Positions 1 through 64,000 of a stretch of 64,000 nucleotides of DNA are shown in pieces. Location: NCBI GenBank assembly GCA_045630985.1, contig JAZQTW010000015.1:10706-74705 (forward strand), written 5' to 3'. A model generated the notes under the pieces. The model was given only the letters and a program-made list of their open reading frames with translations, did no database searches and was not told where the DNA came from. Both the position numbers and the translations under genes were made by a program. The stretch comes from Alphaproteobacteria bacterium (GTDB lineage Bacteria > Pseudomonadota > Alphaproteobacteria > RF32 > CAG-239). Numbering within the stretch: the stretch's first letter is position 1; each line of letters begins with the position of its first letter.

Positions 1-295
1 CACGACGTGCTTTTTCACGTGATAATACGATGTTGCCGTCTTTATCTTCGTATCTATCTACTAATACTTCTACAACATCACCAATTTTTAATTCGTTGTT
101 TTTACCGAATTCGCGAAGTGGAATACGGCCTTCAGATTTTAAGCCAACATCAACTGTTGCAAAGTCATCAGTTACACGAATAACAGTTCCTTTCATAACT
201 GCGCCAACGATACCTTTTTCGCCGAATTGTTCGTTTAAAAGGTCTTCAAAACTTTCAGTCATTTCAGGAAATTTAATTTCTGCAGTATTTGCCAT
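1..295 (-). CDS. rpsA: 30S ribosomal protein S1, 5' (N-terminal) portion; start codon at 293-295, gene continues past the left window edge
   Basis: Reverse-strand translation from ATG (complement 293-295) gives MANTAEIKFPEMTESFEDLLNEQFGEKGIVGAVMKGTVIRVTDDFATVDVGLKSEGRIPLREFGKNNELKIGDVVEVLVDRYEDKDGNIVLSREKARR, typical S1 N-terminal domain 1; no stop before position 1; the listed + ORF 30..401 is its antisense shadow. Confidence 0.8.
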   Translation of the reverse strand, partial: MANTAEIKFPEMTESFEDLLNEQFGEKGIVGAVMKGTVIRVTDDFATVDVGLKSEGRIPLREFGKNNELKIGDVVEVLVDRYEDKDGNIVLSREKARR

Positions 296-462
296 TATAT
301 TTTATATTTCAAAATTGCCAGACCCTCTATTTGAGGCGGACTTGCACAAGTTAAATATAACCCTTTATGTTGTGCCACATAAAGAATTATTGGACTTTTA
401 GACTCATATATCTAAAAAGTCAAGAAAAAAGTATGCAAAAATAGTGTTTTAAGGGTGATTTT

Positions 463-1224
463 TTATACTTTGTGAGGAAGGCGTTTGTATATAAAATCAC
501 TTATGCAGTTTGGAAGTATGCTTAAAGCCCATACAGCTAAGCGCATTGGCCAAGGAAAAACAATTAATCCAACGTTCTTTTGTATGCGTTTTGCTATAAG
601 TTCTGCAGCTGGTTCTGCTTCCATAAAAAATGGCATTGGGCAAGTGTTTTTATCTGTTATTCTTGAACGTATAAATCCTGGGCAAATCGTGTTTACTTGG
701 ATGTTGTATTCAAGTAGGTGTAGTCTTAAAGCTTCGCCATATGCTTTTACGCACGCCTTAGATGCACTGTATGAAGGGCATGCAGGAAGACCGTGGTATC
801 CTGCAATTGAAGCTGTTATTGCAATGATTTTATCTTTGTCTTTGCGTTTTTTATAGATTTCAACGGTTGGTGATATTGTGTTTATTACACCCATAACATT
901 TATGTTGAAAGTATTAAAAATATTTTCAGGAATTTCTTGAGTTGTAGCAACACCAGCGTTGGCAAAAACAAGATTTAAATACGCTGTATTTTCTGCTTCA
1001 TTTATCCAATTTGCTACATTTTCTTTGTTTGATACATCAAGTATTTTAGCGTGAATTTTTGCTTTAGAGATTTTTTCGCAAGAATTTTTTACATTGTTTA
1101 AACGTTCTTCATTTCTACCGCAAATGAATATGTTTTCTGTTTCTGGTTGTTTGGCGTAATATAAAGCTAAAGCCTCGCCAATACCAGAAGATGCGCCTGT
1201 AATTAAAATATTTTTGATAATCAT
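463..1224 (-). CDS. short-chain dehydrogenase/reductase (SDR) family oxidoreductase
   Basis: N-terminal TGASSGIG Rossmann motif, NAG motif, YxxxK (YSASKACVKAY) catalytic signature. Confidence 0.8.
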   Translation of the reverse strand: MIIKNILITGASSGIGEALALYYAKQPETENIFICGRNEERLNNVKNSCEKISKAKIHAKILDVSNKENVANWINEAENTAYLNLVFANAGVATTQEIPENIFNTFNINVMGVINTISPTVEIYKKRKDKDKIIAITASIAGYHGLPACPSYSASKACVKAYGEALRLHLLEYNIQVNTICPGFIRSRITDKNTCPMPFFMEAEPAAELIAKRIQKNVGLIVFPWPMRLAVWALSILPNCISDFIYKRLPHKV

Positions 1225-1315
1225 GGTGTAATCCTTAAAATAAAACTTTATTTATATGTTTTTTGTTATATATTAAAATAAGATTTTGTAAAGCAGAATA
1301 GTGTAGAGGTGTAAA

Positions 1316-1957
1316 ATGGGAAGTATAAATATTCAAAAACAAGGTACAATGTTTATTTTTTCAGCTCCTAGCGGTGGTGGAAAAAGTTCTGTTATTAGAC
1401 GTATTTTAGAAGAAGTTGATGATATTGAATTATCTGTTTCTGTTACAACTCGTGGTATGAGAGAGGGTGAAGTTGATGGAAAAGATTATTACTTTATTAG
1501 CGAAGAAGAGTTTAAGAAATTAGTAAAAGATGGTGCTTTGTATGAATATGTAGATTCCGATTTTGGTCCTAAATATGGTACACCTAAAGAAAAGATTGAT
1601 AGATTGTTATGTGAAGGAAAAGATGTTATTCTTGATTTGGATTATCCTGGTGTACAACAATTGCGTAAACTAGCTGGTGATAGAGTTAAAGCTATTTCGT
1701 TTATTCCACCTTCTGTTAGAGTTTTAAGAGAGCGTTTGGTTAATAGGGGAACAGATTCAATGGAAGTAATTGAACGCAGAATGAGTATGGCAGAAAAAAG
1801 AATTAAAGAATGTGAATTTTATGATTATATTGTTGTGAATGATGATATAGATGAAGTTGTTCCTCAAGTTAAAGCAATTATTTTAGCGGCTCGTTCTGAG
1901 AAGAGAAATTTATGCGGTTTGAATGAAACAGTTGAGCAAATTTTGAAAGATAAATAG
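1316..1957 (+). CDS. gmk: guanylate kinase
   Basis: P-loop SAPSGGGKSS, VSVTTRGMREGEVDGKDYYFIS guanylate-kinase signature. Confidence 0.85.
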   Translation: MGSINIQKQGTMFIFSAPSGGGKSSVIRRILEEVDDIELSVSVTTRGMREGEVDGKDYYFISEEEFKKLVKDGALYEYVDSDFGPKYGTPKEKIDRLLCEGKDVILDLDYPGVQQLRKLAGDRVKAISFIPPSVRVLRERLVNRGTDSMEVIERRMSMAEKRIKECEFYDYIVVNDDIDEVVPQVKAIILAARSEKRNLCGLNETVEQILKDK

Positions 1958-2881
1958 ATGGAAAAAATCTATAATTCAATTTCTGAGCTTGTTGGGCATA
2001 CTCCTTTAGTTAGATTGGGGCGTTTGACTACAAAACTGCGTTTGAATGCCGAGATTTTGGTTAAATGTGAAATGTATAACCCCATGTTTTCTGTTAAAGA
2101 TAGAGTTGCTTTGTCTATGATTGAAAAAGCAGAAAAAAATGGAATATCTAGAGATACTATATTTGTTGAGGCAACTTCTGGTAATACGGGTATTGGGTTA
2201 GCAGGAGTTTGTGCAGCAAAAGGGTATAAACTTATTATTGTTATGCCTGAAAATATGTCTAAGGAAAGGATAGATTTAATTAAACATTTTGGAGCAGAAG
2301 TAATTTTAACGCCAGCCGAAGATGGTATGAATGGAGCTATTCATAAAGCAGAACTTCTGAAAGAACGAAATCCTAATGTTGTTATGTTGAAGCAATTTGA
2401 AAATGATGCAAATGTTAATGCTCATAAAATGGGGACAGCAATGGAGATTTTGGAAGATACAGGTGGTGATTTTGATGTTTTTGTTGCAGGGGTTGGTACA
2501 AGTGGAACAATAACAGGAGTTTCTTCTGTGTTAAAAACATATAATCAAGATTTGTATGTGGTTGCTGTTGAACCAGAGAGTAGTGCTGTTTTAAGTGGAA
2601 AAGAAAAAGGTTGTCATAAAATACAAGGAATTGGAGCGGGTTTTGTGCCTAATTTTTATGATAACAATTTAGTTGATGAGATTATAAGAATAAGTGATGA
2701 AGAGGCTATTGATACAGCAAAATTGGTTGCTAAAACAGAGGGCTTGGCGATTGGTATTTCTGGTGGTGCTGCAGTTTGTGGTGCTATTAAGATAGCTCAA
2801 AGAGAAGACTTTACAAATAAAAGATTAGTTGTTATTTTGCCAGATAGTGTTGAGAGATATTTATCAACGGGTGTTTTTTAG
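1958..2881 (+). CDS. cysK: cysteine synthase A (O-acetylserine sulfhydrylase), PLP-dependent
   Basis: ELVGHTPLVRL..., PLP-lysine motif SVKDRVA, TSGNTGIGLA, GxGTSGTITG glycine loop; starts at stop of gmk (ATG overlapping TAG). Confidence 0.85.
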   Translation: MEKIYNSISELVGHTPLVRLGRLTTKLRLNAEILVKCEMYNPMFSVKDRVALSMIEKAEKNGISRDTIFVEATSGNTGIGLAGVCAAKGYKLIIVMPENMSKERIDLIKHFGAEVILTPAEDGMNGAIHKAELLKERNPNVVMLKQFENDANVNAHKMGTAMEILEDTGGDFDVFVAGVGTSGTITGVSSVLKTYNQDLYVVAVEPESSAVLSGKEKGCHKIQGIGAGFVPNFYDNNLVDEIIRISDEEAIDTAKLVAKTEGLAIGISGGAAVCGAIKIAQREDFTNKRLVVILPDSVERYLSTGVF

Positions 2882-2893
2882 GATTTTAGAACT

Positions 2894-4000
2894 ATGATGA
2901 AACCAAATTCAATTTTAGGCTCTTATTTGATAAAGCAAACTGTTTTGAGTTTTTTGAGTGTGTTGATGGTGATTTGTGCAATTATCATGATGTTTGATAT
3001 GATAGAGATTTTGCGCAAAACCTCTGGTAGATATGATGTTAGTATTTGGTTTTTGATTCAGTATGTTATAGCAAAATTGCCTGAAACAGTTGATAAAATT
3101 GTTCCTTTTGTGGTTATGATTTCTACAATGATTACATTTTGGCGCTTAAGTAAAATGAATGAATTTGTTATTATCAGAGCTGCAGGTGTTTCTATATGGG
3201 GAGTTCTAACACCTGTGTTGTTAGCTGTTTTTTCAATAGGATTGTTTTGGATTATGGTGGTTAATCCTTTTTCTTCAAGAATGTATGAATTGCGTGAAAC
3301 ATTATCTTATAGACTTAAAACAAATAATCCTGATGCGTTTTTGTTTTCTAATAAGGGGTTGTGGATTAGAGAAAGTTTGAAACCCGATGTTGTTTCCGTA
3401 ATAAATACAGGTGCTATAAATCTTAAAGATGATGTTTTGTGGTTGCAGGATGTTAGCATTATAGAAGTAGATGAAAAGATGCAAGTTACAAGAAGAGTAG
3501 AGGCGTTTATTGGTACATTAGGTAATGATGAATTAGATTTAAGGGATGTTAGAGTTTATAAATCTGGTCAAAAAGCTGAAATTATTAATAATATGAAATA
3601 TCCAACAAAGATGAGCTTGCAACGTATTAAGGATAACTTTGTTGATCCTGAAGCTATATCCTTTTGGAATTTGCCTGATACAATAGAATTTTATAAAGCG
3701 TCAGGGTTTTCTGTTCAAAGATATTTGATGCGATATATTAGCTTGATTGCTTTACCTTTTATGCTTATGGCAATGGTTTTGGTTGCAGGCATTTTCTCTT
3801 TGAAACCAAGTCAAAGACAAGGTGGTGTGTTAACTATGATAGTTTTTGGTATAGCAACTGGTTTTACTGTATACTTTACCTCGCAAGTTATATCAGCTTT
3901 TGGTGTAAATGCGTATATCCCAATATGGTTTGCGGTTTGGGCTCCAACTATTGTGGTTGCATCTATTAGTGTTTCTTACTATCTAAATAAAGAAGAATAG
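2894..4000 (+). CDS. LptF/LptG (YjgP/YjgQ) family LPS-export permease
   Basis: ~360 aa, N-terminal TM cluster, central periplasmic region, C-terminal TM cluster; family-typical N-terminus (YLxKQ...). Confidence 0.7.
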   Translation: MMKPNSILGSYLIKQTVLSFLSVLMVICAIIMMFDMIEILRKTSGRYDVSIWFLIQYVIAKLPETVDKIVPFVVMISTMITFWRLSKMNEFVIIRAAGVSIWGVLTPVLLAVFSIGLFWIMVVNPFSSRMYELRETLSYRLKTNNPDAFLFSNKGLWIRESLKPDVVSVINTGAINLKDDVLWLQDVSIIEVDEKMQVTRRVEAFIGTLGNDELDLRDVRVYKSGQKAEIINNMKYPTKMSLQRIKDNFVDPEAISFWNLPDTIEFYKASGFSVQRYLMRYISLIALPFMLMAMVLVAGIFSLKPSQRQGGVLTMIVFGIATGFTVYFTSQVISAFGVNAYIPIWFAVWAPTIVVASISVSYYLNKEE

Positions 4001-4435
4001 TTAAAATATAGAGATTATTTCTGCAGGTATTTTGGTTGGACGCATAGTTTCTAAGCTTAGAAATACTAAGGTTACTTCTATTTCAGATAACACGGTATCG
4101 CCACGATATAGTTTTTGTTCCATTTTTAATGAAACACCTTTTAATTCTGTTACTTTGCATGTTATGTTTAGTGCATCATCTAATTTTGCTGGTGATTTAT
4201 AGCTAATATGGCATTCTCTAACAACAAATCCGGCGCCTATATTTTTTAGCATGTTTTCTTGGCTAAATCCTAGATGACGAAGAAATTCTGTTCTAGCTCT
4301 TTCAGCAAATTTTAGATAGTTTGCATAATATACAATTCCTCCGGCATCTGTATCTTCATAGTAAACACGAATCGGAAAAGAAAATGTTTTATCATCAAAT
4401 AATTTACCTGTTATTGTATTTGTTTCATATGTCAT
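4001..4435 (-). CDS. ybgC: YbgC/FadM-family acyl-CoA thioesterase (tol-pal associated)
   Basis: hotdog-fold thioesterase N-terminus (RVYYEDTDAGGIVYYANYLKFAERARTEFL); position directly downstream of ruvB as in many alphaproteobacteria. Confidence 0.75.
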   Translation of the reverse strand: MTYETNTITGKLFDDKTFSFPIRVYYEDTDAGGIVYYANYLKFAERARTEFLRHLGFSQENMLKNIGAGFVVRECHISYKSPAKLDDALNITCKVTELKGVSLKMEQKLYRGDTVLSEIEVTLVFLSLETMRPTKIPAEIISIF

Positions 4436-4438
4436 AGC

Positions 4439-5494
4439 TTAAAATCCTAAATCTTCCATAAAACTAAATTGGTTGTTATCATTTTTAAATTTACTAACTC
4501 CAAGATATTTACATCCTTGTTCTGATAAAACACGTCCACGCGGTGTTCTTTGTAAAAATCCTAGTTTTAGTAAATATGGTTCAATTACTTCTTCTATTGT
4601 ATCTCGTTCTTCTGAAAGAGCTGCTGCCAGTGTATCAGCTCCAACAGGACCACCACCATAGTTTTTAGCGATACAATTTAGGTAACGGCGGTCAAATTCA
4701 TCTAAACCATAAGGGTCTACATCTAATAGGCTTAGTGCTTTATCTGCTATTGTAGAATCTATTTGTACGTTACCTGCAACAGCACCGAAGTCCCTTACTC
4801 TTTTTAATAATCTTCCTGCAATACGAGGGGTTCCGCGTGAACGCTTAGCAATTTCCATTGCGCCATCTTGAGATATTGGCATGTTTAATAAATTTGCACC
4901 GCGTAGAACTATTTTTTGTAAGTCTTCATGATTATAAAAATCCATGCGTAGAGGAATACCAAAACGTTCTCTTAGAGGTGTTGAAACAAGACCTGAGCGA
5001 GTTGTTGCACCAACAAGAGTAAAAGGTTGTAAATCTATTTTTACTGAACGAGCAGAAGGTCCTTCACCGATAATTATATCTAATTGAAAGTCTTCCATGG
5101 CAGAATATAAAACTTCTTCTATGGCAGGGTTTAAGCGGTGTATTTCATCTATAAATAAAACATCTTTTGCTTCAAGATTTGTTAATATGGCGGCCAAATC
5201 TCCAGATTTGGTAATCATTGGGGCAGAGGTTGCTTTAAATCCTACACCTAACTCTTTTGAGATAATGTTTGATAGAGTTGTTTTACCTAATCCTGGAGGG
5301 CCATATAAAAGTACGTGGTCTAAAACTTCTCCTCTACTTTTAGCAGATTCTATAAATACTTTTAGATTTTGGCATACTTTATCTTGGCCAACAAATTCAT
5401 CAAGACTAGATGGTCTGAGATTTATAGCAATAGGAGAGTTATTTTCATCTGTTGATAGTATTTGTGAGCTAACTATTCTTTCTTTATTTTCCAT
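4439..5494 (-). CDS. ruvB: Holliday junction branch-migration helicase RuvB
   Basis: [12 protein letters not shown], Walker [10 protein letters not shown], Walker [10 protein letters not shown], sensor and winged-helix regions conserved. Confidence 0.95.
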
Positions 5495-5502
5495 TTTTCC
5501 TC

Positions 5503-6162
5503 CTATTGATTAAATTCTTTAAGAGATAATCTTATCAATGTACCTAAATCTGCTGTTGGATTTTTTAGGCAAATTTCTGAGGCAACTCGGTATGCGTCTG
5601 TTCTTTGATATCCGAGATTAGTTAAAGCAGAAGTTACATCTTCTGTTTTTTGATAAATTTCATCATCTGTATCTGAAACTGTATTTTGAGGAGTAGGTTG
5701 TTTGGTTGGTGTTTTATCTTCTATATCAGATAATTCTGCTCCAGACATATATTCTATAGGGATTGTTACAATTTTATCTTTTAATTCTGTAACAAGTCTT
5801 GCGGCTAGTTTTGGACCAACACCAGATGCTCTTAAAAATGAACTTTTATCTTGTGCTGATACTGCTTGAGATAGTTGTGCAGGAGATAAAACACTTAATA
5901 TACTTAAACAAACTTTTCCGCCAACACCTTGTATTTTTGTGAGAGTGTTGAACCATTCTTTTTCCCATGCATTTTGAAAACCAAAAAGGGTGATACTATC
6001 TTCTTTTATAACAGTTTCTATTAATAAGGAAGAATATTCTCCTTGTTTTAGTTTAGAAAGTGAGCGAGAAGACATGTAAACAAGATAGCCAACGCCATTA
6101 ACATCTATTATTGCACAGTCTTCGCCAATGTTATCTATAATTCCTTTTAGTTTTGCAATCAT
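5503..6162 (-). CDS. ruvA: Holliday junction DNA-binding protein RuvA
   Basis: [29 protein letters not shown]-terminus, helix-hairpin-helix [10 protein letters not shown]; immediately upstream of ruvB. Confidence 0.9.
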
Positions 6163-6304
6163 AATACAATCCTTTTGTTGTTATGGTAAGAGTTTATAGG
6201 TGTTTGCTTTAGTCTTCAAGCGTTTTTTTATTTAGCACCCCTTTTTTTAGCCAAATTAAGGGTTATATCCGAAAGGTGTTTAATATAGCTAAAGGATTAA
6301 AGCG

Positions 6305-7450
6305 ATGATAAATTTAAAAACAGCGTTATTTGTTGCGTGTAGTGTATTGAGTGTTTCTAATGCGTATGCAAAAGATTTGGGTTTTTCTTATCAAGATTTT
6401 AAAAACAGTTTGAATAAAAAATATGGTTTTGATTATAGCATTGATGCTTCTGTTTTAGGGCAAAGAACTAGCCCTAGTGGAAAAAACAATGCTGTTCAAA
6501 CGTATATCTATCCATCATTTACGTGGACACTATCTGATGGTTCTAGAGGAATAGGCGTGTTGAATTTTGCTTATACCGTTATAAGATATGGAAATCATAA
6601 TGCTAATGATTTGGCAAACAATTCTGGTTTTGTTACACCTATAAATGATTACCCAGATAATGAAAATGAATTTAATGAATTGTATTATACGTATCAATTT
6701 GGAGGAAATTGGAATTGGTTAACATTAGCGCTTGGTCAGTTTCCTCTTTATAATTTTGATGGTACAGATTATGATGCAAATCAGCAGGTGAATTTTATAA
6801 ATGAATCTTTTTCGCAAAATGCTTCTGAAACATATACACAAGCAGGTCTTGGTGCATATGTTCAAATTACACCTAATGAGGAGTGGAGCTTTGCTTTTGG
6901 TGGACAAGATGGTACAAATATAGATGCTCAAAGTATAAGGTTTAATCATCTAAATAAGGAGCATTATACAACGTTTGGATATGTTGCATATACTCCAATA
7001 ATAAAAGGTTTGGGAGAGGCAGAAATCTCTGTTTTGGTCTATAATCAACCTTGGGTAAAAGAGCAACAGGAAACGACTAATGGTTGGTCGTTAAATTTAT
7101 CTCAAAATATTGGTGAAAAATGGTCAGTTTTTGCAAGAATTAACGAAACAAGCGGAAGTGTTGCGGAGATAAGGCAATCATGGGTGTTTGGTGGTGTTTG
7201 GAATAATCCTTTAGGGCGCAATAATTTAGACCAAATTGGTTTGGCGTATGCATATAATAAATTAGATGAAAAAGCTGTAGGAGAAAAGCTTAATCATAAA
7301 GCAGAGCAAGTTATTGAAGCATATTGGGCTTGGGGTGTTGGTGATATGCTAACGATTACTCCTGATGTACAGTTATATATAAATCCTGCGCTTAATCAGA
7401 AATCTGATTATGGGTTTGCAACAGGGGTTAGAGCAACAGTGTTTTTCTAG
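6305..7450 (+). CDS. outer-membrane beta-barrel protein / putative porin with signal peptide
   Basis: Sec signal peptide (…SVSNAYA|KD), alternating amphipathic beta-strand pattern, C-terminal aromatic residue (…RATVFF) typical of OMPs. Confidence 0.55.
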   Translation: MINLKTALFVACSVLSVSNAYAKDLGFSYQDFKNSLNKKYGFDYSIDASVLGQRTSPSGKNNAVQTYIYPSFTWTLSDGSRGIGVLNFAYTVIRYGNHNANDLANNSGFVTPINDYPDNENEFNELYYTYQFGGNWNWLTLALGQFPLYNFDGTDYDANQQVNFINESFSQNASETYTQAGLGAYVQITPNEEWSFAFGGQDGTNIDAQSIRFNHLNKEHYTTFGYVAYTPIIKGLGEAEISVLVYNQPWVKEQQETTNGWSLNLSQNIGEKWSVFARINETSGSVAEIRQSWVFGGVWNNPLGRNNLDQIGLAYAYNKLDEKAVGEKLNHKAEQVIEAYWAWGVGDMLTITPDVQLYINPALNQKSDYGFATGVRATVFF

Positions 7451-7632
7451 GAAATATTTGTAATTGCCACTCATTTGATAAAAATTTTAAATACATTGTT
7501 TAAATACGGTGTATAAAAAACTAACATACAAAAAATGCATTTTTCTTTGTGTATTAGTTTATTTTATTGATGTTTATTACATAAAATAGCAGTAATATTC
7601 GTTGGAAATATTTTGTAGAGGTTATAATAAAA

Positions 7633-8163
7633 ATGCGAAAATTACTGCTATTAGTTTTGTTATTTGTAATTACAGCTTGTCAATCTAAGCAAGTTTTTGT
7701 GCCTGCTGTTGTGCACAACGTTAATACAACGCAAGAAGTGATTGTAGAAAAGGCTCACTTGCCAATTATTGGAGAAGTAGAACCTATTTATTTTTTACCA
7801 ATGAAGTCTCCTTTTTATGCAAGAATAGATACTGGTGCAACAACATCTTCGCTTGATTGTGCTGATGTTGTTTATTTTGAGCGAGATGGTGAAAAATGGG
7901 TATCTTTTAAGCTAAAAAATCGTAAGACTGGCGAAGAACATGTGTTTGAGAAAAAGATTGAAAGAACTTTTAGGGTGAGACGTATTGGTAATGACGAAAG
8001 TCGTAAAGCTGTTAAGATGGATGTAAAAATGGGAAATGAGGTATTTAGTGCTACATTTTCTATTGCAGACAGACAAGGGTTTGATTATCAAGGTTTAATT
8101 GGTAGAAATGTTTTAACAGGGCGCTTTATTGTAGATACATCTACATCTCATACTTTGGACTAA
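7633..8163 (+). CDS. lipoprotein, retropepsin-like aspartic peptidase domain (DUF785 / 'ATP-dependent zinc protease' family that accompanies RimK-like ligases)
   Basis: lipobox LFVITAC; D-T-G-A motif in RIDTGATTSSL; size (176 aa) and gene neighbourhood (7TM-transglutaminase + ATP-grasp) match the described triad; RBS GAGG upstream. Confidence 0.6.
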   Translation: MRKLLLLVLLFVITACQSKQVFVPAVVHNVNTTQEVIVEKAHLPIIGEVEPIYFLPMKSPFYARIDTGATTSSLDCADVVYFERDGEKWVSFKLKNRKTGEEHVFEKKIERTFRVRRIGNDESRKAVKMDVKMGNEVFSATFSIADRQGFDYQGLIGRNVLTGRFIVDTSTSHTLD

Positions 8164-8179
8164 TAAGGAACTTTAAATA

Positions 8180-9724
8180 ATGAAAAACTGGGTTGGAAAA
8201 ATTTTTACTGTAAGAAAGGTGTTAAGCTTTTTTCTTTTGTTATCTATTGGGTTTGCTTGTTATAGTATAGACTACAAGATGAAATATTGGGGTTTTACTC
8301 TTTCTCCTAAGGTGTTGACTGATATTTGGGTCGTAGAGGCTAAGATATCTTTTGAAACAAATAATGAAAATGTAAAAGTTTCTCTAACTGTGCCAGATGA
8401 TAGACATGGTGGTTTTGATGTTTTGAGTGAAGAGGTTTTGGGTAAAGGTTATAAAATAACTCAAGATAAAGAAAATAGAAAAGTTATATTTGAAGGAAAT
8501 AATAAATCTGGCAAGCAAACATTATATTATCGATTAAATATTTATGATAGTTCTGAGGATAATGAGCTTGGTCAAGATAAGCCTAATAAGATAGAGCGTC
8601 CAGTTATGAGTGAGGAAGAAGCCTCTCAGATGAGAAAAGTTTGGGAACTTTCTGATATTCAAGATGGGAATAAGGTACAAAGGGTTATTAGAACAGTTAA
8701 TCAAGAGATGGTGAACCCTTCTATGAGTCTGATTTTGCCATTTAACTATTCTTCTAAAGAGTTTGCAGAAAAAATTATTCAAATTTTGGCGTTTAAGAAG
8801 ATTCCAGCACGTATTGTTAGAGCTTTGAAACTAGAAGAAGGTAAAAAGACTGAAAAGCTAGATATTATGGTTGAGGCTTTTTATGATGATAAGTGGACTT
8901 TGTATGACTTGAATACTGCTAATATTGGATTGCCAGAGAATTTTGTTGTTTTCCAAAGAGGTGGTGTTTCTTTGTTAGATGTTAGAGGTGGGGAAGATTC
9001 TAAAGTTAGATTTTCTGTGCTGAAATCTGTTGCAACTCCATTGAAGATGGCTGAACATAGAACAAAAAATAGCGGAAAAATTGCTAGATATAAATACTCT
9101 ATATATACATTGCCTGTTTTGGAGCAAAATACATTAAAGTGGTTGATGATTTTCCCGTTAGCTATTTTGATGGTGGTTATTATGCGTAATATTATTGGTG
9201 TTTCTACAATGGGAACATTTACACCAATGTTATTGGCTATGTCTTTGGTTAAAACTGGTTTTGTTTCTGGTTTGGTGTGTTTTTCTGTTATGATTTTACT
9301 AGGGTTAATTATGAGAGCAATGGTTGCGAAGCTAAATCTTTTGTTGGTTCCTAGAATTTCTTTTGTTGTGATCTTTGTTATTTTGTTAATTCAGCTACTA
9401 ACTATTATTGGTTATCGTATGAATTATGAGATTGTTAGCTCTGCTATTTTCTTCCCTATTATTATTACAGCTTGGATTATTGAAAGAGCATCTATTACAT
9501 GGGAAGAAGATGGAGCTATGAATACAATAAAAGAAATATTTAATACTCTTTTGACAGCTATTGTTACTTATTTTGTTATTAGTAATGAATATGTTCGTCA
9601 TGTTATGTTTGCATTTAATGAATTAAATATTGTTATAATGTTTATTGTGATGTTGCTTGGTACGTATACAGGGTATCGTTTGACAGAGTTGAAACGTTTT
9701 GCTCCTCTTATTAAAGGAAAATAA
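8180..9724 (+). CDS. membrane protein: N-terminal signal anchor, ~300-aa extracytoplasmic inactive-transglutaminase-like domain, C-terminal ~7 TM helices (7TM_transglut-type)
   Basis: hydrophobic N-terminus, long soluble region, then dense TM block WLMIFPLAIL...; RBS AAGGAA 8 nt before ATG; sits between the peptidase and ATP-grasp genes with 16-nt and 1-nt spacing. Confidence 0.55.
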   Translation: MKNWVGKIFTVRKVLSFFLLLSIGFACYSIDYKMKYWGFTLSPKVLTDIWVVEAKISFETNNENVKVSLTVPDDRHGGFDVLSEEVLGKGYKITQDKENRKVIFEGNNKSGKQTLYYRLNIYDSSEDNELGQDKPNKIERPVMSEEEASQMRKVWELSDIQDGNKVQRVIRTVNQEMVNPSMSLILPFNYSSKEFAEKIIQILAFKKIPARIVRALKLEEGKKTEKLDIMVEAFYDDKWTLYDLNTANIGLPENFVVFQRGGVSLLDVRGGEDSKVRFSVLKSVATPLKMAEHRTKNSGKIARYKYSIYTLPVLEQNTLKWLMIFPLAILMVVIMRNIIGVSTMGTFTPMLLAMSLVKTGFVSGLVCFSVMILLGLIMRAMVAKLNLLLVPRISFVVIFVILLIQLLTIIGYRMNYEIVSSAIFFPIIITAWIIERASITWEEDGAMNTIKEIFNTLLTAIVTYFVISNEYVRHVMFAFNELNIVIMFIVMLLGTYTGYRLTELKRFAPLIKGK

Positions 9725-9725
9725 G

Positions 9726-10673
9726 ATGTTTGATTGGTTTAAAAGAGCAAAAGAACTAAGAGAAAGCGGTGTTTTGGGCATGAATGACCGTAATTATTCT
9801 GTTATTGCAAAATATAATAAACGCTCTTTATATACTTTGGTTGATGATAAAGTTAAGACTAAAAGATTAGCTAATAGTATAAATATTAATACTCCTCGTA
9901 TGATTGGTATTATTGAATATCAATATCAAGTAAAAGATTTGTTAGATATTGTTAAAGGATATGATACCTTTGTTATAAAACCAGCTCATGGTAGCGGCGG
10001 AAAGGGCGTGTTGGTTATAAAATCTTATGATGGTGAAAAGTTTTATGCGGCATCTGGTGATGTTTTAACCTTTAAAGATGTATATCAGCATATTTCTAAT
10101 ACACTTAGCGGACTTTTTAGTTTGGGCGGTAAATATGATGTAGCCTTAATTGAAGAGGCGGTTAACTTTAGTGACGTATTTAAAAACTTTAGTTATCGTG
10201 GTGTGCCAGATGTTAGGGTAATTGTTTATAAAGGTTATCCTGCAATGGTAATGATGCGTTTGGCTACAAAAGAATCTGGTGGTAGGGCTAACCTTCATCA
10301 AGGAGCTGTTGGTGTTGGGCTGGATGTTAAAACCGGTAAAACATTGAATGCTGTTATGCATAATAAACAAGTATTAATTCATCCTGATACAGGTGCAAAT
10401 TTAATGGATTTGAAAGTTCCCTTTTGGAGAGAGCATTTGTTAATTGGTGCTAAAGCATACGATATGACTGGGTTAGGATATTTGGGTGCGGATATTGTGT
10501 TGGATAAAAATAGGGGGCCTATGATGTTAGAGATTAATGCTCGCCCAGGTTTGGCTATTCAGATTGCTAATGGCAAAGGATTAAGAACTAAGCTTGAAGA
10601 AATTGATGAATATTATCCAACAGGATTAACTGCAGAAGAACGTATTGATTGGGTGTTGAATTATGAAAAATAA
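9726..10673 (+). CDS. alpha-L-glutamate ligase-related protein (RimK-like ATP-grasp amidoligase)
   Basis: ATP-grasp motifs (VIKPAHGSGGKGV, ...GANLHQGA..., ...LEINARPGL...); start moved to ATG 9726 (RBS AAGGAAA) rather than the overlapping in-frame 9699 start. Confidence 0.8.
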   Translation: MFDWFKRAKELRESGVLGMNDRNYSVIAKYNKRSLYTLVDDKVKTKRLANSININTPRMIGIIEYQYQVKDLLDIVKGYDTFVIKPAHGSGGKGVLVIKSYDGEKFYAASGDVLTFKDVYQHISNTLSGLFSLGGKYDVALIEEAVNFSDVFKNFSYRGVPDVRVIVYKGYPAMVMMRLATKESGGRANLHQGAVGVGLDVKTGKTLNAVMHNKQVLIHPDTGANLMDLKVPFWREHLLIGAKAYDMTGLGYLGADIVLDKNRGPMMLEINARPGLAIQIANGKGLRTKLEEIDEYYPTGLTAEERIDWVLNYEK

Positions 10674-11334
10674 ATTCCTAAATATAATTTTAGTTTTAAC
10701 TTTGGTTGTAATTTTTAAGGGGTTAATTATGGTAGATGTTTTAGCAAAGAGCGAAACAAAGGCTTTGGATAAAGCTGATACAAAGAGTATTGGTGTAGAA
10801 GAAACTAAAAAAATTGAAGTAAGTGAAACGAGAGGAAAGAAAATGAAACATTCTTATAATGTAGTAGATGTAGAAAATTCTTTGGTTATGAAGTTAAAAG
10901 ATGGCGAAGTTGTAATTGAAATGATGCCAGATGTTGCACCTAACCATGTTGCAAGAATAAAAGAACTCGTAAGAGAAGGTTTTTATAATGGATTAAAGTT
11001 CCATCGTGTTATTGATGGATTTATGGCGCAAACTGGTTGCCCATTAGGAAACGGTACAGGTGGTAGTGGTAAAAAATTAAAGGCTGAATTTAATAGAGTT
11101 CCTCACACACGTGGTGTTGTTTCTATGGCTAGAGCAATGGATCCTGATTCTGCGGATAGTCAATTCTTTATTTGTTTTGATAATGCACCTCATTTAGATG
11201 GTCAATATACTGTTTGGGGTAAGGTTGTTAGCGGTATGGAATTTGTTGATAATATCAAAAAAGGCGGTGGCTATAATGGTATGGTATATCAGCCTGATGA
11301 GATTGTTAGTTTAGAAGTGATTGCAGATATGTAA
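10663..11334 (+). CDS. peptidyl-prolyl cis-trans isomerase, cyclophilin type, with N-terminal signal sequence (periplasmic)
   Basis: HRVIDGFMAQTGCPLGNGTGGSG and FFICFDNAPHLDGQYTVWGKVV cyclophilin signatures; hydrophobic N-terminus. Confidence 0.85.
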   Translation: MKNKFLNIILVLTLVVIFKGLIMVDVLAKSETKALDKADTKSIGVEETKKIEVSETRGKKMKHSYNVVDVENSLVMKLKDGEVVIEMMPDVAPNHVARIKELVREGFYNGLKFHRVIDGFMAQTGCPLGNGTGGSGKKLKAEFNRVPHTRGVVSMARAMDPDSADSQFFICFDNAPHLDGQYTVWGKVVSGMEFVDNIKKGGGYNGMVYQPDEIVSLEVIADM

Positions 11335-11335
11335 A

Positions 11336-11365
11336 ATGAAGGAGGCGTTAAGCCTCCTTTATTTT
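11336..11365. terminator. bidirectional intrinsic terminator between cyclophilin gene (+) and ruvC (-)
   Basis: GGAGGC-gttaa-GCCTCC hairpin flanked by A-run and TTTATTTT. Confidence 0.7.
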
Positions 11366-11852
11366 ATGCAATTTTAGAATTAAATGAATTTCTTAAGTTT
11401 GCGTGAGTGATGGCGATTGCTAGAGCGTCTGAAGAATCATTGTTTTTTGGTTTTGCTCCGGGGAGTAGTATTTTTACCATAGTTTCTACTTGAGTTTTAT
11501 CTGCTCTGCCAACTCCTGTAAGAGCTTTTTTTACCTTTGTTGGTTCATATTCATATAGCGGAATGTTATAAAGGGATGGCATTAAAAATACAACACCTCT
11601 TGCCATGCTTAATTTTAGAGAAGTTTCTGGGTTTGAGTTAAGAAATGTAACTTCAATAGAAGCTTCATTTGGTTTGTATGTTTCTATTACTTTTTGTAAT
11701 TCATTATGTATGATGTGAAGACGTTCTGATAATGGAAGTTTGTTTGATGTTGGAATAAAACCGTCTGCTATATAAGACAGACGGTTTCCTTCAACATCTA
11801 TTATGCCCCAACCTGTTGATGAAATACTTGGGTCTAGGCCTAATATACGCAT
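11364..11852 (-). CDS. ruvC: crossover junction endodeoxyribonuclease RuvC
   Basis: MRILGLDPSISSTGWGIID... RNase H-like fold N-terminus, catalytic acidic residues. Confidence 0.9.
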   Translation of the reverse strand: MRILGLDPSISSTGWGIIDVEGNRLSYIADGFIPTSNKLPLSERLHIIHNELQKVIETYKPNEASIEVTFLNSNPETSLKLSMARGVVFLMPSLYNIPLYEYEPTKVKKALTGVGRADKTQVETMVKILLPGAKPKNNDSSDALAIAITHANLRNSFNSKIA

Positions 11853-12608
11853 TTATTCAGCCTCTAATTGAGACATTACTTCTTCAGATATTTCAGCATT
11901 GTGATATACATGTTGAACATCTTCATCTTCTTCAAGTGCGTCTATAAATTCTAAGAATTTTTTAGCTGTTTCTAAATCTGTAATTTCAGATTTTACAGTA
12001 GCTTTCCAGTCTAGACGAGAAGCAGATGGAGTTCCGAATTTCTTTTCTAATGCTTCTGTAACAGAAGATAAGTCATCAGGAAGAGTTTCTATTGCGTGTG
12101 TTTCATCTTCTGAAACAACTTCGTTCGCACCAGCTTCTAGAGCTTCTTCAAACATTGTATCTGCATCTGCAACAGTTAATGGATATTCAATGTAACCAAT
12201 GCGCTCAAAATTGAAAGTAACAGAGCCAGTTTCACCCATAGCTCCACCACGTTTACCAAAGATTGCTCTTACGTTACTTGCTGTACGATTTTTATTATCT
12301 GTTAAAGCTTCTACGATAACAGCAACTTTGCTTGCAGAAAAACCTTCATAACGCATTGTTGTGAAATCTGCACCACCAACAACTTGTGTTGCTTTTGCGA
12401 TAGCACGTTCAATATTATCTTTTGGCATACTTTCTGCACGGGCAGCTTGTATTGCTAATCTTAAACGTGGGTTTTTATCTGGTTCAGGTAAACCAGTTTT
12501 TGCTGCTACAGTGATTTCACGAGCTAGTTTTGCGAAAACTCTAGCTTTTTTTGCATCTTGTGCACCTTTACGGTACATAATATTTTTAAATTGGGAGTGT
12601 CCTGCCAT
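11853..12608 (-). CDS. yebC: YebC/PmpR family DNA-binding transcriptional regulator
   Basis: MAGHSQFKNIMYRKGAQDAKKARVFAKLAREI N-terminus diagnostic of YebC; start ATG immediately follows ruvC start region (ruvC start overlaps). Confidence 0.9.
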   Translation of the reverse strand: MAGHSQFKNIMYRKGAQDAKKARVFAKLAREITVAAKTGLPEPDKNPRLRLAIQAARAESMPKDNIERAIAKATQVVGGADFTTMRYEGFSASKVAVIVEALTDNKNRTASNVRAIFGKRGGAMGETGSVTFNFERIGYIEYPLTVADADTMFEEALEAGANEVVSEDETHAIETLPDDLSSVTEALEKKFGTPSASRLDWKATVKSEITDLETAKKFLEFIDALEEDEDVQHVYHNAEISEEVMSQLEAE

Positions 12609-12692
12609 TTAGCCTCTCCATAGTTAATTAAGTTAATGTTTGTTATTTCTATAAAACTTCATAAAAAATAGTGCAAGTATTTTTTAGGATTT

Positions 12693-13475
12693 TTAGTCTT
12701 CTTCATGAGCTAGTTTATTACTCTCAAGAAGAAAAGCTGGTGTTCTCTTGCCAAATACTTTATATCTTTTTGCTAAATCTAGAGCTTTTTTATCTATATT
12801 TTCAGCTTGATTGGAATGTTTTTCTTTTTTGTTATTCTTTGGCATTTGTGGTTTGTTTTCTTTAATTTCTTGTACTTCGCTTTCTTTAGCTTTATCAACC
12901 TTTATTTCGCTAGGGGCTTTAAGAATTTTGTTTAATGTATCTTGTGTTTCTTTAGAGCGACGATTAGTGAAGATAATATTTTGTTTGTTTGCTGGAAGCA
13001 TATCCAAAATTTCATTTAGTTTTTTTAGTTGATGGTTCTTTTTGATTAAATTTATATCATCTACAACCAAAATATTGATATTAGAAATATCTACTCTTTC
13101 TTCTTTTATATTTTCTAACAACAAGTCAGGAGAAGCTATGATTACATTTGCTTCGCTATCTGTTGCTTCTACAGTATCATCATTTATTTCATGATATTTA
13201 TTAAAGATAGAAAATTTATCAGAAATATTTACAGACTCTCTAGAGCCTGGAGTGATGATTAAAATATTGTGTCCTTCTTTGTGGGATATTATATCTATAA
13301 GTGGGAAGATATATGAACAAGTTTTACCACAGGCAGCAGGTGCTATTGTAAAAACATCTTTTCCGGATAAAATAGATGGAATAACATCCTTTTGTACTGT
13401 TGTTGGTTTTTCATAACCTAAATCGTTTATTGCTTGAATTGTTTTTTCAGTAAGTCCCAAATCTTTAAAACTCAT
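12693..13475 (-). CDS. degenerate DEAD-box helicase N-terminal (RecA-like domain 1) protein with lysine-rich tail; no helicase C-domain
   Basis: Q-motif region (F..LGL...I...GYEKPTTVQ), motif I variant APAACGKT, motif Ib-like SPDLL, motif II degraded to VVDDIN (no catalytic Glu), ends in K/E-rich low-complexity tail. Confidence 0.6.
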   Translation of the reverse strand: MSFKDLGLTEKTIQAINDLGYEKPTTVQKDVIPSILSGKDVFTIAPAACGKTCSYIFPLIDIISHKEGHNILIITPGSRESVNISDKFSIFNKYHEINDDTVEATDSEANVIIASPDLLLENIKEERVDISNINILVVDDINLIKKNHQLKKLNEILDMLPANKQNIIFTNRRSKETQDTLNKILKAPSEIKVDKAKESEVQEIKENKPQMPKNNKKEKHSNQAENIDKKALDLAKRYKVFGKRTPAFLLESNKLAHEED

Positions 13476-13608
13476 AGTTTTTTCCCATATTTTGTTGTAA
13501 TAAATTATCTGAATAGTATAACTTTATTGTATAGAGTCAAGAATTAAGTGATTTTTGATAAAGAATCTAGTTGTAGCTTTAGATTTTTTATGTTATCAGT
13601 GATTAAAT

Positions 13609-14955
13609 TTGATTTTTGAAGTTGATAAAATGGTAGAAACATTATTTTCAAATAGGGTTAAGAGACCTTTAGCTGATAGATTGCGTCCACAAAAGTTAGA
13701 AGATGTTGTTGGGCAAGAACAGGTGTTGGGCGAAGATTCTCCTTTGGGGAGAATGGTTCAGACAGGTCGTGTTTCTTCATTTATTTTATGGGGTCCTCCT
13801 GGGTGCGGAAAAACAACAATAGCAAGATTAATCGCAGAACATACAAATTTGTATTTTGAGCAGATTTCTGCAGTTTTTTCAGGTGTTGCTGATTTAAAAA
13901 GAGTTTTTCAATATGCAAAAGATAGAAGAATCACCCAAGGAAAAGGTACTCTATTGTTTGTTGATGAGATACATAGATTTAATAAATCTCAACAAGATGG
14001 CTTTTTGCCTTATGTTGAAGACGGTACAGTTATTTTGGTTGGCGCAACAACCGAAAACCCATCGTTTGAGCTTAATGCTGCGTTATTATCTAGATGTCAG
14101 GTTTTTGTATTAAATCGTTTAACCAGTGATAATTTTGAAGAATTATTGCAGAGAGCAGAAAGAGAAGAGGGGCAAAAGCTACCTATTGATGATGAAGCAA
14201 GAGATTTGCTGAAAGAGGTTGCTGATGGTGATGGTAGGTATATCTTAAATTTAGCAGAAAGCGTTTGGGCGTATGCTAAACCTGATGAAGTGTTTGGTAA
14301 AGATAAATTAATGAAGATTATTCGCTCACGAGCTCCTGTTTATGATAAAGGTAGAGATGGTCATTACAATTTAATATCTGCTGTTCATAAGTCATTAAGA
14401 GGATCTGATGTTGATGCTGCTCTTTATTGGGTTGGAAGAATGATTGTTTCTGGGGAAGACCCAAAGTACATTTTACGCAGGTTAGTGAGGTTTGCTGTTG
14501 AAGATGTTTCTTTGGCTGATCCTAATGCGGTGGTGCAAGCGATTGCTTGTTCTGAAATATATGAAAAACTAGGAAGTCCTGAAGGTGATTTGGCTATTAT
14601 GCAACTAACTGCATATTTAGCAACAGCACCAAAATCTGCAGCAGTATATAAAGCAATGCATAGCGTTTTTGATGCAGCTAGAAAAACAGGTTCTTTGATG
14701 CCTCCTAAGCATATATTAAATGCTCCGACTAAGCTGATGAAAGAGTTAGGGTATAAAGACGGTTATATTTATGACCAAGATTTAGAAGATGGTTTTTCTG
14801 GGCAAAATTATTTTCCTGAAGAAATGGGGCGAAGACGTTTTTATAATCCTGTTGATAGGGGATTTGAGCGTGAAATTAGAAAACGAATCGACTATTTTGA
14901 TAAATTGAGAAAAGAAAAACAAAAGCAACGTAAAGAGAACGAAGAGAATAGTTGA
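13609..14955 (+). CDS. rarA: replication-associated recombination protein A (AAA+ ATPase RarA/MgsA)
   Basis: Walker A GPPGCGKTT, Walker B LFVDEIHRFNKSQQD, MgsA C-terminal helical domains; exact start (13609 vs ATG 13630) uncertain. Confidence 0.9.
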   Translation: MIFEVDKMVETLFSNRVKRPLADRLRPQKLEDVVGQEQVLGEDSPLGRMVQTGRVSSFILWGPPGCGKTTIARLIAEHTNLYFEQISAVFSGVADLKRVFQYAKDRRITQGKGTLLFVDEIHRFNKSQQDGFLPYVEDGTVILVGATTENPSFELNAALLSRCQVFVLNRLTSDNFEELLQRAEREEGQKLPIDDEARDLLKEVADGDGRYILNLAESVWAYAKPDEVFGKDKLMKIIRSRAPVYDKGRDGHYNLISAVHKSLRGSDVDAALYWVGRMIVSGEDPKYILRRLVRFAVEDVSLADPNAVVQAIACSEIYEKLGSPEGDLAIMQLTAYLATAPKSAAVYKAMHSVFDAARKTGSLMPPKHILNAPTKLMKELGYKDGYIYDQDLEDGFSGQNYFPEEMGRRRFYNPVDRGFEREIRKRIDYFDKLRKEKQKQRKENEENS

Positions 14956-14961
14956 CAATAA

Positions 14962-15306
14962 TTGTTTAAATGTAATAGTTTACACGATGTTAGAAGTATA
15001 ATTTTAAAATTCTTATGTATGGATAAAAGAAAAAGAGCATTGTTACTTGCTTTATCGGCTATAATAGAAGATGAGGCTAATAATAGAGAAGAAAACCTTA
15101 CTGATGTGTTGAAGGAAAAATACGGTATAGATGTTCATGAAATCTCTATTGACGCTGTAAGTTTAGAAGATGTGGTTTTAGAATTTAGAAGAAACGAGTT
15201 TGTTGATGATCTAAAACTAGAAGATTGTTCTAAGAAACAGCAAAAAAAGAGATGGTATGTACCGAGAACTATAGGTAAACCATGCGGTAAGAAAGGTAAG
15301 AGATAA
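14962..15306 (+). CDS. hypothetical basic-tailed small protein
   Basis: ORF with own terminator downstream; no recognisable motif; start ambiguous (internal Met at ~15019). Confidence 0.3.
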   Translation: MFKCNSLHDVRSIILKFLCMDKRKRALLLALSAIIEDEANNREENLTDVLKEKYGIDVHEISIDAVSLEDVVLEFRRNEFVDDLKLEDCSKKQQKKRWYVPRTIGKPCGKKGKR

Positions 15307-15341
15307 AACCGGTTCTAGTAATATAGAATCGGTTTTATTTT
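15307..15341 (+). terminator. intrinsic terminator
   Basis: AACCGGTTCTA...TAGAATCGGTT imperfect hairpin followed by TTATTTTG. Confidence 0.6.
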
Positions 15342-15419
15342 GTTTGATTTATTTTAATCTTGTAAAATAGGTTTTAATTGATTAGTATTTGTGCAAGTTT
15401 AAATGAAAATGAGGATGTT

Positions 15420-16349
15420 ATGTCTGGGGTTCAGATTATAAAAGTAAAAGAAGTAGATGATGGTATTAGACTAAACCGTTGGTTTTTGAAATATTATCCA
15501 GGTTTGAGTTTAGGGCGTTTGCAGAAGCTTTTGCGAACAAAACAAATTAAGGTGGATGGTCAAAAAGCAGAATCTAGTACAAGAGTGTGTAAAGGACAAG
15601 AAATACGCATTCCGCCTTTGGATAATGAGAAAAAAGAGGTGGAGAATAAAACTATATCTCAAAAAGATGTTAAGTATGTTGAAGATATGGTTATTTATAA
15701 AGATGATAAAATAATAGTTTTAAATAAGCCATCAGGCTTAGCTGTGCAAGGTGGAACAAACACTCTAAGACATCTTGATTGTTTGTTGGATGCTTTAAAG
15801 TTTGGTAATGAGGAAAAACCTAAACTTGTTCATCGTATTGATAAAGATACTAGTGGTATTTTGGTTTTGGCTAGAAGTCGTAAAATGGCAGATATGTTGA
15901 CAAAGGCCTTTAGAGAGCATACATTGAAAAAAACGTATTTAGCTCTTGCTAGAGGTGTTATTTATCCCGAACAAGGAGAAATTAAAGCTCCTATAGATAA
16001 GCTAGATGGACGAGTACAAGTATTTGATGGTGGTAAACCTGCAATAACAGAATATAGTGTTGTTGATAATGTTGGTGAAAGATATTCTTTGATTAAAGCA
16101 AGCCCAATAACAGGAAGAACCCATCAAATTCGTGTTCATTTAGAATATATGAATGCTCCAATTTTAGGAGATAGTAAATATTTTGGTAAAGAGAGAGAAA
16201 GAAATAGCATGTTTAAAGATAGATTACATTTACATGCGTATGAAATAGACTTATCTTCTCTATATAGCAAGAAAAAGATTATAAAAGCACCTTTACCTAG
16301 CTATTTTAAAGATAGTTTAGAAGCGTTGGGTTTAGATTTTAAGGAGTAA
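15420..16349 (+). CDS. rluC: RluA-family 23S rRNA pseudouridine synthase (RluC/RluD-like, S4 domain + catalytic domain)
   Basis: catalytic HRIDKDTSGILVLARS motif; N-terminal S4-like RLNRWF...; start placed at ATG 15420 (GAGGA upstream) - the track start 15378 is a TTG. Confidence 0.8.
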   Translation: MSGVQIIKVKEVDDGIRLNRWFLKYYPGLSLGRLQKLLRTKQIKVDGQKAESSTRVCKGQEIRIPPLDNEKKEVENKTISQKDVKYVEDMVIYKDDKIIVLNKPSGLAVQGGTNTLRHLDCLLDALKFGNEEKPKLVHRIDKDTSGILVLARSRKMADMLTKAFREHTLKKTYLALARGVIYPEQGEIKAPIDKLDGRVQVFDGGKPAITEYSVVDNVGERYSLIKASPITGRTHQIRVHLEYMNAPILGDSKYFGKERERNSMFKDRLHLHAYEIDLSSLYSKKKIIKAPLPSYFKDSLEALGLDFKE

Positions 16350-16354
16350 TATTT

Positions 16355-18439
16355 ATGCTAAGAGTTTTAAAGATTGTATCTATAGCTGTTGTAAGTTTAA
16401 TAGTATTGATTCTAGTTGCGGGTTATTTTGTTTTAACTCAAGTAGATTTTAATTCTTATAAAGGGCAAATTGTAAATATTGTTAAAACATCAACAGGACG
16501 AGATTTGTCTTTAGGAAACATAAAAGTAGTACCTTCTTTAAATCCGACAATTGCTGTAGAAAAAGTTGTTTTTACTAATGCTAAATGGGCTAAAAACAAA
16601 GATATGGTTGTTGTTGATGAAGTGAAGATTAAACTAGCAATTGTTCCATTGTTAAAAAAGAGCATAGCTATAGATGCTTTTATCGTAAAAAATGCTGTAA
16701 TTAATTTGGAGGAAAAAGCTGATGGATCAAATAACTGGACATTTACAAAAGTAGAAGAGGCAGAAAAAAAAGCTTCGTTTGATTTTGCTTTAATAAAATC
16801 AGCTAATGCAGAAGAGTTAAATAATAATAGCTCTTTAGAGTTTTTGAAGTCTTTGGATATCGGAGAGGTTAAATTAGTTAATGTTGTAGTAAACTATATA
16901 GATAAAAACTCTAAAGTTACAAGTTATGATATCGCTAATTTTGATTTAGATAAGAATCGAAAAGATGGAATAGATTTTAATTTTAATGTAAATAAAGGAT
17001 TATATGCAGGTAAAGGTGTTATTGGTGAGTTAAAGTTATTATCTTCTTCTAATGGTTATCCTGTAAGTGCAGATTTAAATGTTTTAGGTATTAACGCTAA
17101 AATTGATGCAAAACTATATAATGCCTTATCAAATATTTCATTTGATGCAAATGCTAATGTTAAGAATTTTATGGGAAATGCTTATAATGAGGCTGTTGAT
17201 TTGGTCATTAAAGGTGATTTGAATAAAATAGATATTAGTGTTAAAGAACTTAGTGTTGCGGATAATATTATTAAAGGTAATATTGGTGTAAATTTGGTTG
17301 GCAGCATTCCTTCTATAACTGCAACATTAAACTCTGACAAGATTGATATAAATCCTTTTATGAAAAAAGAGCAGACTGCGTTTGATTTTTCTTTAGTTAA
17401 AGAGGCTAAAGCTACAACGTTATTGCCTTATGATGTTGTTCCTTATTCAGCTCTTAATATGGTTGATGCAAATGTAGATGTACTTATTGGCGATATTGTA
17501 AATAAAAAAGCTATTTTGGCTCAAAATTTAAAATCTGTTATATCTGTTAATAATGGTGTTGCTAGTTTTAAGATTTTAGATGGTACTATTTCTGGCGGTA
17601 AAATTAACTCTACAGTTTCTTTGAGTGCTCAAGATAAAAGTTTAATTATAAAAACCAATATTGATAAAATGAGCATGATTGATTTATTGAATGCTTTTGA
17701 TGTAAGTAGTTCTGTATTTAATTTCCAAAAGACAAGCGGTACAGATATATATATTGATTTGGTAGGTCATGGTGATACTTTTGGTAACTTGATTGATACT
17801 CTAGATGGTAAATTTGTTACGATAGTTGGGGAATCTGTTATTCATGTTGGTAATATTGGAAAGATGACAGGTAATATCGTTTCTCAGCTATTTAATACAT
17901 TAAATGTTACCAAAGGTAATGATGATTTATCAGTAAAATGTGCAGTTGTTCGTGCTGATTTCAAAAATGGAAAAGCAGAGTTTCCAAATGGAATTGCTGT
18001 GAATGCAGATAAGTTTACCATTGTTGCAAACGGTAGCATTAATTTGAATAATGATAAAATTAGTTTGAGTGTAAAACCTTTTGCGGGAAAGATTACTGAT
18101 ACAAATATAGCAAAAGCATTATCCTCTTTAGTAAAATTAACAGGAACTATTAATAATCCTAAGATTGGTATAGACAGTGCAAATGCAATAAAAACACTTG
18201 TTGGTGTTACAACTGCTGGTCCAGTTTATTTAGGTGCACAGATGTTATTGGAAAGTGATGGTGCTCCTTGTTATACAGCCTTAGAGGGCACTGGTTATGA
18301 AACAAGATTTCCAGAGCCTAAAAATGTTGTAACATCTACAACAGATGGTGTTGGTAAGGTTTTGGATAATAGTGCTGATTTAGTTAAAGCTACAACAGAA
18401 GGTATATTTAACTTGTTGTCTGGCAAAAAAGCTAAATAA
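16355..18439 (+). CDS. asmA: AsmA-family outer-membrane biogenesis protein
   Basis: single N-terminal TM anchor (IVSIAVVSLIVLILVAGYFVL) then long repetitive beta-rich periplasmic region typical of AsmA. Confidence 0.7.
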   Translation: MLRVLKIVSIAVVSLIVLILVAGYFVLTQVDFNSYKGQIVNIVKTSTGRDLSLGNIKVVPSLNPTIAVEKVVFTNAKWAKNKDMVVVDEVKIKLAIVPLLKKSIAIDAFIVKNAVINLEEKADGSNNWTFTKVEEAEKKASFDFALIKSANAEELNNNSSLEFLKSLDIGEVKLVNVVVNYIDKNSKVTSYDIANFDLDKNRKDGIDFNFNVNKGLYAGKGVIGELKLLSSSNGYPVSADLNVLGINAKIDAKLYNALSNISFDANANVKNFMGNAYNEAVDLVIKGDLNKIDISVKELSVADNIIKGNIGVNLVGSIPSITATLNSDKIDINPFMKKEQTAFDFSLVKEAKATTLLPYDVVPYSALNMVDANVDVLIGDIVNKKAILAQNLKSVISVNNGVASFKILDGTISGGKINSTVSLSAQDKSLIIKTNIDKMSMIDLLNAFDVSSSVFNFQKTSGTDIYIDLVGHGDTFGNLIDTLDGKFVTIVGESVIHVGNIGKMTGNIVSQLFNTLNVTKGNDDLSVKCAVVRADFKNGKAEFPNGIAVNADKFTIVANGSINLNNDKISLSVKPFAGKITDTNIAKALSSLVKLTGTINNPKIGIDSANAIKTLVGVTTAGPVYLGAQMLLESDGAPCYTALEGTGYETRFPEPKNVVTSTTDGVGKVLDNSADLVKATTEGIFNLLSGKKAK

Positions 18440-18442
18440 GGT

Positions 18443-18736
18443 TTGTTGATGAAAGAAGTTTATCTAAAAATTGAAGGACGTGTGCAAGGTATTGGCTATC
18501 GTCGTTGGGCAGTATCTAAAGCAAAAGAGATCGGTGGTATTTCAGGCTGGGTTAGAAATGAGGATGATGGCAGTGTTGAAATACTTATGAGTGGCGACGA
18601 TGATAAAGTAAATAGCATGATAAATGCTTGTTACGATGGGCCTTTGTTTGCGAGAGTTGATAAAATTTCTTTTATGCCGAAGATTAATAACTATTTTTTA
18701 CCTTTAATAAAAGATGGCGTTTTTATGAGGATATAG
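18443..18736 (+). CDS. acyP: acylphosphatase
   Basis: VxGxVQGVxxR motif (IEGRVQGIGYRRWA) and GWVRNEDDGSVE second motif. Confidence 0.8.
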   Translation: MLMKEVYLKIEGRVQGIGYRRWAVSKAKEIGGISGWVRNEDDGSVEILMSGDDDKVNSMINACYDGPLFARVDKISFMPKINNYFLPLIKDGVFMRI

Positions 18737-18828
18737 GTATATAAAACTTAATTACAATATCGGTTTAATTGTTTTTAGCTATTTTGCTCTTATTTTATTG
18801 GCGTATCAATAAAATATGGAGGGGATAG

Positions 18829-19104
18829 ATGAAGGTTGAGAAGACGTTAGAGAATGTAAGCCAATGTTTGTGTTTGCAATGTCCATCTTATACAAAGTCA
18901 TGCCATTTAAAAAATGAAAAAGCTTTATTTGAAAAAATAAATAGAGTTGATGTTGAACAACATTTTGAAATAATGTTTTGCGCTTTTGAGAAAAGCGATT
19001 GTATTCATGAGAATCGAGGGTGTTTGTGTTCTCGTTGTCCGGTTCATAAAAAATATGCTTTAAATAATGAAGATTATTGCTTGAGTACTGGTGGTGTTTT
19101 GTAA
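18829..19104 (+). CDS. cysteine-rich small protein with duplicated C-L-C-x2-C-P motif (DUF2769-like metal-binding candidate)
   Basis: 10 Cys in 91 aa incl. CLCLQCPSY and CLCSRCPVH internal repeat; GGAGG RBS 7 nt upstream; the overlapping minus ORF 18806..19222 is low-complexity antisense. Confidence 0.45.
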   Translation: MKVEKTLENVSQCLCLQCPSYTKSCHLKNEKALFEKINRVDVEQHFEIMFCAFEKSDCIHENRGCLCSRCPVHKKYALNNEDYCLSTGGVL

Positions 19105-19119
19105 TTTTGGAGTTTAAAA

Positions 19120-19785
19120 ATGCAAAATAAATTCGCTGATGTAAGAAGTAATTTTGAGTATAATTTTTTGCAATTATATAAAACAATTCAAGAAAGAGAA
19201 AAGTTTTTATCTGATGAGGCAAAAATTGTTCAGTATACGGGTGTTTTGAGGTATTTTATGAAGTTTTTGCAGCAAAATGAGGAGTATTCTCACGATGTGA
19301 AAAGTATTCTCTTTAGAGTGAATGTGAAAATAGGTGATGTTTATTATAAAGAGGCTGTAAAAACACAAGATAATAGTAGATATTTTTTAGCTTTAGAATA
19401 TTATAATCAAGCAATGTCTTATGCTAATCGGCAGGATGAAAAAAATAGAGTATTATTGGCTTTGAAAGATATTTATTATTATCTAAATGATGAAGACGCT
19501 TTGATAAAGGTTGAAGAATCTTGGGCAGAAAATCAACAAGCAGAGGATAAGTTTTTTGCGTATATGTTTTTGGCGCAGAATTCGGAGAATCCAAAAATTA
19601 AAGCAAGTTTTTTGGAAAAGGCGTTGGATGAAGTTATGAGGCAAGAAAGTAGTTTTTATGCAAAATATCAAGATACATTGAATATCTGTAGTCAATTACT
19701 TGCTATTTATGAATTATTAGGCGAAAAAGAAAAAGTGATACGTATAAAGAAATTAAGAGAGAATACTCTGAGACTATTAAACTAG
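19120..19785 (+). CDS. hypothetical protein (helical, TPR-like?)
   Basis: ORF with GGAG RBS; no recognised motif. Confidence 0.45.
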   Translation: MQNKFADVRSNFEYNFLQLYKTIQEREKFLSDEAKIVQYTGVLRYFMKFLQQNEEYSHDVKSILFRVNVKIGDVYYKEAVKTQDNSRYFLALEYYNQAMSYANRQDEKNRVLLALKDIYYYLNDEDALIKVEESWAENQQAEDKFFAYMFLAQNSENPKIKASFLEKALDEVMRQESSFYAKYQDTLNICSQLLAIYELLGEKEKVIRIKKLRENTLRLLN

Positions 19786-19794
19786 GAGAATAAA

Positions 19795-20733
19795 ATGGCG
19801 CAGCATGTTGTTGATTTATTAATTTTGGGTTCTGGTCCTGCAGGATATACAGCAGGTATATATGCGGCAAGAGCTGGTATTAATGTTATGGTTGTTTCTG
19901 GTAATCAGGAAGGCGGTCAATTAACCATGACAGCTAGTATTGAAAACTTTCCAGGTTTTGAAGATATTAGCGGTTATGAGTTAATGGATAAAATGAAACA
20001 ACAAGCAATTAAACTTGGCGTTAAATTTGTAAATGATTATATTGTTGAAGTTGATTTTTCTAACAGACCATTTGTTTGTAGCTCAGAAAATGGACATTCT
20101 TATCAAGCACGAGCAATTATTGTTGCAACAGGTTCTTCTGCAAGGTGGTTAAATTTAGAATCTGAAAAGAAATATTTGGGATATGGTGTGTCTGCTTGCG
20201 CAACTTGTGATGGATTCTTCTATAGAGGAAGAACAGTTGCTGTTATTGGCGGTGGAAACTCTGCTGTAGCAGAAGCGTTATATCTTGCAACATTAGCAGA
20301 TAAAGTTATTTTGGTTCATAGAAGAAACCAATTAAGAGCTGATAAGATTTTACAAGATAGAGTTCTTAGTAACGAAAAGATTGTAGTTGAGTGGAATAGC
20401 GTTGTTGAAGAGGTTTTAGGTGTTGATGAGCCTAAAAAAGTTACTGGTATTAAAATTAAAAATGTTGAAACAGATGCTGTAAAAGAAATACCTTTGGATG
20501 GTGTTTTTGTGGCAGTTGGTCATAAGCCTAATACAGATATTTTCAAAGGTAATTTGATTTTGGATGGTAATGGGTATATTGTTACTCATGAAAATAGCTC
20601 TATTACTGATGTTGAAGGTGTATTTGCTGCAGGCGATGTTAAAGATCCAAAATATAAACAAGCTGTAATTTCTGCGGGAAGTGGCGCAATGGCAGCTATG
20701 GACGCAGTAGAATTTTTAGAGCAAAATCGCTAG
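19795..20733 (+). CDS. trxB: thioredoxin-disulfide reductase
   Basis: FAD motif GSGPAGYTAGIYAARAG, redox-active CATCDG, NADPH motif GGGNSAVAEA. Confidence 0.95.
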   Translation: MAQHVVDLLILGSGPAGYTAGIYAARAGINVMVVSGNQEGGQLTMTASIENFPGFEDISGYELMDKMKQQAIKLGVKFVNDYIVEVDFSNRPFVCSSENGHSYQARAIIVATGSSARWLNLESEKKYLGYGVSACATCDGFFYRGRTVAVIGGGNSAVAEALYLATLADKVILVHRRNQLRADKILQDRVLSNEKIVVEWNSVVEEVLGVDEPKKVTGIKIKNVETDAVKEIPLDGVFVAVGHKPNTDIFKGNLILDGNGYIVTHENSSITDVEGVFAAGDVKDPKYKQAVISAGSGAMAAMDAVEFLEQNR

Positions 20734-20747
20734 TTGATTGGTGTAAA

Positions 20748-20783
20748 ATAAAAGGCGCTATGTATTAGCGCCTTTTTTGTTTA
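20748..20783. terminator. bidirectional intrinsic terminator (trxB + / ychF -)
   Basis: AAAGGCGCTA-tgtat-TAGCGCCTTT hairpin, T-run downstream, A-run upstream. Confidence 0.75.
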
Positions 20784-21893
20784 TACATTAAATAAGAAGT
20801 TTAGTAAATCTCCATCTTTTACAATATATTCTTTTCCTTCAGAACGCATTTTACCAGCTTCTTTACAGCCTTGTTCTCCACCAAATTTGATATAATCATC
20901 GTAAGATATTGTTTCTGCTCTAATGAAGCCTCTTTCAAAATCTGAGTGAATAATTCCTGCACATTGAGGAGCTTTTGATCCTTTGATAAAAGTCCAAGCT
21001 CTAACCTCTTTAGGTCCAGCTGTAAAGTATGTTTCTAGTCCGAGAAGGGAGTATCCGGCTTTAATAATTTTTGTAAGCCCTGTTTCTTCTAAGCCAAGTG
21101 CTGATAAAAACTCTTGTTTTTCTTCTTCGCTATCTAATTGGGCAACTTCAGATTCTATTGCTGCTGAGATGATAACGGCTTTAGCATTTTCTTTTTGAGC
21201 TTTTTCGAATACTTTTTGAGAAAATTCATTACCAGTTGATGCGCTATCCTCATCTACATTGCAAACATATAATACTGGTTTAGATGTTAGTAGTTGCATC
21301 ATTTGGTATTGTTTATATGCATCTTTATCAGCAACATCTGGAGCAGCTGTTCTTGCTGGTTTCCCTTCTTTTAGTGCGTTGATAATTGGTTCCATAACTC
21401 TAGCTCTAACACCTGCTTCTTTGTCTCCACCTGTTTGAGCTTTTTTCTTTGTTTGTTCAAAACGTTTTTCTAATGATTCTAAGTCTGCTATCATTAATTC
21501 TGTTTCTACAATTTCAGCATCTCTAATTGGGTCTACAGAGCCTTCTACGTGAGTAATGTTGCCATCTTCAAAACAACGTAATACATGTATTATAGCGTCT
21601 GTTTCTCTAATGTTTGCTAAAAACTGGTTGCCAAGACCTTCGCCTTTGGATGCACCTTTTACAAGACCTGCGATGTCCACAAACTCTAGTTGTGTTGGAA
21701 CAATATTTTTAGGATTAACAATTTTTGCTAATTCTTGTAAGCGGTTATCTGGTACAGCAACACGTCCTGTATTTGGTTCTATTGTGCAAAAAGGAAAGTT
21801 TGCAGCTTGTGCAGCAATTGTTTGTGTTAATGCATTAAAAAGTGTGGATTTGCCAACGTTTGGTAAGCCTACAATACCACAATTAAATCCCAT
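20781..21893 (-). CDS. ychF: redox-regulated ribosome-binding ATPase YchF
   Basis: MGFNCGIVGLPNVGKSTLFNALT G1 motif, TGS C-terminal domain. Confidence 0.95.
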   Translation of the reverse strand: MGFNCGIVGLPNVGKSTLFNALTQTIAAQAANFPFCTIEPNTGRVAVPDNRLQELAKIVNPKNIVPTQLEFVDIAGLVKGASKGEGLGNQFLANIRETDAIIHVLRCFEDGNITHVEGSVDPIRDAEIVETELMIADLESLEKRFEQTKKKAQTGGDKEAGVRARVMEPIINALKEGKPARTAAPDVADKDAYKQYQMMQLLTSKPVLYVCNVDEDSASTGNEFSQKVFEKAQKENAKAVIISAAIESEVAQLDSEEEKQEFLSALGLEETGLTKIIKAGYSLLGLETYFTAGPKEVRAWTFIKGSKAPQCAGIIHSDFERGFIRAETISYDDYIKFGGEQGCKEAGKMRSEGKEYIVKDGDLLNFLFNV

Positions 21894-22066
21894 TTGTTTA
21901 CTCCTAAAATTTTGTTTATTACAATATCAGCGGTTATAATTGAAAAGAGATTGTTTTGCAACATAAAAATATTGAAAAAGCCATTTTGAAAATTTCTCTT
22001 GATTTTGTTTTTTTACATGTTACTTTATAGGCAGTTGTTTATACATATGTAAAATTCTAAATTATT

Positions 22067-22291
22067 ATGCATGAGATAAAAATCGAAAAAGTAATTGACC
22101 GTGGAAGTTTTTTTCAGGTTGAAGGTTTTGACCCAGCATGCAAGTGTGGTATGGGGTTGAGCTTTACTAAAGAAAGAATTAAAGGCGTAGTTCCGCGCGT
22201 GGGTCAAACTCTTAAGCTGTATCTGCAGGATAGCTGTTGTTCTCAGATAGTCGGTGCAGATCTAGATGGTGTTGAACTGTTTAGAGATTAA
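22067..22291 (+). CDS. hypothetical small protein (74 aa)
   Basis: ORF with terminator hairpin directly downstream; no SD; locally GC-richer; weak. Confidence 0.3.
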   Translation: MHEIKIEKVIDRGSFFQVEGFDPACKCGMGLSFTKERIKGVVPRVGQTLKLYLQDSCCSQIVGADLDGVELFRD

Positions 22292-22304
22292 TCTCTTTAA
22301 ATTA

Positions 22305-22343
22305 AAGCAAGGATTCTATACGAATTTCCTTGCTTTTTATTTT
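22305..22343. terminator. bidirectional intrinsic terminator (shared with pth)
   Basis: AAGCAAGGA-loop-TCCTTGCTT hairpin, TTTTATTTT. Confidence 0.65.
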
Positions 22344-22909
22344 GCGTTGTTCATTCCTACAATATTGGAATAATGAGCAATTCCTTTTTTTATTAATTCG
22401 CCAATTGATGAGGCGATAAAGTCTAAATCTTTTTCTAATAAATCTAATTCTTGTTTTGAAAATCGTGATAATACAAAGTTTATTGTATCTGTATTATACT
22501 CTTTAGGAGAACCAACTCCAATACGTATTCTGTTATATTCTTGACCAATTTGAGAATCTATATTTTTTAATCCATTATGTCCACCGGCTGAGCCACCTAG
22601 TTTGGCTTTTAGCTTTCCTAAAGCTAGGTCTTTATCGTCATGTATTACTACAATGTTTTGTGGTGGAATTTTGTAGAATTTTGCAGTTTTACCTACAGAA
22701 TTACCTGATAAGTTCATATATGTTTGTGGTTTTAATAACAAAACTTTTTCACCGTTGATAGAGCCTTCGGCAAGTAAACCCTCAAATTTTGATTTGAATG
22801 GGGCAAAATTATAGCGACTGAATATTTCATCAGCCGCCATAAATCCAATGTTGTGGCGGGTTTTAGCATATTCCTCTCCAGGATTTCCGAGACCAACCAC
22901 TAAAAACAT
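22337..22909 (-). CDS. pth: peptidyl-tRNA hydrolase
   Basis: MFLVVGLGNPGEEYAKTRHNIGF, conserved His and Asp catalytic residues. Confidence 0.9.
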   Translation of the reverse strand: MFLVVGLGNPGEEYAKTRHNIGFMAADEIFSRYNFAPFKSKFEGLLAEGSINGEKVLLLKPQTYMNLSGNSVGKTAKFYKIPPQNIVVIHDDKDLALGKLKAKLGGSAGGHNGLKNIDSQIGQEYNRIRIGVGSPKEYNTDTINFVLSRFSKQELDLLEKDLDFIASSIGELIKKGIAHYSNIVGMNNAK

Positions 22910-22925
22910 CTTTTGTTCCTTTTAA

Positions 22926-23216
22926 TTATTTACGTAAAAAGTCTACGTGAACAGGTTTATCAGAAACTGGGTGGAATTGTACGTCTTTGCATACAACTGT
23001 TTCTGTTTTACCATCTAAAGAAACTGTAATTGTTGATTTATAGAAATCAGCAATATCAAGAGCTTTTTCTAATTCTACAGGATGAAGGCTGATGTTTACA
23101 GCATCTTTTTTTCCACCATAAATAACTGCAGGAATACGGCCTTCTCTACGACATGCACGAGCTGCCCCCTTACCTGCTTTTTCACGCAATTTTGCATTAA
23201 ATGTAATATCTGTCAT
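22926..23216 (-). CDS. rplY: 50S ribosomal protein L25 (short form)
   Basis: 96 aa; MTDITFNAKLREKAGKGAARACRREGRIPAVIYGG typical L25 N-terminus; downstream of pth as usual. Confidence 0.85.
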   Translation of the reverse strand: MTDITFNAKLREKAGKGAARACRREGRIPAVIYGGKKDAVNISLHPVELEKALDIADFYKSTITVSLDGKTETVVCKDVQFHPVSDKPVHVDFLRK

Positions 23217-23313
23217 TTTTTTATCCTTTAAAATTTAAGTTAAACAAACAACCTCCAGGGGTGTTGTTTGCATGTATTCTTTTATATAAATTTATTTAAA
23301 AATCAAGAGTTTT

Positions 23314-23341
23314 TTATAAAAAAAGGAGGCCTTAGCCTCCT
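23314..23341 (-). terminator. intrinsic terminator of pssA
   Basis: minus-strand GGAGGC-taag-GCCTCC followed by TTTTTTTAT. Confidence 0.7.
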
Positions 23342-23345
23342 AATC

Positions 23346-24152
23346 TTATTCTTTTATGTTTTTTAATTGTTCTAAGTATGCTTTTTTATCTTTGTTGAAT
23401 TTTACAATTCCATAAGGGATAAATATAGCATAAATAGCAGTTAAAACACCTAAAGCTAACCATGTTTGGGTAAATAAGAAGTTAGCAGTTAGGGCAACAA
23501 TGATTAATAAAGGTATCATCATTGTAGTTTTTATCTTTGTTTTTTTCAAAGATAATGTAGGGATACGACTCGTTTCTAAATATGATACAACACACATCCA
23601 AATGCTACAAAAAGCATGTGAGCGTAAAATTGTTTCTGCCTCAACAAAGTCAAAAGTTATTAAAACAGGCATAAGAGCTAATGCTGCAGCAGCAGGAGCC
23701 GGTACACCTGTAAAGTAATTTGCCCAATAAGGAGGTACTGTTTCATCTTCTAACATAGCATTAAATCTAGCTAAACGCATAGCCATACCCATTGCGTATA
23801 ATAAGCAGAAGAACCAACCTATTTTAGGTAAATCGAATAGGCACCATTGGAACATTAAAATGGCAGGAGCAATACCGAAGCTAACAAAATCACAAAGAGA
23901 ATCGAGTTCAGCTCCAAATTTTGATGAGGCCTTAAGTAATCTAGCTATTCTACCATCTAGTCCATCAAGTAGGCCTGCTAAAAAGATGAATAATACAGCT
24001 CTTCTCCAGTCTTCTTGAACAGAATAGCGAATCGATGTAAGTCCTGAGCAAAGAGCTAACATAGTTACAATATTTGGAACAAGTTTGCGAAAAGGAATTT
24101 CACTAAGTTTGTTTTTAGGAAGTTTTATTTTCCCGTTTAACGAAGGTTTCAT
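23346..24152 (-). CDS. pssA: CDP-diacylglycerol--serine O-phosphatidyltransferase (CDP-alcohol phosphatidyltransferase family)
   Basis: DGxxAR...G...D...D motif (DGLDGRIARLL...GAELDSLCD), multiple TM helices. Confidence 0.85.
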   Translation of the reverse strand: MKPSLNGKIKLPKNKLSEIPFRKLVPNIVTMLALCSGLTSIRYSVQEDWRRAVLFIFLAGLLDGLDGRIARLLKASSKFGAELDSLCDFVSFGIAPAILMFQWCLFDLPKIGWFFCLLYAMGMAMRLARFNAMLEDETVPPYWANYFTGVPAPAAAALALMPVLITFDFVEAETILRSHAFCSIWMCVVSYLETSRIPTLSLKKTKIKTTMMIPLLIIVALTANFLFTQTWLALGVLTAIYAIFIPYGIVKFNKDKKAYLEQLKNIKE

Positions 24153-24331
24153 TTATATCTTCTTTCATAAAAAGTATGCCGAAACGCTGTTTCTGACGCA
24201 TACATAGGTTAATTTTTGACATACGTTGTATGTCGTTTCAAAAAAAATTTTAAAGAAAAATAAAAAAAATACAAGTTTTATGTTGCAATTATAATTTTTT
24301 GTTTGTATAAGAGTTTTCGTTGATGATTTTT

Positions 24332-24418
24332 GCGCTTGTGGCGGAACAGGTAGACGCTGCAGACTTAAAATCTGTTGGGAGCAATCCCGTGCCGGTTCGA
24401 TTCCGGCCTAGCGCACCA
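24332..24418 (+). tRNA. tRNA-Leu (anticodon TAA)
   Basis: GCGCTTG acceptor stem, GGTAGA D-loop, anticodon loop CTTAAAA, long variable arm, GGTTCGATTCC T-arm, 3' CCA encoded; 87 nt. Confidence 0.85.
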
Positions 24419-24426
24419 TCTTTGTT

Positions 24427-24454
24427 AAAAGCACCTTTTTAGGTGCTTTTTTTG
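24427..24454 (+). terminator. intrinsic terminator after tRNA-Leu
   Basis: AAAGCACC-ttttta-GGTGCTTT + T-run. Confidence 0.7.
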
Positions 24455-24505
24455 TTGTATATTATGCTTTTTTTTGATAAAATCATATTAAATTGATAAT
24501 ATTTT

Positions 24506-25807
24506 ATGGATGGAGATATTATGTCTAGCTTAAAAGAAAGAATAGAACGTTTACGTGAAACAATCTCAGGTGGTAGAGAGAGTAATGAGACCTATATGTC
24601 TAAGATGCGTAATTGGTGTTGCGTGCATACAACAAGATATGAACCAAAGAAAAATAATGATGGAGAGCTATATATAGAGACAACAGCTATGGCAACAGGT
24701 AATGAATTACCAAGAGCCTCTATACATGTAACACTGAATCAGGTTGTTGCTAGTCATCTGGGAGGCAATTGGGATGATGCTCCTATTGTGGTGATAGCTC
24801 CATATAATGATGTTGTTGAAAAGAATGGTAATCCTCAAGAAGTATCAACAGCAGATACTTATTTTATTCCGAATCCAGATACAGGATTGGTTTTGCCTAA
24901 TAGTGTGTATATTGTTAAGCCAAGTAAAGACGGAGATGCTTTGTTTGAAGTTGGTGAAAATGTGGCAACCTATAAAACAGATAATTATACTGCTGAAGAA
25001 ATAGAAGAGATTTTATCTCTTAGCGAGTTTGATAGATATCGATATGATGAATATATGAAGGGAAATGTTTCTGAGTATAGTGTAAAAGGTGTTTTAGGCT
25101 ACGATGAAAATTTGATTAAAGTGTATGAAGGAACAGAAGATAAACAAGCTTTTATGCGTGGAATTTTTGAAGAAGATAGATTTGTTATATTGAATAAATT
25201 GCTACGTGATGCAGTTGTTAAAATGGCAATGGAAAAAATGGATTTTAGATACGTTTTATCGCATGAAGATGAAGTGACAGGAGTTGTTGCAGAGGTTGCA
25301 AGAGATGAAGGTATAAGAGGAGATAGTGGTAACAAAGGACATTCTTGTTCATTGGAATGTGAATTAGAGCAAGAAGGCTGTGCGTTGGTTGCTGTGTCTC
25401 GTAAATTAAGAGAAGGTAATGTTGATGAAGCTGTGGATGCTTTGGGCGGATGTTCTAGTGTAGTTAGTGATAAATTTATTTCTTGTGTGTTAAATGATAC
25501 TCCTTTTGTGGATTTTCATGATATGTATAAAAAATCATTTGATGACTATATGAGACGAAAGGTAGCTTTTGTTGGTAAGGGTGATGATGAGCCAAAAACA
25601 ATTGAAGAATATAATCCTAATTTAGATGTGGTTTTGAAGCGTCATTCTATTCAAATGGCTAGAGAACTTAATCAATCAATGAATGAACTGAAGAAAGATC
25701 CAGAAAAATACGAGGATTTAAAGATACACTTGAGAGAAAAGCAAGAAATGCAAAGACAAGCAAATAGTATAAAAATGGGAAGAGATAGCGATTTTGGTAA
25801 CTGGTAG
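24506..25807 (+). CDS. hypothetical protein, 433 aa, no recognised domain (tRNA-adjacent orphan)
   Basis: long ORF with coding-like composition; start 24506 or 24521. Confidence 0.5.
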   Translation: MDGDIMSSLKERIERLRETISGGRESNETYMSKMRNWCCVHTTRYEPKKNNDGELYIETTAMATGNELPRASIHVTLNQVVASHLGGNWDDAPIVVIAPYNDVVEKNGNPQEVSTADTYFIPNPDTGLVLPNSVYIVKPSKDGDALFEVGENVATYKTDNYTAEEIEEILSLSEFDRYRYDEYMKGNVSEYSVKGVLGYDENLIKVYEGTEDKQAFMRGIFEEDRFVILNKLLRDAVVKMAMEKMDFRYVLSHEDEVTGVVAEVARDEGIRGDSGNKGHSCSLECELEQEGCALVAVSRKLREGNVDEAVDALGGCSSVVSDKFISCVLNDTPFVDFHDMYKKSFDDYMRRKVAFVGKGDDEPKTIEEYNPNLDVVLKRHSIQMARELNQSMNELKKDPEKYEDLKIHLREKQEMQRQANSIKMGRDSDFGNW

Positions 25808-25882
25808 CACTTTAGTGTTGATTTTGTAGTATGTTTGGCGTAAAATTTGTTGTATAAAGTTTTACTATAGTGAGGTTTTGTT

Positions 25883-26512
25883 ATGGTTAAGGTGTATTTT
25901 GTTCGTCACGGAGAGACGTTTCTTAATGTTGAGTGTAGACTTGCAGGACAGATTGAAACAGAATTAACCGAAAATGGCAAAAAACAAGCTGATGAAACAG
26001 GTAAGAAATTATTTGAAATGAACGTTTGTCCTGATGTGATTTTATGCTCACCATATAAAAGAGCGGTAAATACGGCAGGTTTTATTAATCAGTACTTAAA
26101 AGCACCAATTGAGTATAAGGAAGATTTAAAAGAAATTAATTTTGGTGATTGTGAAGGCGTTCATATTGATGATGTGAAAAAGTTGGTTTTTAATCCACCT
26201 TATGTGTGTGGCGAGTTTGTTATGCATAATGGGGTTGAGTTAAGAAGATTGCATGATTCGTTTGATCAAAAATATAATTGTATAGCGCATCCTAATGGGG
26301 AGAGCAAAGAGCAGGCGAGAAATCGCTTTAGTAAAGTTATTTCTTTATATCTAGATGAACATAAAGATGTTAAAACACTTTTGATTGTAGCACATGGGTC
26401 TGTTATGAGGAATCTATTTTTACAAGTTGCACCTCATATGATAAAAGAGAAAATTAAAAATGGTCAGGTGTTGATGTTGAATTATGAAACAGGCAAAGGC
26501 TTTTTTGCTTAA
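25883..26512 (+). CDS. histidine phosphatase family protein (phosphoglycerate-mutase-like)
   Basis: VYFVRHGET...RLAGQ catalytic RHG motif at N-terminus, second His region AHGSVMR. Confidence 0.75.
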   Translation: MVKVYFVRHGETFLNVECRLAGQIETELTENGKKQADETGKKLFEMNVCPDVILCSPYKRAVNTAGFINQYLKAPIEYKEDLKEINFGDCEGVHIDDVKKLVFNPPYVCGEFVMHNGVELRRLHDSFDQKYNCIAHPNGESKEQARNRFSKVISLYLDEHKDVKTLLIVAHGSVMRNLFLQVAPHMIKEKIKNGQVLMLNYETGKGFFA

Positions 26513-26517
26513 TAAAT

Positions 26518-27129
26518 TTATTTGAAGCAATTTATAAATTCGCTTAGCATTGGAATGGTTATATTTTCTACAATTTCAGGATTTTCATAAAAATCACGAA
26601 GTTTTTTGGATAATTCAATTTGTATTACATTTGGTTTGTTGAACTTCTTTAAATATCTGCCTGTTAAACCAAGTGTTCCACTATAGTTTGGGTGGTTTAC
26701 GATGGTTTTAAGGTTATATTTGTGTGCAATACTTAGCATTTTTTGTAAATGAGGGGAATCTATTGGTGCAGAATCTCCTATTCCAAAACATATGTCATAT
26801 CTGATAGGTTTGGCAAAACCATGGATATCTAAGAAATAATGTTTCTCAAGGTTGTTGTTTGCAATATAATCTGATATCATATCTTTGTATGGAGTAAATT
26901 TTACTCTAACGATGGTAGATGTGTTTTCTTTTTGACCAAGATATTTTACAATTGCACCGGTATGTAAATCGGCTAATTTTTCTTTTTTCCTAACAAAGCT
27001 TTTTGTAGCATGAGGTGCTGAAAGTATTAAAGATGTGTTGCGATTTGTGTATTCAAAAGTTTCATTACGGTCAGTGTTGCCGTATGAATAAAATTCTTTA
27101 TCTAATATTTTAAGCTCTTCTATCATCAT
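26518..27129 (-). CDS. hypothetical hydrolase, possibly N-formylglutamate-amidohydrolase-like
   Basis: LILSAPHATKS and FLDIHGF segments resemble the FGase family metal-binding motifs; weak memory-based call. Confidence 0.3.
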   Translation of the reverse strand: MMIEELKILDKEFYSYGNTDRNETFEYTNRNTSLILSAPHATKSFVRKKEKLADLHTGAIVKYLGQKENTSTIVRVKFTPYKDMISDYIANNNLEKHYFLDIHGFAKPIRYDICFGIGDSAPIDSPHLQKMLSIAHKYNLKTIVNHPNYSGTLGLTGRYLKKFNKPNVIQIELSKKLRDFYENPEIVENITIPMLSEFINCFK

Positions 27130-27264
27130 GAGATAAGTTTATTTGGTAAAAGTTAACATTAGTATAAGATGAGCGTATATGATTTTGCTTGATTTTTTTT
27201 AATATTGATATTATAGATGTGTTCTTCATTTCTATTATTATAAACCTCTTAAATATATATTTTT

Positions 27265-27798
27265 ATGAATTCTATAACAGAAATTAAGAAACAGCTTAAA
27301 ACCAATGGCTTTCAGGCTGTTGTAACTACTCAGCCGTACCTTCCTCTTAAGTTGAAGGCTATTGCGGTGGGAGAGTGGAAGAAAGAATGTAAGCATTATC
27401 CTAAAGAGGAAGTTGTTGAGACAAAAAGAGTTTTAGGAGAATCTCTTACAAGATTTAAGTTCTTTGAAGATGGTCAGATATATGACATTCAGTGCATGTA
27501 TGGAATGGATGACCGTGGAGAGTTTTATCTTTTCTGCAAAGAGGATAAAGATAAGGATGCTTTTAAGATTCTGAATGGAAGCTTTGTCTTTGAGTTTTCG
27601 TCAGAGCAGTTCTATTATCTGTTGACTAATGTTTGTGTTACAAGCTGGGCTCTTTTTGCTAGCAGTTGTGTTTGCAACAACCGTAGCGAGGTAGAGAAGT
27701 TTGAAAAGCTTGTTAAGGACAACATTGCAGATGACGGGAGAAAAACAAGAGCTTACTCTTTGATTAACAGGTTATACTATAATCTGGATAATAAGTAG
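27265..27798 (+). CDS. hypothetical protein (177 aa)
   Basis: ORF followed by strong terminator. Confidence 0.45.
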   Translation: MNSITEIKKQLKTNGFQAVVTTQPYLPLKLKAIAVGEWKKECKHYPKEEVVETKRVLGESLTRFKFFEDGQIYDIQCMYGMDDRGEFYLFCKEDKDKDAFKILNGSFVFEFSSEQFYYLLTNVCVTSWALFASSCVCNNRSEVEKFEKLVKDNIADDGRKTRAYSLINRLYYNLDNK

Positions 27799-27804
27799 TG
27801 TAGT

Positions 27805-27831
27805 TGCCCCTTTTATAGGGGCTTTTTTTAT
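27805..27831 (+). terminator. intrinsic terminator
   Basis: GCCCC-ttttata-GGGGC + TTTTTTTT. Confidence 0.75.
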
Positions 27832-27910
27832 GCAAAAAAATAGGTTGTATTTGACAGTATTTACATATGGTCTTAAAGTTTGTTTAGTTATTAATTTTAG
27901 GAGTTTAGTT

Positions 27911-28219
27911 ATGAAAAAAGTTCTATTAGCTATTTTGGTTTTGTTGGTATCTGCATGTAGTGCTGATTTATCAAAGTATGCAACAGCAGATGCAAATGCA
28001 TCAACAAAAACAAGAATGCGCGCATGTATGGTTGCAGAAGCAAATAGTAGATTACAAGCGGGAACTTTGTTCTCACAAGGAATTTCTGCAACTGCAGATG
28101 AAATTGTTGAAGTATGTTTGAAAAAATTAGCATTAGAATCTGCAGGTATTAGTTCTGAATCTCAATCTACAGCTCAAAGCATTATTCAAAGTTTGAAAAA
28201 TTTGGGTGGTTCTAATTAG
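27911..28219 (+). CDS. small lipoprotein
   Basis: MKKVLLAILVLLVSAC lipobox; AGGAG RBS 8 nt upstream of ATG 27911 (track ORF 27830 start is upstream and lacks RBS). Confidence 0.55.
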   Translation: MKKVLLAILVLLVSACSADLSKYATADANASTKTRMRACMVAEANSRLQAGTLFSQGISATADEIVEVCLKKLALESAGISSESQSTAQSIIQSLKNLGGSN

Positions 28220-28225
28220 TAAATA

Positions 28226-28984
28226 ATGTTTCGTTTTTTTGTATTATTTCTTTTTCTTCTTTTGGCAGGATGTCAAAGTATAGTTATTCCTGATAACTTT
28301 GAGTATAAAGAAATTGTTACAGATACATTTACAATAGCTAGTTGGCAAAAAATTAGCGATAATAAAGGAACAGTTAAAGTTTATATAGAAGGTGATGGGG
28401 CTTCTTTTGATGCTTATGGAAGAGCAACAAAAGACCCCACTCCTAGAGGTCGAATGATTAGAGATTTGGCTTTTGGTGATAATAGTAATAATGTTGTTTA
28501 TTTGGCAAGACCTTGTCAATTTGTTATGAGCGATATATGTTCTGTTAGGCATTGGACTACAGCTCGATTTTCGTTTGAAGTTGTTGATTCAATGTATGAG
28601 GCAATTAAGAAAATTGCTAAAAATAGAGAGGTTATTTTAATAGGTTTTTCTGGTGGAGCTCAAGTATCAGGTCTTATTTCTGTTTTAAAAAGAGATTTAA
28701 GGGTTAAAAAAATTATTACTGTTGCTGGTAATTTAGACCATTTAGCGTGGACGCAATATCATAATATACCAAGTTTGAGCGAATCGTTAAATTTAAATGA
28801 TTATAAAAATGAGTATTTTAAGATACCGCAAAAACATTATGTTGGTGATTTAGATAATGTCATACCTTCTGGTTTGGTGTTTGATTTTGTTAAAGATAAA
28901 AATATAGATGTTGAAATTGTTAAAAAAGCATCCCATTCAGAAGGATGGGACGCTGTTTATGATGAAATTTGGAAAGAAAAATAA
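28226..28984 (+). CDS. lipoprotein with alpha/beta-hydrolase-like core (GFSGG nucleophile elbow)
   Basis: lipobox LLLAGC; GxSxG motif ILIGFSGGAQ; possible Asp/His downstream. Confidence 0.5.
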   Translation: MFRFFVLFLFLLLAGCQSIVIPDNFEYKEIVTDTFTIASWQKISDNKGTVKVYIEGDGASFDAYGRATKDPTPRGRMIRDLAFGDNSNNVVYLARPCQFVMSDICSVRHWTTARFSFEVVDSMYEAIKKIAKNREVILIGFSGGAQVSGLISVLKRDLRVKKIITVAGNLDHLAWTQYHNIPSLSESLNLNDYKNEYFKIPQKHYVGDLDNVIPSGLVFDFVKDKNIDVEIVKKASHSEGWDAVYDEIWKEK

Positions 28985-28985
28985 T

Positions 28986-30890
28986 CTATTCTTCCTGTTT
29001 TTGTTGCTCTTTTCTACCTTTTAAATTTTTAAGAAATTGTTCTTCTATTCTTAGATATTGGTCTAATAACCAACGAGAACGAGATAAGAAGAATATAGTC
29101 ATTAACAGTAGAGCGAAGGTTAATTTTGGGTTTTCGCTTAAAAATTTGTGTACTACTGTTACGATAAAGAAGGATGAAACTAATATACGAAAACTAGTTA
29201 GGATTATTAGTGGTAAACGGTTGCTACGTTTTGCCATCCATAATTTGTAATATATTCTAGATATTTGTGTTTGTCCTGAGAAAAAGTTTCTTAAACGGAT
29301 AGATTTATCATCAGGGTTTAAGCACTCTTCTTTTGCTTCTACTATAGGTTCTTTAGCACATTTTTGGGCAAGTTCTATTTCTTCAGCTTCTTTTTTAGTA
29401 AAGAGCCAAGATAATTTATTCTTGAAGAAATGTGTGGTTATAATGTTCCAGCCTAATAGTGCTTTTAGGAATGGCGCCATAACTAAGAATGTTAAAGATG
29501 TCATTACAATATTAGCAGGAATTCTGTATGGTATAAGCTCTCTAACAAATGGTCTTAAAATTGTAGCTAATGCAATTATGCTATATAATATTATTGAGAA
29601 TATGGATAAGCGAATTGCATAGTTTTTAAATAATGCACTCCAAAGTCTTTCTTCGCTGTGAGTTGGTTGTGAAGAGCTTGAGTTTTTATTTATATAATCA
29701 GTCCATTTTTCAGGTAATAATTTGGTTATTTTTTTATAAGCTATATCTGATGATTTTATCATCATAGGGGTTAAGAATGTTGTAATTACAGACACAGCAA
29801 CAATTATAGGATAAACCTTATCACTTAAAACGCCTAATCCTTTGCCAAGTGAAGCGATAATGAATGCAAATTCACCTACTTGGGCCAATGAAAAACTTCC
29901 TTGGATAGCTATTTTTAATGTTTGTCCTGAAGCAATAAACCCAAAGCAAGAGCTTATTACCATTCCGATAATGACTATTGTTGTTATAACAATTATAGGG
30001 TAGGCGTAAGTTATAAGCATTTCTGGATTAACCATCATACCAACTGATACAAAGAATACAGCTCCAAATAGGTCTTTTAGAGGTTGTAAATTTTTTTCTA
30101 TACGCTCAATTACTTCTGTTTCTGCTAATATTGAACCCATTATAAAAGCTCCTAAAGCAGAAGAAAAACCAGAAAATATAGCAAGTAACACCATGCCAAA
30201 ACATAAACTAATTGTTATAATTAATAGCATTTCATCACTAATTATATTGTGTATTTTATTTAGAATGGTTGGAACAAGATAAATTCCAGTAACAAAGCAT
30301 AGTATTAAAAAGAATATAAGTTTTGAAGTGCTTAGTGCTAATTCAAGTCCATTGATAGTACTTCCAACAGCAATAGTTGGTAAAATAACAAGTAGTAATA
30401 CTCCTACCAAATCTTCAACAACAAGTACGCCAAAAACAAGGTCAGTAAATTTTTGTTTTTTTATATTTAAATCATTAAAAGCTTTGATGATAATTGTAGT
30501 TGAAGACATTGATATCATTGAGCCTAAGAAAAAGCTATCTATTGTGGACCAGCCAAGTAGTAAACCTGTGTTGTAGCCGATAAATAACATAGTTACTATA
30601 ATTAAACTAGATGTTATTAAAGCTGATTTTCCTACATTTACCATTTTTTTGAAACTAAATTCTAATCCCAAGCCGAATAAAAGAAATATTACGCCAATAT
30701 CTGCCCATAAATTTAAATTTTCTTTATCTTCAACAGTTGGTAAAAAGTTGAAATATGGTCCTGCTAATATGCCGGCTAAAACGTAGCCTAAAACAATAGG
30801 TTGTTTAAACTTTTTGCACAGAAATGTGGTTATTCCGGCATAAATCATAATTAAAGTAAGGTCGATAATTAGTGGATGAATAGCGTGCAT
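28986..30890 (-). CDS. monovalent cation:proton antiporter-2 (CPA2) family transporter
   Basis: Na+/H+ exchanger-type 12-13 TM N-terminal domain (…ILAGPYFNFL… GLEFSF…), extra C-terminal TM/soluble extension. Confidence 0.75.
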   Translation of the reverse strand: MHAIHPLIIDLTLIMIYAGITTFLCKKFKQPIVLGYVLAGILAGPYFNFLPTVEDKENLNLWADIGVIFLLFGLGLEFSFKKMVNVGKSALITSSLIIVTMLFIGYNTGLLLGWSTIDSFFLGSMISMSSTTIIIKAFNDLNIKKQKFTDLVFGVLVVEDLVGVLLLVILPTIAVGSTINGLELALSTSKLIFFLILCFVTGIYLVPTILNKIHNIISDEMLLIITISLCFGMVLLAIFSGFSSALGAFIMGSILAETEVIERIEKNLQPLKDLFGAVFFVSVGMMVNPEMLITYAYPIIVITTIVIIGMVISSCFGFIASGQTLKIAIQGSFSLAQVGEFAFIIASLGKGLGVLSDKVYPIIVAVSVITTFLTPMMIKSSDIAYKKITKLLPEKWTDYINKNSSSSQPTHSEERLWSALFKNYAIRLSIFSIILYSIIALATILRPFVRELIPYRIPANIVMTSLTFLVMAPFLKALLGWNIITTHFFKNKLSWLFTKKEAEEIELAQKCAKEPIVEAKEECLNPDDKSIRLRNFFSGQTQISRIYYKLWMAKRSNRLPLIILTSFRILVSSFFIVTVVHKFLSENPKLTFALLLMTIFFLSRSRWLLDQYLRIEEQFLKNLKGRKEQQKQEE

Positions 30891-30976
30891 GTTATCCCAT
30901 ATAAAAAATTAAGGTTAAAGATAACTGTTGCTTATCATATAAGTATTTAATTTTTGTTAATTTGGGTGAGGTATTT

Positions 30977-32128
30977 TTATTTAATTTTGAATGTATTTGG
31001 AGCAGATAGATATAAGTTTGATTTTTTATTGTTGTTCCAATTAACTTTTAATTCTGTTGGAGATATTATATCATATTTTCCGCAATGATAATCTGGATTG
31101 TTGAAACCACATAATTTTTGATTGTCATAAGCTAAGAAGCTATCTTCCCATTTAGCTGTTGTTATTTTTATAAAAGGCTTTCCTGCCGGTGGGGTAAAGA
31201 AATTAGATGCAAGCGCATGAGGAAATTCTTTTATTCTTAATCCATTATATTTTTGATGATAGCGGAAATATATTGTAAATAGTCGTTCTGATAAATATGC
31301 AAATGCTAGCTTTTGTTCGGCATCTCTTGTTTGTAGCTCTTCTTTCATCTGATTGTATAGTGGAAGCATTATGCTAAATAGCCACTCTGCGTAGTTATTA
31401 AAAATTTCTCTTCTGGTTATTATTAGGTTAGCAGGATAAAAACCTTCTTGGCTGTTTAGGGTTTCTAACGCAAAGTTATGCATATGAGGGTATTTTTGTT
31501 TTATTATTTCTAGTGCTTTGTTTAGGTCTTCTATATCGTGTTCGGTTTTATATTGTTCGTATGCATTTAATCTTATTGGTTCAGATAAAAGAACATCGTG
31601 TGTTGCAAACCAAGGAAGTATAAATTTTTTTTCTAGTTCTAAAGATCTTAAAAACTCTTTAGAGAATCCATATAAATGATTTATTCCTAGGTGAATAAAA
31701 CGCATGGAAGGGAATTCTACAAAAGGGTAGTGGTGATTTGCGTTTATAGATAATAAACGTCTGTATTGAAACATTCCTACATATGGGGTGTTTGTATTTT
31801 TCCATATCCAATAGAGAGCAGTGTTTTCTGCAAAATAGCGATTTAATTCAGAGATATTATCGCCTGTATCATCACCAATTAGGTTGCCGTTTAACCACTC
31901 TATTTGTTCTGTAGTAAAATTTCCGTCTCTTGATGGGGTGTTTGCTATGGCGCGTCCACCTTGAATTGGCTCAAATATTTCTGATTTTATTAAAGGAGCT
32001 GGTTTGTAGTAAACAACAAATATTTTGAGATAATCTGTTTTGTAGATAAAAAGAGTGTATATTGCAGATAGCAAAACAAAAACAGCAAATATAATTGTGA
32101 AACCAAAAATATATTTGCTGTTTTTCAT
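30977..32128 (-). CDS. membrane-anchored glycosyltransferase-like protein (DUF4422-like)
   Basis: single N-terminal TM helix then IFVVYYKPAPLIKSEIFEPIQGGRA... resembling DUF4422 exopolysaccharide-biosynthesis proteins; memory-based. Confidence 0.45.
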   Translation of the reverse strand: MKNSKYIFGFTIIFAVFVLLSAIYTLFIYKTDYLKIFVVYYKPAPLIKSEIFEPIQGGRAIANTPSRDGNFTTEQIEWLNGNLIGDDTGDNISELNRYFAENTALYWIWKNTNTPYVGMFQYRRLLSINANHHYPFVEFPSMRFIHLGINHLYGFSKEFLRSLELEKKFILPWFATHDVLLSEPIRLNAYEQYKTEHDIEDLNKALEIIKQKYPHMHNFALETLNSQEGFYPANLIITRREIFNNYAEWLFSIMLPLYNQMKEELQTRDAEQKLAFAYLSERLFTIYFRYHQKYNGLRIKEFPHALASNFFTPPAGKPFIKITTAKWEDSFLAYDNQKLCGFNNPDYHCGKYDIISPTELKVNWNNNKKSNLYLSAPNTFKIK

Positions 32129-32598
32129 GTTTTTACCTAAATGTTATTGTTTATAACTACGTATGTAATTAAGCTATAATGTTTGGGTTAATCAAAGTTT
32201 CAAGTTTTTGGATTTTGTTGTTTAGACTTGTTTTTTGACTATTCAATTGTTGAGCTTTATAAAAGTCAACCATTTGTTTGTTTTTTACTAGTTTTGTTAT
32301 GTCTGACTTTACCCTTCTTTCTTCAAGCTTTAATTCACATAACTGTATCTGTAGTTTGTTGAAAGAGTTTATATTAACCATAGTTCCATCGCTCCAATTT
32401 TAAGTGTTATGTCGCATTTTATTGTGCGATTCTTATTGTTTGAGCGCATTATACTACATTTTTGATAAAAAATCAAGTTTTTTTGAGGGCAAAATAAAAA
32501 AAATAGTGAAAAAAAATGATTTTATGCTAGTTAATATAAAAAATATCAGTTATCAAAGCTGAAATCTATAAATTTATTTAAGAATAGGAATATAAGTT

Positions 32599-33678
32599 AT
32601 GACTCAAATTAAGAAAATCGGTATTTTAACAAGTGGTGGCGATTGTGCTGGATTGAATGCAGTTGTTTTATCTGTAGTTAATTCTGCGGCAAAATTAGGT
32701 TGGGAAGTTTATGGTATTCATAATGGTACAGATGGCGTTACAGAGCGTCCACTTTCTTATGAACTTTTAACACCAACTAATTTTTCTGATACTCCATGGC
32801 CTAGACTTGCTGGTTCATATCTTGGTTCTTTAAATAAAGGTGTTAAAATGGAATCTCAAGCAGAGATTTCTAAGAGATTTGGCGCAGGTGTTAATGAGTT
32901 AGGTCTAGATGCTGTTGTTGTTGTGGGTGGTGATGGCAGTATGAATATTGTTAGCAATTATTGTAAAAATGCAGGCGTGAAAATGGTTGGTATTCCAAAA
33001 ACTATCGATAATGATACTCCATTAACACAATATTCAGTTGGTTTTAATTCTGCTTGCCAAGTATGTGTTGAAGCTGTTGATGCTTTGTGGAAGACTGCTC
33101 GTTCTCACCAAAGAGCTTTGATTTTGGAAGTTATGGGTCGTGATGCTGGTCACTTGGCTATGCATTCTGCTGTTGCAGGTTTTGCTGATGTTTGTTTGGT
33201 CCCAGAAATTCCTTATTCTGTTGACGGTATTATTGCTAAATTAAAAGAAGTTAAAGCTAGTGGTAGAAAGCATGCTGTTATTGTTGTTTCAGAAGGTGTT
33301 CACACAGAAAGTGGTGAAATGGTTTCTGGTGCTAAGAATTTAATTGGTGAAAAAATTAATGGTGGTATTGGTGACTACTTGAGTTCTGCAATTAATGCAA
33401 AATATTCAGAGTTTCAAACACGTGTTACTAAATTGGGTCACGTTCAACGAGCTGGCGATCCTACTGCATTTGATAGAGCTTTAGCTTGTGCATTTGGTGC
33501 AAAGGCTGTTGAGTTATTGAATGAAGGTCATACAGATGTTATGGTTGGATTGAATGGTGATAAATTGGAAACATATCCATTAGAAACAGTTGTTGCAGAA
33601 GGCACTACATTGTTAAATAAAGATAGTGTTTATGTAAAAGCTGCTATTAATATGGGTATGTATGTAGGTGAAATCTAA
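32599..33678 (+). CDS. pfk: 6-phosphofructokinase (PfkA family; ATP- or PPi-dependent)
   Basis: GILTSGGDCAGLNAVV, GGDGS, PKTIDND, MGR motifs; Gly at E. coli position 104 but Lys at position 124. Confidence 0.9.
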   Translation: MTQIKKIGILTSGGDCAGLNAVVLSVVNSAAKLGWEVYGIHNGTDGVTERPLSYELLTPTNFSDTPWPRLAGSYLGSLNKGVKMESQAEISKRFGAGVNELGLDAVVVVGGDGSMNIVSNYCKNAGVKMVGIPKTIDNDTPLTQYSVGFNSACQVCVEAVDALWKTARSHQRALILEVMGRDAGHLAMHSAVAGFADVCLVPEIPYSVDGIIAKLKEVKASGRKHAVIVVSEGVHTESGEMVSGAKNLIGEKINGGIGDYLSSAINAKYSEFQTRVTKLGHVQRAGDPTAFDRALACAFGAKAVELLNEGHTDVMVGLNGDKLETYPLETVVAEGTTLLNKDSVYVKAAINMGMYVGEI

Positions 33679-33699
33679 TAAAGCTTTTGTTTGAGGGAG

Positions 33700-33733
33700 A
33701 AAGCGGTGGCTGTAAAATGCTACCGCTTTTTTG
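33700..33733 (+). terminator. intrinsic terminator of pfk
   Basis: AGCGGTGGC-tgtaaaat-GCTACCGCT + TTTTTT. Confidence 0.7.
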
Positions 33734-33734
33734 T

Positions 33735-33766
33735 AAGAAAAAATAGCCTTTTATTCTAGGCTATTT
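33735..33766 (-). terminator. intrinsic terminator of the ABC permease gene
   Basis: minus-strand AATAGCC-loop-GGCTATT followed by TTTTTTC. Confidence 0.55.
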
Positions 33767-33785
33767 TAATGGGTGTTAAAATATT

Positions 33786-34850
33786 TTATATTTTATCAAA
33801 GTTGATTCTTGGGTCTACTATAGAATAGGTTATATCGCTGATTAATTTTAGTATTAATCCTAGCAAAGCAAATATGTATAATGTGCCAAATATTATTGGG
33901 TAGTCTCTTGTCATAATTGCTTCGTATCCTAGTAATCCTAAACCGTTTAAGCTAAAGATTATTTCTATTAAAAGGGAGCCGGTAAATAAGACTTTTACTA
34001 AAAGAGCAGGTATGCCGGCTATTATAATTAGCATAGCGTTTCTGAATACGTGATGATATAAAATTTGCTTTTCGGATACACCTTTGGCTTTGGCTGTTAA
34101 CACATATTGCTTACTTAGTTCATCCATAAAAGAGTTTTTTGTGAGCATGGTTAATGAGGCAATTCCACCAAATACAATACAGATTGTTGGTAGAGTTATG
34201 TGCCAGAAGTAATCTGCTATTTTTTGTAAAAGAGATAAATTTTCCCAATTATCTGAGGTTAGGCCTTTGAGAGGGAATAGTTGAAAATATGTACCTCCTG
34301 CAAATAGAACAATGAGTAATACTGCGAATAAAAATACGGGGATGGCAGAACCAATAAATATTATTGCTGAAGTTGATATATCGAATTTTTCTCCATCTAA
34401 CTGAGCTTTTTTTATGCCTAATGGGATGGCAATTAAGTAGATTATTAGAGTTGACCACAGACCTAATGAAATGGATACGGGCAATCGTTCTTTAATTAAA
34501 TCAAGAACCGTTTTATCTTTATAATAGCTTTTTCCAAAATCAAAGAATATGTAATCTTTGACCATTTTTATAAAGCGTTCGTGGACTGGCTTATCGAATC
34601 CAAATTGCTTTTCAAGCTCTTTAACTAAATCATCTGGAACTCCTTTTGACCCTTGGTATTTTTGTTCGTTTACATTTGGTAGTCCGGAATTGATGTTTCC
34701 AGTTACTGAGGTGTTTATACCTTTATATTGTGCTAACATATATTCGACAGGTCCTCCAGGGGCAAGTTGAATTATGGCAAAATTTAACAAAAGAATACCA
34801 AATAAGGTTAGTGGAATTAATAAGAGTCTTTTTATTATGTAGTTTTTCAT
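33786..34850 (-). CDS. ABC transporter permease, OppB/DppB/YejB-type (binding-protein-dependent transport inner membrane component)
   Basis: N-terminus MKNYIIKRLLLIPLTLFGILLLNFAIIQLAPGGP and EAA-loop region typical of peptide/opine family permeases. Confidence 0.85.
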   Translation of the reverse strand: MKNYIIKRLLLIPLTLFGILLLNFAIIQLAPGGPVEYMLAQYKGINTSVTGNINSGLPNVNEQKYQGSKGVPDDLVKELEKQFGFDKPVHERFIKMVKDYIFFDFGKSYYKDKTVLDLIKERLPVSISLGLWSTLIIYLIAIPLGIKKAQLDGEKFDISTSAIIFIGSAIPVFLFAVLLIVLFAGGTYFQLFPLKGLTSDNWENLSLLQKIADYFWHITLPTICIVFGGIASLTMLTKNSFMDELSKQYVLTAKAKGVSEKQILYHHVFRNAMLIIIAGIPALLVKVLFTGSLLIEIIFSLNGLGLLGYEAIMTRDYPIIFGTLYIFALLGLILKLISDITYSIVDPRINFDKI

Positions 34851-34853
34851 ATT

Positions 34854-36674
34854 CTAATCCTTTAGCCACCAAGTATAAATATTTACACCTGTATCTAGGT
34901 TGTTTTTAGGGAAGTCAAATTTATCCCAGTAAGCAATTCTATCTGCGTCTGAATACCAATTAAATATTACATAATGATTAAATAGTAGAACCCTATCTAG
35001 CGCTTTAACATAGGCAGAATATAGTAGGTTATCTTCTGTTGAGATTATTTTTTGAATTAGTTCATCTACTAGAGGATTTTGTATACCTATAATATTGTTA
35101 CTGCTTTCTATGTTTGCGGATTGGCTACCCCATAAGTCTTTTTGTTCGTTTCCCGGTAAGTGTAGTCCTCTGTATCCACCAACTATGATGTCAAAGTCAA
35201 ATTTATCTAGTTTGTTTTTGTATGTATTAGTTTCTAATATACGAGTTTTAGCTGTTATGCCAATTTTTCTTAAGTTTTCTATGAATGGGAGCAAAACTCT
35301 AGTGAAAGCATTTCCGTTGGCTGAATTAATTACAATTTCAAACTCAAGAGGTTCTCCGGTTTCTAGGTTGCACATTTTTTCATTGATGAAGTCATACCCT
35401 GCCTCTTTAAGCAATGATGTTGCTATTTTTAGGTTTTCTCTATCTGAAAGATTGTCGTTTCTAAATAAATCTTCAACTGGTTTAGTAAAAATGTCTTCAG
35501 GCAAAGTATTTTCTACATTTTGAAGCACTTCCTTTTCTATGCCGTAAGGAATATGAGTGGCTGCAAAACGTGTATTTGCAAAGTAGCTATATAGTCTTTT
35601 GTATTCTCCATAAAAGAGATTTTTGTTTGCCCAAGGAAAATTGAATGCATGGCCAATAGCCTGACGAACCTTTGGGTTTTGGAATTTGTCTTTTCTTGTA
35701 TTAAAGGCAAAAAATTGAATTGTCGCAGGCTTATTATGTTTTATAGCCTGTTTTTGGATTTTTCCTTGTTTTATAAGTTCGTTATCGTAGCCTGTTTTCC
35801 AAGATTTTGCAATGTACTCATAACGCATGTCTATATTGCCAGAAAATAGGGCTTGAAGAGTTACGGTTGTATCTTGATAGTAGTCGTATTTTATTTCATC
35901 GAAATTGTAAAAACCTTTGCGAGATGGAATATCTTTCGCCCAGTAGTTCGGGTTAAGTTTGAATGTGATATATTGTCCTGCTTCAAAGTTTTTGATTGTA
36001 TATGGGCCGTTTCCTAAAGGTGGAACAAGGGATGGTTTATCAAATTCTCTGTTTTGATAATCTTTGGCTGAAAATATTTTGAGTGATGTTATTATTAAAG
36101 GAAGTTCTCTGTTTTTTGTATTTGGTTTGAAGTAGAACCTAACATGTCTTGAAGACAGTTTTTCTACCCTATCAACATCAGAAAAATAAAATTTATAGAT
36201 TGGAGCACCTTTGGTTATTAGTGCATTAAAGCTAAATATAATATCTTCTGCTGTTATGGGAGTATTATCATGGAATTTTGCTTTGGGATTAATGAAAAAT
36301 CCAATAAAACTTTTGTCTGCAGGTTGTTCAAATTTTTCTGCGATTAGAGGATATGCTGTTTCTACATCATCAGCAGGTGTGAAACCAAGACTATCTAAAG
36401 TTAAATCAACAGCCTCTGTTGATGCGGTACCTTTGAAGATATAAGGGTTAAAGTTATCAAAAGTTCCATATGCAGGTAAAGTTATTGAGCCTTTTTTAGG
36501 GGCGTTTGGGTTAACATATTCAAAGTTTTTGAAGCTTTTATCGTATTTTGGTGCATTACTAATAGAAACATAGTCGCTAATAGTTATTTTATTAGCAAAA
36601 GCGATGTTTGGCAATATTAAGAGGAATAATGCGATGAAATTAAAGAATTTATTCCTCATTTTTCCAAGCTCCAA
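34854..36674 (-). CDS. ABC transporter substrate-binding protein, family 5 (YejA/OppA-like), with signal peptide
   Basis: 606 aa, signal peptide, family-5 SBP features; start overlaps upstream gene. Confidence 0.8.
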   Translation of the reverse strand: MELGKMRNKFFNFIALFLLILPNIAFANKITISDYVSISNAPKYDKSFKNFEYVNPNAPKKGSITLPAYGTFDNFNPYIFKGTASTEAVDLTLDSLGFTPADDVETAYPLIAEKFEQPADKSFIGFFINPKAKFHDNTPITAEDIIFSFNALITKGAPIYKFYFSDVDRVEKLSSRHVRFYFKPNTKNRELPLIITSLKIFSAKDYQNREFDKPSLVPPLGNGPYTIKNFEAGQYITFKLNPNYWAKDIPSRKGFYNFDEIKYDYYQDTTVTLQALFSGNIDMRYEYIAKSWKTGYDNELIKQGKIQKQAIKHNKPATIQFFAFNTRKDKFQNPKVRQAIGHAFNFPWANKNLFYGEYKRLYSYFANTRFAATHIPYGIEKEVLQNVENTLPEDIFTKPVEDLFRNDNLSDRENLKIATSLLKEAGYDFINEKMCNLETGEPLEFEIVINSANGNAFTRVLLPFIENLRKIGITAKTRILETNTYKNKLDKFDFDIIVGGYRGLHLPGNEQKDLWGSQSANIESSNNIIGIQNPLVDELIQKIISTEDNLLYSAYVKALDRVLLFNHYVIFNWYSDADRIAYWDKFDFPKNNLDTGVNIYTWWLKD

Positions 36675-37764
36675 AAGGATAGGCTAGTTCATTATAATTA
36701 TTATCTGGAGAAGCATTGATTTCTTTTTCTAGCTCTTCAAGAGATATAATGTTTTGCTTTGGTTGTGTTTTTGGAGTTTCTATTGCTTTTTTAGTGTTTT
36801 GTTGTTTTATGTTTCTTAAAGCAGCTTGAGTGTGGCTAAAGCTTATTATTGATGGAGCTGGAGTAAATTCCTTTTCTTCTTTGTTTGGAATAAGCTCATC
36901 TCTAATAGCTTGTAAACCTTCTGCAATTGTTTGTTCTTTTTCATCTATTTTAGATGTTTCTTCAACTTCAGCAACAATTTCTTCTGATGGTTTAGATAAA
37001 AATGAAGGGAATGTTGTTTGTTCTTCTAAAATAGTTTTTTGTATTGGAGCTGGTTCTTTTATTGGTGTTTCTTTTACAACGGTATTTTTGTTGTATAAGG
37101 AGTCTATAACTGGAGTTAGAATGTTGTAAACTTTGCCCAATGGACCGTATTCTACCATGTTATAGAATAATTTTTGCTTATCAAATATATTGATAATGCT
37201 ATGCAAATCTTTGTAGCGTTGACCAAACTCTAAGATGCTTCCCTTTAACAAGGTGTTTTTTTGCGCTTTTTGTGTGAGGTTTTTAGCAAAATCTGACTGG
37301 AAGTTGTTTATTTCTATAAAAGTTTTAGCTAATAACCAGCGCTCACCTTCTGATGTTCTATTCCAGAGGTGTTCAAGTTGTGCTGTTGAAACAGAATTGC
37401 TACGTTTGATAATATCAGATAATATTTCATTGGTATCTGAAAGGAGTATAGAAAACTCTTGTAAAGCAACTTCGTTAGAAATTTCTTTTGATGAACTAGT
37501 GTTGGCGCCATTTTCTGAGCCGTTTTTTAGGTGCTTTAATAGAATATAGAATTGTTCAGTTAGTTGTTTTTGATTGTAAAACAATTTTATTAAAGCAAAA
37601 ATCCCCCATATTGTGAGCAGAGGAAGAGTGTATATGGCAATGCTTTGATATAATGCCTCAACACTATTTGCTTGTGAAAAAGCTTGAGAAGATACTTTGC
37701 TTGAGCAGAAGAATACCCAAACAATACTAGAGAAGATGGTTATAAAAAAAGAAATATTTAACAA
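36649..37764 (-). CDS. hypothetical membrane-anchored protein with proline/lysine-rich C-terminal half
   Basis: N-terminal TM helices then low-complexity region; overlaps SBP gene start by 26 nt. Confidence 0.45.
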   Translation of the reverse strand: MLNISFFITIFSSIVWVFFCSSKVSSQAFSQANSVEALYQSIAIYTLPLLTIWGIFALIKLFYNQKQLTEQFYILLKHLKNGSENGANTSSSKEISNEVALQEFSILLSDTNEILSDIIKRSNSVSTAQLEHLWNRTSEGERWLLAKTFIEINNFQSDFAKNLTQKAQKNTLLKGSILEFGQRYKDLHSIINIFDKQKLFYNMVEYGPLGKVYNILTPVIDSLYNKNTVVKETPIKEPAPIQKTILEEQTTFPSFLSKPSEEIVAEVEETSKIDEKEQTIAEGLQAIRDELIPNKEEKEFTPAPSIISFSHTQAALRNIKQQNTKKAIETPKTQPKQNIISLEELEKEINASPDNNYNELAYPFGAWKNEE

Positions 37765-37965
37765 GATTTTGCTCCTTTATCTATTTTTTTGTATTTTAAG
37801 GCAACCCCTTTATATTGCAAACAAAAAAAGTTTTCTTTTCCTATGTTTTTGTGTAAAAAACATCAGTTTTTTGTGGTTTAAATGCATATATCTAAAAAAT
37901 ATGGTGAAATTTTTTTTATTTTATGTTATAGGAAGGGTAAGTATTAATTTTATAAAGGATAAAAA

Positions 37966-38940
37966 ATGAACGACTCTACGGCTGTTGTGCTTGATTTTGA
38001 AAAAGATATTTTAGAAATTGAAGAAAAGATTGAGCACTTAAAACTTCTTGCCAAAGATGAGGATATGGATATTACTCGTGAGACAAGACGTTTGGAGCGT
38101 AAACTTACCCAACATATTAATCGTACATATATGAATTTATCTGCATGGCAAAAGGCACAGATTGCTCGTCATGCTCTTCGTCCACATTGCTTGGATTATA
38201 TTAAAGCATTGATTGAAGACTTTACACCTTTGGCTGGTGATAGATGTTTTGCTGATGATGAAGCTATGGTTTGTGGTTTGGGTAAATTGGGCGGTCATTC
38301 GGTTATTGTTATTGGTCAAGAAAAGGGTAATGACCTAGAAACAAGAATTAAGTATAACTTTGGTATGGCTAGACCAGAAGGTTATCGTAAGGCTCAAAGA
38401 ATGATGGATTTGGCAAATAAGTTCCGTCTTCCTATTATTAGTTTTGTTGATACAGCAGGTGCGCACCCTGGTATTGATGCTGAGGCAAGAGGTCAAGCAG
38501 AGGCTATTGCGTCTTCTATTGAAAAATGTTTACAAGTTAAAACACCTATTATTTCTTTAATTATAGGAGAAGGTGGTTCTGGTGGTGCTATTGCTATTGC
38601 TACAGCTAATAGAGTATTAATGTTAGAGCACTCTATCTATTCTGTTATTTCTCCAGAAGGTTGTTCATCTATTTTGTGGCGTTCTGGTGATAAAACTAAA
38701 GAAGCAACAGAGGCTTTGCATTTAACAGCACAAGATTTGAAAGCTTTAGGTATTATTGATGAGATAATCAAAGAACCTCTTGGTGGCGCTCATCGAGATA
38801 GAGAGCAAATATTTAATAGCGTTAGAGAAGTTTTGGTTAGACAAATAGAAGAGCTTAAAGCTTTTTCGTTTGATGAATTAAAATCTCAACGAACAGAGAA
38901 ATTCTTAAAAATGGGTAGAAATATTACCGTAGAATTTTAG
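37966..38940 (+). CDS. accA: acetyl-CoA carboxylase carboxyltransferase subunit alpha
   Basis: LDFEKDILEIEEKIEHLK..., GGAHPGIDAEARGQAEAIA, GEGGSGGA motifs. Confidence 0.95.
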   Translation: MNDSTAVVLDFEKDILEIEEKIEHLKLLAKDEDMDITRETRRLERKLTQHINRTYMNLSAWQKAQIARHALRPHCLDYIKALIEDFTPLAGDRCFADDEAMVCGLGKLGGHSVIVIGQEKGNDLETRIKYNFGMARPEGYRKAQRMMDLANKFRLPIISFVDTAGAHPGIDAEARGQAEAIASSIEKCLQVKTPIISLIIGEGGSGGAIAIATANRVLMLEHSIYSVISPEGCSSILWRSGDKTKEATEALHLTAQDLKALGIIDEIIKEPLGGAHRDREQIFNSVREVLVRQIEELKAFSFDELKSQRTEKFLKMGRNITVEF

Positions 38941-39077
38941 ATATAAAGGGCAGTAATAACTGCCCTTTAGTTTAGGTTAAAATCATAAAATTTTGGATTA
39001 TTTGTTAGAGTGTAAAATTTATATGCAAATTTTATCACTGATTAAATGTATGATTTTAATGCAATTTGGAGGTAAAT

Positions 39078-39233
39078 ATGAAAAATTCTCAATCTAAGTT
39101 TTCAAATGAAAAATCTAAGTCTCACTCTATGGCAAATCCTAATACTTCGAAAGCTAGTTCTGGTTGTTGTTGTGGTTCAAAACTTTCTGATGAAATTGAT
39201 GAAGTTGATATAATTGATATTGAAGAAAATTAA
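39078..39233 (+). CDS. small acidic Cys-containing peptide (51 aa), not in ORF track
   Basis: GGAGGT RBS 5 nt before ATG; MKNSQSKFSNEKSKSHSMANPNTSKASSGCCCGSKLSDEIDEVDIIDIEEN; immediately upstream of hsp20. Confidence 0.35.
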   Translation: MKNSQSKFSNEKSKSHSMANPNTSKASSGCCCGSKLSDEIDEVDIIDIEEN

Positions 39234-39250
39234 TTGTTGGGAGAAAAAAG

Positions 39251-39718
39251 ATGAGAAATGCTGTTGCAAATACAAGTCAAAATAATCACGATTTGTCGGT
39301 TTCTCACAGTCCAACAGATTTCAGAAGCCTGATGAATTATTTTTGGAATTTTATGGATAATTCAAATTCAGAATTTTCGGATTTATCACCTAAAATTCAG
39401 GTTACTGAAAATAAAGATGCTGTTAAAATTACTGCGGAAATACCTGGTATCAATGAAAAAGATATTGATTTGAAGGTATCTTCTGATGGTTTTTTAAGCA
39501 TTAGTGGTGAGAAAAAGAATGAATTAAGTGAGAAGACCAAAGATAATTATTTTTCTGAAATCTCGTATGGTATGTTTAAGCGTACCATACAGCTTCCATG
39601 GGATTTGGATTATAATGCAACAAATGCCGTGTATAATAATGGTTTATTGATTGTATCTATTCCAAAATCTCAAACAGAGAAGCAAAAGTTTAAGAAAATT
39701 GATGTTGCTAAATCTTAG
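39251..39718 (+). CDS. Hsp20/alpha-crystallin family small heat-shock protein
   Basis: alpha-crystallin domain (…VKITAEIPGINEKDIDLKVSSDGFLSISGEKK…FKRTIQLPW…); GGGAG RBS. Confidence 0.85.
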   Translation: MRNAVANTSQNNHDLSVSHSPTDFRSLMNYFWNFMDNSNSEFSDLSPKIQVTENKDAVKITAEIPGINEKDIDLKVSSDGFLSISGEKKNELSEKTKDNYFSEISYGMFKRTIQLPWDLDYNATNAVYNNGLLIVSIPKSQTEKQKFKKIDVAKS

Positions 39719-39750
39719 TATTTAGTAATGTATAGTTTCTAAACTTTTAC

Positions 39751-39780
39751 GGCCACTACAGATTATAGTGGCCGGTTTTT
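39751..39780. terminator. bidirectional intrinsic terminator (hsp20 + / methyltransferase -)
   Basis: GGCCACTA-cagatta-TAGTGGCC + GGTTTTT. Confidence 0.75.
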
Positions 39781-40452
39781 CTATTTTAGCTTAGTTGCTA
39801 CAACTTTTTGATATATTCCACCAAAATAAGTTTGTTTTGACCAATTACATATTTCTGCATTTGGTGTTAAGTCTTTTATATTATTTTTCCATAATGCTTC
39901 GGCAAAAGGTTGGTATAATCTATTATAGGCACGTATAATGTATTTTAGCGGATTGTAATGATTAGGTAAATTATAGTCTATAAAAATTACCTTTCCGCCT
40001 GTTTTTAGTGAGTTTATTATGTTTTCTAACACTTTTGTACGTGTTAAAGGTGGGAGTTCATGTAATAACATATAGCAAATTATGGTATCATATTCTTCTT
40101 TGATAGTGTTTTTTGCATTGGCTTCAATAAAGTTTATTCTTTGGTCTAAGTGTTTTTCTTTGCAGTTTTCTATTACATTGGGCAAAATATCTATTATTGT
40201 ATATGAGCCGAGCATGCCTAGTGCTGAATATGTCTTATCTATTTGAGAGCCAAAAGTTGCACCAATTTGTAATATTTTTGAATGAGGCGATATTTCCTTT
40301 TTTAATTCATCAGTTAAAGTGTTATGATACCCTAAAGTTAGTATGTTTTGAATAATTCCATTATCTAAAAAATTATATAGATAAGAATTTAGATATAGAT
40401 TTTTATATATTTTAGTTAGATATGCAGGTATTTTTTTTGCTGATTTAGTCAT
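39781..40452 (-). CDS. class I SAM-dependent methyltransferase
   Basis: Rossmann-fold MTase motif I region (ILQIGATFGSQ), motif post-I acidic residue; co-oriented directly after response regulator. Confidence 0.65.
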   Translation of the reverse strand: MTKSAKKIPAYLTKIYKNLYLNSYLYNFLDNGIIQNILTLGYHNTLTDELKKEISPHSKILQIGATFGSQIDKTYSALGMLGSYTIIDILPNVIENCKEKHLDQRINFIEANAKNTIKEEYDTIICYMLLHELPPLTRTKVLENIINSLKTGGKVIFIDYNLPNHYNPLKYIIRAYNRLYQPFAEALWKNNIKDLTPNAEICNWSKQTYFGGIYQKVVATKLK

Positions 40453-41160
40453 TTATTCCTCTGTGTTGTTTTCAGATATATAACCACGTTTTGCAGCTTC
40501 TATGATTGCTGATGTACGGTTTTTTACATTTAAGATTTTTAATATAACCGTGATGTGAACTTTTACAGTTCCTTCTTTAAGGTTTAGTTTGTAAGCAATT
40601 TGCTTATTTGAAAGACCTTCTGCTATGCATTTTACTATTTCTACTTGTCTTTCTGTTAATCCCTTTTGAGGAGAATCTGGAGTTTTTTCAGATAATTTTT
40701 TAAGTGTTTTTAGTGGGGAATAATATTCTTGTTGCTTTTCTTCTGCAGGTGATATGGGTTTTGCAGAATATAGCAATTCGTGAGGGATATATACTCCGCC
40801 TGCAATAACTAAGTTTATGGCACTTATGATTAAGTTGTTTGGAGAGGTTTTAGGAATATATCCAGCAACACCAATATCTAGTGTTTGTTGTAAAATTTCT
40901 TTATCAAATACGGCAGAAATGATTATAATTGGGGTTTCTGGTAGTGTGGTATGTATTTGTTTAATAGCATTTAACCAGTTAGCTCCAGGCATGGCAAGGT
41001 CAGTAATTACCAAGTCAAAAGAGTTATCTTCTTTTATGATTGAGAAGATTTCGTTATAATCTCTGGCTGTTACAAGTTCTAGGTTTTGAACATTATCAGT
41101 GAGAATAAATTCTAAACCTTTTAAAAATAATTCATGATCATCTGCGATTAATATTTTCAT
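40453..41160 (-). CDS. response regulator, NarL/FixJ (LuxR-HTH) family, no adjacent sensor kinase
   Basis: REC domain MKILIADDHELFLKGL... with phospho-acceptor Asp (ITDLAMPG), C-terminal LuxR HTH (LTERQVEIVKCIAEGLSNKQIAYKL…TVKVH). Confidence 0.85.
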   Translation of the reverse strand: MKILIADDHELFLKGLEFILTDNVQNLELVTARDYNEIFSIIKEDNSFDLVITDLAMPGANWLNAIKQIHTTLPETPIIIISAVFDKEILQQTLDIGVAGYIPKTSPNNLIISAINLVIAGGVYIPHELLYSAKPISPAEEKQQEYYSPLKTLKKLSEKTPDSPQKGLTERQVEIVKCIAEGLSNKQIAYKLNLKEGTVKVHITVILKILNVKNRTSAIIEAAKRGYISENNTEE

Positions 41161-41892
41161 TTATTTACTCCAATCTCCAGAAATTAATTGCCAACAAGAA
41201 AGTGCTGATGTTGCAGCTGTTTCTGCTCGTAATATTCTTGGTCCTAATGTTGCGCCTTTGCAGAAAGGTAGTTTTCTTAATAATGATAATTCTTCTTTAT
41301 CAAAACCGCCCTCTGGTCCAATTAATATTGCAGATTTTATTGTTGGGTTTTCTTTTAATGTTTGTAAAAAGTTTTTACTTTCTAAAGTTTCATCCATAAA
41401 GAACAATGTTCTTTCTTTATCCCAGTTTTCTAGAAGTGTTTTTAGAGGTGTTGCTTCAGAAATTTCTGGTAAATCTGTTCTACGGCATTGTTCTGCTGCT
41501 TCTATACTTTGTGCCATATAACGTTGAGTTTTTACATTTGAAGTTATTGTATATTTTGTAATAGTTGGAATGATTTTGCGACAACCCAATTCTGTTGCTT
41601 TTTCTATTACAAAATCTGTTTTATCTTTTTTTAGCGGTGCAAATAACAACCAAACATCTGGGCAAATATATAAATCTTTAGTTTTTTCTGTAACAATAAG
41701 TGTTGTTTTCTTTTTGCCTAAATCAGTGATTTCACATAAATATTCCCCAGTTTGATTGTCAAAGCAGGCAAGAGTGTCGCCTGTAGAGTATTTAACAACA
41801 TTTTTGAGGTAGTGTGTTTGTTCCTCTTCAAGAATGATTGTTTTGTTTAGTTCTAGCTTTTCGTTTACATATAATCTGAAATTTTTTGCCAT
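41161..41892 (-). CDS. rsmE: 16S rRNA (uracil1498-N3)-methyltransferase RsmE
   Basis: PUA-like N-terminus (RLYV…) and SPOUT C-terminal domain (ILIGPEGGF) typical of RsmE. Confidence 0.8.
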   Translation of the reverse strand: MAKNFRLYVNEKLELNKTIILEEEQTHYLKNVVKYSTGDTLACFDNQTGEYLCEITDLGKKKTTLIVTEKTKDLYICPDVWLLFAPLKKDKTDFVIEKATELGCRKIIPTITKYTITSNVKTQRYMAQSIEAAEQCRRTDLPEISEATPLKTLLENWDKERTLFFMDETLESKNFLQTLKENPTIKSAILIGPEGGFDKEELSLLRKLPFCKGATLGPRILRAETAATSALSCWQLISGDWSK

Positions 41893-41988
41893 TGTTTATT
41901 CTTTGCATAAAGTTGTTTTAATGCTACCATATTAGCGAATATGTGTTAAAGAATAGATAATATTTTGTTTTTATATGTTGAGGGACAA

Positions 41989-42645
41989 ATGATTATTACA
42001 ATAGATGGTCCAGCGGCGGCTGGTAAAGGTACGCTTTCTCAAAAATTGGCAGAAAAATATTGTTTGGCGTATTTTGATACAGGAATGGTTTATCGTGCTG
42101 TTGGGTTACAAATGTTGTTAAAAAACATAGACTTGTCTAATGTTGAAGCAGCAGAAAAAGAGGCTGAAGAACTTACTTTTTCTAGTATGATGGCGTTATC
42201 TAAAAATAAGGATTTTCGTTCAGCACAAGGAGGAATGGCTGCTTCTGTTGTTTCTAGTTATGGTGGAGTTCGCTCAAGATTGTTGGATATGCAACGTAAT
42301 TTTGCAAAGAATCCTACTTATGCAGATGGAACACCAGCAAAAGGTGTTGTTTATGATGGAAGAGATACTGGTACAGTTATTTGTCCGCAAGCTGATATTA
42401 AGTTTTTTGTAACAGCAACTCCAGAAATTAGAGCTCAAAGAAGATATGATGAGTTTATTGCTAAAGGTATGGATGCAAAATATGAAGATGTTTTGAAAGA
42501 TGTTAAAATTAGAGATGAGCGTGATGCGAATCGAAAAGATGCTCCTATGAAACCTGCTGAAGATGCTATAATTTTAGATACTTCTGATTTAGGCATTGAA
42601 GAGGTTTTTCAAAAAACAGTATCTTTGATTGAAGAAAGAATATAG
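41989..42645 (+). CDS. cmk: (d)CMP kinase
   Basis: MIITIDGPAAAGKGTLSQKLA P-loop N-terminus; start at ATG 41989 rather than track 41965. Confidence 0.9.
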   Translation: MIITIDGPAAAGKGTLSQKLAEKYCLAYFDTGMVYRAVGLQMLLKNIDLSNVEAAEKEAEELTFSSMMALSKNKDFRSAQGGMAASVVSSYGGVRSRLLDMQRNFAKNPTYADGTPAKGVVYDGRDTGTVICPQADIKFFVTATPEIRAQRRYDEFIAKGMDAKYEDVLKDVKIRDERDANRKDAPMKPAEDAIILDTSDLGIEEVFQKTVSLIEERI

Positions 42646-42660
42646 TTGTAATTTAATTTG

Positions 42661-42676
42661 TTGACAAATTTGTCAA
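42661..42676. promoter_or_regulatory. perfect 16-bp palindrome TTGACAAATTTGTCAA overlapping a -35-like TTGACA; candidate operator/promoter for the 422-aa orphan gene
   Basis: exact self-complementarity; TTGACA-17nt-TAGGGT arrangement; followed by GGGTTCTC...GAGAACCC hairpin (42686-42716). Confidence 0.4.
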
Positions 42677-42693
42677 ATTAATGTAGGGTTCTC

Positions 42694-43962
42694 TTGATTT
42701 TGATTAGGAGAACCCTTTTGAATATAGAAGAATATTATGATAAGTTAAAAAAAGAGCGTAAAGGAAAGAGTTTTGCTTTTTTAGCTGAACGTGTTGAGAA
42801 ATCTGCTGATGCCCCTTATGGTATAGCTGTTGCTAGACCTATTGAACCAGATGATGTTGTTGTTTTATTTTTAGCTGGTAATGGTGGTAAAGGTAAGCAT
42901 TTAAAAGAATATAATGGGTATCTTAAAAAGGTTGATGATTTTATAAAACAACAAAAAGAATTTGCAGGTAAGAGTGTTAGGGTTTGTATTGCTGTGTGTG
43001 ATATTGGAGAGTATCATAGACCTAAGCTGGCTAGAGATTTGTTGTATTATGAGGCATGGAAAGCTACAGAATATACTGAAGCTGATTTAAGAGGTGCTTC
43101 GGATGTTGTGAAAGAAGAAAATATAAATCCAAGCTATATTAAAGATATTTATGATTTGGCTATAAAGCCAAAAGTTGAAGCAGGTGGTTCTGATTTAAGA
43201 GCTATGCGTTATTATATGCGCACAATTACTGCAGTTACTCATTGTCATGGTGGATATGTAAATTTGCGCATGGAACAATTGCTTAATAATGATTTGAAAA
43301 AAAATGGCTTTAACAAAATAGAACGGGATTTAATATTTAGACGTGTTTTTTCTGTAAACTATTCGCCTGATGCTCCTGTTTGGTTGGCCAAATCAAATTA
43401 TGTTTGTATAGAATCGGCTCAAGATGATCATGCTCAATATCAATCTAAATTAAAAGAATATTTTCAAATGACACATCCTGATTTTGGTTTAATAATGCTT
43501 CCCTCTATAAATAACACTAGGATATTTATGTGTGCACAGGTTGATAAAGCAGGGGTTGAAGGTAATCCTAAGAGAAAAAAAGAATTGCTTAGAGAAGAGT
43601 TTGGGGTTAAATATTATGGATATAAAGATGTTGACCCCGAAGATATTGGAGAGCACGACTTTTTAGGATTTAAAAAAGTAAAAAATATGAGTAAAAGTGC
43701 TATAAAAATGCAGACATTTGCAAATAATATTTTGCGAGGTTCTATTAGAAATTCTTTAAAACAAACAAAAGATAAATTATCGTTAACACCAAATGTTATG
43801 AGATTGGCATCTGAAACACCAAAACAATTTGCAGAGTTTGTAAAAGCATTTATAAAATCTCAAAGAGAAGTTATTAGATGTCAATTTACTAATAAAAAAG
43901 AGTTAGCTGCTTTTATGGAATGGCATCAAAACTGTAGAGTATCTAAGGAAGATGAGTTATAA
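42694..43962 (+). CDS. hypothetical protein, 422 aa, no recognised domain (abuts 3' end of tRNA-Arg)
   Basis: long ORF; track start is a TTG inside a hairpin so true start uncertain; stop 4 nt from tRNA-Arg 3' end. Confidence 0.5.
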   Translation: MILIRRTLLNIEEYYDKLKKERKGKSFAFLAERVEKSADAPYGIAVARPIEPDDVVVLFLAGNGGKGKHLKEYNGYLKKVDDFIKQQKEFAGKSVRVCIAVCDIGEYHRPKLARDLLYYEAWKATEYTEADLRGASDVVKEENINPSYIKDIYDLAIKPKVEAGGSDLRAMRYYMRTITAVTHCHGGYVNLRMEQLLNNDLKKNGFNKIERDLIFRRVFSVNYSPDAPVWLAKSNYVCIESAQDDHAQYQSKLKEYFQMTHPDFGLIMLPSINNTRIFMCAQVDKAGVEGNPKRKKELLREEFGVKYYGYKDVDPEDIGEHDFLGFKKVKNMSKSAIKMQTFANNILRGSIRNSLKQTKDKLSLTPNVMRLASETPKQFAEFVKAFIKSQREVIRCQFTNKKELAAFMEWHQNCRVSKEDEL

Positions 43963-43966
43963 AGGG

Positions 43967-44043
43967 TGGTGTACCCGGCGAGGTTCGAACTCGCAACCTT
44001 TGGCGTCGGAGGCCAAAACTCTATCCAGTTGAGCTACGGGTAC
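43967..44043 (-). tRNA. tRNA-Arg (anticodon CCG)
   Basis: reverse complement GTACCCG-TA-GCTCAACTGGATAGAGT-T-TTGGC-CTCCGAC-GCCAA-AGGTT-GCGAG-TTCGAAC-CTCGC-CGGGTAC-A-CCA; perfect 7-bp acceptor stem. Confidence 0.85.
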
Positions 44044-44186
44044 TTTTTATTCTAAGAATTATGTTTTATATTACGAAAATCGTAAAAAATCTAGTTTTTT
44101 TTAATGTTTTTTAGAAGATTTTGCTTGACTTATTAGTATTATGTTTGTATGTATGAGCAAAAGTTTTTTGAGTAAAGGATAAGAAA

Positions 44187-44471
44187 ATGGCTAAGAAATG
44201 TGAAATTTCAGGCACTGGCGTTATGAGCGGTAACAACGTTAGCCACGCTAACAACAGAACTCGTCGTCGCTTTTTGCCTAACTTACAAGTAGTTTCTCTT
44301 TTGAGTGAAGCTTTGGGTAAAGTATATAAATTGAGAATCTGCACAAAGACTCTTCGTTCTATTGAACACAAAGGTGGTCTTGATGCTTATTTGATGAATA
44401 CTCCAGATAGCAAACTTTCTGAAGAAGCTAAAAAAATTAAAAAAGTTGTTGCTGGTAAAGTTTCAGCATAA
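44187..44471 (+). CDS. rpmB: 50S ribosomal protein L28
   Basis: MAKKCEISGTGVMSGNNVSHANNRTRRRFLPNLQ matches L28 N-terminal signature. Confidence 0.85.
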   Translation: MAKKCEISGTGVMSGNNVSHANNRTRRRFLPNLQVVSLLSEALGKVYKLRICTKTLRSIEHKGGLDAYLMNTPDSKLSEEAKKIKKVVAGKVSA

Positions 44472-44494
44472 TTGCATTTTAGATGTAAGTTTAT

Positions 44495-44522
44495 AGGTCG
44501 CTTTAAGGCGACCTTTTTTTGT
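44495..44522 (+). terminator. intrinsic terminator of rpmB
   Basis: AGGTCGC-tttaag-GCGACCT + TTTTTTTG. Confidence 0.75.
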
Positions 44523-44587
44523 GATGAAAAACAATATAAAATATACTTGCTTTTTGGCTTACTAAGATATATAAGCTTGGTAGATAT

Positions 44588-44664
44588 CGGAATGTAGTTC
44601 AGCCTGGTAGAGCGCTTGCATGGGGTGCAAGAAGTCGGAGGTTCGAATCCTCTCATTCCGACCA
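44588..44664 (+). tRNA. tRNA-Pro (anticodon GGG)
   Basis: CGGAATG acceptor, AGCCTGGTAGAGC D-arm, anticodon loop ATGGGGT (G37), GGAGGTTCGAATCCTCT T-arm, CATTCCG-A-CCA. Confidence 0.85.
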
Positions 44665-44668
44665 TAAA

Positions 44669-44700
44669 AAAGTCCTACCCTTGTGGTAGGATTTTTTTAT
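44669..44700 (+). terminator. intrinsic terminator after tRNA-Pro
   Basis: TCCTACC-cttgt-GGTAGGA + TTTTTTTAT. Confidence 0.75.
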
Positions 44701-44725
44701 GGTATGAGGTTAGAAGCTCCGAGGA

Positions 44726-44835
44726 AGGAGGTTCGACTACAAGTGAAAGGTGGACGGAAGAACACCGGTCAGCTGAAAGCTGATGAGCGCCAGTGCGATT
44801 GAGTGAAACGAAAATCAATCCTCTCATTCCGACCA
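44726..44835 (+). pseudogene. 3'-half pseudo-tRNA-Pro: variable loop and T-stem 5' strand (GAAGGAGGTTCGA), an ~80-nt insertion in the T loop, then an exact T-stem 3' strand + acceptor 3' strand + CCA
   Basis: GAAGGAGGTTCGA (44726-44738) matches tRNA GAAGTCGGAGGTTCGA with a 2-nt deletion; AATCCTCTCATTCCGACCA (44817-44835) is identical to tRNA-Pro 44646-44664. Confidence 0.5.
44817..44835 (+). repeat. direct repeat copy B of tRNA-Pro 3' end (19/19 nt)
   Basis: AATCCTCTCATTCCGACCA identical to 44646-44664. Confidence 0.85.
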
Positions 44836-44845
44836 ACTATATAAC

Positions 44846-44880
44846 ATAGTATGTGCATGCATACTATGGTATTTTTTTGA
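44846..44880 (+). terminator. intrinsic terminator (24-nt perfect palindrome + T-run)
   Basis: CATAGTATGTGCATGCATACTATG followed by GTATTTTTTTG. Confidence 0.65.
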
Positions 44881-44941
44881 GAAAATACTTGCATTATATT
44901 GCTGTTTAATTTAAATTTGAAGTGATTGGAGAAAAAATAGT

Positions 44942-45586
44942 ATGAAGGATATCATCCACACCGAACGGTTGTATTTAACCCCATTAAATAAAAAGGATGT
45001 CGCGCGCTATGTCCAAATCGCAAAAAATATGCGCATTGCCAAGGAGAAAAATCCCAGCTATTTTTTATACACGCGATTTGATTACAATTCAGCAAAAAGT
45101 GATGCTGATTTGACAGAGGCTGCCATGGGGCTTTTAACAAGTGCAGAAAAATCAATATTTCCAGAAACTACAAAACGTTTGAATATTTGTTTGAAAAATG
45201 GGTATATTATAGGTTATATTGGTTTTTTTCATAATCCTGATCAGAAAATTAGCAGTGATTTGGGCATTTTTTTAGACCCAAATTATGAGCATAAAGGATA
45301 TGCATTTGAAGCCCAGAAAAACTTATTGGCTTATTATTTTCTAAATTATGATGATAAAATTTACCTAACAATTTATCCTAAAAATTTGCCCTCATATCAA
45401 TTAAACACAAAATGTGGTGCTGTAAAAATTGACTATAGTGAAACATCGAAATACGGCTCGGAAAGAGATATCTTGGTCATTACTCGGAAAAAATTTATTG
45501 AAACAGTTTTTCAGAAAAAATTTACAACGCCAGAAAAAGAAAAACAATTTTTACTAGATTACTTAAAAATCTATAACAGAATTTAA
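44942..45586 (+). CDS. GNAT-family N-acetyltransferase (RimJ/RimL-like, Acetyltransf_3-type)
   Basis: TERLYLTPLNKKD N-terminal motif of RimL-like GNATs, acetyl-CoA region …GYIGF…DLGIFLDPNYEHKGYAFEA; GGAG RBS. Confidence 0.7.
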   Translation: MKDIIHTERLYLTPLNKKDVARYVQIAKNMRIAKEKNPSYFLYTRFDYNSAKSDADLTEAAMGLLTSAEKSIFPETTKRLNICLKNGYIIGYIGFFHNPDQKISSDLGIFLDPNYEHKGYAFEAQKNLLAYYFLNYDDKIYLTIYPKNLPSYQLNTKCGAVKIDYSETSKYGSERDILVITRKKFIETVFQKKFTTPEKEKQFLLDYLKIYNRI

Positions 45587-45649
45587 AGCGTTTAGTGTTA
45601 TAAGAAAAACAGGAATTTTTTGATGGTATCTTTTTCTCGATTTTGGTGG

Positions 45650-45669
45650 CTCATTCCGACCATAAAAAA
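45650..45669 (+). repeat. direct repeat copy C of tRNA-Pro 3' end plus 3' flank (20/20 nt)
   Basis: CTCATTCCGACCATAAAAAA identical to 44652-44671. Confidence 0.85.
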
Positions 45670-45670
45670 A

Positions 45671-45697
45671 GCCACTCTTTATGAGTGGTTTTTTTGT
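45671..45697 (+). terminator. intrinsic terminator following repeat copy C
   Basis: GCCACTC-tttat-GAGTGGT + TTTTTTTG. Confidence 0.65.
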
Positions 45698-45734
45698 TAT
45701 ATTTAACAAGTAACTTTAGCTAATAAAACCAAAA

Positions 45735-45770
45735 GGCTTGGATTTCTCCAAGCCTTTTGGTTTACATAAA
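45735..45770 (-). terminator. intrinsic terminator of the 416-aa gene
   Basis: AAACCAAAAGGCTTGGA-tttct-CCAAGCCTTTTGGTTT long perfect hairpin. Confidence 0.7.
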
Positions 45771-47021
45771 TTATCCTTCTTCGGTTTTACTTTCCAATAT
45801 CTTAAAACCATTTGATATTTCCAGTAATGTAGTCAGCGAAAAATCAGATGTTTTTAATTTTCTTATATCGGAGTAAAGCTTCTCATAATCTCTCTGTACC
45901 GTAGAAATCTTTTTTGAAGTTAGTGAACATTTTTCTACAATCTCGCCCAATTGTGCTTCATAAACCTCTCTATCCTGTGCTATTGCTTTTATCCCAACCT
46001 CATGAGATCTTACCACCATATCATCCCACAGTGGCAAAAATTCCGTACGAAGTATAGAATCCCACTTTTTACAATACCTGTCCTGATAAACATCTTTTAA
46101 TCTATCGCACATCAACCTCTGTATTGAAGTTGACATTAAAGACAAGGTGTGTTGGATACTATTCAAAGCATTAGACATATTAACGGCCAATTTTTCTACA
46201 GCTTCAGCAATAGGAACGGTTAGCTCCAAAACATTATCTGTATAAAATACTGGGAATATAGGATTATGAATATACAACTCATGATGACCTGTTTTGGGTT
46301 TTATCCGACCCGTATCAAAAATTTCTGAATCATCTACTCTTTTAATATTAAAAAAATAGAAATCTTCACAATCATAATCCTCACTCAAAATTTTAGCAAT
46401 TTTTGAATTTGCTTCCTCGTGTGTATCAAAAATAAAACAAGCAAAATAACTACCATAAGGACCATGCATACAATGATTGTTTTTATCAATCATATTATGT
46501 AACAGACTATAAGGATCATAAAGATTTTGTGCAGTAATTCCCATGCTCTTCATGTAGTCTTTTAAGCGGTAGCTACAACACTCTCGTCCTCTGCAATAGT
46601 GATATTTTAAAACCTTGGGTTGTCCGTATATACCATAATAGATTTGCTCATTAAGTTTGAAAAATGAAGGAAATTCTTCAAAAGATTCAACCATACATTT
46701 ATCATGCTCAACAAAACACTCATTAAGAATATCAAAATAAATGTCTTTCCAGATAATTTTCTCTCTCAAATCTTTCATGGTGACACGAACATATTCACTC
46801 TTGCTCTTCTCACCATAATTAACTTGTTTAGGCAACTTATATACTCTGAATTTATATACCATGTTATAGCCATGATTATTTTGCATAAGTATTGGCTGCT
46901 TGAGATTTTTATACCACAGTTTACCAAAAACAAAATGGTACATATTCCACCCATCTTTTTTGCATAAAGAATTTATGAATCTGTACATAAATTCCGGATT
47001 AAGATATTCTTCTCTAACCAT
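45771..47021 (-). CDS. hypothetical protein, 416 aa, Cys/His/Tyr-rich N-half, no recognised domain
   Basis: long ORF; no Shine-Dalgarno; conserved ~100-nt upstream leader shared with the 338-aa gene at 53434..54450. Confidence 0.5.
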   Translation of the reverse strand: MVREEYLNPEFMYRFINSLCKKDGWNMYHFVFGKLWYKNLKQPILMQNNHGYNMVYKFRVYKLPKQVNYGEKSKSEYVRVTMKDLREKIIWKDIYFDILNECFVEHDKCMVESFEEFPSFFKLNEQIYYGIYGQPKVLKYHYCRGRECCSYRLKDYMKSMGITAQNLYDPYSLLHNMIDKNNHCMHGPYGSYFACFIFDTHEEANSKIAKILSEDYDCEDFYFFNIKRVDDSEIFDTGRIKPKTGHHELYIHNPIFPVFYTDNVLELTVPIAEAVEKLAVNMSNALNSIQHTLSLMSTSIQRLMCDRLKDVYQDRYCKKWDSILRTEFLPLWDDMVVRSHEVGIKAIAQDREVYEAQLGEIVEKCSLTSKKISTVQRDYEKLYSDIRKLKTSDFSLTTLLEISNGFKILESKTEEG

Positions 47022-47050
47022 AATAGATAATATTTAAATAGTTTAACATC

Positions 47051-47120
47051 ATAATTTTTAATAGTGGGCAGATGATAATCTATTTTATTATAAAAATCAA
47101 ATGTTTTTATGTCTAATTTT
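47051..47120 (-). promoter_or_regulatory. conserved promoter/5' leader copy 1 (gene-sense: AAAATTAGACATAAAAACATTTGATTTTT … CCACTATTAAAAATTA)
   Basis: box ATAATTTTTAATAGTGG (47051-67) and AAAAATCAAATGTTTTTATGTCTAATTTT (47093-47120) both repeated at 54484-54557; gene-sense -35 TTGATT, 17 nt, -10 TATCAT. Confidence 0.55.
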
Positions 47121-47181
47121 CGGAAAATTGTTGTTTTCTGATTTGTCACTATTTTTTTAAGATATAAAAGTCAAGTTATAG

Positions 47182-47246
47182 CCTAGTGGTCGGTGTATTG
47201 TATTGAAAAACAATAAAAAAATTATTACCACACCTAGTGGGCGGTG
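47182..47246. repeat. two copies of CCTAGTGG(T/G)CGGTG 51 nt apart in a 400-bp non-coding region
   Basis: 47182-47195 and 47233-47246; locally GC-rich in an AT-rich spacer. Confidence 0.5.
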
Positions 47247-47379
47247 AACAAAAGCCAACCTCACCATTGTGGATGAGAAGGTTTGCCAACGTTAAAATAA
47301 CACTTTGTAAAATAATAAAAAAATTGCCTTATCAAAAACAAGGTATTTTTTTCTAATTTAGAGTGGGGGAACGCGACCA

Positions 47380-47426
47380 TTGTAAAAAAAAAAGAGGAAG
47401 AATTTTCTTCCTCTTTTTTTATTGTT
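47380..47426. terminator. bidirectional intrinsic terminator
   Basis: A10-GAGGAAGA-att-TTCTTCCTC-T9. Confidence 0.75.
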
Positions 47427-47428
47427 TT

Positions 47429-48064
47429 TTAGAAACCTATTACTTTTTTAGCTGCTTTTAAGTAGTTGGTATTTGGCATTTTATCTATACCTAAAGCTTC
47501 AACAGCGGTTTTCATCTTTGTGTAGTCTTCACTTTCACAACAAGCTGTTTCTACTAAAGCGCCATTCATCCAAACATAAGCATATTCGCAAATTACATCA
47601 TTTACAGAAAATCCATAGCGTTTCTTTTCTACTGTAACTAGAGCTAATTGATGATGGTTGCGTGCAAGCTCACAGAACTCTTCAAAAGAATATTCGTCTT
47701 TATCTAAGTCTAACTCTACTTTGAGGTGAGAAAGAATTGTTGCTAACTCTTCTTTTTTTACAGGGAAATTGAATTTTCCTCTAGGTTGGAAAATTTCATA
47801 TCCTTCTGGTGTTTCGCCAACTTTTGTTTTGATATCTAATAAATCATCGCGCACTTTTACGTTTGCTTCATCAGTCTTTTTAGATAAAATATATGTTTCT
47901 GCAGGCATTACACGTGCTTTATATAATACTGCTTTGCAGTTCCACATATTTTCTTTAACACCTTCTATAATATCTTTACCAAAAACTCTAAATTCGGCGC
48001 GAGGTGTTAATTTGGCAGCTTCGTCTGCTGATTGAGCTACATTTTTTGCAAAAACGTCTGTCAT
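47429..48064 (-). CDS. hypothetical protein, 211 aa (possibly a divergent CYTH-like domain), last gene of patatin-CYTH operon
   Basis: 24-nt gap to upstream CYTH gene; weak CYTH-like strand pattern (EFRVFGKD… VKVRDD… DIKTKVGE…) but lacks ExExK. Confidence 0.5.
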   Translation of the reverse strand: MTDVFAKNVAQSADEAAKLTPRAEFRVFGKDIIEGVKENMWNCKAVLYKARVMPAETYILSKKTDEANVKVRDDLLDIKTKVGETPEGYEIFQPRGKFNFPVKKEELATILSHLKVELDLDKDEYSFEEFCELARNHHQLALVTVEKKRYGFSVNDVICEYAYVWMNGALVETACCESEDYTKMKTAVEALGIDKMPNTNYLKAAKKVIGF

Positions 48065-48088
48065 TTTGTTTCTCCAATTATTTGATGA

Positions 48089-48559
48089 CTAGTTATTCCA
48101 TGTTGTATATGGATTTTTTACTAAGTTAGAGTTGAAGTAACGAGGGTCTCCAGATACTTCTTCGCCAATCCATTCTGGTTTTTCAAATTTTTGGTCTTCG
48201 CTTTGAAGCTCAACTTCTGCAACAATCAAACCTTTGTTAACTCCTAAAAACTCATCAATTTCCCAAACCAATCCGTCTAGAGCAATTTTGTAACGTATTT
48301 TTTCTACAATTGGTTGTTCTGCAAGGTTTGTAAGCATTTCAACACATTCATTGTGTGGAATTTCATATTCAAATTCCATACGAGTTATACCAACTGTTGG
48401 GCCTTTAATTGTCATGAAAGCTTTATCATTTATGGTGCGAATACGAACAGTACGTTCTTTTGCACTATTAAGGTATCCTTGACGATAATGTGTTCCTTGT
48501 GCTAAAGAACGCCAGCTGTCATCAATTACTAAAAATTTACGTTCAATTTCTTTTGACAT
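48089..48559 (-). CDS. CYTH-domain protein (triphosphate tunnel metalloenzyme; class IV adenylyl cyclase / inorganic triphosphatase family)
   Basis: N-terminal EIERKFLV (ExExK signature), acidic strand motifs EFEYEI, EIDEF, VAEVEL. Confidence 0.75.
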   Translation of the reverse strand: MSKEIERKFLVIDDSWRSLAQGTHYRQGYLNSAKERTVRIRTINDKAFMTIKGPTVGITRMEFEYEIPHNECVEMLTNLAEQPIVEKIRYKIALDGLVWEIDEFLGVNKGLIVAEVELQSEDQKFEKPEWIGEEVSGDPRYFNSNLVKNPYTTWNN

Positions 48560-48625
48560 TGTCTTCTCCTTGTAAATAAAACACGCTATTGTTTATATCA
48601 CACTGGGAGGAATAAGCAATATTTT

Positions 48626-49486
48626 TTATTGATTTGTGATTTGTGCTAAAAATTGTTTAACTTTATCTAGCATGTTTGTAGCATCTTGTCGACCTAGTTC
48701 GTACATTTCTTTAACTATATCAAGGTTTGGTTCCATTTTTGAAATATTTATAAATTTACTTGGGCGAATTAAGAGGATTTCTTCTTTTTGAGCTAATTTT
48801 TCTATTTCTTCTATCTCGTTATTGTACATTGTGTGGCGATTAAGTATTGTTTTGATGAAGTTTGGGTATTTTCTATAGATTAAATTTGCTAGCCACTTTG
48901 CCTTAAATGGCTTTTTGCGATATCCTTCAGGACGAGTTGCTATTACTATATTTTTTGTAAAACCTAAGGTTTTTGCGCCTTGTAGAGGTATACTATCGCA
49001 AATGCCTCCGTCTAAATATTTGTTGTTATTTAAATTTACTATTTGAGAGACAAATGGCATAGATGCTGATGCTCGCAAATAATCAATTTCTTTAAACAAG
49101 TCTTTACAGTGGATATATTCGGGCTTACCAGTTTCTATGTTAGATACAACTACGTAAAACTTGGTATTAGAATCCATAAATGTTTTGTTATCAAATGGGT
49201 CTAATTTTTCTGGTAAATCATGGTAGCAAAATTTTGTATCTACAATATTTCCGGTTAAGAGTAGAGAGCGAAAGCTCATAAAACGATAGTCATTTCCGTA
49301 TTTCATGTTATAACGGATGCTACGTTCTTTTTGTTTTGCCACATATGAACAACCATGTATTGCGCCTGCAGAAACGCCAATTACTCCGTCAAAGGTTATT
49401 CCGTTTTCTAAAAAAACATCTAGTACACCTGCGGTGTAGATACCTCTTTTTGCTCCACCTTCTAAAACTAATCCTGTTTTTTGCAT
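48626..49486 (-). CDS. patatin-like phospholipase
   Basis: oxyanion-hole LVLEGGAKRG, nucleophile elbow GVSAG, catalytic DGG (YLDGGICDS). Confidence 0.85.
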   Translation of the reverse strand: MQKTGLVLEGGAKRGIYTAGVLDVFLENGITFDGVIGVSAGAIHGCSYVAKQKERSIRYNMKYGNDYRFMSFRSLLLTGNIVDTKFCYHDLPEKLDPFDNKTFMDSNTKFYVVVSNIETGKPEYIHCKDLFKEIDYLRASASMPFVSQIVNLNNNKYLDGGICDSIPLQGAKTLGFTKNIVIATRPEGYRKKPFKAKWLANLIYRKYPNFIKTILNRHTMYNNEIEEIEKLAQKEEILLIRPSKFINISKMEPNLDIVKEMYELGRQDATNMLDKVKQFLAQITNQ

Positions 49487-49584
49487 ATTATCTATCCTTG
49501 TTTCTGTAAATTATTTGGAAAATTAGAACAAAACCCCAATATGGTCAATATAATAATCTATTTTTTAGTATGTATGTTATAAAT

Positions 49585-49613
49585 TTGACAAAGGGTGTTT
49601 TTTGTGATATACT
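49585..49613 (+). promoter_or_regulatory. sigma70-type promoter, copy 1 of conserved 27-nt core TTTGACAAAGGGTGTTTTTTGTGATAT
   Basis: -35 TTGACA (49585-90), 17-nt spacer, extended -10 TGaTATACT (49608-13). Confidence 0.65.
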
Positions 49614-49639
49614 GTATAAATATTGAAGGAGATAAGGGG

Positions 49640-49726
49640 ATGGAAAATGTATTAAATAATATGTGTAAAAGATTTGAGAATACCTTGAAAGTGGCGGTTT
49701 TCTACACACACACACACACACACACT
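49640..49726 (+). CDS. 28-codon leader ORF (MENVLNNMCKRFENTLKVAVFYTHTHTH*) containing (AC)10
   Basis: AGGAG RBS 8 nt upstream of ATG 49640; TAA immediately after the dinucleotide repeat; located between promoter and terminator. Confidence 0.35.
49704..49723 (+). repeat. (AC)10 dinucleotide microsatellite inside the leader ORF
   Basis: acacacacacacacacacac, only such tract in the window. Confidence 0.95.
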
Positions 49727-49756
49727 AACAAACCCTGCCGAGAAAATTTTTAACTA

Positions 49757-49797
49757 AGACCTCAAAGGTAACGAATTCCTTTGAGGTTTTGTTATTT
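49757..49797 (+). terminator. intrinsic terminator / attenuator 22 nt upstream of the 623-aa gene RBS
   Basis: ACCTCAAAGG-taacgaatt-CCTTTGAGGT (10-bp stem) + TTTTGTTATTT. Confidence 0.75.
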
Positions 49798-49818
49798 AAA
49801 ATATAAGGGAGACAAGAA

Positions 49819-51690
49819 ATGGATGGAGCTTTGTTAAAAGATATTTTTGAGAGGAGTTATGCTAATGAGTTAGTAGAATGTATTCGCTCAAATGGTAATG
49901 TAGATGATTTTATAAAAAATTTAGAAGAAAAACAAAGTGATGAACAACAATCTAAAATATATCAGTTTGTGGAGTATTATAAAAAGGTTTTAGAATATCC
50001 AAGTGATATTTCTAAAGAAGAAATATTGAAATCTGGTCTAAGTGAACAATATATTGAACGACAAATTATGGAAAGTAAATTTCCGGGTGAAGCTTTTAGG
50101 TCTATTAGAAGAATGTATGAGCAATTAGATAGACCGGCAGCTCCAATGGTTGCATTTAGGAGAGAGTATGCGGGGGGAGATATTGTTGAAAAATTAAAAC
50201 AAAAAGGTTTTGATGTTGCTACAGAAGATGATGAGAGGGCTGTTAATACAGATGTTTTTGTTGTAGATAAGCAATCTAGGACAATAAATGCTCCATTTTT
50301 AGCTCCGGATGAAGCATTGAAGGCTAATATAGCTATGATAGATGCTATTTATGAATGTGGATCTGAAGCATATTTATCTAGTCCAAGAACTAGAGAAACA
50401 TTTGCTATTGCAACTCATGAGCCTTTGTCTCAAGAAGAAGGAGTTGGATTAGATTTAGAAATAATAGCTTCTCATTATTCAAAAGATAATTATGAGAGGG
50501 TTATGAATAATTTTTATCAAGAATGTATAGAGGGAGAAGAACCGTACAAGATATTATGCAATTTTATAGATCACATAAAACCAAGGGATTTAGACCTACA
50601 TGATAAAATTATCAAAGAAGGAAAAGAAAGGTTTCCACGTTATTTATCCAGTGATTTATTAAAAGAAATAGAAGAAGAAGCTAGAAAAATTTTAGTAGAG
50701 CATAAAGAGGAGTTTATGCCTTATGTAAAATATGTGTATCAATATATGATGAAAGAAGAAGCATTTGAAAAAGGGATTGATTCGCATATTCCAGATAAGG
50801 AAAATATAGAAATGCTAGAACAAAATAAACCGATAACATCAGTTTTTCATGGAGGGAAAAAAGGTGGATTACCATATTCAATATTTGCTCGTAGGAAGGA
50901 AAAAAATATGATTCATACTTATGCGGCATCTATGATGGATTATGAAGTATATTCGGGAGGGAGTACTTCAAATAATCCTGTTGGGTATGCGGTTGCAGCT
51001 TCCTGTCATAATGCAAGGTCATTTGCGATATCTTTTGGTTTTGTTTATGAATATAAGTCTAGAGGAGAAAATCAGGAGATGTTGCTCTTGGATAGTGGTA
51101 GTAAACCATTTGATGGGGGAAAGTTTGTTGCCCCATACTCTGATGAAACAGCTGTGTATCCGCATCAAAATAAATTAAAAAAAATATATATTGCAACAAA
51201 GAGAGATGGGGTTTTTAGAGTTCTTCCATTAGAGGTAGATGAAGAAGGTAAAGTTAAAGATGCAAGATGGCGAGAATTTGTTGAATTGCATAACCCGGTG
51301 GATGATACATTATCTGGATTTATGGTTGATAGACAGAATAATATGATTGCGGAATATGATAAGTTAGGCAAAGAAAAGATGATGGATAGACGCTTAAGCA
51401 TTGATATTGGTGCAAAAAATATTTCTTTACCAATAAATTCGGAAAATGAAAGTGTAGAAAAAGTTGAAAGTTTATCTGCTGTATCTTCTGTATCAGTAGC
51501 AGAGATGTCTGAGAAGGAGAAGTATGTTTTCTTTAAAGCGCTTAGTAGAGGGGAGAATATGTTTCTTAATAAACATGAAGAAGCACAACAATTGGTTAAA
51601 AATGAGGAACAAACTAAAGTTACTTCTTTACAAAAAACGAAAGATTGTCAAAGAGTGATAGTTAATAGTAGAGATAAGGATAGAGATTAA
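49819..51690 (+). CDS. hypothetical protein, 623 aa, acidic, no recognised domain (candidate secreted effector)
   Basis: AAGGGAG RBS 7 nt upstream; long ORF with coding-like composition. Confidence 0.55.
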   Translation: MDGALLKDIFERSYANELVECIRSNGNVDDFIKNLEEKQSDEQQSKIYQFVEYYKKVLEYPSDISKEEILKSGLSEQYIERQIMESKFPGEAFRSIRRMYEQLDRPAAPMVAFRREYAGGDIVEKLKQKGFDVATEDDERAVNTDVFVVDKQSRTINAPFLAPDEALKANIAMIDAIYECGSEAYLSSPRTRETFAIATHEPLSQEEGVGLDLEIIASHYSKDNYERVMNNFYQECIEGEEPYKILCNFIDHIKPRDLDLHDKIIKEGKERFPRYLSSDLLKEIEEEARKILVEHKEEFMPYVKYVYQYMMKEEAFEKGIDSHIPDKENIEMLEQNKPITSVFHGGKKGGLPYSIFARRKEKNMIHTYAASMMDYEVYSGGSTSNNPVGYAVAASCHNARSFAISFGFVYEYKSRGENQEMLLLDSGSKPFDGGKFVAPYSDETAVYPHQNKLKKIYIATKRDGVFRVLPLEVDEEGKVKDARWREFVELHNPVDDTLSGFMVDRQNNMIAEYDKLGKEKMMDRRLSIDIGAKNISLPINSENESVEKVESLSAVSSVSVAEMSEKEKYVFFKALSRGENMFLNKHEEAQQLVKNEEQTKVTSLQKTKDCQRVIVNSRDKDRD

Positions 51691-51736
51691 TTTTATTTAT
51701 ACAATGTAGATGTTTTATATAAATATATGTATGTGT

Positions 51737-51765
51737 TTGACAAAGGGTGTTTTTTGTGATATGTT
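51737..51765 (+). promoter_or_regulatory. sigma70-type promoter, copy 2 of the conserved 27-nt core
   Basis: -35 TTGACA (51737-42), identical 17-nt spacer AAGGGTGTTTTTTGTGA, -10 TATGTT. Confidence 0.6.
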
Positions 51766-51797
51766 ATACGTATATTGTAAATTAAGGGAGGATTGAT

Positions 51798-52349
51798 ATG
51801 GTAAATGTAGCGCCTATAATTGCGGCGACAGCGGCAATGAATGCAGCATCAGCGGCTTTGAATGCAAAAAGAGTTTTAAATAAAGGTAAAAGAGTTCCAA
51901 CTGAAGAAGAAATAAAGAAAAACCAAGAGTATAAGGATAATGAAAAGGCTTTGAGTGAGGATTATGCAAAAGCTTATAAGAGAGCAAGGGCTAGTGTTGA
52001 TGAGAGTAAGACTGTTGTTGAATCACAAGATAGAATGGAAAAAGTTACTGCATATTATGATGATAAAGGAAATCTTTTAATACGTGAAACAGCATTGACT
52101 TTTATGATTGATGGAGAAACAACAACAGAAATTTATTCTCCTTACTCAGGTAAAAAGTTGTTTAGTAATAGAGTTTATCATAGTCCTGAAGAGGATATTG
52201 AGCATATTACTCATTATGATAGTGAAGGTAATGATGATACTCAGATGTATGCTAAAAAGAAGAAGCTTGAAGCTAAAAGAGATAAAGAAAAAGCAAAGAA
52301 GAGACTTAGAAGGATGAAACTTAATAGAGTCTTTCATAAAGGGAGATAA
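51798..52349 (+). CDS. hypothetical lysine-rich protein, 183 aa
   Basis: AAGGGAGG RBS 6 nt upstream; Ala-rich N-terminus (MVNVAPIIAATAAMNAASAAL), basic C-terminus. Confidence 0.5.
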   Translation: MVNVAPIIAATAAMNAASAALNAKRVLNKGKRVPTEEEIKKNQEYKDNEKALSEDYAKAYKRARASVDESKTVVESQDRMEKVTAYYDDKGNLLIRETALTFMIDGETTTEIYSPYSGKKLFSNRVYHSPEEDIEHITHYDSEGNDDTQMYAKKKKLEAKRDKEKAKKRLRRMKLNRVFHKGR

Positions 52350-52417
52350 AATAAATTGCATATAATGAAAAAACGGCATTTGTTATGCCGTTTTTTCATT
52401 GTGTTGAATTGGAAGAT

Positions 52418-52867
52418 TTATCGCTTTCCATAAACAATGATGTATTGATTATCACCTTTGTCAGCTAAAAGATATCCTACTTTATATCCTAGCTTGAAAG
52501 CGTTTTCACCATGATACCCATAGTTAGTAATCTTCCAACTTGTTGGGGTGTTTATGTATGTATGTACATTAAAACCTATGGAATTAAATTCGTAATATGT
52601 GTTTTTTGAATTTATTCCATAACTTCCGTTTGGAGTTATGTACATATCATGATAATCACCATCCTCTAGATAATTGCTATCGGAATTTTGCATAAATGCA
52701 TATACAAAATCCGCATCTTTTACAGCCTCTACTGAGGGTTGAGCATCACAGTATTCCTTTGTAGAATAGCATTCGCCATCTAAAAGGATGTTACCATCGC
52801 ATACTATTTGTGCGAAGGTAGTTGTACTAGTGAGAACTAGTAGCAAAGAAATAAAAATCTGTTTCAT
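52418..52867 (-). CDS. small secreted protein with signal peptide, Tyr/Asn/Gly-rich
   Basis: MKQIFISLLLVLTSTTTFA|QI signal peptide; 4 Cys near N-terminus. Confidence 0.5.
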   Translation of the reverse strand: MKQIFISLLLVLTSTTTFAQIVCDGNILLDGECYSTKEYCDAQPSVEAVKDADFVYAFMQNSDSNYLEDGDYHDMYITPNGSYGINSKNTYYEFNSIGFNVHTYINTPTSWKITNYGYHGENAFKLGYKVGYLLADKGDNQYIIVYGKR

Positions 52868-52970
52868 AAAAAATAATATTTGGTTATTAGATTTGTTTAT
52901 ATCACATTTTTAAGATTGTTGCAATAGTTTTTTGTACAAAAAAACCACCCAGTAAGGGTGGTGGTGTTAG

Positions 52971-53288
52971 CTATTCTTCTTTAAATGCTTTTATTAGGCT
53001 TGATAAAGCGATAATTAGACCTATAAAGAAGAAAATGCAGAAAATTATTAGAGATGTTGGTGTTGATACCCATGCTAGGTATATTGCAAAAGCTATTATG
53101 TAGTAGATAATAAAGTACATACAGCGCAAAATTATTTGTTTGTACTGGATTACCTCATTGGGAGTTGCTTTTGTAGTACATAGGCGAATGCGCCTTTTTT
53201 CCCATCTTCTAAGGAAATAGATGAAGCATAAGCAAAAAAGTATCAAGCTTATAGCCCATACATACAGAACAATTCTTGTTACTTCCAT
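52971..53288 (-). CDS. small membrane protein (3 TM)
   Basis: hydrophobic segments; weak. Confidence 0.3.
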   Translation of the reverse strand: MEVTRIVLYVWAISLILFCLCFIYFLRRWEKRRIRLCTTKATPNEVIQYKQIILRCMYFIIYYIIAFAIYLAWVSTPTSLIIFCIFFFIGLIIALSSLIKAFKEE

Positions 53289-53433
53289 AATGAATAATAA
53301 TTTATAGTGATTAATAATATCTGATTAATGTATAAGATTGGCTGAATTATATAAATGATGCGAATATTGTCAATACGATTGTTGATATAGAAAAAGCCAC
53401 TATGATAGTGGCTTTTAAGTTAGAAAAAATTTG

Positions 53434-54450
53434 CTAAAGTTCTTCCCATTTGATTTTTTTAGGGAACTGCTTGAACCAGTGTTCTTCGGTTATTTCAGGC
53501 ATTTTCAGTTCCAATGTTTGATAAACCATCTTTACCTTGTCAACCCTGTTTACCGGAACGATTCCAGAAGCATTTTTAATGCCGGATTTTTTTAGCAATG
53601 CAACTCGTTCTGATGTATCTGCACGGTGAGTATACCTGAATTCATGTCGCATAGTGATATCCAGACCTTCCAATCGCATATACTCCATGACATCGTATAT
53701 ATACATAGGCAGATAATCTTTTACTTGGCCGGATTTTGGAATTTGTGTGTAACGTCCTATTTGTCCTTTATCAATTTCATATAAAGGATAACGCCAGTAT
53801 TCATTATCATTACCATGATCGATCATAGGTTCTTTAGGTAGATCGTCCACACAAACCGTATATTCTCCCTTTGGAAGTCGGTCAATTTCAGCTCCAAACA
53901 GCAACTCATGGCTTGTGCGTTTCTCAAGTGAATAGTTCTTACAATTCCATAGTTTTGGCAGAGCAAGCATGTGATGAGGGTATGGGTATACCTGAAAATC
54001 TATAAAATAAAGAATGCGGTAATCTGTGATGAACATCATCTTCGGTCTTTCTGCGAATTTGTCGTCATTAGGATAAACTAGCAACACGTTGTTTACACAG
54101 GTTGCTATGATAAATTCTTTTACGTAATCTATCATCACCCTAATACTTTCGTTGTATTTGTCCTTAGAAAAATACGGCGTCCATGGGTTGTCAGGAAGAA
54201 GTGATTTCACATTTTCATAAGAAAAGTCAATCACCCAAACAGGACCGCCGGTTCTATGGCTTCCCCAAGTGCTGCTGTTGACAACAGTAAGGATAATTTC
54301 TTCCCATTCCTTGTTTCTCAATACTGCAAAATGGTGCTTGACCGGTTCGTTAAGCCAAGAGATGAACTCTTGTTCGGTGTCAAAGCAAGCTCGGGCTTCT
54401 TCAACACTGTCGATAATAATTTTCCTGATTTCTTCTTCTGTTTTTTTCAT
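53434..54450 (-). CDS. hypothetical protein, 338 aa, no recognised domain
   Basis: long ORF, no SD, upstream leader conserved with the 416-aa gene. Confidence 0.5.
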   Translation of the reverse strand: MKKTEEEIRKIIIDSVEEARACFDTEQEFISWLNEPVKHHFAVLRNKEWEEIILTVVNSSTWGSHRTGGPVWVIDFSYENVKSLLPDNPWTPYFSKDKYNESIRVMIDYVKEFIIATCVNNVLLVYPNDDKFAERPKMMFITDYRILYFIDFQVYPYPHHMLALPKLWNCKNYSLEKRTSHELLFGAEIDRLPKGEYTVCVDDLPKEPMIDHGNDNEYWRYPLYEIDKGQIGRYTQIPKSGQVKDYLPMYIYDVMEYMRLEGLDITMRHEFRYTHRADTSERVALLKKSGIKNASGIVPVNRVDKVKMVYQTLELKMPEITEEHWFKQFPKKIKWEEL

Positions 54451-54483
54451 AATAAGAATATTTAGAATAATTAATTAAACATT

Positions 54484-54557
54484 GTAATTTTTAATAGTGG
54501 AGTGAGTTTAATTCTTTTTAATTTAAAAATCAAATATTTTTTATGTCTAATTTTTTG
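54484..54557 (-). promoter_or_regulatory. conserved promoter/5' leader copy 2
   Basis: GTAATTTTTAATAGTGG (54484-54500) and AAAAATCAAATATTTTTTATGTCTAATTTTTT (54526-54557); gene-sense -35 TTGATT, 17 nt, -10 TAAACT. Confidence 0.55.
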
Positions 54558-54606
54558 CACTATAATCACTAGTTATAAAAAAAACATTCCAATAAAATAA
54601 AAAACC

Positions 54607-54640
54607 TCACCCAAAGGTGAGGTTTTTTATGATAAGAAAG
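54607..54640. terminator. intrinsic terminator
   Basis: AACCTCACC-caaa-GGTGAGGTT + TTTTTAT. Confidence 0.7.
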
Positions 54641-54650
54641 GAGTTTTGTT

Positions 54651-55067
54651 CTACTCGGTGTATACGAATATTTTTCCATCTATCATCTTCTGATTCTTTT
54701 TTAGTTTTACGATTATAGAAGGAAGAACCAAGAGGATAATGAAGAGTACTGCAAGCATAGGAATAAGTGTTTTCATAGTAGATATTCCATATGCAACATT
54801 TAACCAAATAGAAATGAAAAGGTAGGCACAAGCCATTAAACCGCCGAATATTGATGCTTTTGCCAAAGACCATAAGGTTTTTTGATTTGTGATAAAAGCT
54901 TCAGCATGTTCTTTGCTTGGGGCAAAAATGACGCCTTTTACTTTGTTACCCAGTGTGTCATAAGAAAATGGTAAAGCTTCTTTGAAGCCAACATCTTCCG
55001 GCTTTTTACCTTCGTTGTAATGAGAGAAAAAAATGGTAGCTCTCTCTGTCATTGTTAGCATGTCCAT
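54651..55067 (-). CDS. hypothetical membrane protein (138 aa, 2 C-terminal TM helices)
   Basis: ORF with terminator downstream. Confidence 0.45.
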   Translation of the reverse strand: MDMLTMTERATIFFSHYNEGKKPEDVGFKEALPFSYDTLGNKVKGVIFAPSKEHAEAFITNQKTLWSLAKASIFGGLMACAYLFISIWLNVAYGISTMKTLIPMLAVLFIILLVLPSIIVKLKKNQKMIDGKIFVYTE

Positions 55068-55144
55068 AATATAATATTTTTTAGAATAATAAACTTATTT
55101 CGTGGCAGTATATCTTTTTTGTCAAAAAAAGCAAGCGAAATTTT

Positions 55145-56341
55145 TTATGATAGTTTTTTGCTTTTTGTAATTTGATTGGAGAGGATTATGCTTAAGTGTC
55201 CAACATATGCCAAAACCATGCTTAGGCCTAAGATTAGATATTTTAATAGGTAATCTCCACCTATTAAGGAAATTAAGATTATTACTCCAAACCCAATAAT
55301 GCGACCAAAATTTAGCACAAATTCTCGTAAAGCTATATATTCTGCGCGGTAATGTACGATGATAGATTTATCTTGAGATATTTTGTACATGTTGATTTCT
55401 GTGATGGTGCGTAGAGCTTCTCCTGCGCTTGCAAATATGAGATTATAGAGAATGAACGATAGTTTTGTTGTATCAAAAACAAAGTATGATGTTGCTATTA
55501 CAACCATGAGGCTGCTGAAGAAAAGTATCTTTTTAAACGATGTAAAATTACAATATTTTCCTAATATGTAATCTATTGTAACGGCCGAAATTGCAAAAAT
55601 TGAAGTGAAAATACCCAAGTTTAGGTTTGTTTTGAACATATATATAATATAGAGAACTATTAATATATCTGTTATATCTAGAACTGTTCCTTTTAGTAGT
55701 TCGATTTTTAGCGAGTTTTTAATTTTTTCTCTGCGAGTTGCTAAAATCCACAAAGATTTAATATTAAACTTCTTTGCTTTTGATAGTGTTTCTTTTAAGA
55801 AAAATGATAGAAATAGCTGGATTATGGTTAGAACTAAGACGATTATTGCTGTATTGATGAAAGAGTTTAGAGTAATTAGATAGCCTAATATTATTGGCAT
55901 TATTATTTTTGTTATGCCTGAAAATACATAGGAATATCCGGTATATTTGATAATTTGGTTGCCATTTGCAAATTGTGAAATTAGGAGATTTTGTGGGAAC
56001 CAGTAAAACATTTTTTCTAGTCCCAATATTAGTCCTAGTATCCAAATATGTTCTATTATGTTTTCTTTTAGGTAGATTATAGCTAATAGAAGTAAAGCGT
56101 TTGTAAAAAAGCTTAGGCGATATAGAAAAAGTTTTTTACCATTTTTTACTAGTGGTCCAATGAGGGTGAAGCCGACCATTAGTAATAAATAAGTGAAAAT
56201 ATAAAATAAGGATGCTGGGATGATGTTGTTATTAGTTATGTTTAGAAAGTATGCTACTAAAAATGTAGAGTAAAATAGGTTTATTATAGTGTGTATGGTA
56301 TTGATGATAATTAATAACCATGAGTTTTTGTTGAGTTTCAT
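55145..56341 (-). CDS. polytopic membrane transporter, MFS-like (≈12 TM)
   Basis: 398 aa, two 6-TM halves separated by a basic loop. Confidence 0.55.
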   Translation of the reverse strand: MKLNKNSWLLIIINTIHTIINLFYSTFLVAYFLNITNNNIIPASLFYIFTYLLLMVGFTLIGPLVKNGKKLFLYRLSFFTNALLLLAIIYLKENIIEHIWILGLILGLEKMFYWFPQNLLISQFANGNQIIKYTGYSYVFSGITKIIMPIILGYLITLNSFINTAIIVLVLTIIQLFLSFFLKETLSKAKKFNIKSLWILATRREKIKNSLKIELLKGTVLDITDILIVLYIIYMFKTNLNLGIFTSIFAISAVTIDYILGKYCNFTSFKKILFFSSLMVVIATSYFVFDTTKLSFILYNLIFASAGEALRTITEINMYKISQDKSIIVHYRAEYIALREFVLNFGRIIGFGVIILISLIGGDYLLKYLILGLSMVLAYVGHLSIILSNQITKSKKLS

Positions 56342-56412
56342 TTTAGTATCCCTTTTCGTATAATTTGAGAGGGATTTTAGTGGTTAATAATTAAAATGGA
56401 TTTAAGAGTGGT

Positions 56413-57318
56413 TTAATTTATAACTAAATATGTTCCTAGCCCAATCAATAAAAACAAAATGAGCTTTTTGTTTAGTTCTTGTTTGGATAGATTTTCTAGA
56501 TAAGTTATTTTTTTGTTTTTGTTAAAGTAGATGCTAATGATTAAAACGAAAATAGGAGTGGTTGATGATATTGATACTTTGGTAATGGCTGATATATGTG
56601 GCAGAATAAAGCTTATGGTTAGTAGACCAATAAATGTAAATAGCTCCATGCTTAAAAATAGGTGTATGTCATTTTTGAAGTGGGTGTAGTGGTATTTTAT
56701 TTCTCTTTTTAGATGAGGCGATAAAAAGAGTAGAAAAGGGATGAATGTACTAAAAATAGATGGGTAAATCATAAGATTTATCCAAGAGGTGTCACTGTTT
56801 ATTGTATGCTTTTCTAGAACTAAAAAAGATGAGTGTATAAATGAGGATAACACCATTAAGTAGAAAGCTTTATTGATTTTTAGAGATTTTATTTTTTGAG
56901 AACTTAACGCTATAGTAGAGGATATTATTAGTGTAAAACCTAGGTATTGTATAGGCTTTAGTTTTTCATCTAAAAATATGTAAGTTAGTAAAGGCATAAC
57001 TATTCGGCCTAAGGAAAATAGAGCAGTGACAATAGATGCATCTATGTTTTTTAAGGCTTTGTAGTATGGAATTAGGTAGGATAAGTCTAATATTGCTAGT
57101 ATAAAATATAGGCTTAAGATGTGGTATGATGGTGGTGAGGGTTGGTTGACTAGCAATATTAGCGGAACAAATAATGCGTTTGTTATAGATTTATAAAAAG
57201 TTAGAACATAGGGATTGGAGAAGTTTTTATTTACAAGCATACTGTTGATTATATTGTTTATGGCAAACAATATAGGATATAAGAAGCTTATAACAATCCA
57301 AAAGTTAAGTTGAGGCAT
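56413..57318 (-). CDS. EamA/DMT-superfamily transporter
   Basis: ~10 TM, two EamA-like repeats (…YYKALKNIDASIVTALFSLGRIVMPLLTYIFLDEKL…). Confidence 0.6.
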   Translation of the reverse strand: MPQLNFWIVISFLYPILFAINNIINSMLVNKNFSNPYVLTFYKSITNALFVPLILLVNQPSPPSYHILSLYFILAILDLSYLIPYYKALKNIDASIVTALFSLGRIVMPLLTYIFLDEKLKPIQYLGFTLIISSTIALSSQKIKSLKINKAFYLMVLSSFIHSSFLVLEKHTINSDTSWINLMIYPSIFSTFIPFLLFLSPHLKREIKYHYTHFKNDIHLFLSMELFTFIGLLTISFILPHISAITKVSISSTTPIFVLIISIYFNKNKKITYLENLSKQELNKKLILFLLIGLGTYLVIN

Positions 57319-57320
57319 TC

Positions 57321-58277
57321 TTAAAATTTAATCAAACCTTGAGTAATAAGTACTTGTGAAGTTATGTATAATGTATAAACAACTACAAATAAAAAACCTT
57401 CCAATCTTGTTAAACGAGCTTTAGTCATCATTGCTGGATATAATATAACTGTAGCAAATAACATTACCCAAATATCATAATTAATAAATTGTGTAGGAAC
57501 AGGTACGTTGGTTATTGTAGATGTTGATCCCATTATAAAAACAATATTCCAAATGTTTGAACCAACAATATTACCAAGGGCAACACCTGTTTGCTTGCGA
57601 ATTGTTGCTAAAACGGTTGTTGCTAATTCTGGAAGAGATGTTCCTACGGCAATAATTGTTAAACCAATAGTTTCTTCTGATACGCCGAGTAATCTAGCCA
57701 TTTGAACAGCGCCTTTAACTAGGGTTTCTGCTCCGTATAAAATACCAATTAATCCTCCAGCAGTTAAAGATAATACGTATAACCAGTTTTTGTGAGCTAT
57801 AGGACTAGTGCCGTCTTCTGCAATATCTTCTTGTTTTGTGTTTTTGTAGTTGTGATATACAAACCATACGAGCATTATTAATAAGATAATGCCATGCCAT
57901 AAAACAAAAGTTCCTGAAAAAGCAAAAATATTAAAAAGTATACTTACGGCTAGTAAAAATTTGTAGTCTCTTAAAAAAATTCTACGACGACATTTGATAG
58001 GAGATATTAAGGCTGTGATTCCTAAAATTAGTAGGATGTTTGCTGTGTTAGAGCCGATAACATTTCCGAGAGAGATGCCTGCAGAGTTATTCATTGCGGC
58101 TTTAATGCTAACTACAAATTCTGGGGTTGATGTGCCAAAGGCAACAATTGTTAAGCCTACGATAATTGTTGGGATTTTTAGTTTGTTAGCAATAGCAACA
58201 GCGCCTTTTACAAGATATTCTGCGCCACCCATTAATAATACAAAACCTATTAGAATTAAAAATATTGAATAAAGCAT
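57321..58277 (-). CDS. calcium/sodium:cation antiporter (CaCA, YrbG-type)
   Basis: duplicated alpha-repeat GTSTPE… / GTSLPELATT… signatures. Confidence 0.85.
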   Translation of the reverse strand: MLYSIFLILIGFVLLMGGAEYLVKGAVAIANKLKIPTIIVGLTIVAFGTSTPEFVVSIKAAMNNSAGISLGNVIGSNTANILLILGITALISPIKCRRRIFLRDYKFLLAVSILFNIFAFSGTFVLWHGIILLIMLVWFVYHNYKNTKQEDIAEDGTSPIAHKNWLYVLSLTAGGLIGILYGAETLVKGAVQMARLLGVSEETIGLTIIAVGTSLPELATTVLATIRKQTGVALGNIVGSNIWNIVFIMGSTSTITNVPVPTQFINYDIWVMLFATVILYPAMMTKARLTRLEGFLFVVVYTLYITSQVLITQGLIKF

Positions 58278-58343
58278 TTGTTCCCTTTCTTAATGTTGTG
58301 TAGAGCTTATAGCATGTTTTATAGAAAAAGCAAGTATAGTATT

Positions 58344-58808
58344 TTAATTTACATCGCCAAGAATTATTGTTTCTTTTATTTCGTTTAATTTAGAAAGATA
58401 CGGAATGATTGCTTCGGGATAAAAATCTTCTTGGTCAAGTTTGCTTAATTCTAGCCATTTGATTTGCTGATCTTCTCCATCAGGTTCACTACCACAGGCA
58501 AGGGTGGAAAAATCTTTTACCTCACATTCAAACATTAATTCAGCTTGATGAAAAATATCATCATCTATCATTTGTGTATGGTTTTTTGCAATATAATCTC
58601 TGGCGAGTACAAGGCGGATAGGTTTTACATCTAGGCAAAGTTCTTCTTTACACTCTCTTATTAGAGCTTCTTGCATTGTTTCACCCCATTGATGCCCACC
58701 ACCAGGAAGTTTACAAAATCGTCCACGTCCGTAGTCACAACTCTCAACAAGTAGTTTGTTGTCTTTTATGATGATGGCTTTTATTGAATATCTGAATATT
58801 TTGTTCAT
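58344..58808 (-). CDS. NUDIX hydrolase
   Basis: Nudix box GGGHQWGETMQEALIRECKEELCLDV (Gx5Ex7REUxEExGU). Confidence 0.8.
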   Translation of the reverse strand: MNKIFRYSIKAIIIKDNKLLVESCDYGRGRFCKLPGGGHQWGETMQEALIRECKEELCLDVKPIRLVLARDYIAKNHTQMIDDDIFHQAELMFECEVKDFSTLACGSEPDGEDQQIKWLELSKLDQEDFYPEAIIPYLSKLNEIKETIILGDVN

Positions 58809-58904
58809 AAATCCTCTCCTTTTTTAACCATATGGAGATTAGATGTATCTTGTTTAAATGTAAAGGCAAAAAAATAACCGATAGCAAGAGCTATCGGTTG
58901 AAAA

Positions 58905-59147
58905 TTACTTTTCTTGGCGCTTTTCCTTTTCTTCAGCAAAAAATTCATATTCAAATGATTTTTTTATAGAGAAACCTTTTTCTAGCTCGTCAAATAAGAG
59001 TTTGATTTGAGCATCAAGCTCTTCTGCAGACATTGTTTCTACTTTTGATGTTAGTTCTTTTTCCCATTTGCGCTCGACAAGAGCAAGACAAAAGTTTGCA
59101 ACACAAACAAGAACAACAATGCTGATGATGATTGTAAAAGCAAGCAT
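58905..59147 (-). CDS. small membrane-anchored protein with acidic tail
   Basis: single N-terminal TM helix; weak. Confidence 0.35.
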   Translation of the reverse strand: MLAFTIIISIVVLVCVANFCLALVERKWEKELTSKVETMSAEELDAQIKLLFDELEKGFSIKKSFEYEFFAEEKEKRQEK

Positions 59148-59312
59148 AATGATTATTATTTAATTGTGAGACATAATTATTTATTATTTGCAGGGCATAT
59201 TATAGTAATGTATTTATTTTTCAAGCTTTTTATGAAAATAAAGCTTGATTTTAAAATATTTGACATATATAATTTTTTTGTCAAATAAGCATATGTTTTA
59301 ATTTATATAGAT

Positions 59313-59843
59313 ATGGATGTTTTAAACAAAGAAACAGGGCACATCTTGTTAAATGTAGATTTTGAACCAGGATGTGGAATGAAAGTCGCTTCGCTTGCAC
59401 ATGCTTGCATGTTTCCTTCTCAACTTTTAGAGTGCTATGTATTGGTTATGGCCCAGGTACGTAAAGAACCTATTTGTGCTTCAATTGATGATATAGAATT
59501 CTTTGAGGTTTATGAACATGATTCTGAAAACCTTATTGGCGGGATGTATGCAATTGTAAAAGAGGGGCAGTATTTCTGTTCATTTATTGGTGATAATGAT
59601 GTTTTTGTTTTTACGGATGCTTCGTTTAAGTTTGTGAACTCAGAATATCTTTATCTTCCGCTAAAGTCAGAAAAAGATGCTGATTATTTTTTGGTTTGTA
59701 GATACGCTAAGGATAGTCAGCAACTTGAACCTTGCAACTTAAGAAAAAGAGTTGGTGGAAAAGAGGCTATTCTTTTAACCTTTACAAGATCTGCAAATAT
59801 ACCAGATGTTGTTAAGAGGTGCTACGAACTTATAGGAGAGTAG
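59313..59843 (+). CDS. hypothetical protein (176 aa)
   Basis: ORF followed by terminator GGCGC-tgtttg-GCGCC + T7. Confidence 0.45.
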   Translation: MDVLNKETGHILLNVDFEPGCGMKVASLAHACMFPSQLLECYVLVMAQVRKEPICASIDDIEFFEVYEHDSENLIGGMYAIVKEGQYFCSFIGDNDVFVFTDASFKFVNSEYLYLPLKSEKDADYFLVCRYAKDSQQLEPCNLRKRVGGKEAILLTFTRSANIPDVVKRCYELIGE

Positions 59844-59924
59844 TTGAATGAATTTAGGCGCTGTTTGGCGCCTGTTTTTTTATGAAAAAAACAGGTTGCC
59901 TTGTGGGGCAGCCTGTCGTTTCTT

Positions 59925-60164
59925 TTATTTCAGAAAGTCCATAAGTCTTTTTGCCATGTACTTTCCGTCTTCGTTGATGTCACACCTCTGTCCGTAGCAT
60001 GTTTCAGAGATATTTACCATTCTCTGTTCTACGGAGAGGATATCATCTGCGTAGAATACTTCTGCTGGTGTAGGACCTGCTGTTGGTAGTGTACCGAATT
60101 CTGATTTTGCGAATTGGTTGAGCTTCTCATCCGAAATTCGCTGATTGCTTTGCATCATAGTCAT
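59925..60164 (-). CDS. hypothetical small protein (79 aa)
   Basis: terminator hairpin CAGGCTGCCCC-acaa-GGCAACCTG + T7 downstream; no SD. Confidence 0.3.
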   Translation of the reverse strand: MTMMQSNQRISDEKLNQFAKSEFGTLPTAGPTPAEVFYADDILSVEQRMVNISETCYGQRCDINEDGKYMAKRLMDFLK

Positions 60165-60339
60165 AAAAATTTAATGTTTGTAGAGGTTATATCATATTTT
60201 TTTTAATGATGCAAGATTTTTTTGGCTAAAATGTTTAAGTTTTGACAAAATAAAATAAGAAAGAAAATACTTGAATATTTTTTTTGAGTATTATAGTGTG
60301 AAGCCATGTATTATACAATTATAGAATTTTAGAATTATT

Positions 60340-60756
60340 ATGGAGCAATCTAAACAGTATTACTCGGCAAGAATAGCTGAGTTTATTGAGAGACCTTATT
60401 TGGTTCAGCGTTGGTTCACAGAAAGAGGAGCGTATCGTTCTGTTAAAGAAATTGTAGATTTTTATCAGGTGATAAAGAACATGTGGTTCACACACCGAGA
60501 ACTCTTTTCTTGTAAAGGGCAGTACAAACAAGTTCGCAGAATGTTTGTGAAGTATGCAGCGAGTTCTTTTGCTTGTAGGACAATTCGGTGTGTAGAGCTT
60601 CCTGGAGACATGTGCAAAGAGATTTTGGACAAGGTAAATCAAGGCTGGATTTCATCTCTAATTGAAGTAGATGAAAAAATGTGGAGAATTCTTGTTAAGA
60701 AAGCGGTGGGTTATACTGGTAATAAACTTCATCCGTGGGAGAGGAATCCACTTTAA
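60340..60756 (+). CDS. hypothetical protein (138 aa)
   Basis: ORF with strong terminator (GACACTTGCT-a-AGCAAGTGTC + T6) at 60781-60812. Confidence 0.4.
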   Translation: MEQSKQYYSARIAEFIERPYLVQRWFTERGAYRSVKEIVDFYQVIKNMWFTHRELFSCKGQYKQVRRMFVKYAASSFACRTIRCVELPGDMCKEILDKVNQGWISSLIEVDEKMWRILVKKAVGYTGNKLHPWERNPL

Positions 60757-60808
60757 AAAAGGTTTTATGAGAGGGAAAAAGACACTTGCTAAGCAAGTGT
60801 CTTTTTTG

Positions 60809-61102
60809 TTAGAGAATGCTTTTTATTGCGGATAATATTGGATTCTTATTTGGAGATGATAAACTATAGTTAAATTGGTGGTTTTCTAATATTTGATTGA
60901 AATATACGATTATAAACATTCTTATACCGCATGTTAAACTAATATTTTCGTCTTTGTTTTTGTTTATTAAGTCAATTATGTTATTTCTTTTAACATTTTC
61001 ATTTTTACTAATTTCATCTAATGCTTTCCATTCTGCTTCAGCAAGGCGGACAGAGGTTTTTCTTTTAGATATAGTAATTACTTTGCTTATAAGTTCTACC
61101 AT
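60809..61102 (-). CDS. ribbon-helix-helix (RHH_4-type) domain protein, paralog 1
   Basis: KRKTSVRLAEAEWKALDEISKNENVKRNNIIDLI matches the TSxRLxxxxWxALxxIAxxEGxSxxxLIxxID pattern of RHH_4. Confidence 0.5.
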   Translation of the reverse strand: MVELISKVITISKRKTSVRLAEAEWKALDEISKNENVKRNNIIDLINKNKDENISLTCGIRMFIIVYFNQILENHQFNYSLSSPNKNPILSAIKSIL

Positions 61103-61158
61103 AATATATTCCTTGATGATCGGTTTATAAAAAAAATAAGTGCAGTCTCCTTAGATAA

Positions 61159-61455
61159 TTAAACAATGCCCTTGATTGCTTCAAATACTGGGCTATAAAA
61201 AACATCTGGAGATGTTTTTTTGTTTTCTTTTTTATCGTTTATGCAGATACTTTGATAAAGAATGCAAAATAACCTTATTGCGGAAGTTAAGCTAAAGGTT
61301 TCATCTCTGTTTATATCTATAAGTTCTAGTAATAATTTTCGTTTAATATTTTCTTTTTGACATATTTTTTCAAAAACTTCCCATTCAATGGCTGATAATC
61401 TAATGCTAGTGCGTTTTTGGTGAATTGATATTACTCGGCAAGTTTTTATAGACAT
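61159..61455 (-). CDS. ribbon-helix-helix (RHH_4-type) domain protein, paralog 2 (start placed at internal Met; track ORF extends to 61512)
   Basis: QKRTSIRLSAIEWEVFEKICQKENIKRKLLLELI; ~45% identity to paralog 1 over full length. Confidence 0.5.
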   Translation of the reverse strand: MSIKTCRVISIHQKRTSIRLSAIEWEVFEKICQKENIKRKLLLELIDINRDETFSLTSAIRLFCILYQSICINDKKENKKTSPDVFYSPVFEAIKGIV

Positions 61456-61592
61456 AGCACCTCCTATTGTTTTGTTTTTTGTTATAATAAAGGATATTTT
61501 TTTAATATGCAATTATTATTTTTCAATTAATGTAAAATATTTCTATTTTTTCTTGATTTAATTTTGTGATATAGGCTAAATATTGTTAATGA

Positions 61593-62225
61593 TTGAAGGA
61601 AAGAAAATATAATATGCAATTAGAAAGTAAAAAAATTATTTATTTGCAAAAAATGTATAATAAAATTCGTAAATACTGTTTGATGAATTTTATATATAAG
61701 AGTGAAGATGAAAGTGCTAAGGTTTTTGATAGTTTGCTAAATCGTGTTGAAAGATTGATAAATAATGTAAAATGCTGTGATGATACGCTTAGAAAGAAAC
61801 GAGTTTCTGATATAAAAAAAGTTGAAGATTTATCAAAGCGAGGTTTTTCTTATAAGTATATAAAAGACATTAGTAAGAAAGAGCAAACAGAAAATGATAA
61901 AATAAGAGAAAAAAAAGAATATATGAGTAAAATTATTTATGATGCTTATTTTAAAAAAAGAGAAAATGACAGAGATTTTGGAGGAGAATTAGACATATGG
62001 GGAAATTCTACTAAAGAATTTAAATTTATTATAAAGCAAGGTTTTGATAATCCGTATATTGAATTACAAAATATGAATCAAAAAAATGAAACTATTCTTA
62101 GTGTTGATAATACAATTAAGTTGATAGAGGATGTCGTAAATGTTTTTGAGAAACAAAAGTATAGAGATAAATTAAAAGATGATTTAATAAAAGTCTTTTT
62201 ATCATATGATATAGATTTACTATAA
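61593..62225 (+). CDS. hypothetical lysine-rich protein (210 aa)
   Basis: ORF only. Confidence 0.4.
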   Translation: MKERKYNMQLESKKIIYLQKMYNKIRKYCLMNFIYKSEDESAKVFDSLLNRVERLINNVKCCDDTLRKKRVSDIKKVEDLSKRGFSYKYIKDISKKEQTENDKIREKKEYMSKIIYDAYFKKRENDRDFGGELDIWGNSTKEFKFIIKQGFDNPYIELQNMNQKNETILSVDNTIKLIEDVVNVFEKQKYRDKLKDDLIKVFLSYDIDLL

Positions 62226-63188
62226 TAAAGAAATTTTATCGGCTATTTCTTTTGCAACATCTAATTTATGCTCTTGCTTGATTATATCTTCTGTTGAAAA
62301 AATATCATGGGCTATTTTTTGCTGATATAATGACTGAACAAATTTTAGATGTTTTTCTGTTAACCAATTGTTGCCCGTAAATATTCTAAGAGGTTTTTGT
62401 GTTGCTGTTGCTTCGCAACACATAGAGACAGAATCTCCTGTAACTATGAGATTATCAGCACATGAAAGGAAGCCTAAATAAGGATTTTTTCCTTTAGCCC
62501 CCCATAGATAGGCGTAGTTTGGAATATCTTTGAGAGTATCCATGATAAGGTTTTGAGCATCAATACCTGTTCTTCTAGATGTTGTAATTAGTAGAGAACC
62601 ACCCTCTTTTTCTTTTAGTCGTTTTGTTGCTTGGGCTAATTGTAGGGCATTATCTAAAGAAAAAGGATGTTTTTTTATTGATCCACCAATTATTAAAGCC
62701 GTTATTGGTTTGGGTAAATGTGAAAATTCATCTGACCATTCTTTTTTTGCATTAGATAATTTTTCATCTGTAACGAAATGGGGAGATCCAATAGTGTACA
62801 GGATATTATCTGCTTTAAATTTGTGTTGATCATGTTCTGGAACAAAAATTAAAGTGAAGTCTTTTATACCAGTTTTACCTATATGTAATAATTGTATTAG
62901 TTTTGTTTGTGGTGATTGTTTTTTTATCCATCGTGCGATTGGTGCAGTTCTTCTTGATGATGAGATTACAATATCAGGAAAAGAGTTGTTTAAAGATTGT
63001 TTTGTTTTTTTTGTTGTTCCAATTAGAGTTCGACCTCGTATGAAGTTTGGTAGTGCGGACAATTTATTGTATTCAATTTCTTTTTCTATAGTATTGAAGT
63101 TTTTTGTACTTAAATGATAAGCTATTCCTTCAGCTTGATGACGACTTCCAATACGATTATCTAATAAAATCCATACATTTTTTTTCAT
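62220..63188 (-). CDS. ELM1/DUF1022-family protein (GT-B-like)
   Basis: N-terminus VWILLDNRIGSRHQAEGIAYHL (W-L-D-x-G-x-NQ pattern) and C-terminal VTGDSVSMCCEA motif typical of the family. Confidence 0.6.
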   Translation of the reverse strand: MKKNVWILLDNRIGSRHQAEGIAYHLSTKNFNTIEKEIEYNKLSALPNFIRGRTLIGTTKKTKQSLNNSFPDIVISSSRRTAPIARWIKKQSPQTKLIQLLHIGKTGIKDFTLIFVPEHDQHKFKADNILYTIGSPHFVTDEKLSNAKKEWSDEFSHLPKPITALIIGGSIKKHPFSLDNALQLAQATKRLKEKEGGSLLITTSRRTGIDAQNLIMDTLKDIPNYAYLWGAKGKNPYLGFLSCADNLIVTGDSVSMCCEATATQKPLRIFTGNNWLTEKHLKFVQSLYQQKIAHDIFSTEDIIKQEHKLDVAKEIADKISLL

Positions 63189-63287
63189 AACGCAATCTTT
63201 TTATCTCATTTAAACAATTTATTAATTTATATATATTATAAGCATTAATATGCAAGCATAATTTTTTATTGTGAAGAGTATTTAATT

Positions 63288-63593
63288 ATGAAGAAAATTT
63301 TGATTTTAGGGATGTTTGGGTGTTTGTTTTTTGTTGAATCAGCAAATGCGCAAATGGCAGCGTTGAATGAGGCAAAATATATTACAACTCTAAAAGTAGT
63401 TGTTGATCATAAAATGAAAGATGTCGATATTGCTGATGATGTTGCGCAATTAAGAGAGCATCAGAAATTTAAACAGGATTTAGCTAAAATGTTAAAAAAA
63501 CTTGATAATTCACGTCCAAATGAAGCTAAAAATAGAAGAATAATGAAGATTTTGGAAAGAACAGGTAAAGAAATATATAATGAGTTAAGATAG
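63288..63593 (+). CDS. small secreted protein with signal peptide
   Basis: MKKILILGMFGCLFFVESANA|Q. Confidence 0.45.
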   Translation: MKKILILGMFGCLFFVESANAQMAALNEAKYITTLKVVVDHKMKDVDIADDVAQLREHQKFKQDLAKMLKKLDNSRPNEAKNRRIMKILERTGKEIYNELR

Positions 63594-63600
63594 GAGATTT

Positions 63601-63954
63601 ATGATGAAGAAGTTTTTATTATTTGTTGCAGTTGTAATGTTGAATGCTTGTTCAACAAGTTATGTATTAATGGATGATAAAGAGCCTGTTTTGAACGAGG
63701 TAGATAGACCATATAGCGAAAATATGGTTAGTGAAGAGCGTTTGATTTCTGGTAACGATGTTTTTGTTGTTGGTGAGGGTGATGATTTTGTAACTTATCA
63801 ATATAGAAATGTTCGAGTTGATGAAATCTCTCCTTTAGCGTCATTGTATTGTGCTGATGTATCCTATGGCGGTTCTCCTTATTTGAGAGAGGTTAGTATT
63901 TATCATAATGGATTTATGAGAGCGACATTTGATTGTGTAAGTCTTGCAATATAA
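63601..63954 (+). CDS. small lipoprotein
   Basis: lipobox VMLNAC; followed by terminator hairpin 63956-64000. Confidence 0.5.
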   Translation: MMKKFLLFVAVVMLNACSTSYVLMDDKEPVLNEVDRPYSENMVSEERLISGNDVFVVGEGDDFVTYQYRNVRVDEISPLASLYCADVSYGGSPYLREVSIYHNGFMRATFDCVSLAI

Positions 63955-64000
63955 AAAAATCTCCCCTATATTAAGATATGTTAATAAGGGGATTTTTTAT

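Follow-up and report, generated by a model that had tools for sequence, protein, structure and literature searches.

An rloABC Operon, With Conserved Neighbors, in an Alphaproteobacterium of the Animal Gut

A three-gene cassette in a 64-kb stretch of alphaproteobacterial DNA (hereafter, the window) encodes, in this order, a retropepsin-like aspartic peptidase (RloA), an inactive transglutaminase-like membrane protein (RloB), and an ATP-grasp ligase (RloC). The genes are real and make up an rloABC operon, a system that was named, and in part characterised, in Pseudomonas aeruginosa in 2025 and in which rloB and rloC are PA14_41710 and PA14_41730 (Lormand et al., mBio 2025, PMC12239564). The locus is a new lineage copy of this known system, not a new kind of system, and by itself opens no new question; the order of its genes, the families they belong to, their motifs and topology, and their conservation are directly supported. 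On balance, the most likely mechanism is that RloC makes an acidic peptide, which RloB links to the envelope and RloA trims. The system is said to have been first predicted computationally by Iyer et al. in 2009.

The rlo Genes and Their Products

The three open reading frames (ORFs) are co-directional, as had been described, and are separated by 16 nt and then by 1 nt (Table 1). AAGGA ribosome-binding sites lie 5′ of rloB and rloC, and the two genes meet in a TAAGATG junction at which rloC is translationally coupled to rloB. A longer, TTG-initiated rloC ORF is possible from 9699; the ATG start is backed by conservation from Met-Phe onward and by its AAGGA site. All of the protein families named in the original prediction, made for this locus from its sequence (PF05618/RloA-like, Transglut_i_TM plus 7TM_transglut, and TIGR02291) were matched in profile searches.

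Table 1. Features of the rlo region, with positions in the window
Feature	Position	Strand	Description and evidence
ruvA	5503-6162	-	
AaxA/OprB-like outer-membrane porin	6305-7450	+	Pfam OprB 2.6e-12; NCBIfam porin AaxA 7.9e-87
Tandem direct repeat TTTAAATAC-N4-TTTAAATAC, period 13	7486-7507	+	-147/-134 from rloA ATG; alignment of 28 porin-rloA spacers
Conserved spacer block TTGTG.ATTA...TTGATGTTT...TAAAA	7547-7598	+	>=70-90% column conservation, 28 relatives
rloA, retropepsin-like aspartic peptidase, predicted lipoprotein	7633-8163	+	176 aa; PF05618 match, lipobox, DTGA
rloB, inner-membrane protein, TM anchor + inactive transglutaminase-like domain + 7TM	8180-9724	+	514 aa; Transglut_i_TM + 7TM_transglut
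rloC, cytoplasmic RimK-related ATP-grasp ligase	9726-10673	+	315 aa from ATG; TIGR02291, Pfam ATPgrasp_ST
ppi, cyclophilin-type peptidyl-prolyl isomerase, N-terminal hydrophobic signal/anchor	10663-11334	+	Pro_isomerase 6.2e-44
GC-rich hairpin AAGGAGGC-GTTAA-GCCTCCTT	11339-11359	.	Between convergent ppi and ruvC; T-rich stretch on each strand
ruvC	11364-11852	-	

RloA matches PF05618 (6.2e-27; 94.6 bits, cut-off 27) and, with scores under their narrow cut-offs, the NCBIfam models RloA3 (2.4e-28; 98.9 bits, cut-off 210), RloA2 (8.5e-18; 64 bits, cut-off 250), RloA1 (54.5 bits, cut-off 280), and RimB (9.8e-15). Its matches in the PDB are 9g59 (3.4e-13), 9g58 (5.2e-12), and 2pma (2.6e-5). That the first gene encodes a lipoprotein with a D-T-G-A motif is borne out by hydropathy and pattern analysis, which place a hydrophobic segment at residues 5–23 and an I-T-A-C16 lipobox at the N-terminus, and by the catalytic motif D66-T-G-A69. 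Cys16, Arg64, and D66–A69 (R64-x-DTGA) are invariant in 82 of 82 orthologues, Arg124 and Arg147 are kept in 81, and the strict lipobox pattern is found in 62. Local motif alignment to 9g58/9g59, rather than structure superposition, identifies Arg64, Arg124, and Arg147 as the counterparts of Lys46, Arg114, and Arg137 of P. aeruginosa RloA, basic residues that coordinate poly-Glu. RloA is predicted to be a periplasmic, signal-bearing lipoprotein, unlike the cytoplasmic RimB.

RloB, an inner-membrane protein, joins seven transmembrane (TM) helices to an inactive transglutaminase-like domain in the periplasm, with a β-sandwich ahead of that domain. Hydropathy and an AF2 model recover the anchor, ectodomain, and C-terminal TM block that had been proposed: an N-terminal TM segment (residues ~8–37), the ectodomain (~38–312), and a C-terminal helical block (313–512). 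There is no cysteine in ectodomain residues 30–300, nor any conserved ectodomain Cys among 41 homologues. The ectodomain therefore has no Cys-His-Asp catalytic triad, as was anticipated, and RloB does not qualify as an active transglutaminase or papain-like cysteine peptidase. The NCBIfam RloB model gives 263 bits, which does not reach its cut-off of 900, and identity to the gammaproteobacterial copies compared (Aeromonas, Legionella) is 28–32%. The most conserved part of the protein is the 7TM block, which has many charged or polar residues within its membrane helices; R336, E435, R436, E442, R473, E481, R500, and E503 are examples of charged intramembrane positions that do not vary.

RloC scores above the curated cut-off of TIGR02291 (‘alpha-L-glutamate ligase-like’; 3.5e-125, 417 bits, cut-off 314), in agreement with its assignment as an ATP-grasp protein nearest to alpha-L-glutamate ligases, and also matches ATPgrasp_ST (1.8e-87, 293 bits). 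P. aeruginosa RloC is presumably also a member of TIGR02291. The conserved ATP-grasp motifs are FVIKPAHGSGGKGV, ANLHQG, and GADIVLD..RGPMMLEINARPGL, and hydropathy analysis finds no hydrophobic segment. The distinction from ordinary RimK that had been drawn for this gene is upheld by scores well under the RimK cut-offs (NF007764, 24.8 bits vs. 331; TIGR00768, 38.8 vs. 143). In a low-confidence model (pLDDT 65.7), the nearest solved fold is RimK (7qyr, E 6e-6; 5zk6). Most of the N-terminal domain of RimK appears to be missing from RloC, a point that, because the model is poor, rests on phmmer local alignments. Weak sequence or fold matches include D-Ala-D-Ala ligases, a pseudomurein ATP-grasp model, and cyanophycin synthetase.

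Conservation, Neighboring Genes, and Candidate Regulatory Sites

The A-B-C order is kept in 75 of the 75 species-level relatives with enough flanking sequence; given this tight colinearity, the arrangement is far from chance, and the conserved synteny that had been expected is present. The cassette thus occurs in every adequately flanked species-level genome of a large uncultured radiation of gut Alphaproteobacteria, and its gene order recurs in Lentisphaerota, Planctomycetota, Aeromonas, and Legionella. Its occurrence in both gut Alphaproteobacteria and PVC-group bacteria, beyond the Gammaproteobacteria from which it was described, argues for a general envelope function rather than one specific to Pseudomonas. 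The nearest named relatives outside the radiation are from Lentisphaerota/Planctomycetota, not Gammaproteobacteria, as judged from few named clusters and a rough neighbor-joining tree of nine sequences. The host of the window is an uncultured, low-GC alphaproteobacterium of the animal gut.

The cassette had been placed between ruvA and ruvC; both genes do flank it, but a porin and a cyclophilin gene also lie within the interval. This position is conserved among closer relatives, and the cassette is therefore not a recent insertion. Nor is it typical mobile-element cargo: a plasmid collection yields just two matches, one on Legionella adelaidensis plasmid 5 and the other on an Aeromonas chromosome that is listed there as a plasmid. 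Within the 64-kb window there are no extra rloA, rloC, or rimK paralogues, and no poly-Glu or acidic runs that would be candidate RloA substrates among its ORFs. An Rfam scan of the window returns three tRNAs only and shows neither a riboswitch nor a leader close to the cassette.

The porin (292 bits against NCBIfam AaxA, under the 600-bit cut-off) lies immediately 5′ of rloA in 43 of 76 relatives and farther upstream on the same strand in 23 more. Ten of these 23 loci were inspected, and in each an additional gene separates the porin from rloA, on the minus strand in nine and on the plus strand in one; these intervening genes lead to rejection of porin–rloA co-transcription as a general rule. 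The porin is a conserved upstream neighbor, probably in a separate transcription unit.

At the other end, the cyclophilin gene (hydrophobic segment, residues 8–26) overlaps the end of rloC by 11 nt. It lies within 120 nt 3′ of rloC in 67 of 74 relatives and farther downstream in six more, whereas the Aeromonas, Legionella, Lentisphaerota, and Mucisphaera cassettes have no cyclophilin gene beside them. In this lineage, the rlo transcript probably includes the periplasmic cyclophilin as a fourth gene. A terminator scan finds nothing at the rloC–ppi junction, scores a weak terminator-like stem-loop within rloC (10143–10159), and calls the hairpin between ppi and ruvC on the minus strand; on the plus strand, the hairpin is followed by TATTTTAT. 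It is likely a bidirectional terminator that closes the rlo transcript.

The tandem repeat upstream of rloA is a candidate transcription-factor site. Its exact pattern is found 5′ of rloA in 25 loci, and most loci with RloB at least 67% identical to that of the window carry two to five exact or one-mismatch copies of TTTAAATAC, usually 13 nt apart; the clade with 50–58% RloB identity has none, except that a few loci have one copy with one mismatch. Because the 9-mer, counted singly, shows no enrichment in the window (4 found, 3.4 expected), the argument for a site rests on conservation, not on statistics. The conserved spacer block closer to rloA probably contains the operon promoter region, and the remainder of the spacer aligns poorly across the 28 relatives. 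No convincing sigma-70 −35/−10 pair was assigned in this block, and a sigma-70 promoter scan is not above shuffled sequences (26 found, 26.3 expected).

Proposed Function and Alternative Explanations

In P. aeruginosa, RloA cuts stretches of eight or more Glu in vitro (Lormand et al., 2025, PMC12239564), and in vivo it requires both the catalytic Asp and the basic residues; the defects of a triple-protease mutant are suppressed when rloB or rloC is deleted (PMC12239564). The Rlo phenotypes concern cell shape, β-lactam sensitivity, and hypo-osmotic lysis, and the authors raise peptidoglycan homeostasis (PMC12239564). The original prediction is partly supported: its family assignments stand, whereas its description as uncharacterised is out of date for the system as a whole.

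By transfer of this function to the window organism, which we infer, RloC would use ATP to build up an acidic peptide. The likeliest product is alpha-linked poly-L-glutamate, which would be free or attached to a carrier as a tail. RloB would couple the RloC product to the envelope via export, or via binding and presentation. RloA, held in the periplasm by a lipid anchor, would act as a retropepsin dimer whose substrate channel is basic, cutting long Glu runs and thereby limiting or recycling the product. Unprocessed product would harm the envelope, leading to hypo-osmotic sensitivity, shape defects, and β-lactam sensitivity.

Amidation of the cell wall or of a glycopolymer would assign other roles to the same proteins: RloC would join an amino acid to a carboxylate of a peptidoglycan precursor or envelope sugar acid, RloB would flip or position a lipid-linked intermediate, and RloA would have a peptide stem, or regulators of peptidoglycan enzymes, as its target. 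Consistent with such a role are the name that Pfam gives to the RloC family (‘Sugar-transfer associated ATP-grasp’), the D-Ala-D-Ala ligases and pseudomurein model among the weak RloC matches, and the P. aeruginosa phenotypes together with their authors’ suggestion. However, the top RloC matches are alpha-L-glutamate ligases, not Ddl or Mur enzymes; the specificity of RloA for stretches of eight or more Glu is proven, and the window protein keeps the basic residues of the channel; and none of the approximately 90 loci examined has a cassette-linked glycosyltransferase or Mur-type gene. Amidation is unlikely.

It is very unlikely that the cassette is a signalling module that makes no bulk polymer, with RloB as a 7TM sensor that binds an envelope ligand through its dead transglutaminase domain, and with RloC and RloA modulating the signal, for example by placing a Glu tail on a signalling protein and removing it. 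RloB does combine 7TM helices with an extracytoplasmic domain of a ligand-binding type, but it has no recognisable output domain, and its conservation peaks inside membrane helices rich in charged and polar residues, a pattern more in keeping with a transporter or membrane enzyme than with a receptor. Links to regulators are several: a divergent set of a BOF protein, an OmpR-type regulator, and a PhoQ-like kinase beside the cassette in CAG:977-type relatives, the conserved direct-repeat site 5′ of rloA, the operon of RloA2 with creBC that is predicted in P. aeruginosa, and the regulation of V. cholerae rlo by VxrB (PMC12239564). A regulated effector operon would show such links just as much.

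An ordinary RimK/RimB pair for S6 glutamylation with a merely adjacent membrane protein is suggested by the homology of ligase and peptidase to RimK and RimB, but has next to no probability and is effectively refuted by the model scores (those of RloC against RimK, and RimB NF052261 at 54.6 vs. 200 bits), a lipoprotein signal conserved in 82 of 82 orthologues, a membrane-protein gene that always lies between the peptidase and ligase genes, and a P. aeruginosa rimB deletion without genetic interaction with rloA mutants.

With synthesis by RloC, coupling by RloB, and trimming by RloA as the preferred reading, a broader proposal that we consider quite unlikely is that gut Alphaproteobacteria possess a larger envelope module, consisting of the AaxA-like porin, RloA-RloB-RloC, and the cyclophilin under a clade-specific direct-repeat operator. 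Periplasmic poly-alpha-glutamate, made and turned over by this module, would then serve as a fixed-charge osmoprotectant, with the porin passing released glutamate or oligo-glutamate, and the cassette may have moved between gut Lentisphaerota and Alphaproteobacteria, making an origin in Gammaproteobacteria unnecessary. If this is true, the poly-anionic peptide would be the equivalent, in peptide form, of the osmoregulated periplasmic glucans. The Rlo system influences osmotic tolerance, cell shape, biofilm formation, and β-lactam sensitivity in a major pathogen, and the conserved companions found here (cyclophilin, amino-acid-type porin, and operator-like repeat) are new handles on its substrate and regulation.

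Comparison With Known Systems

The window locus and P. aeruginosa rloABC share a PF05618 retropepsin with a signal, an inactive transglutaminase–7TM protein, and a cytoplasmic ATP-grasp protein in identical order, as well as the catalytic DTG, the basic substrate-channel residues, and tight gene coupling. Relatedness is at the family level only, with window scores under the NCBIfam RloA and RloB cut-offs; since these are narrow, Pseudomonas-built ‘equivalog/exception’ models, the window proteins are distant homologues and still members of the wider family. The window differs further in its gut alphaproteobacterial host, in a predicted lipoprotein RloA (the Aeromonas copy also has a lipobox), and in the addition of a cyclophilin to the probable transcript, an upstream AaxA-like porin, and the TTTAAATAC tandem repeat. 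P. aeruginosa has three redundant rloA paralogues, whereas the window has one rloA in 64 kb.

The rimBK/rimABK systems consist of the RimK alpha-L-glutamate ligase and the RimB aspartic peptidase and act in poly-glutamylation of ribosomal protein S6. They share with rlo the homologous ligase–retropepsin pair and a synthesise-and-trim logic, and among solved structures RimK comes nearest to RloC in both sequence and fold. RimB is, in contrast, cytoplasmic and has no membrane partner, and RloC fails the RimK models; if the rlo peptidase is periplasmic, S6 cannot be its target. With respect to RloB, 3ISR (a transglutaminase-like ‘putative cysteine protease’ of Cytophaga hutchinsonii) and TgpA-type membrane transglutaminases differ in that the window ectodomain lacks the cysteine and the triad and is fused to a 7TM block without a close solved relative. 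The systems for poly-gamma-glutamate (Pgs/Cap) and cyanophycin share with rlo the idea of a non-ribosomal amino-acid polymer that has an ATP-dependent ligase for its synthesis and a dedicated peptidase for its cleavage. Their components are unrelated, PgsBCA being Mur-ligase-like membrane proteins, and the Pgs/Cap linkage is gamma, whereas that of the proposed Rlo polymer is presumed to be alpha from the relationship of RloC to RimK and from the substrates of RloA.

Identity and organization of the rloABC cassette

The three-gene cassette of the window is rloABC, a copy from a new lineage of a system that was already named and partly characterized. The three open reading frames occupy the positions and strand originally predicted, with the same 16-nt (rloA/rloB) and 1-nt (rloB/rloC) gaps (Table). 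AAGGA ribosome-binding sites precede rloB and rloC, and the rloB stop and rloC start form the sequence TAAGATG. A TTG start at 9699, which would lengthen rloC, is probably spurious: conservation in 77 orthologs begins only at the Met-Phe of the ATG. The GC content of the cassette (0.31–0.35) is that of the remainder of the window.

RloA matches PF05618 (6e-27) and, among NCBIfam retropepsin-like peptidases, RloA3, RloA2, RimB, and RloA1 in descending order. RloB matches Transglut_i_TM (2e-25) and 7TM_transglut (2e-77) and aligns over its full length with the NCBIfam model "osmotic stress tolerance membrane protein RloB." RloC matches ATPgrasp_ST (2e-87) and TIGR02291 "alpha-L-glutamate ligase-like protein" (417 bits; curated cut-off, 314) and scores far under the cut-offs of the RimK models, which sets it apart from ordinary RimK. 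Therefore, none of the outcomes that the original prediction had named as contrary to it was found; its observation is correct and its family-level interpretation right. The system is no longer solely computationally proposed, as it had been described: RloA activity and operon genetics have been shown in Pseudomonas aeruginosa (PMC12239564).

As predicted, RloA has the features of a lipoprotein with an aspartic-protease motif: a hydrophobic N-terminus with the lipobox I-T-A-C16, followed by R64-I-D66-T-G-A69. Cys16, R64, and DTGA are invariant across 82 orthologs, and R124 and R147 are each present in 81. In phmmer comparison with 9g58/9g59, R64, R124, and R147 fall on the motifs K-L-D-T-G, aRPVI, and tDRSaF, which, in our reading, contain K46, R114, and R137, the residues required for poly-Glu cleavage and in vivo function (PMC12239564). 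RloC has no hydrophobic segment and retains the ATP-grasp nucleotide and Mg motifs. Its closest solved sequences and folds, although distant and with a poor RloC model, are RimK of E. coli and P. aeruginosa; RloC 37–100 aligns locally with RimK 95–156, which suggests that most of the RimK N-terminal domain is missing.

Coordinates of features in the window and in compared loci (numbered L)
Locus	Feature	Position	Strand	Remark
Window	AaxA/OprB-like porin	6305-7450	+	upstream of rloA
Window	TTTAAATAC-N4-TTTAAATAC	7486-7507		tandem repeat, period 13; porin–rloA spacer
Window	second conserved block	~7547-7598		porin–rloA spacer
Window	rloA	7633-8163	+	176 aa
Window	rloB	8180-9724	+	514 aa
Window	rloC	9726-10673	+	315 aa
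Window	cyclophilin-type PPIase	10663-11334	+	N-terminal hydrophobic segment
Window	GC-rich hairpin	11339-11359		directly after PPIase gene
Window	helicase-like gene	12693-13475	-	260 aa; adjoins yebC
L038	gap gene (one of several examples)	4301-5275	-	
L042	gap gene	4233-5282	-	
L044	gap genes	3077-4093, 4208-5257	-	
L048	gap gene	4349-5278	-	
L059	gap gene	4045-5397	-	
L049	rloC–cyclophilin insertion	8499-9125		
L054	rloC–cyclophilin insertion	9122-9559		
L073	rloC–cyclophilin insertion	8527-8967		
L078	rloC–cyclophilin insertions	8531-9124, 9199-9639		
L003	BOF/OmpR-type/PhoQ-like genes	3805-6167		
L088	complete rlo-type cassette	5414-8342		NZ_LR134414.1
L090	EAL-domain gene	3050-4126	as rlo	CP036280.1

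Conservation and neighborhood in gut alphaproteobacteria

The closest RloB homologs (54–92% identity; nearest, JAZNKG010000029.1, 92%) are from uncultured animal-gut MAGs labeled Alphaproteobacteria, "Acetobacter sp. CAG:977," "Candidatus Scatocola," or uncultured Rickettsiales, Rhodospirillales, or Azospirillum; some others belong to genomes that are obviously mis-binned. Among 80 species-representative loci, the order A-B-C, which had been set beforehand as a test, is tight and colinear in each of the 75 that have sufficient flanking sequence. The placement between ruvA and ruvC, originally deemed unexpected, is real. Most loci of the clade in which RloB is at least 67% identical keep the ruvA and ruvC/yebC flanks, and the cassette is thus a stable resident there, not a recent insertion. 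By eye, the helicase-like protein encoded beside yebC looks like a DEAD-box helicase reduced to its N-terminal half, with a Walker A-like APAACGKT, VVDD in the DEAD position, a lysine-rich C-terminal half, and no helicase C domain; its positional counterpart in L001 matches PF00270 (DEAD).

Downstream, the PPIase gene shares its first 11 nt with the end of rloC; it lies within 120 nt 3′ of rloC in 67 of 74 relatives and farther downstream in six more. The hairpin that follows could terminate both convergent units. In a few species, same-strand HD/HDOD, NUDIX, or flavodoxin-like genes lie between rloC and the cyclophilin gene (Table); this junction therefore tolerates insertions.

The porin gene is immediately upstream of rloA in 43 of 76 relatives and more distant in 23 more. 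In all ten of the latter that were inspected, an additional gene that could not be annotated occupies the gap. Because this gene runs on the minus strand in nine of the ten, the porin gene counts as a conserved neighbor that need not be co-transcribed with rloA. The porin sequence fits the NCBIfam model for AaxA, the arginine/agmatine-system porin of Chlamydia, far better (8e-87, below cut-off) than it fits generic OprB (3e-12). This is not typical of an alphaproteobacterium and could be relevant to amino-acid traffic. The gap gene, absent from the window, is variable in many of the 23 relatives (305–510 aa, minus strand) and tandemly duplicated in L044 and L047; three examples scanned against Pfam gave no match. 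Those of L038, L042, L044, and L047 encode a basic N-terminus, one TM segment, and shared NYCVAGAM...GHPNVSCP...NTSSGEHCVTC motifs (variants in L048, L049, and L054; none in L059, L062, L077, and L085), which could mark a Cys/His enzyme.

In the 182-nt porin–rloA spacer, TTTAAATAC forms a tandem repeat. Most species of at least 67% identity have two to five copies of it, exact or with a single mismatch and typically spaced by 13 nt, between about -130 and -170; the deeper clade has no copies except single one-mismatch ones in a few loci. The second block is likewise conserved in most of the former species and is essentially absent deeper. Judged from sequence, the two may constitute a clade-specific candidate operator plus promoter region. 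The 9-mer alone is not statistically enriched within the window, and no sigma-70 promoter could be assigned in the spacer.

Wider distribution

Searched in full with HMMER (E ≤ 1e-10), 1.84 billion cluster representatives yield 1,070 RloB-like clusters; the few named ones nearest the gut alphaproteobacterial clade (36–43% identity) are from Lentisphaerota, Victivallales, and the planctomycete Mucisphaera calidilacus. Complete genomes of Lentisphaerota bacterium ZTH and Mucisphaera also carry A-B-C. All three window proteins are somewhat nearer to these copies than to those of Legionella, and RloA and RloB are also nearer to them than to those of Aeromonas (tblastn identities for Lentisphaerota, Mucisphaera, Aeromonas, and Legionella: RloA, 41, 41, 34, and 22%; RloB, 39, 36, 32, and 30%; RloC, 52, 50, 51, and 49%). 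None of these four cassettes has the porin or cyclophilin alongside. A rough NJ tree places the gut clade beside a Victivallaceae cluster, which hints at cassette exchange among gut bacteria, sampling and tree being too thin for a claim. With the same reservation, this placement fits awkwardly with the suggested gammaproteobacterial origin of rlo (PMC12239564); the main text of that paper does not mention Alphaproteobacteria, Lentisphaerota, Planctomycetota, or cyclophilin. What is added here is context: the cassette is strictly conserved over a gut alphaproteobacterial radiation, is accompanied by a cyclophilin and a porin, has an operator-like repeat upstream, and has relatives in the PVC group.

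In Mucisphaera (L090), two minus-strand genes lie between rlo and an EAL-domain gene some 1.3 kb upstream of the cassette. The Pseudomonas rimABK operon likewise encodes an EAL protein, RimA; the likeness may be coincidence. The Legionella adelaidensis cassette (L088) is on a 54-kb record filed as plasmid 5 and adjoins two C1-family peptidase genes; the label "RimK/LysX family protein" on its RloA-like gene looks like a mis-annotation.

Function and comparison with known systems

The rloABC operon of P. aeruginosa, reached via the NCBIfam model names, was defined by Lormand et al. (mBio 2025; PMC12239564). RloA and two paralogs are signal-bearing retropepsin-like dimers; crystal structures 9G58 and 9G59 have been deposited for PA0462 and the P. 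fluorescens ortholog Pfl01_1762, and purified P. aeruginosa RloA cuts runs of eight or more Glu in vitro (PMC12239564). The three proteases are jointly needed for salt-free growth, normal shape, biofilm formation, and beta-lactam tolerance, and deletion of rloB, for the inactive transglutaminase-7TM protein, or of rloC, for the ATP-grasp protein, suppresses the triple-protease mutant (PMC12239564).

A make–export–trim cycle is the best-supported working model. Cytoplasmic RloC would make an acidic peptide; its relation to RimK and the specificity of RloA point to poly-alpha-glutamate as the likeliest product. RloB would link this product to the periplasmic side, where lipid-anchored RloA would trim it. 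Untrimmed product would harm the envelope, which would explain why loss of RloB or RloC rescues protease-less cells. The location, motifs, and coupling are present in the window; protease specificity and epistasis would carry over from P. aeruginosa, in which they were demonstrated. Modification of peptidoglycan or another glycopolymer, the main alternative, would suit the cell-wall-type phenotypes and the family name "sugar-transfer associated," but the poly-Glu specificity of RloA and the lack of glycosyl or Mur genes linked to the cassette argue against it. A purely signaling role for RloB is less likely, as is an ordinary RimK/RimB role; the latter reading fails the family-membership tests.

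The neighborhood differs in a CAG:977-type relative at 55% identity, where the core adjoins divergent genes for a BOF protein, an OmpR-type regulator, and a PhoQ-like kinase; in the CAG:977-type loci L003, L004, and L005, such genes, the BOF protein being periplasmic, replace the porin and cyclophilin, and L041 has the same upstream 9-mer variant as these three. SipA (VCA0732) of V. cholerae is presumably a BOF-family protein. The CAG:977-type flank recalls the V. cholerae SipA/two-component polymyxin response and the literature-reported control of rlo by VxrAB.

Follow-up and report, generated by a model that had tools for sequence, protein, structure and literature searches.

The 2.7 kb that follow the tRNA-Pro(GGG) gene in the stretch of DNA analysed here (64,000 nt; hereafter the window) are probably an array of three small modules, each lacking a recombinase, stacked at the 3' end of the tRNA gene (44665–47379). 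The tRNA gene itself (44588–44664, + strand) was identified by ARAGORN and scores 59.4 bits against the Rfam tRNA model; its last bases (core A, ...TTCCGACCA) serve as the primary point of insertion. Each of the three modules starts with a terminator of its own and ends with ...CGACCA. The conserved chromosome is back from 47380, and the sequence from there on is 94% identical to that found directly after a core in a related locus, L009 (related loci carry L numbers throughout). The anatomy of the array, its conservation, the covariation of its structure and its polymorphism among strains are matters of direct observation.

The first-pass annotation had described the tRNA gene as followed by two partial copies of its own 3' end, and these repeats hold up. 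The 19-mer AATCCTCTCATTCCGACCA at 44646–44664 has an exact second copy at 44817–44835 (core B, + strand), corresponding to tRNA positions 58–76, and CTCATTCCGACCATAAAAAA (44652–44671) recurs exactly at 45650–45669, a span that includes core C (CTCATTCCGACCA, 45650–45662, + strand). The 13-mer common to all copies, CTCATTCCGACCA, is present three times in the window, compared to 0.00 expected from 100 dinucleotide-preserving shuffles. Each copy is indeed followed by a different terminator-like hairpin (44665–44703, 44845–44868 and 45665–45695). The segment between copies B and C does contain a GNAT gene (44942–45586) as its sole sizeable ORF, but the length of 836 bp given earlier is inexact, as 814 nt lie between the copies and 833 nt separate their starts. 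Two features had been overlooked: a fourth, shorter core at the end of the array (core D, CGCGACCA, 47372–47379), and a conserved structured element formed by ∼135 nt of GC-rich sequence that precede copy B (∼50% GC versus ∼30% around it). We built a covariance model, CM R1, from the alphaproteobacterial elements only. No similar arrays were found at the other tRNAs of the window. ARAGORN, and Rfam at gathering thresholds, returned three tRNAs only in the window, with no tmRNA, YrlA or other tRNA-like RNA.

Module 1 begins with termA (44665–44703), an A-run, GC hairpin and T-run detected both as an inverted repeat (I2, 95% complementary) and in the terminator scan. When extended, the hairpin takes in the ACCA of the tRNA, with arms at 44661–44679 and 44685–44703. 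The RtT-like, tRNA-linked structured element of this module spans 44693–44835 (+ strand), is 72–99% identical in related loci, and scores 168 bits with CM R1. Its first hairpin, P1 (44713–44720/44727–44734), has strands GAAGCTCC and GGAGGTTC in the window (44713–44734), an inverted and a direct copy of tRNA positions 49–56. P2 (44749–44752/44763–44766) and P3 (44768–44774/44778–44784) follow, then a conserved block, TGAGCGCCAGTGCGA (44784–44798), and P4 (44797–44802/44815–44820). Core B forms the 3' end of the element and is also the insertion point of the GNAT cassette. In the P1–P3 hairpins, 94.9% of cells are paired, compared to 27–50% in slid controls, and compensatory changes are seen at 7 pairs in 31 cells (RNAalifold, pair counts). 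The covariation score for these hairpins is 0.279 versus 0.160 in shuffles, and was reached by none of the 500. G-U pairs are frequent, which places the structure on the tRNA-sense strand. A possible closing stem, P0 (44700–44709/44822–44831), was dropped as a general feature, since a duplex-energy cross-test was clear only in E. coli and weak or ambiguous in the alphaproteobacterial elements. A hammerhead ribozyme (HH9, 16.8 bits versus a gathering score of 52; CUGAUGAG...GAAAC motif in the element) was considered and rejected. The catalytic core that defines it, CUGAUGA...GAAA with three helices, is not kept in other lineages: CUGAUGAG becomes CUUAUGAG in the L001 lineage, and GAAAC lies within a lineage-specific insertion.

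In MAGs of gut Alphaproteobacteria, relatives of the element follow Pro (GGG, TGG, CGG), Ser, Met, Val and Gly tRNA genes. This ties the element to six or more different tRNA genes among the MAGs, in addition to tRNA-Tyr of E. coli, and the sequence of the P1 hairpin tracks the tRNA type across Pro, Ser, Met, Val, Gly and Tyr. We tabulated 17 element/tRNA cases. Positions 49–58 of the tRNA are matched at 9–10 of 10 nucleotides, and the inverted copy at 6–8 of 8, in 16 of these; for the remaining case (E. coli rtT unit 1), the script picked the wrong segment. Positions 58–76 are matched at 19 of 19 nucleotides in 10 of the 17 pairs, including the one in the window. Tails in L012a, L015, L022 and L023 mismatch the adjacent tRNA, and with several elements carrying such tails, modules have evidently been shuffled. 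Copy B had been read as an att site left behind by an island in decay. It is in fact an integral part of a conserved RtT-like module, whose 3' end it forms and which follows many tRNA genes. The element would most likely give rise to a tRNA-like trailer RNA. Simple co-transcription with the tRNA is disfavoured by the strong terminator that separates the two, and the promoter/terminator scan revealed no promoter for the element.

Within Rfam, RtT (RF00391; gene rttR), annotated at tyrT in E. coli, is the sole family that aligns over exactly the span of the element, with scores of 17.9 bits for the window and 21.8 bits for L013, both far below the gathering score of 45 bits. In the opposite direction, CM R1 gave 28.2 bits for the unit in the E. 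coli tyrT-tyrV spacer (E = 3e-6 in 395 kb, E-values here being rough) and 11–13 bits for all three rtT repeats, each aligned over the full length and ending at CCACCACCA, compared to 2.6 bits for the tRNA-Tyr genes themselves. Detection between RtT and the window family is reciprocal, and weak in one direction. Both E. coli rtT and the window element are units of ∼130–180 nt directly after a tRNA gene, often in tandem, and copy number varies between strains in both, with 0–4 RtT units after tyrV across E. coli genomes. In this E. coli comparison, which addressed copy number, that was the only kind of variation seen at the rtT cores. As in RtT, the element lies in the tRNA trailer position, ends with the last 19 nt of the tRNA including CCA, and has a hairpin made of inverted and direct T-arm copies (GAAGCTTC..AAGGTTCGA in E. 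coli). In rtT and the alphaproteobacterial elements alike, this hairpin has the form GAA(G/C)C..-loop-..GGTTCGA, an inverted and a direct copy of the 5' half of the T-arm, and the rtT repeats and the window element have the same G.G mismatch within it. Further motifs common to the two groups are AGCGAAAG, GAGCGCCAG.GCGA and GCGACGA..AATCC. The order of the internal helices is partly different in the window family, which, unlike E. coli rtT, has a strong terminator after the tRNA, occurs among mobile gene cassettes, and is associated with at least six tRNA genes. Our literature search found no paper taking RtT beyond enteric bacteria, and the E. coli repeats have lacked a clear function, a 2024 preprint still calling their mode of action unknown.

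Module 2 is a cassette (44836–45662, + strand) consisting of a left palindrome/terminator, a predicted promoter, GNAT gene, right-end motif (termed CE) and core C. The left end, termB (44845–44868), is the palindrome CATAGTATGTGCATGCATACTATG followed by a T-run, recognized as an inverted repeat and in the terminator scan. The gene (44942–45586, + strand) encodes a RimJ/RimL-like GNAT acetyltransferase of 214 aa, which matches Pfam Acetyltransf_3 with 52.6 bits (cut-off 25.4, E = 1e-13). A candidate promoter upstream of it, TTGCAT-17-TAAATT (44890–44918, identified by eye), resembles that of the tRNA, and repeat D16 links the promoter regions of the two genes; the cassette thus probably has its own promoter. 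The CE motif of this cassette is GATGGTATCTTTTTCTCGATTTTGGTGG (45622–45649, + strand), delimited by alignment of ten right ends.

Over 840 nt, the GNAT cassette is 97.7% identical to its counterpart in L041, where the flanks are unrelated on both sides and the tRNA-Pro is only 78% identical to that of the window. Its boundaries are identical in three other contexts (L041, L042/43 and L044–46), and the termB left end is also found after cores in L012, L013, L041, L042 and L044. The GNAT unit has been transferred between genomes. The only flank common to the window and L041 cassettes is the 13-nt core, which we judge too short to support ordinary homologous exchange. More distant GNAT homologues (68–75% amino-acid identity) lie after tRNA-Leu or recA; at these loci, no recognizable cassette-end motifs and no match to the element CM were seen.

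Module 3 (45663–47379, + strand) contains termC (45665–45695) and a bidirectional terminator (45726–45763), both from the terminator scan, followed by an ORF of 416 aa on the minus strand (45771–47021), its promoter region with a promoter-like TAGACA-17-TATAAT at 47115–47087, and a CE motif (GGTATTTTTTTCTAATTTAGAGTGGGGGAA) that together with core D marks the end of the array (47342–47379, + strand). The 416-aa cargo ORF has no match in Pfam, NCBIfam or PADLOC. Modules 2 and 3 share a conserved right-end motif of ∼45 nt, GGTATC..TTTTCY.GATTT.GRGG..CGACCA, as well as a conserved left hairpin. Ten cassette right ends with different cargo fall into one CE register relative to the CCA end, with few gapped columns (alignment A2). 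By eye, CE compared as a decayed 3' part of tRNA-Pro offers only GGGGTG near the expected distance and the match at the 3' end itself, the middle of CE being no better than chance. Just beyond the array, the conserved chromosomal flank carries a terminator (47387–47420; terminator scan, homologous flank in L001–L010) that was probably the original tRNA-Pro terminator, common to the convergent 211-aa gene.

Presence and absence of these units vary among relatives: 10 syntenic loci from related strains differ between tRNA-Pro and the conserved 211-aa/CYTH/patatin block. The first-pass annotation had placed the start of an accessory region here, and the segment is accessory, but it is not open-ended, being bounded at 47379. 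L003 has a terminator directly after the tRNA and differs from L001 by a clean 174-bp indel of module 1; L008 and L009 have two copies of module 1 around a 4.3-kb island. The number of modules in tandem ranges from 0 to 3 in these loci. Several registers are possible for the L001/L003 indel, and the flanking terminators differ by compensatory changes; therefore, unequal or homologous exchange between modules also occurs. In L025 versus L027, the termA position holds an allele with a different stem (termC type), and the hairpin ahead of the element in L025 and L026 matches termC of the window at 100% identity. L027 has a cassette other than module 3 whose right part shares 83% identity with nucleotides 47011–47361.

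A recombinase domain was sought with Pfam in the GNAT protein, the 416-aa ORF, the ORFs next to them, 10 window ORFs of integrase size and 9 cargo ORFs from related arrays, and none was found. Pfam lists for L001–L010 and L041–L043 likewise contain no recombinase within the arrays, and none is carried by array units in the 20+ loci examined. An overlooked integrase was considered and rejected: the 10 integrase-sized ORFs are housekeeping enzymes, and neither the 416-aa ORF nor a 433-aa ORF after tRNA-Leu matches any family. A phage or satellite source was also rejected, as the viral contigs searched gave 0 matches for the element and CE patterns, and hence no autonomous relative. Given the absence of a recombinase from the ORFs tested and from related cargo, and of an autonomous relative from the viral contigs, the mobilizing enzyme is hypothetical. 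The proposal that an integrase had been lost by deletion is not supported: the GNAT unit keeps its ends, and lacks an integrase, in each of its three other contexts, and none was found in the ORFs tested; the cassette units appear to be intrinsically without one. We infer that movement is site-specific and that the recombinase acts in trans.

These observations suggest a scheme in which each module would have inserted right after the ...CGACCA of the tRNA, or of the copy in an earlier module, bringing a terminator at its left end and ending with its own ...CGACCA. Because each module would supply both, the tRNA would stay intact and terminated while older modules are displaced downstream. Module 1 comprises termA, an element of ∼135 nt and 19 nt of tRNA end, the architecture of E. 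coli rtT/RtT, arranged as a T-arm-copy hairpin, a conserved core with covarying hairpins, and the last 19 nt of the tRNA with CCA. By duplicating the tRNA end, it would create a further insertion point. Modules 2 and 3 are cargo cassettes (GNAT and the 416-aa ORF, respectively). A bolder proposal, which we offer only tentatively, is that the RtT-like modules and the CE/CGACCA ends constitute an undescribed integron-like cassette system of tRNA 3' ends. A recombinase encoded elsewhere would insert promoter- and terminator-bearing units after any tRNA-like ...CCA, with the modules as structured, tRNA-customized landing pads that increase the number of such ends, and E. coli rtT as their relatives or relics.

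The first-pass annotation envisaged integrase islands that entered tRNA-Pro serially and lost their integrases and most of their cargo, leaving attL/attR scars around the GNAT gene. Part of this picture stands, as successive insertions behind tRNA-Pro are indeed recorded by the copies of its 3' end. The inserted DNA is flanked by direct repeats of that end, the locus is a strain-variable hotspot, and tycheposons with tandem elements, partial tRNAs and degenerate remnants have been described (bioRxiv 10.1101/2020.12.28.424599). The parts concerning copy B and integrase loss do not stand: copy B belongs to a multi-copy module that is structured, conserved and located behind many tRNA genes, and the GNAT unit recurs in four contexts, each time with identical ends and without any integrase or integrase fragment. 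Moreover, ten right ends with one motif in a fixed register would be unexpected of random deletion scars, and no integrase domain is present in the ORFs tested. Island decay is, in our estimation, quite improbable.

Exchange without any dedicated enzyme must be taken more seriously, though we still regard it as unlikely. The tRNA ends, terminators and RtT-like modules would then be no more than dispersed repeats, and RecA-dependent or microhomology-mediated events between them would exchange, duplicate or remove cargo, akin to the unequal crossing-over that alters rtT copy number in E. coli. This model accommodates the tandem modules of variable number (0–3 here, 0–4 after E. coli tyrV), hybrid elements with hairpin halves or tails from different lineages (e.g. 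L012a), and the exchange of terminator alleles between otherwise identical flanks (L025 and L027). It does not readily predict a cassette that is 97.7% identical inside with only a 13-nt core common to its flanks in the window and L041, boundaries that coincide to the nucleotide behind CCA in all contexts, or a CE motif kept independently of cargo. Movement as single-stranded DNA by a trans-acting HUH/Y1 transposase (IS200/IS605 or RAYT type), inserting 3' of GACCA and recognizing subterminal hairpins, would be compatible with several features. Insertion is always directly 3' of ...GACCA; units end in ...GACCA and have one orientation; a left subterminal palindrome is accompanied by a small right-end hairpin (pyrimidine strand/GATTT loop/purine strand); and G-T-tolerant conservation of structure would fit single-stranded DNA. 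The CE motif contains a conserved TGGT whose complementarity to the terminal ACCA is reminiscent of the pairing between guide and cleavage site in the IS200/IS605 family. However, none of the ORFs tested encodes a Y1 transposase, the left-end hairpins resemble ordinary terminators and vary freely, and the hairpin in CE is weak, with no clear covariation. We know of no precedent in the IS200/IS605 family for kilobase cargo or for targeting of tRNA ends, and consider this mechanism very improbable.

If rtT/RtT belongs to a wide family of tRNA-tailored elements, then comparative material is now at hand, in the form of covarying helices and many tRNA partners, along with a concrete hypothesis. The stacked modules would also represent a route of gene flux in gut Alphaproteobacteria, a little-studied group, that needs no local recombinase, with units of one to a few genes and defined ends accumulating at tRNA ends. 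For annotation, the lesson is that a tRNA 3' end repeated beside a tRNA gene need not be a scar left by an integrase island.

Known systems resemble the array in different respects. Tycheposons consist of tandem units separated by partial tRNA copies, with newer units pushing older ones inward and content specific to the strain (bioRxiv 10.1101/2020.12.28.424599). The array likewise has tandem units, partial tRNA copies between them and strain-specific content, and it shares with tRNA-anchored islands formed by successive site-specific integrations (Prochlorococcus tycheposons; accreted integrative elements and cis-mobilizable elements, CIMEs) insertion at a regenerated tRNA gene. Such islands encode an integrase or derive from ones that do by clear deletion, whereas the array has the tRNA repeats (cores A–D) and polymorphism of an integrase island without an integrase or remnant, and its units are small (0.17–4.3 kb) with conserved end motifs that are not tRNA-derived. 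IS200/IS605-derived PATEs and REP/RAYT elements have subterminal hairpins, are mobilized in trans, and insert 3' of a short fixed sequence in one orientation and without target duplication; the end hairpins and insertion pattern of the window units are compatible with this, as is the mobilization in trans that we propose. PATEs and REP/RAYT carry no cargo genes, however, while the window units do, and the latter target a tRNA end with no Y1 transposase in the ORFs tested. With respect to integrons, the array differs in having no adjoining IntI/attI in any instance, a tRNA 3' end as anchor, a promoter and terminator within the cassette, and an end motif without the RYYYAAC/GTTRRRY cores of attC. 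Yet, as with integron cassettes, most units hold a single gene and all have entered a fixed point in one orientation, they bear a conserved and possibly structured end reminiscent of a recombination site, they are without a recombinase of their own, and a given cassette can recur in different arrays.

The proline tRNA gene tRNA-Pro(GGG) occupies 44588-44664, and both exact repeats of its 3' end reported in the first-pass annotation are present: the last 19 nt recur at 44817-44835 (copy B), and the last 13 nt plus 7 nt of 3' flank recur at 45650-45669 (copy C). The 13-mer common to these copies occurs three times in the window, versus 0.00 expected. As had also been stated, the terminator-like hairpins differ copy by copy, and the lone gene between copies B and C encodes a 214-aa GNAT protein (Pfam Acetyltransf_3, E = 1e-13). 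Overlooked in that reading was a fourth, shorter tRNA-like end (...GGGGGAACGCGACCA) at 47342-47379, directly 3' of which lie conserved chromosome flank, a terminator and a convergent 211-aa gene. Because the CCA of the second unit in a related locus (L009) precedes this same flank (94% identity), the accessory DNA of the window is exactly 44665-47379. CCA ends mark off three modules within it: 44665-44835, 44836-45662 and 45663-47379. The comparison bears out the earlier idea that insertions occurred serially at the tRNA end, but not that of a decayed integrase island. Elsewhere in the window (24332-25807), a 433-aa ORF lacking any family match lies 3' of tRNA-Leu(TAA); a second copy of this tRNA's 3' end was not found within the window.

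The L28 protein encoded just 5' of the locus has identical counterparts on many ruminant-gut metagenome contigs and MAGs, and ten loci with identical L28 (L001-L010) were fetched for comparison. All comparative loci are metagenome assemblies; nonetheless, the arrangements were seen again in independent assemblies. The ten share a left side of accA, hsp20, methyltransferase, LuxR-type (GerE-domain) response regulator, rsmE, cmk, a 414-aa ORF, tRNA-Arg, L28 and tRNA-Pro. The right side is a 211-aa ORF, a CYTH protein and patatin in all except L002, where a 131-aa ORF directly adjoins patatin. The loci vary solely between tRNA-Pro and the right-side block. There, L003, L004, L005 and L010 have a terminator alone and then a 185-aa gene, L001 and L006 an additional 174 bp made up of a terminator, a GC-rich element and a tRNA end, along with a 133-aa gene, and L007 the 174-bp unit alone. 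In L008 and L009, whose tRNA-Pro is identical to that of the window, two copies of a 174-bp-type unit enclose a 4.3-kb island with genes for a nucleoside deoxyribosyltransferase, PnuC, an F420-ligase-like protein and a nucleotidyltransferase.

The tRNA-Arg/L28/tRNA-Pro hotspot is framed in the window by a 422-aa ORF (42694-43962, plus strand) and the 211-aa ORF (47429-48064, minus strand), neither with a family match in Pfam, NCBIfam or PADLOC; both are kept in nearly all related loci and missing from L002. The patatin-like phospholipase, which follows the 211-aa ORF and the CYTH protein, gives weak PADLOC 'Effector' matches. A second strain-variable stretch lies past the patatin gene (window 49500-56000 versus L001-L010), with ORF content varying among relatives from the patatin gene up to the MFS/Na-Ca exchanger genes; this stretch yielded no tRNA or RtT-like element.

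Module 1 contains a structured element, also overlooked earlier. The ~135 nt 5' of copy B are ~50% GC, versus ~30% in the surroundings, and open with GGAGGTTCGA, a second tRNA piece covering the 5' strand of the T stem and half of the T loop. Pattern-based scanning of genome and metagenome collections, together with a covariance model, found relatives in "Alphaproteobacteria bacterium" MAGs, 3' of tRNA-Pro (GGG, TGG, CGG), tRNA-Ser(TGA), tRNA-Met(CAT), tRNA-Val(TAC) and tRNA-Gly(GCC), in some loci in tandem with a period of 168 nt. Five parts follow in fixed order in every case: an inverted copy of local tRNA positions 49 to ~63; a short loop; a direct copy of positions 49-58; a conserved ~85-nt core (CTACNAGCGAAAG, hairpin, GG, hairpin, ATGAGCGCCAGTGCGA, optional hairpin, CGAAGTCA); and positions 58-76. 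Among 17 tabulated cases, the direct copy agrees with the local tRNA at 9-10 of 10 positions and the inverted copy at 6-8 of 8 in 16; in case 17, E. coli rtT unit 1, the segment that the script took for the inverted copy was the wrong one. The tail matches the local tRNA at 19/19 positions in 10 cases. In the other cases the tail is foreign or truncated, showing that modules are shuffled. Separately, some elements (L012 2411-2542, L014 5240-5371, L015 498-641) end in GAGTGGCGACCA or GAGTTGCGACCA, which exceed a normal tRNA end by 1 nt and are matched by no tRNA in the DNA examined; being of C1-G72/A73 type, these ends look Pro-like.

RNAalifold on an 18-sequence MAFFT alignment predicted four hairpins with 94.9% of cells paired, compared to 27-50% in slid controls. 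Changes on both sides were seen for 7 pairs (31 cells), and the covariation score, 0.160 ± 0.012 in shuffles, was 0.279, a value that 0 of 500 shuffles reached. G-U pairs are common in the hairpins and A·C pairs are not; therefore the structure is on the tRNA-sense strand, as RNA or single-stranded DNA.

For module 2, the nearest GNAT homologues (98%, 90% and 86% amino-acid identity) were located on contigs and their flanks compared. In L041 (GCA_045611705.1), which shows no synteny, the gene follows a different tRNA-Pro(GGG), 78% identical, in an array of an ankyrin-gene cassette, the GNAT cassette and a degenerate RtT-like unit. Its cassette is 97.7% identical in nucleotides to that of the window over 840 nt, with similarity starting on the left at the 13-nt core and stopping on the right at the CCA of the core. 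In L042 and L043, GNAT lies directly 3' of tRNA-Pro(CGG) and that tRNA's own RtT-like element (78% nucleotide identity, in an alignment that also covers tRNA and element). In L044, L045 and L046 (81%), there is no tRNA within 6 kb, and the right-end motif and ...CCA are found on both sides. Every GNAT cassette copy has the left end NNTANATAACATAGTA...TACTATGTTATTTTTT, a palindrome/terminator, and a ~45-nt right-end motif. The GNAT-type left end also occurs 3' of cores in L012 and L013, the latter with cargo other than GNAT. Distant GNAT homologues (68-75% identity) lie in ordinary contexts, after tRNA-Leu or recA, with none of these cassette ends. On these comparisons, module 2 is a discrete, transferable GNAT cassette. 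In L044-L046 (GNAT at 6001-6645 in L044), the cassette has a class II aminoacyl-tRNA synthetase gene on one side and, on the other, a block that includes phage-like genes (large serine recombinase, resolvase fragments, Dam, ImmA-like peptidase, Bor); L047/L048 have a comparable recombinase block close to a GNAT homologue that is more distantly related.

The right-end motif extends to other cargo. Ten right ends (GNAT, 416-aa, ankyrin, isochorismatase and others) stay in register with the CCA end, gapped at few columns only, with the consensus GGTATC-TTTTTCY-GATTT-AGRGG-N-CCGACCA; CGACCA is shared by almost every junction. Module 3 is built like module 2: a terminator (termC), an ORF, the right-end motif and a core. 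Its 416-aa ORF has no family match; it is encoded on the minus strand and has a good promoter-like site. The right-hand 350 bp of module 3 share 83% identity with the right part of another cassette, in L027, and termC is 100% identical to the hairpin 5' of the element in L025 and L026. The left-end hairpins of modules 1 and 3 (44665-44703 and 45663-45695) behave as alleles at one position. At one tRNA-Pro(TGG) locus, L025 (8088-8120) and L027 have identical A-run, T-run and flanks and an entirely exchanged stem-loop (GTCCTACC.. replaced by AGCCACTC..), which looks like hairpin replacement rather than point mutation. The region 5' of the 416-aa ORF (47019-47120) is ~78% identical to that 5' of unrelated 336-338-aa ORFs at other places in related genomes, L003-L010 (e.g. 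L003 14928-15034); the window has its own 338-aa ORF at 53434-54450. It looks as if a single portable promoter/5' region is shared by different unknown genes.

Insertions are always directly 3' of a tRNA-like ...CGACCA in a single orientation, every unit brings a left terminator and a new right ...CGACCA, and units at one locus differ strain to strain. Plain homologous or unequal exchange certainly adds to shuffling and copy-number change of the RtT-like module, given the hybrid elements and swapped terminator stems. Alone, however, it accounts poorly for the GNAT junctions: this unit crossed between genomes with a shared flank of only 13 nt. On our reading, a site-specific enzyme encoded elsewhere in the genome would recognise the unit ends. 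The cargo ORFs tested and ten integrase-sized ORFs of the window gave no recombinase domain, and viral contigs yielded no autonomous relative. The conventional candidate is a tyrosine recombinase with a 6-7-bp crossover region at the extreme tRNA 3' end. A single-strand HUH transposase is the alternative, with which insertion 3' of a pentanucleotide, subterminal hairpins and a conserved TGGT, complementary to ACCA, would fit.

In module 1, the inverted copy of the T-arm half agrees with the local tRNA throughout. Recombination with the tRNA gene can account for both direct copies but leaves the complementary copy unaccounted for. Either selection would maintain hairpin P1, formed by the inverted and direct T-arm copies, or the mechanism that creates the units would copy the T arm in both senses. 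Our favored reading of the element is a tRNA-like trailer RNA, made by processing as in E. coli, that would double as an extra attachment point. The strong terminator 5' of the element speaks against straightforward co-transcription with the tRNA, and no promoter was detected for the element.

Of the Rfam families, RtT alone aligns with precisely the span of the element, scoring 17.9 bits for the window and 21.8 bits for L013, far under the gathering score of 45, so that the element is not a member by the Rfam criterion. We fetched the E. coli K-12 tyrT-tyrV region (L040, NC_000913.3 1285500-1288500). The layout of rtT is the same as that of the window element: ...GGGGAAGGATGAGAAGCTTCGACCAAGGTTCGACT..., the inverted plus direct T-arm half of tRNA-Tyr; GAGCGCCAGCGA; and ...GAGTAATCC, then the 19-nt tRNA end. 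A G·G mismatch in the T-arm hairpin is common to both. A covariance model built from the alphaproteobacterial elements alone gave 28.2 bits for the tyrT-tyrV spacer unit (E about 3e-6 in 395 kb), 11-13 bits for the three rtT repeats and 2.6 bits for the tRNA-Tyr genes themselves; the four alignments to the spacer unit and the repeats are full-length, ending at CCACCACCA. The spacer unit (L040 minus strand, 1990-1864) carries no RtT annotation in K-12. We therefore call module 1 RtT-like: it shares the architecture, and distant homology is probable, though it scores below Rfam's gathering threshold. A 2024 preprint describes the function of rtT as unknown, and our literature search found no extension of RtT beyond enteric bacteria. 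The locus combines a tRNA-anchored islet with an RtT-type repeat, and this combination, along with its generality, appears undescribed. In a survey of 5,426 E. coli genomes, in which 21 RtT matches were located on plasmids, 0-4 RtT units follow tyrV, a range that parallels the 0-3 element copies in these Alphaproteobacteria.

Follow-up and report, generated by a model that had tools for sequence, protein, structure and literature searches.

A Recurrent Predicted Promoter and Leader Module Without Shine–Dalgarno Sequences Upstream of Unrelated Accessory Genes in Gut Alphaproteobacteria

Introduction

Closely similar upstream DNA preceding unrelated coding sequences has been described under the name of putative mobile promoters (Matus-Garcia, Nijveen & van Passel 2012; PMC3575422). 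Such families occur several times per genome, are common to several taxa and match no known IS or Rfam entry. To be counted as such, non-paralogous coding sequences must share a stretch of 50 nt or more, at 80% identity or higher, between −150 and −50 relative to their start codons; the published families are mostly pairs. A second related system is the Borrelia erp or "upstream homology box" family (PMC10016077), in which one conserved promoter, operator and leader is joined by recombination to diverse coding sequences and gives co-expression. In this case the conserved part runs into the signal peptide, the genes are located on cp32 prophages, and the regulators are known. Same-strand arrays of small, fast-evolving accessory genes with repetitive intergenic sequences are represented by the rAID-1 orphan-immunity arrays of gut Bacteroidales (Ross et al. 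2019; 10.1101/471110) and by integron cassette arrays. At the level of translation, the closest counterpart is the "Kozak-like" or A-rich initiation region (Baez et al. 2019; PMC6847099), characterised by a missing Shine–Dalgarno (SD) sequence, adenines at −12, −13, −14 and −3, and an unstructured, AU-rich context. In Bacteroidia such starts are genome-wide and AUGs are scarce around them, and upstream AUGs tend to be avoided in SD-less systems (PMC6847099).

The module described here was found in a 64,000-nt stretch of an alphaproteobacterial genome, referred to below as the window. With putative mobile promoters, or promoter reuse, it shares the close similarity before unrelated genes, the several copies per genome, the presence in several taxa, and the lack of a known IS or Rfam match. 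In contrast to the published families, it has dozens of copies, spans the whole 5' UTR down to the start codon with a specific SD-less initiation region, and is found in arrays with conserved terminators. As in the erp family, one promoter and leader is combined with diverse coding sequences, but here the conserved part ends exactly at the ATG and the loci are chromosomal, with no phage match. The arrays resemble those of rAID-1 and integrons in gene content and repetitive spacing; unlike them, they showed no adjoining recombinase within the 8-kb loci, lack an attC-type structure and have a promoter in every unit. The A-rich start is confined to one accessory gene class in a genome that otherwise uses SD sequences, and upstream AUGs are conserved instead of depleted.

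Two Related Upstream Regions

The two regions precede minus-strand genes encoding a 416-aa protein (45771..47021) and a 338-aa protein (53434..54450), neither of which has an assigned function. In a MAFFT alignment, 47022-47127 and 54451-54557, both on the minus strand, are about 80% identical over about 105 nt down to −1. Within −150 to −50 the identity is 87% over 47 nt, just under the 50-nt criterion for mobile promoters. The exact blocks of this alignment, AAAATTAGACATAAAAA, ATTTGATTTTTA and CCACTATTAAAAATTA, each occur exactly twice in the window, and all further matches require 3 mismatches, which is the chance level. The local alignment score of the pair is 55, compared with a mean of 12 (sd 3, maximum 24) for all 1275 pairs among the other 110-nt upstream regions of the window, and with no more than 30 for shuffled sequences. 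The same pair was picked up independently by the repeat finder (D2). The two conserved upstream blocks reported in a first-pass annotation are thus borne out by a likeness far from chance level. The proteins themselves are unrelated (best BLASTP E = 8.3), also as described there, and neither gene has an SD, scored as GGAG, GAGG or AGGA at most 20 nt from the ATG. The description of both genes as orphans holds only in part: neither has a Pfam domain, but homologues exist inside the clade, so they are not strict orphans. There are 43 homologues of the 416-aa protein and 7 of the 338-aa protein, all in uncultured gut alphaproteobacterial metagenome-assembled genomes (MAGs) and none with a Pfam domain. 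The 416-aa protein has an alpha/beta N-terminal domain followed by a long C-terminal coiled coil; its AF2 model has a mean pLDDT of 77, and a fold search returned no match below E 0.3. The AF2 model of the 338-aa protein is unusable (mean pLDDT 42).

Both regions are copies of a clade-wide, multi-copy module that measures from about 85 nt in its core form to about 125 nt in its long form. It is probably an expression cassette of accessory genes that is under selection, recombines and initiates translation independently of an SD. By nhmmer, copy A (47022..47127, minus strand), a long form comprising upstream block, promoter and 5' leader, scores 98.8 bits (E 6e-29), and copy B (54451..54557, minus strand) 54.2 bits (E 3e-15). 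Copy B is 98% identical in the orthologous locus L001.

Predicted Promoter Architecture

The column conservation of 32 copies fits a sigma-70 promoter (TTGAyT, 17-nt spacer, TAnnnT) that would drive each unit. In copy A, the predicted universal promoter P2 consists of a −35 hexamer TTGATT (47095..47100, minus strand; TTGA in 31-32 of 32 copies) and, 17 nt further on, a −10 hexamer TATCAT (47072..47077, minus strand), whose first T, A and last T are kept in 32, 31 and 30 of the 32 copies, respectively. The middle positions vary, giving the TAnnnT signature, and copies with a differing −10 retain a −10-like hexamer (TAATAT, TACCAT or TAACAT). The predicted transcription start is an A 7 nt past the −10 (47065, minus strand; A in 30/32 copies). 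In copy B, the −35 lies at 54528-54533, the −10 (TAAACT) at 54505-54510 and the predicted +1 at 54498, all on the minus strand; alignment column A49 corresponds to both predicted starts. The promoter columns that are near-invariant coincide precisely with TTGA, T-A-n-n-n-T and A(+1), and the spacer is fixed at 17 nt. Conservation is therefore centred on two hexamers within the 16-18 nt separation of a sigma-70-type promoter. Of the hexamer pairs proposed in the first-pass annotation, TTGATT-17-TATCAT (47100-47072) was recovered in the promoter scan and TTGATT-17-TAAACT (54533-54505) can be read off the sequence; this is also the arrangement favoured by the comparative data. Transcription would begin at the conserved A of CCCACT. 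The box beginning CCACTATT... starts at this predicted position and hence would be transcribed, as had been proposed. In copy B, the box CCACTATTAAAAATTA occupies 54485-54500 (minus strand).

The long form carries an additional upstream block, TTTTCCGAAAATTAGACATAAAAAC, with the inverted repeat TTTTC-C-GAAAA (47102..47127, minus strand). It is present in roughly 60% of copies, is missing from the rest, and lies at about −74 to −36 of the predicted start, where UP elements or activator sites are located. TAGACA within this block would be the −35 of an overlapping promoter, P1 (TAGACA-17-TATAAT), which has 11/12 matches in the promoter scan. The A-rich/TTAGAC block of the long form would accordingly create a second, near-consensus promoter.

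Leader and Translation Initiation Region

The leader, taken from the predicted +1 to the start codon, is 44-47 nt long, unstructured, AU-rich and SD-free. Every module copy lacks an SD, whereas 31 of the 46 remaining ATG-start genes of the window have one. In its place, an A-rich box (TTTAAAT, 47032..47038, minus strand), which covers −17 to −11 relative to the start codon, forms a candidate SD substitute together with the A at −3 (47024). Adenines at −13, −12 and −3 are present in all 32 copies. The box T[TA]AAA[AT] occurs in 26/34 module TIRs and 10/10 intercistronic junction TIRs, as against 6/46 core genes. These features speak for initiation by an SD-independent region close to the start codon, and they agree with what Baez et al. 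2019 (PMC6847099) reported as positive determinants: the SD is missing, and adenines are enriched at −11 to −14 and −3. Two further "Kozak-like" features differ, since position −6 is T in 29/32 copies, not the favourable A, and upstream AUGs are conserved instead of avoided near the start. The downstream gene would be translated without SD pairing, via a UUAAAAA or UUUAAAU box near −13 and the A at −3, in a start region of the kind described for SD-poor bacteria. RNAalifold on the 32 copies gave 0 pairs, and Rfam returned no match at the gathering threshold in the window, nor at E up to 1 across 46950-47350. Consequently, an Rfam-type cis-regulatory RNA was rejected, with neither a covariance-model match nor conserved structure. 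Folding near the start codon is no weaker than at SD-bearing genes (p = 0.4), so the lack of structure is not special to the module.

The most conserved part of the leader lies further upstream. The box ATTAAAAATTATGATGTT (47045..47062, minus strand; consensus AAAAATTAyrATGTT) exceeds the −10 element in conservation, with AAAAATTA and ATGT kept in 30-32 of 32 copies, and it contains an upstream AUG (47047-47049 in copy A, 54480-54482 in copy B, both minus strand) that is invariant in 32/32. It persists where the promoter has drifted, in loci L009 and L023 and in a probable third, diverged copy in the window (59148..59204, minus strand; leader-only nhmmer E 0.09). The likeness of this third copy is confined to the leader (…ATTATGTCTCACAATTAAATAATAATCATT-ATG, uORF MSHN*), which aligns with the leader variant of a 93-aa gene in L031; its promoter part differs. 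Behind it lies an 80-aa ORF (58905..59147, minus strand) with an N-terminal transmembrane helix and no SD. A plain promoter with an AU-rich leader leaves both the top invariance of AAAAATTAyrATGTT, 25-40 nt upstream of the start, and the retention of upstream AUGs unaccounted for.

This conservation, and the persistence of the box despite promoter drift, are what could be expected of a site for a trans-acting regulator, which might be a repressor that binds the DNA at +5 to +22, or else an sRNA or RNA-binding protein that acts on the mRNA. An operator and an sRNA target, besides an SD substitute, were the roles suggested for the box in the first-pass annotation. This possibility, which is tentative, supplements the promoter and leader interpretation and does not exclude it. 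In the erp genes, the closest analogue, co-expressed members share a promoter and an operator bound by BpaB, BpuR and EbfC (PMC10016077), and with such a regulator all module-led genes might form one regulon, switched together. However, the box lacks dyad symmetry, a search of the sampled DNA turned up no complement to it other than in modules, no regulator gene accompanies the arrays, and the Rfam searches of the window and of 46950-47350 were negative.

A less likely role is that main-gene translation depends on the mini-ORF opened by the upstream AUG, where ribosomes would load, translate M(M)(L/F/S)N… and re-initiate at, or couple to, the SD-less main AUG. The upstream AUG is preceded, at a distance of 5 nt, by a UUAAAAA box of its own and has A at −3, a context (AAAAAUUAUGAUG) similar to that of the main start. 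A uORF is present in every copy, with its stop 11-20 nt (mostly 11-14 nt) before the main AUG or with overlap with it, and in most copies the third codon varies only synonymously between AAC and AAT. Against such a role, the uORFs vary in length between 3 and 45 codons, several of them stop 50-107 nt into the main ORF, a distance too great for coupling to be efficient, and peptide conservation stops after 3-4 residues; nor is there an SD or structure for uORF translation to open. Equally speculative is the idea that the box UUAAAAAUUAUGAUGUU with its obligatory upstream AUG and the related UUAAAAA box of the intercistronic junctions constitute a dedicated non-SD signal for ribosome recruitment or translation control, defining a translational regulon of shuffled accessory cassettes. 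If true, this would represent a second, parallel initiation code for one gene class, alongside the SD-based starts of the bacterium's core genes.

RfaH-dependent operons combine a common conserved leader element (JUMPstart/ops) with poor SDs. By analogy with these operons, and from its place in what would be the early transcribed region, the box could be conceived as a site where, as at ops, a specialised NusG paralogue (cf. RfaH, UpxY) is loaded and couples RNA polymerase to the ribosome for foreign, SD-poor genes. This is very improbable. The box is unlike ops (GGCGGTAG), and with a length of just 0.2-1.5 kb and strong terminators at their ends, the units have no need for anti-termination. 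The DNA sampled contains no NusG paralogue, the sole NusG being the housekeeping copy beside secE in L009.

Distribution, Arrays and Gene Exchange

Further copies of the module are widespread. A genome pattern scan gave 24 loci, with 21 genuine copies of the module among them, nearly all from gut "Alphaproteobacteria bacterium" MAGs, and a profile search raised the number to about 45, spread over at least 12 species-level MAGs of this kind. They precede about 15 unrelated families without a known domain, which supports the earlier proposal that the promoter or leader, and not the genes, was duplicated or recruited. No cargo family has a significant Pfam or PHROG match, and none matches an immunity family above threshold, the sole hint being Tis1_ImmP (E = 0.04). 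Copies often stand in same-strand tandem arrays with conserved terminators (L016, L017, L019, L024, L028 and L031). The array flanks, seen within 8-kb loci, encode flgE, GtrA, NUDIX-GNAT, AbiEii, ABC-F, TolB, S9 and TPR proteins.

Such arrays of small genes without assigned function, separated by conserved 100-300-nt intergenic units, are reminiscent of integron-like or rAID-like arrays built by a tyrosine recombinase at attC-like sites. The module heptamer GTTAAAC fits the attC core GTTRRRY, two leader variants part ways just past ATGTT, and repetitive intergenic sequences are also a feature of rAID-1 arrays (10.1101/471110). Nevertheless, this origin is the least probable of those considered. 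An attC site is an imperfect palindrome whose inverse core pairs with the core (RYYYAAC … GTTRRRY) when the single-stranded DNA folds; the module has no inverse core to pair with GTTAAAC, many copies carry GTTTAAT, off the core consensus, and the single-stranded folds (z-scores −0.7 and −1.5) form no attC-type or module-spanning hairpin. The 8-kb loci show neither an integrase nor a recombinase next to the arrays, and the window region has none either. Promoter and terminator are present in each unit, in contrast to the mostly promoterless cassettes of integrons, and conservation continues to the ATG. Integron arrays were rejected on these grounds, and rAID-1 arrays on the lack of a XerD-family recombinase at the array head and of an immunity-family match above threshold.

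Being multi-copy and sharply bounded (homology of copy A with the L022 unit begins at 47127), the module also recalls a miniature transposable element, Correia- or MITE-like, inserted with an outward promoter upstream of many genes, and this would fit the putative mobile promoter class (PMC3575422). Such an element is highly unlikely, and was rejected because no target-site duplications were found and no terminal inverted repeats are shared around either unit. Moreover, the module has no hairpin, is always oriented toward the gene with its 3' edge on the start codon, and has no match in the phage and plasmid collections searched; between-genome homology blocks take in the gene and terminator, not the module alone.

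The expression-cassette interpretation is in line with the way genes and module are distributed. The module would head short, terminator-bounded units of accessory genes without assigned function, placed singly or in same-strand arrays in variable chromosome regions. Its relationships follow neither genome nor gene family, and the closest relative of a copy is usually in another genome, ahead of another gene family. Loci of other species share with the window only the module, at 82-98% identity. The module is 87% identical where the proteins behind it are 37% identical and 4-fold sites are saturated. Different genes occur behind the same flank and module, both in the window and L006 versus L020 and among L017, L034 and L018. 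Because both unit ends are conserved, the genes between them could be swapped by homologous recombination, while selection would hold the module nearly constant. The cross-species near-identity could instead come from recent horizontal spread.

The unit of the 416-aa gene illustrates these relationships. Its terminator hairpin, a 17-bp perfect inverted repeat (I6; 45726..45763, minus strand), is conserved in L022, L006 and L008. Module and gene together are 96.7% identical in L022, where the context is otherwise unrelated. In L008, an orthologue of the 416-aa family has the promoter part of the module replaced, so the module is not obligatory for this gene. The window has a tRNA-Pro(GGG) gene at 44588..44664 (plus strand), and module-led units have come to lie beside tRNA-Pro repeatedly: in L022 the unit directly abuts one, in L020 and L024 one is close by, and in L006 the distance is about 2.7 kb.

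Identification of the shared upstream module

One module precedes two minus-strand genes, the 416-aa gene (45771-47021) and the 338-aa gene (53434-54450). It has a core of about 85 nt and a long form of about 125 nt, and comprises a promoter and a leader that lacks a Shine–Dalgarno (SD) sequence and reaches up to the ATG. Its copies at the two genes are referred to as A and B, respectively. Read in gene sense, both upstream regions match their description in the first-pass annotation, which had proposed the shared promoter and leader from sequence alone. Pairwise alignment with MAFFT yields three exact common blocks, AAAATTAGACATAAAAA, ATTTGATTTTTA, and CCACTATTAAAAATTA, and the ATG-proximal stretches are also alike. 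Each block occurs twice in the 64 kb window, and other matches need three mismatches, which is chance level. The pair is independently recovered by a repeat finder (D2). Chance similarity due to AT-rich composition is ruled out: the local alignment score of the two regions is 55, as against a maximum of 24 (mean 12, sd 3) across every pairing (1275) of the other 110-nt upstream regions of this AT-rich window, and at most 30 in shuffles. The two proteins, between which the first-pass annotation saw no obvious similarity, are unrelated, and neither has a Pfam or NCBIfam match; the 338-aa protein has a 100%-identical database match (P0044). The absence of an SD sequence also holds at both genes; GGAG, GAGG, or AGGA is present in 31 of the 46 other ATG-start genes of the window.

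Anatomy of the predicted promoter

The anatomy of the module was read from 32 distinct copies. In the -35 element, TTGA is near-invariant (31-32 of 32 copies) and is followed by a T-run. Within the hexamer located 17 nt further on, the first two bases, T and A, and the final T are the only fixed ones (32/32, 31/32, and 30/32, respectively), and this T-A-n-n-n-T pattern is the signature of a putative sigma-70 -10 element; copies with a divergent -10 carry TAATAT, TACCAT, or TAACAT. The A found 7 nt past the -10, kept in 30 of 32 copies, is the predicted start site, at 47065 and 54498 in the window. About 60% of the copies contain an upstream block, TTTTCCGAAAATTAGACGTAAAAA, which occupies the position expected of an UP element or an activator site and which forms a second near-consensus promoter, TAGACA-17-TATAAT. 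Because copies without this block keep the downstream promoter, the latter is taken as universal. Comparison of the copies supports the promoter assignment well. In the module consensus, inspection by eye reveals no CtrA box (TTAA-N7-TTAAC), GANTC methylation site, Bacteroidetes TAnnTTTG promoter motif, or ops element (GGCGGTAG). An ops/RfaH-like mechanism is only an analogy, with nothing in its favour here.

Leader and probable SD-independent initiation

The predicted leader measures 44 nt in the 416-aa copy and 47 nt in the 338-aa copy and contains no SD sequence. A riboswitch or other known RNA was rejected, as an Rfam search of the leader gives no match and RNAalifold finds 0 conserved pairs. 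The local inverted repeat AAATAGATTATCATC…GATGTTAAACTATTT was likewise discarded, as it is lost in leader variant 2 and has no compensatory changes.

The most invariant part of the leader is AAAAATTAyrATGTT. Its ATG is invariant, so that every copy contains a mini-ORF of 3-45 codons, M(M)(L/F/S)N…, which either overlaps the main AUG or ends 11-20 nt (mostly 11-14 nt) ahead of it. An A is invariant at positions -13, -12, and -3 from the start codon in the 32 copies. In addition, a T[TA]AAA[AT] box with its first base between -20 and -12 is common to the translation initiation regions (TIRs) of the module and of the intercistronic junctions described below; the module TIRs have it in 26 of 34 cases and the junction TIRs in all 10, as against 6 of 46 core genes. 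In Flavobacterium and E. coli, an A-rich motif at -11 to -14 and A-3 promote SD-independent initiation (PMC6847099). The box and A-3 of the module and junctions match this model, but the T at -6 and the conserved upstream AUGs of the module depart from it. Both the mode of initiation and any function of the invariant box are inferred. Weak local structure was rejected as a special feature of the module TIRs, the folding energy of the start region being the same as in SD-bearing genes. Two further explanations are possible, a trans-acting regulator acting on the leader box and uORF-dependent initiation; either would explain a box more conserved than the -10, and both are compatible with the main reading of a shared promoter and leader.

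Distribution and cargo

Homologues of the 416-aa and 338-aa proteins are found only in MAGs of uncultured gut 'Alphaproteobacteria bacterium', and the class assignment is supported by a GcrA gene in L008, one of the loci from other genomes (L numbers) compared with the window. The features TTGAC, AAAAATTA, ATGTTAAAC, and TTATTATG are retained upstream of increasingly distant 416-family genes, and a search pattern made from them was used to scan one genome per species. This search for further copies, as suggested in the first-pass annotation, yields 24 loci, 21 of them with genuine module copies. The latter belong nearly all to gut alphaproteobacterial MAGs, several with 2-3 matches each; the matches in Mycoplasma, Pelagibacteraceae, and Nitrospina look like chance. 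Assemblies that carry the module include SUUR01, SUUZ01, JAZQZH01, JAZUAM01, and JAZNSB01. With a profile built from the copies, about 45 are counted in the fetched DNA, including same-strand tandem arrays in L016, L017, L019, L024, L028, and L031. A scan of JGI metagenomes adds one true copy (L040), the other 8 matches being chance.

The cargo of the module falls into about 15 unrelated families, with proteins of 45-418 aa, and an N-terminal membrane helix is frequent among them. No cargo family has a significant match in Pfam or PHROG; the sole PHROG match (E 0.002) involves an uncharacterised family. A phage or plasmid origin was rejected given this PHROG result, 0 matches in a pattern scan of IMG/VR, and no blastn match of the module in phage and plasmid collections.

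In the window itself, a probable third, diverged copy precedes an 80-aa membrane ORF on the minus strand; its leader (59148-59204) matches the L031 variant, mini-ORF MSHN* included. Locus L018 (JAZNJG010000200.1) is labelled a 'Bacilli bacterium' MAG, yet both its module and its 416-family gene are of the kind seen in the alphaproteobacterial clade; this contig is probably mis-binned.

Organization of array units

In arrays, the whole intergenic unit is kept: the terminator CCCCTCACAA…TTGTGAGGGG, a conserved spacer of 150-170 nt, and the next module. One terminator hairpin, CCCCTCACAA-TTTTATTG-TTGTGAGGGG, closes the cassette units in different species (L016 2401-2450, 3270-3319, and 3973-4022; L017 4146-4192 and 5069-5115; L024 about 4510-4540). 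The downstream cistrons of module-led operons are also diverse, several being homologues of genes that come first elsewhere. In front of these cistrons stands a conserved junction without an SD sequence, (A)AGTAAATAACCATTAAAAACTTTATGTT-ATG, which lies between unrelated genes and has a TTAAAAA box in common with the module leader (L016 2070-2100 and 2900-2930; L017 5414-5440 and 5673-5700; L019 1501-1530; L020 7160-7190; L024 4871-4900). At L016 4203-7150, genes for an AbiEii toxin and for a SocA/Panacea antitoxin-domain protein adjoin the three-unit array of MAG SIG59, a setting that suggests a defence or accessory island.

The array habit is common to the module units, rAID-1, and integrons (10.1101/471110), but the recombination machinery of those two systems is absent from the flanks examined. 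An integron- or rAID-like system is disfavoured by the absence of an attC-type fold and of any integrase or recombinase in the flanks examined, and by the presence of a separate promoter and terminator in every unit. The view of the module as a MITE is also disfavoured, as terminal inverted repeats were not found and the 3' edge is always the start codon.

Evolution of the units

When 8-kb loci of other species are compared with the window, the module alone is alignable, at 82-98% identity. The core module is 87% identical to that of L018 even though the 416-family proteins share just 37% identity and their 4-fold sites have reached saturation (52%); for L006, the values are 81% at 4-fold sites and 94% in the module. 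The order is reversed in the very close L022, with 92% identity in the module but 96% at the 4-fold sites of the gene; such a pattern is suggestive of a mosaic origin. In L008, the promoter part is entirely replaced. The nearest relative of a module copy is usually located in another genome, before another gene family; the window 416 copy, for instance, is 96% identical to an L017 copy before a 114-aa gene. Identical upstream flank and module precede different genes in the window and L006 (416/418 aa) versus L020 (64 aa), and likewise in L017 (133 aa), L034 (45 aa), and L018 (394 aa). The variety of cargo families bears out the proposal that the promoter or leader, rather than the genes, was duplicated or recruited. 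The unit of module, 416-aa gene, and terminator (47127-45656) is 96.7% identical in L022, where the upstream flanks are unrelated and tRNA-Pro directly adjoins the unit.

Taken together, flank sharing, mosaic identities, conserved intergenic units, and the different setting in L022 point to terminator-bounded gene units that appear to be reshuffled, with a constrained or homogenised module. Units with conserved ends would be exchanged by homologous recombination in variable regions, and the module would be under strong constraint or frequent homogenisation.

A non-coding flank of about 200 nt upstream of copy A (47159-47361, minus strand), which includes a terminator-like hairpin (47259-47278), is kept in L006 and L020. 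It also occurs in L027, with no module within the aligned stretch.

Relation to known systems and significance

The module can probably be counted among the 'putative mobile promoters' (PMC3575422). Its nearest resemblance is to the erp/upstream-homology-box of Borrelia, in which many coding sequences are attached to a single promoter/operator/leader (PMC10016077). It differs from known systems in its copy number and spread across species, in conservation that ends exactly at the start codon, and in a complete SD-free initiation region inside an SD-using genome. The descriptive part of the finding is solid.

Promoter reuse is otherwise known mostly from sequence pairs without known function. 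The module stays 82-98% identical across species with saturated neutral sites, before about 15 unrelated gene families, and carries a complete SD-free initiation region in an otherwise SD-reliant genome. One 85-nt core with many cargos is a natural, highly replicated experiment, and comparison of copies could reveal the leader nucleotides needed for SD-independent initiation and start-codon choice. The module could also show how accessory genes plug into a common expression or regulation circuit. It provides a search handle for otherwise invisible small accessory proteins, often membrane-anchored, of an uncultured gut lineage, and marks the variable regions in which these build up; the tRNA-Pro flank and the patatin neighbourhood are examples.

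Other features near the units

A second shared promoter is found at 49584-49625 and 51736-51777 (plus strand), where a 42-nt block, TTGACAAAGGGTGTTTTTTGTGATATACT…, is 86% identical and contains TTGACA-17-TATACT or TATGTT with an extended TG. It precedes unrelated 623-aa and 183-aa plus-strand genes, both with a strong SD sequence; promoter sharing therefore recurs in the island. In the stretch 49640-49790 (plus strand), a 37-aa ORF with a good SD sequence (MENVLNNMCKRFENTLKVAVFYTHTHTHTNKPCRENF*) and a perfect (AC)11 repeat at 49704-49725 is followed by a terminator-like hairpin, CCTCAAAGG…CCTTTGAGG, and a T-run just before the 623-aa gene. This arrangement could act as an attenuator with a leader peptide or as a phase switch prone to slippage.

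Three further SD-less neighbours on the minus strand, of unknown function, encode proteins of 149 aa (52418-52867), 105 aa (52971-53288), and 138 aa (54651-55067). Their leaders end in an AU-rich …ATTATT-type sequence, each has its own, different promoter, and their orthologues are found only in the close relative L001-L005.

Finally, the last 13 nt of tRNA-Pro(GGG) plus 7 A (44652-44671) are repeated 998 bp downstream (45650-45670, plus strand), bracketing a GNAT acetyltransferase gene (44942-45586). Such a layout resembles the att-type direct repeats that insertion into a tRNA 3' end would leave. L022 lacks the GNAT insert, and its 416-aa unit lies directly beside the tRNA.
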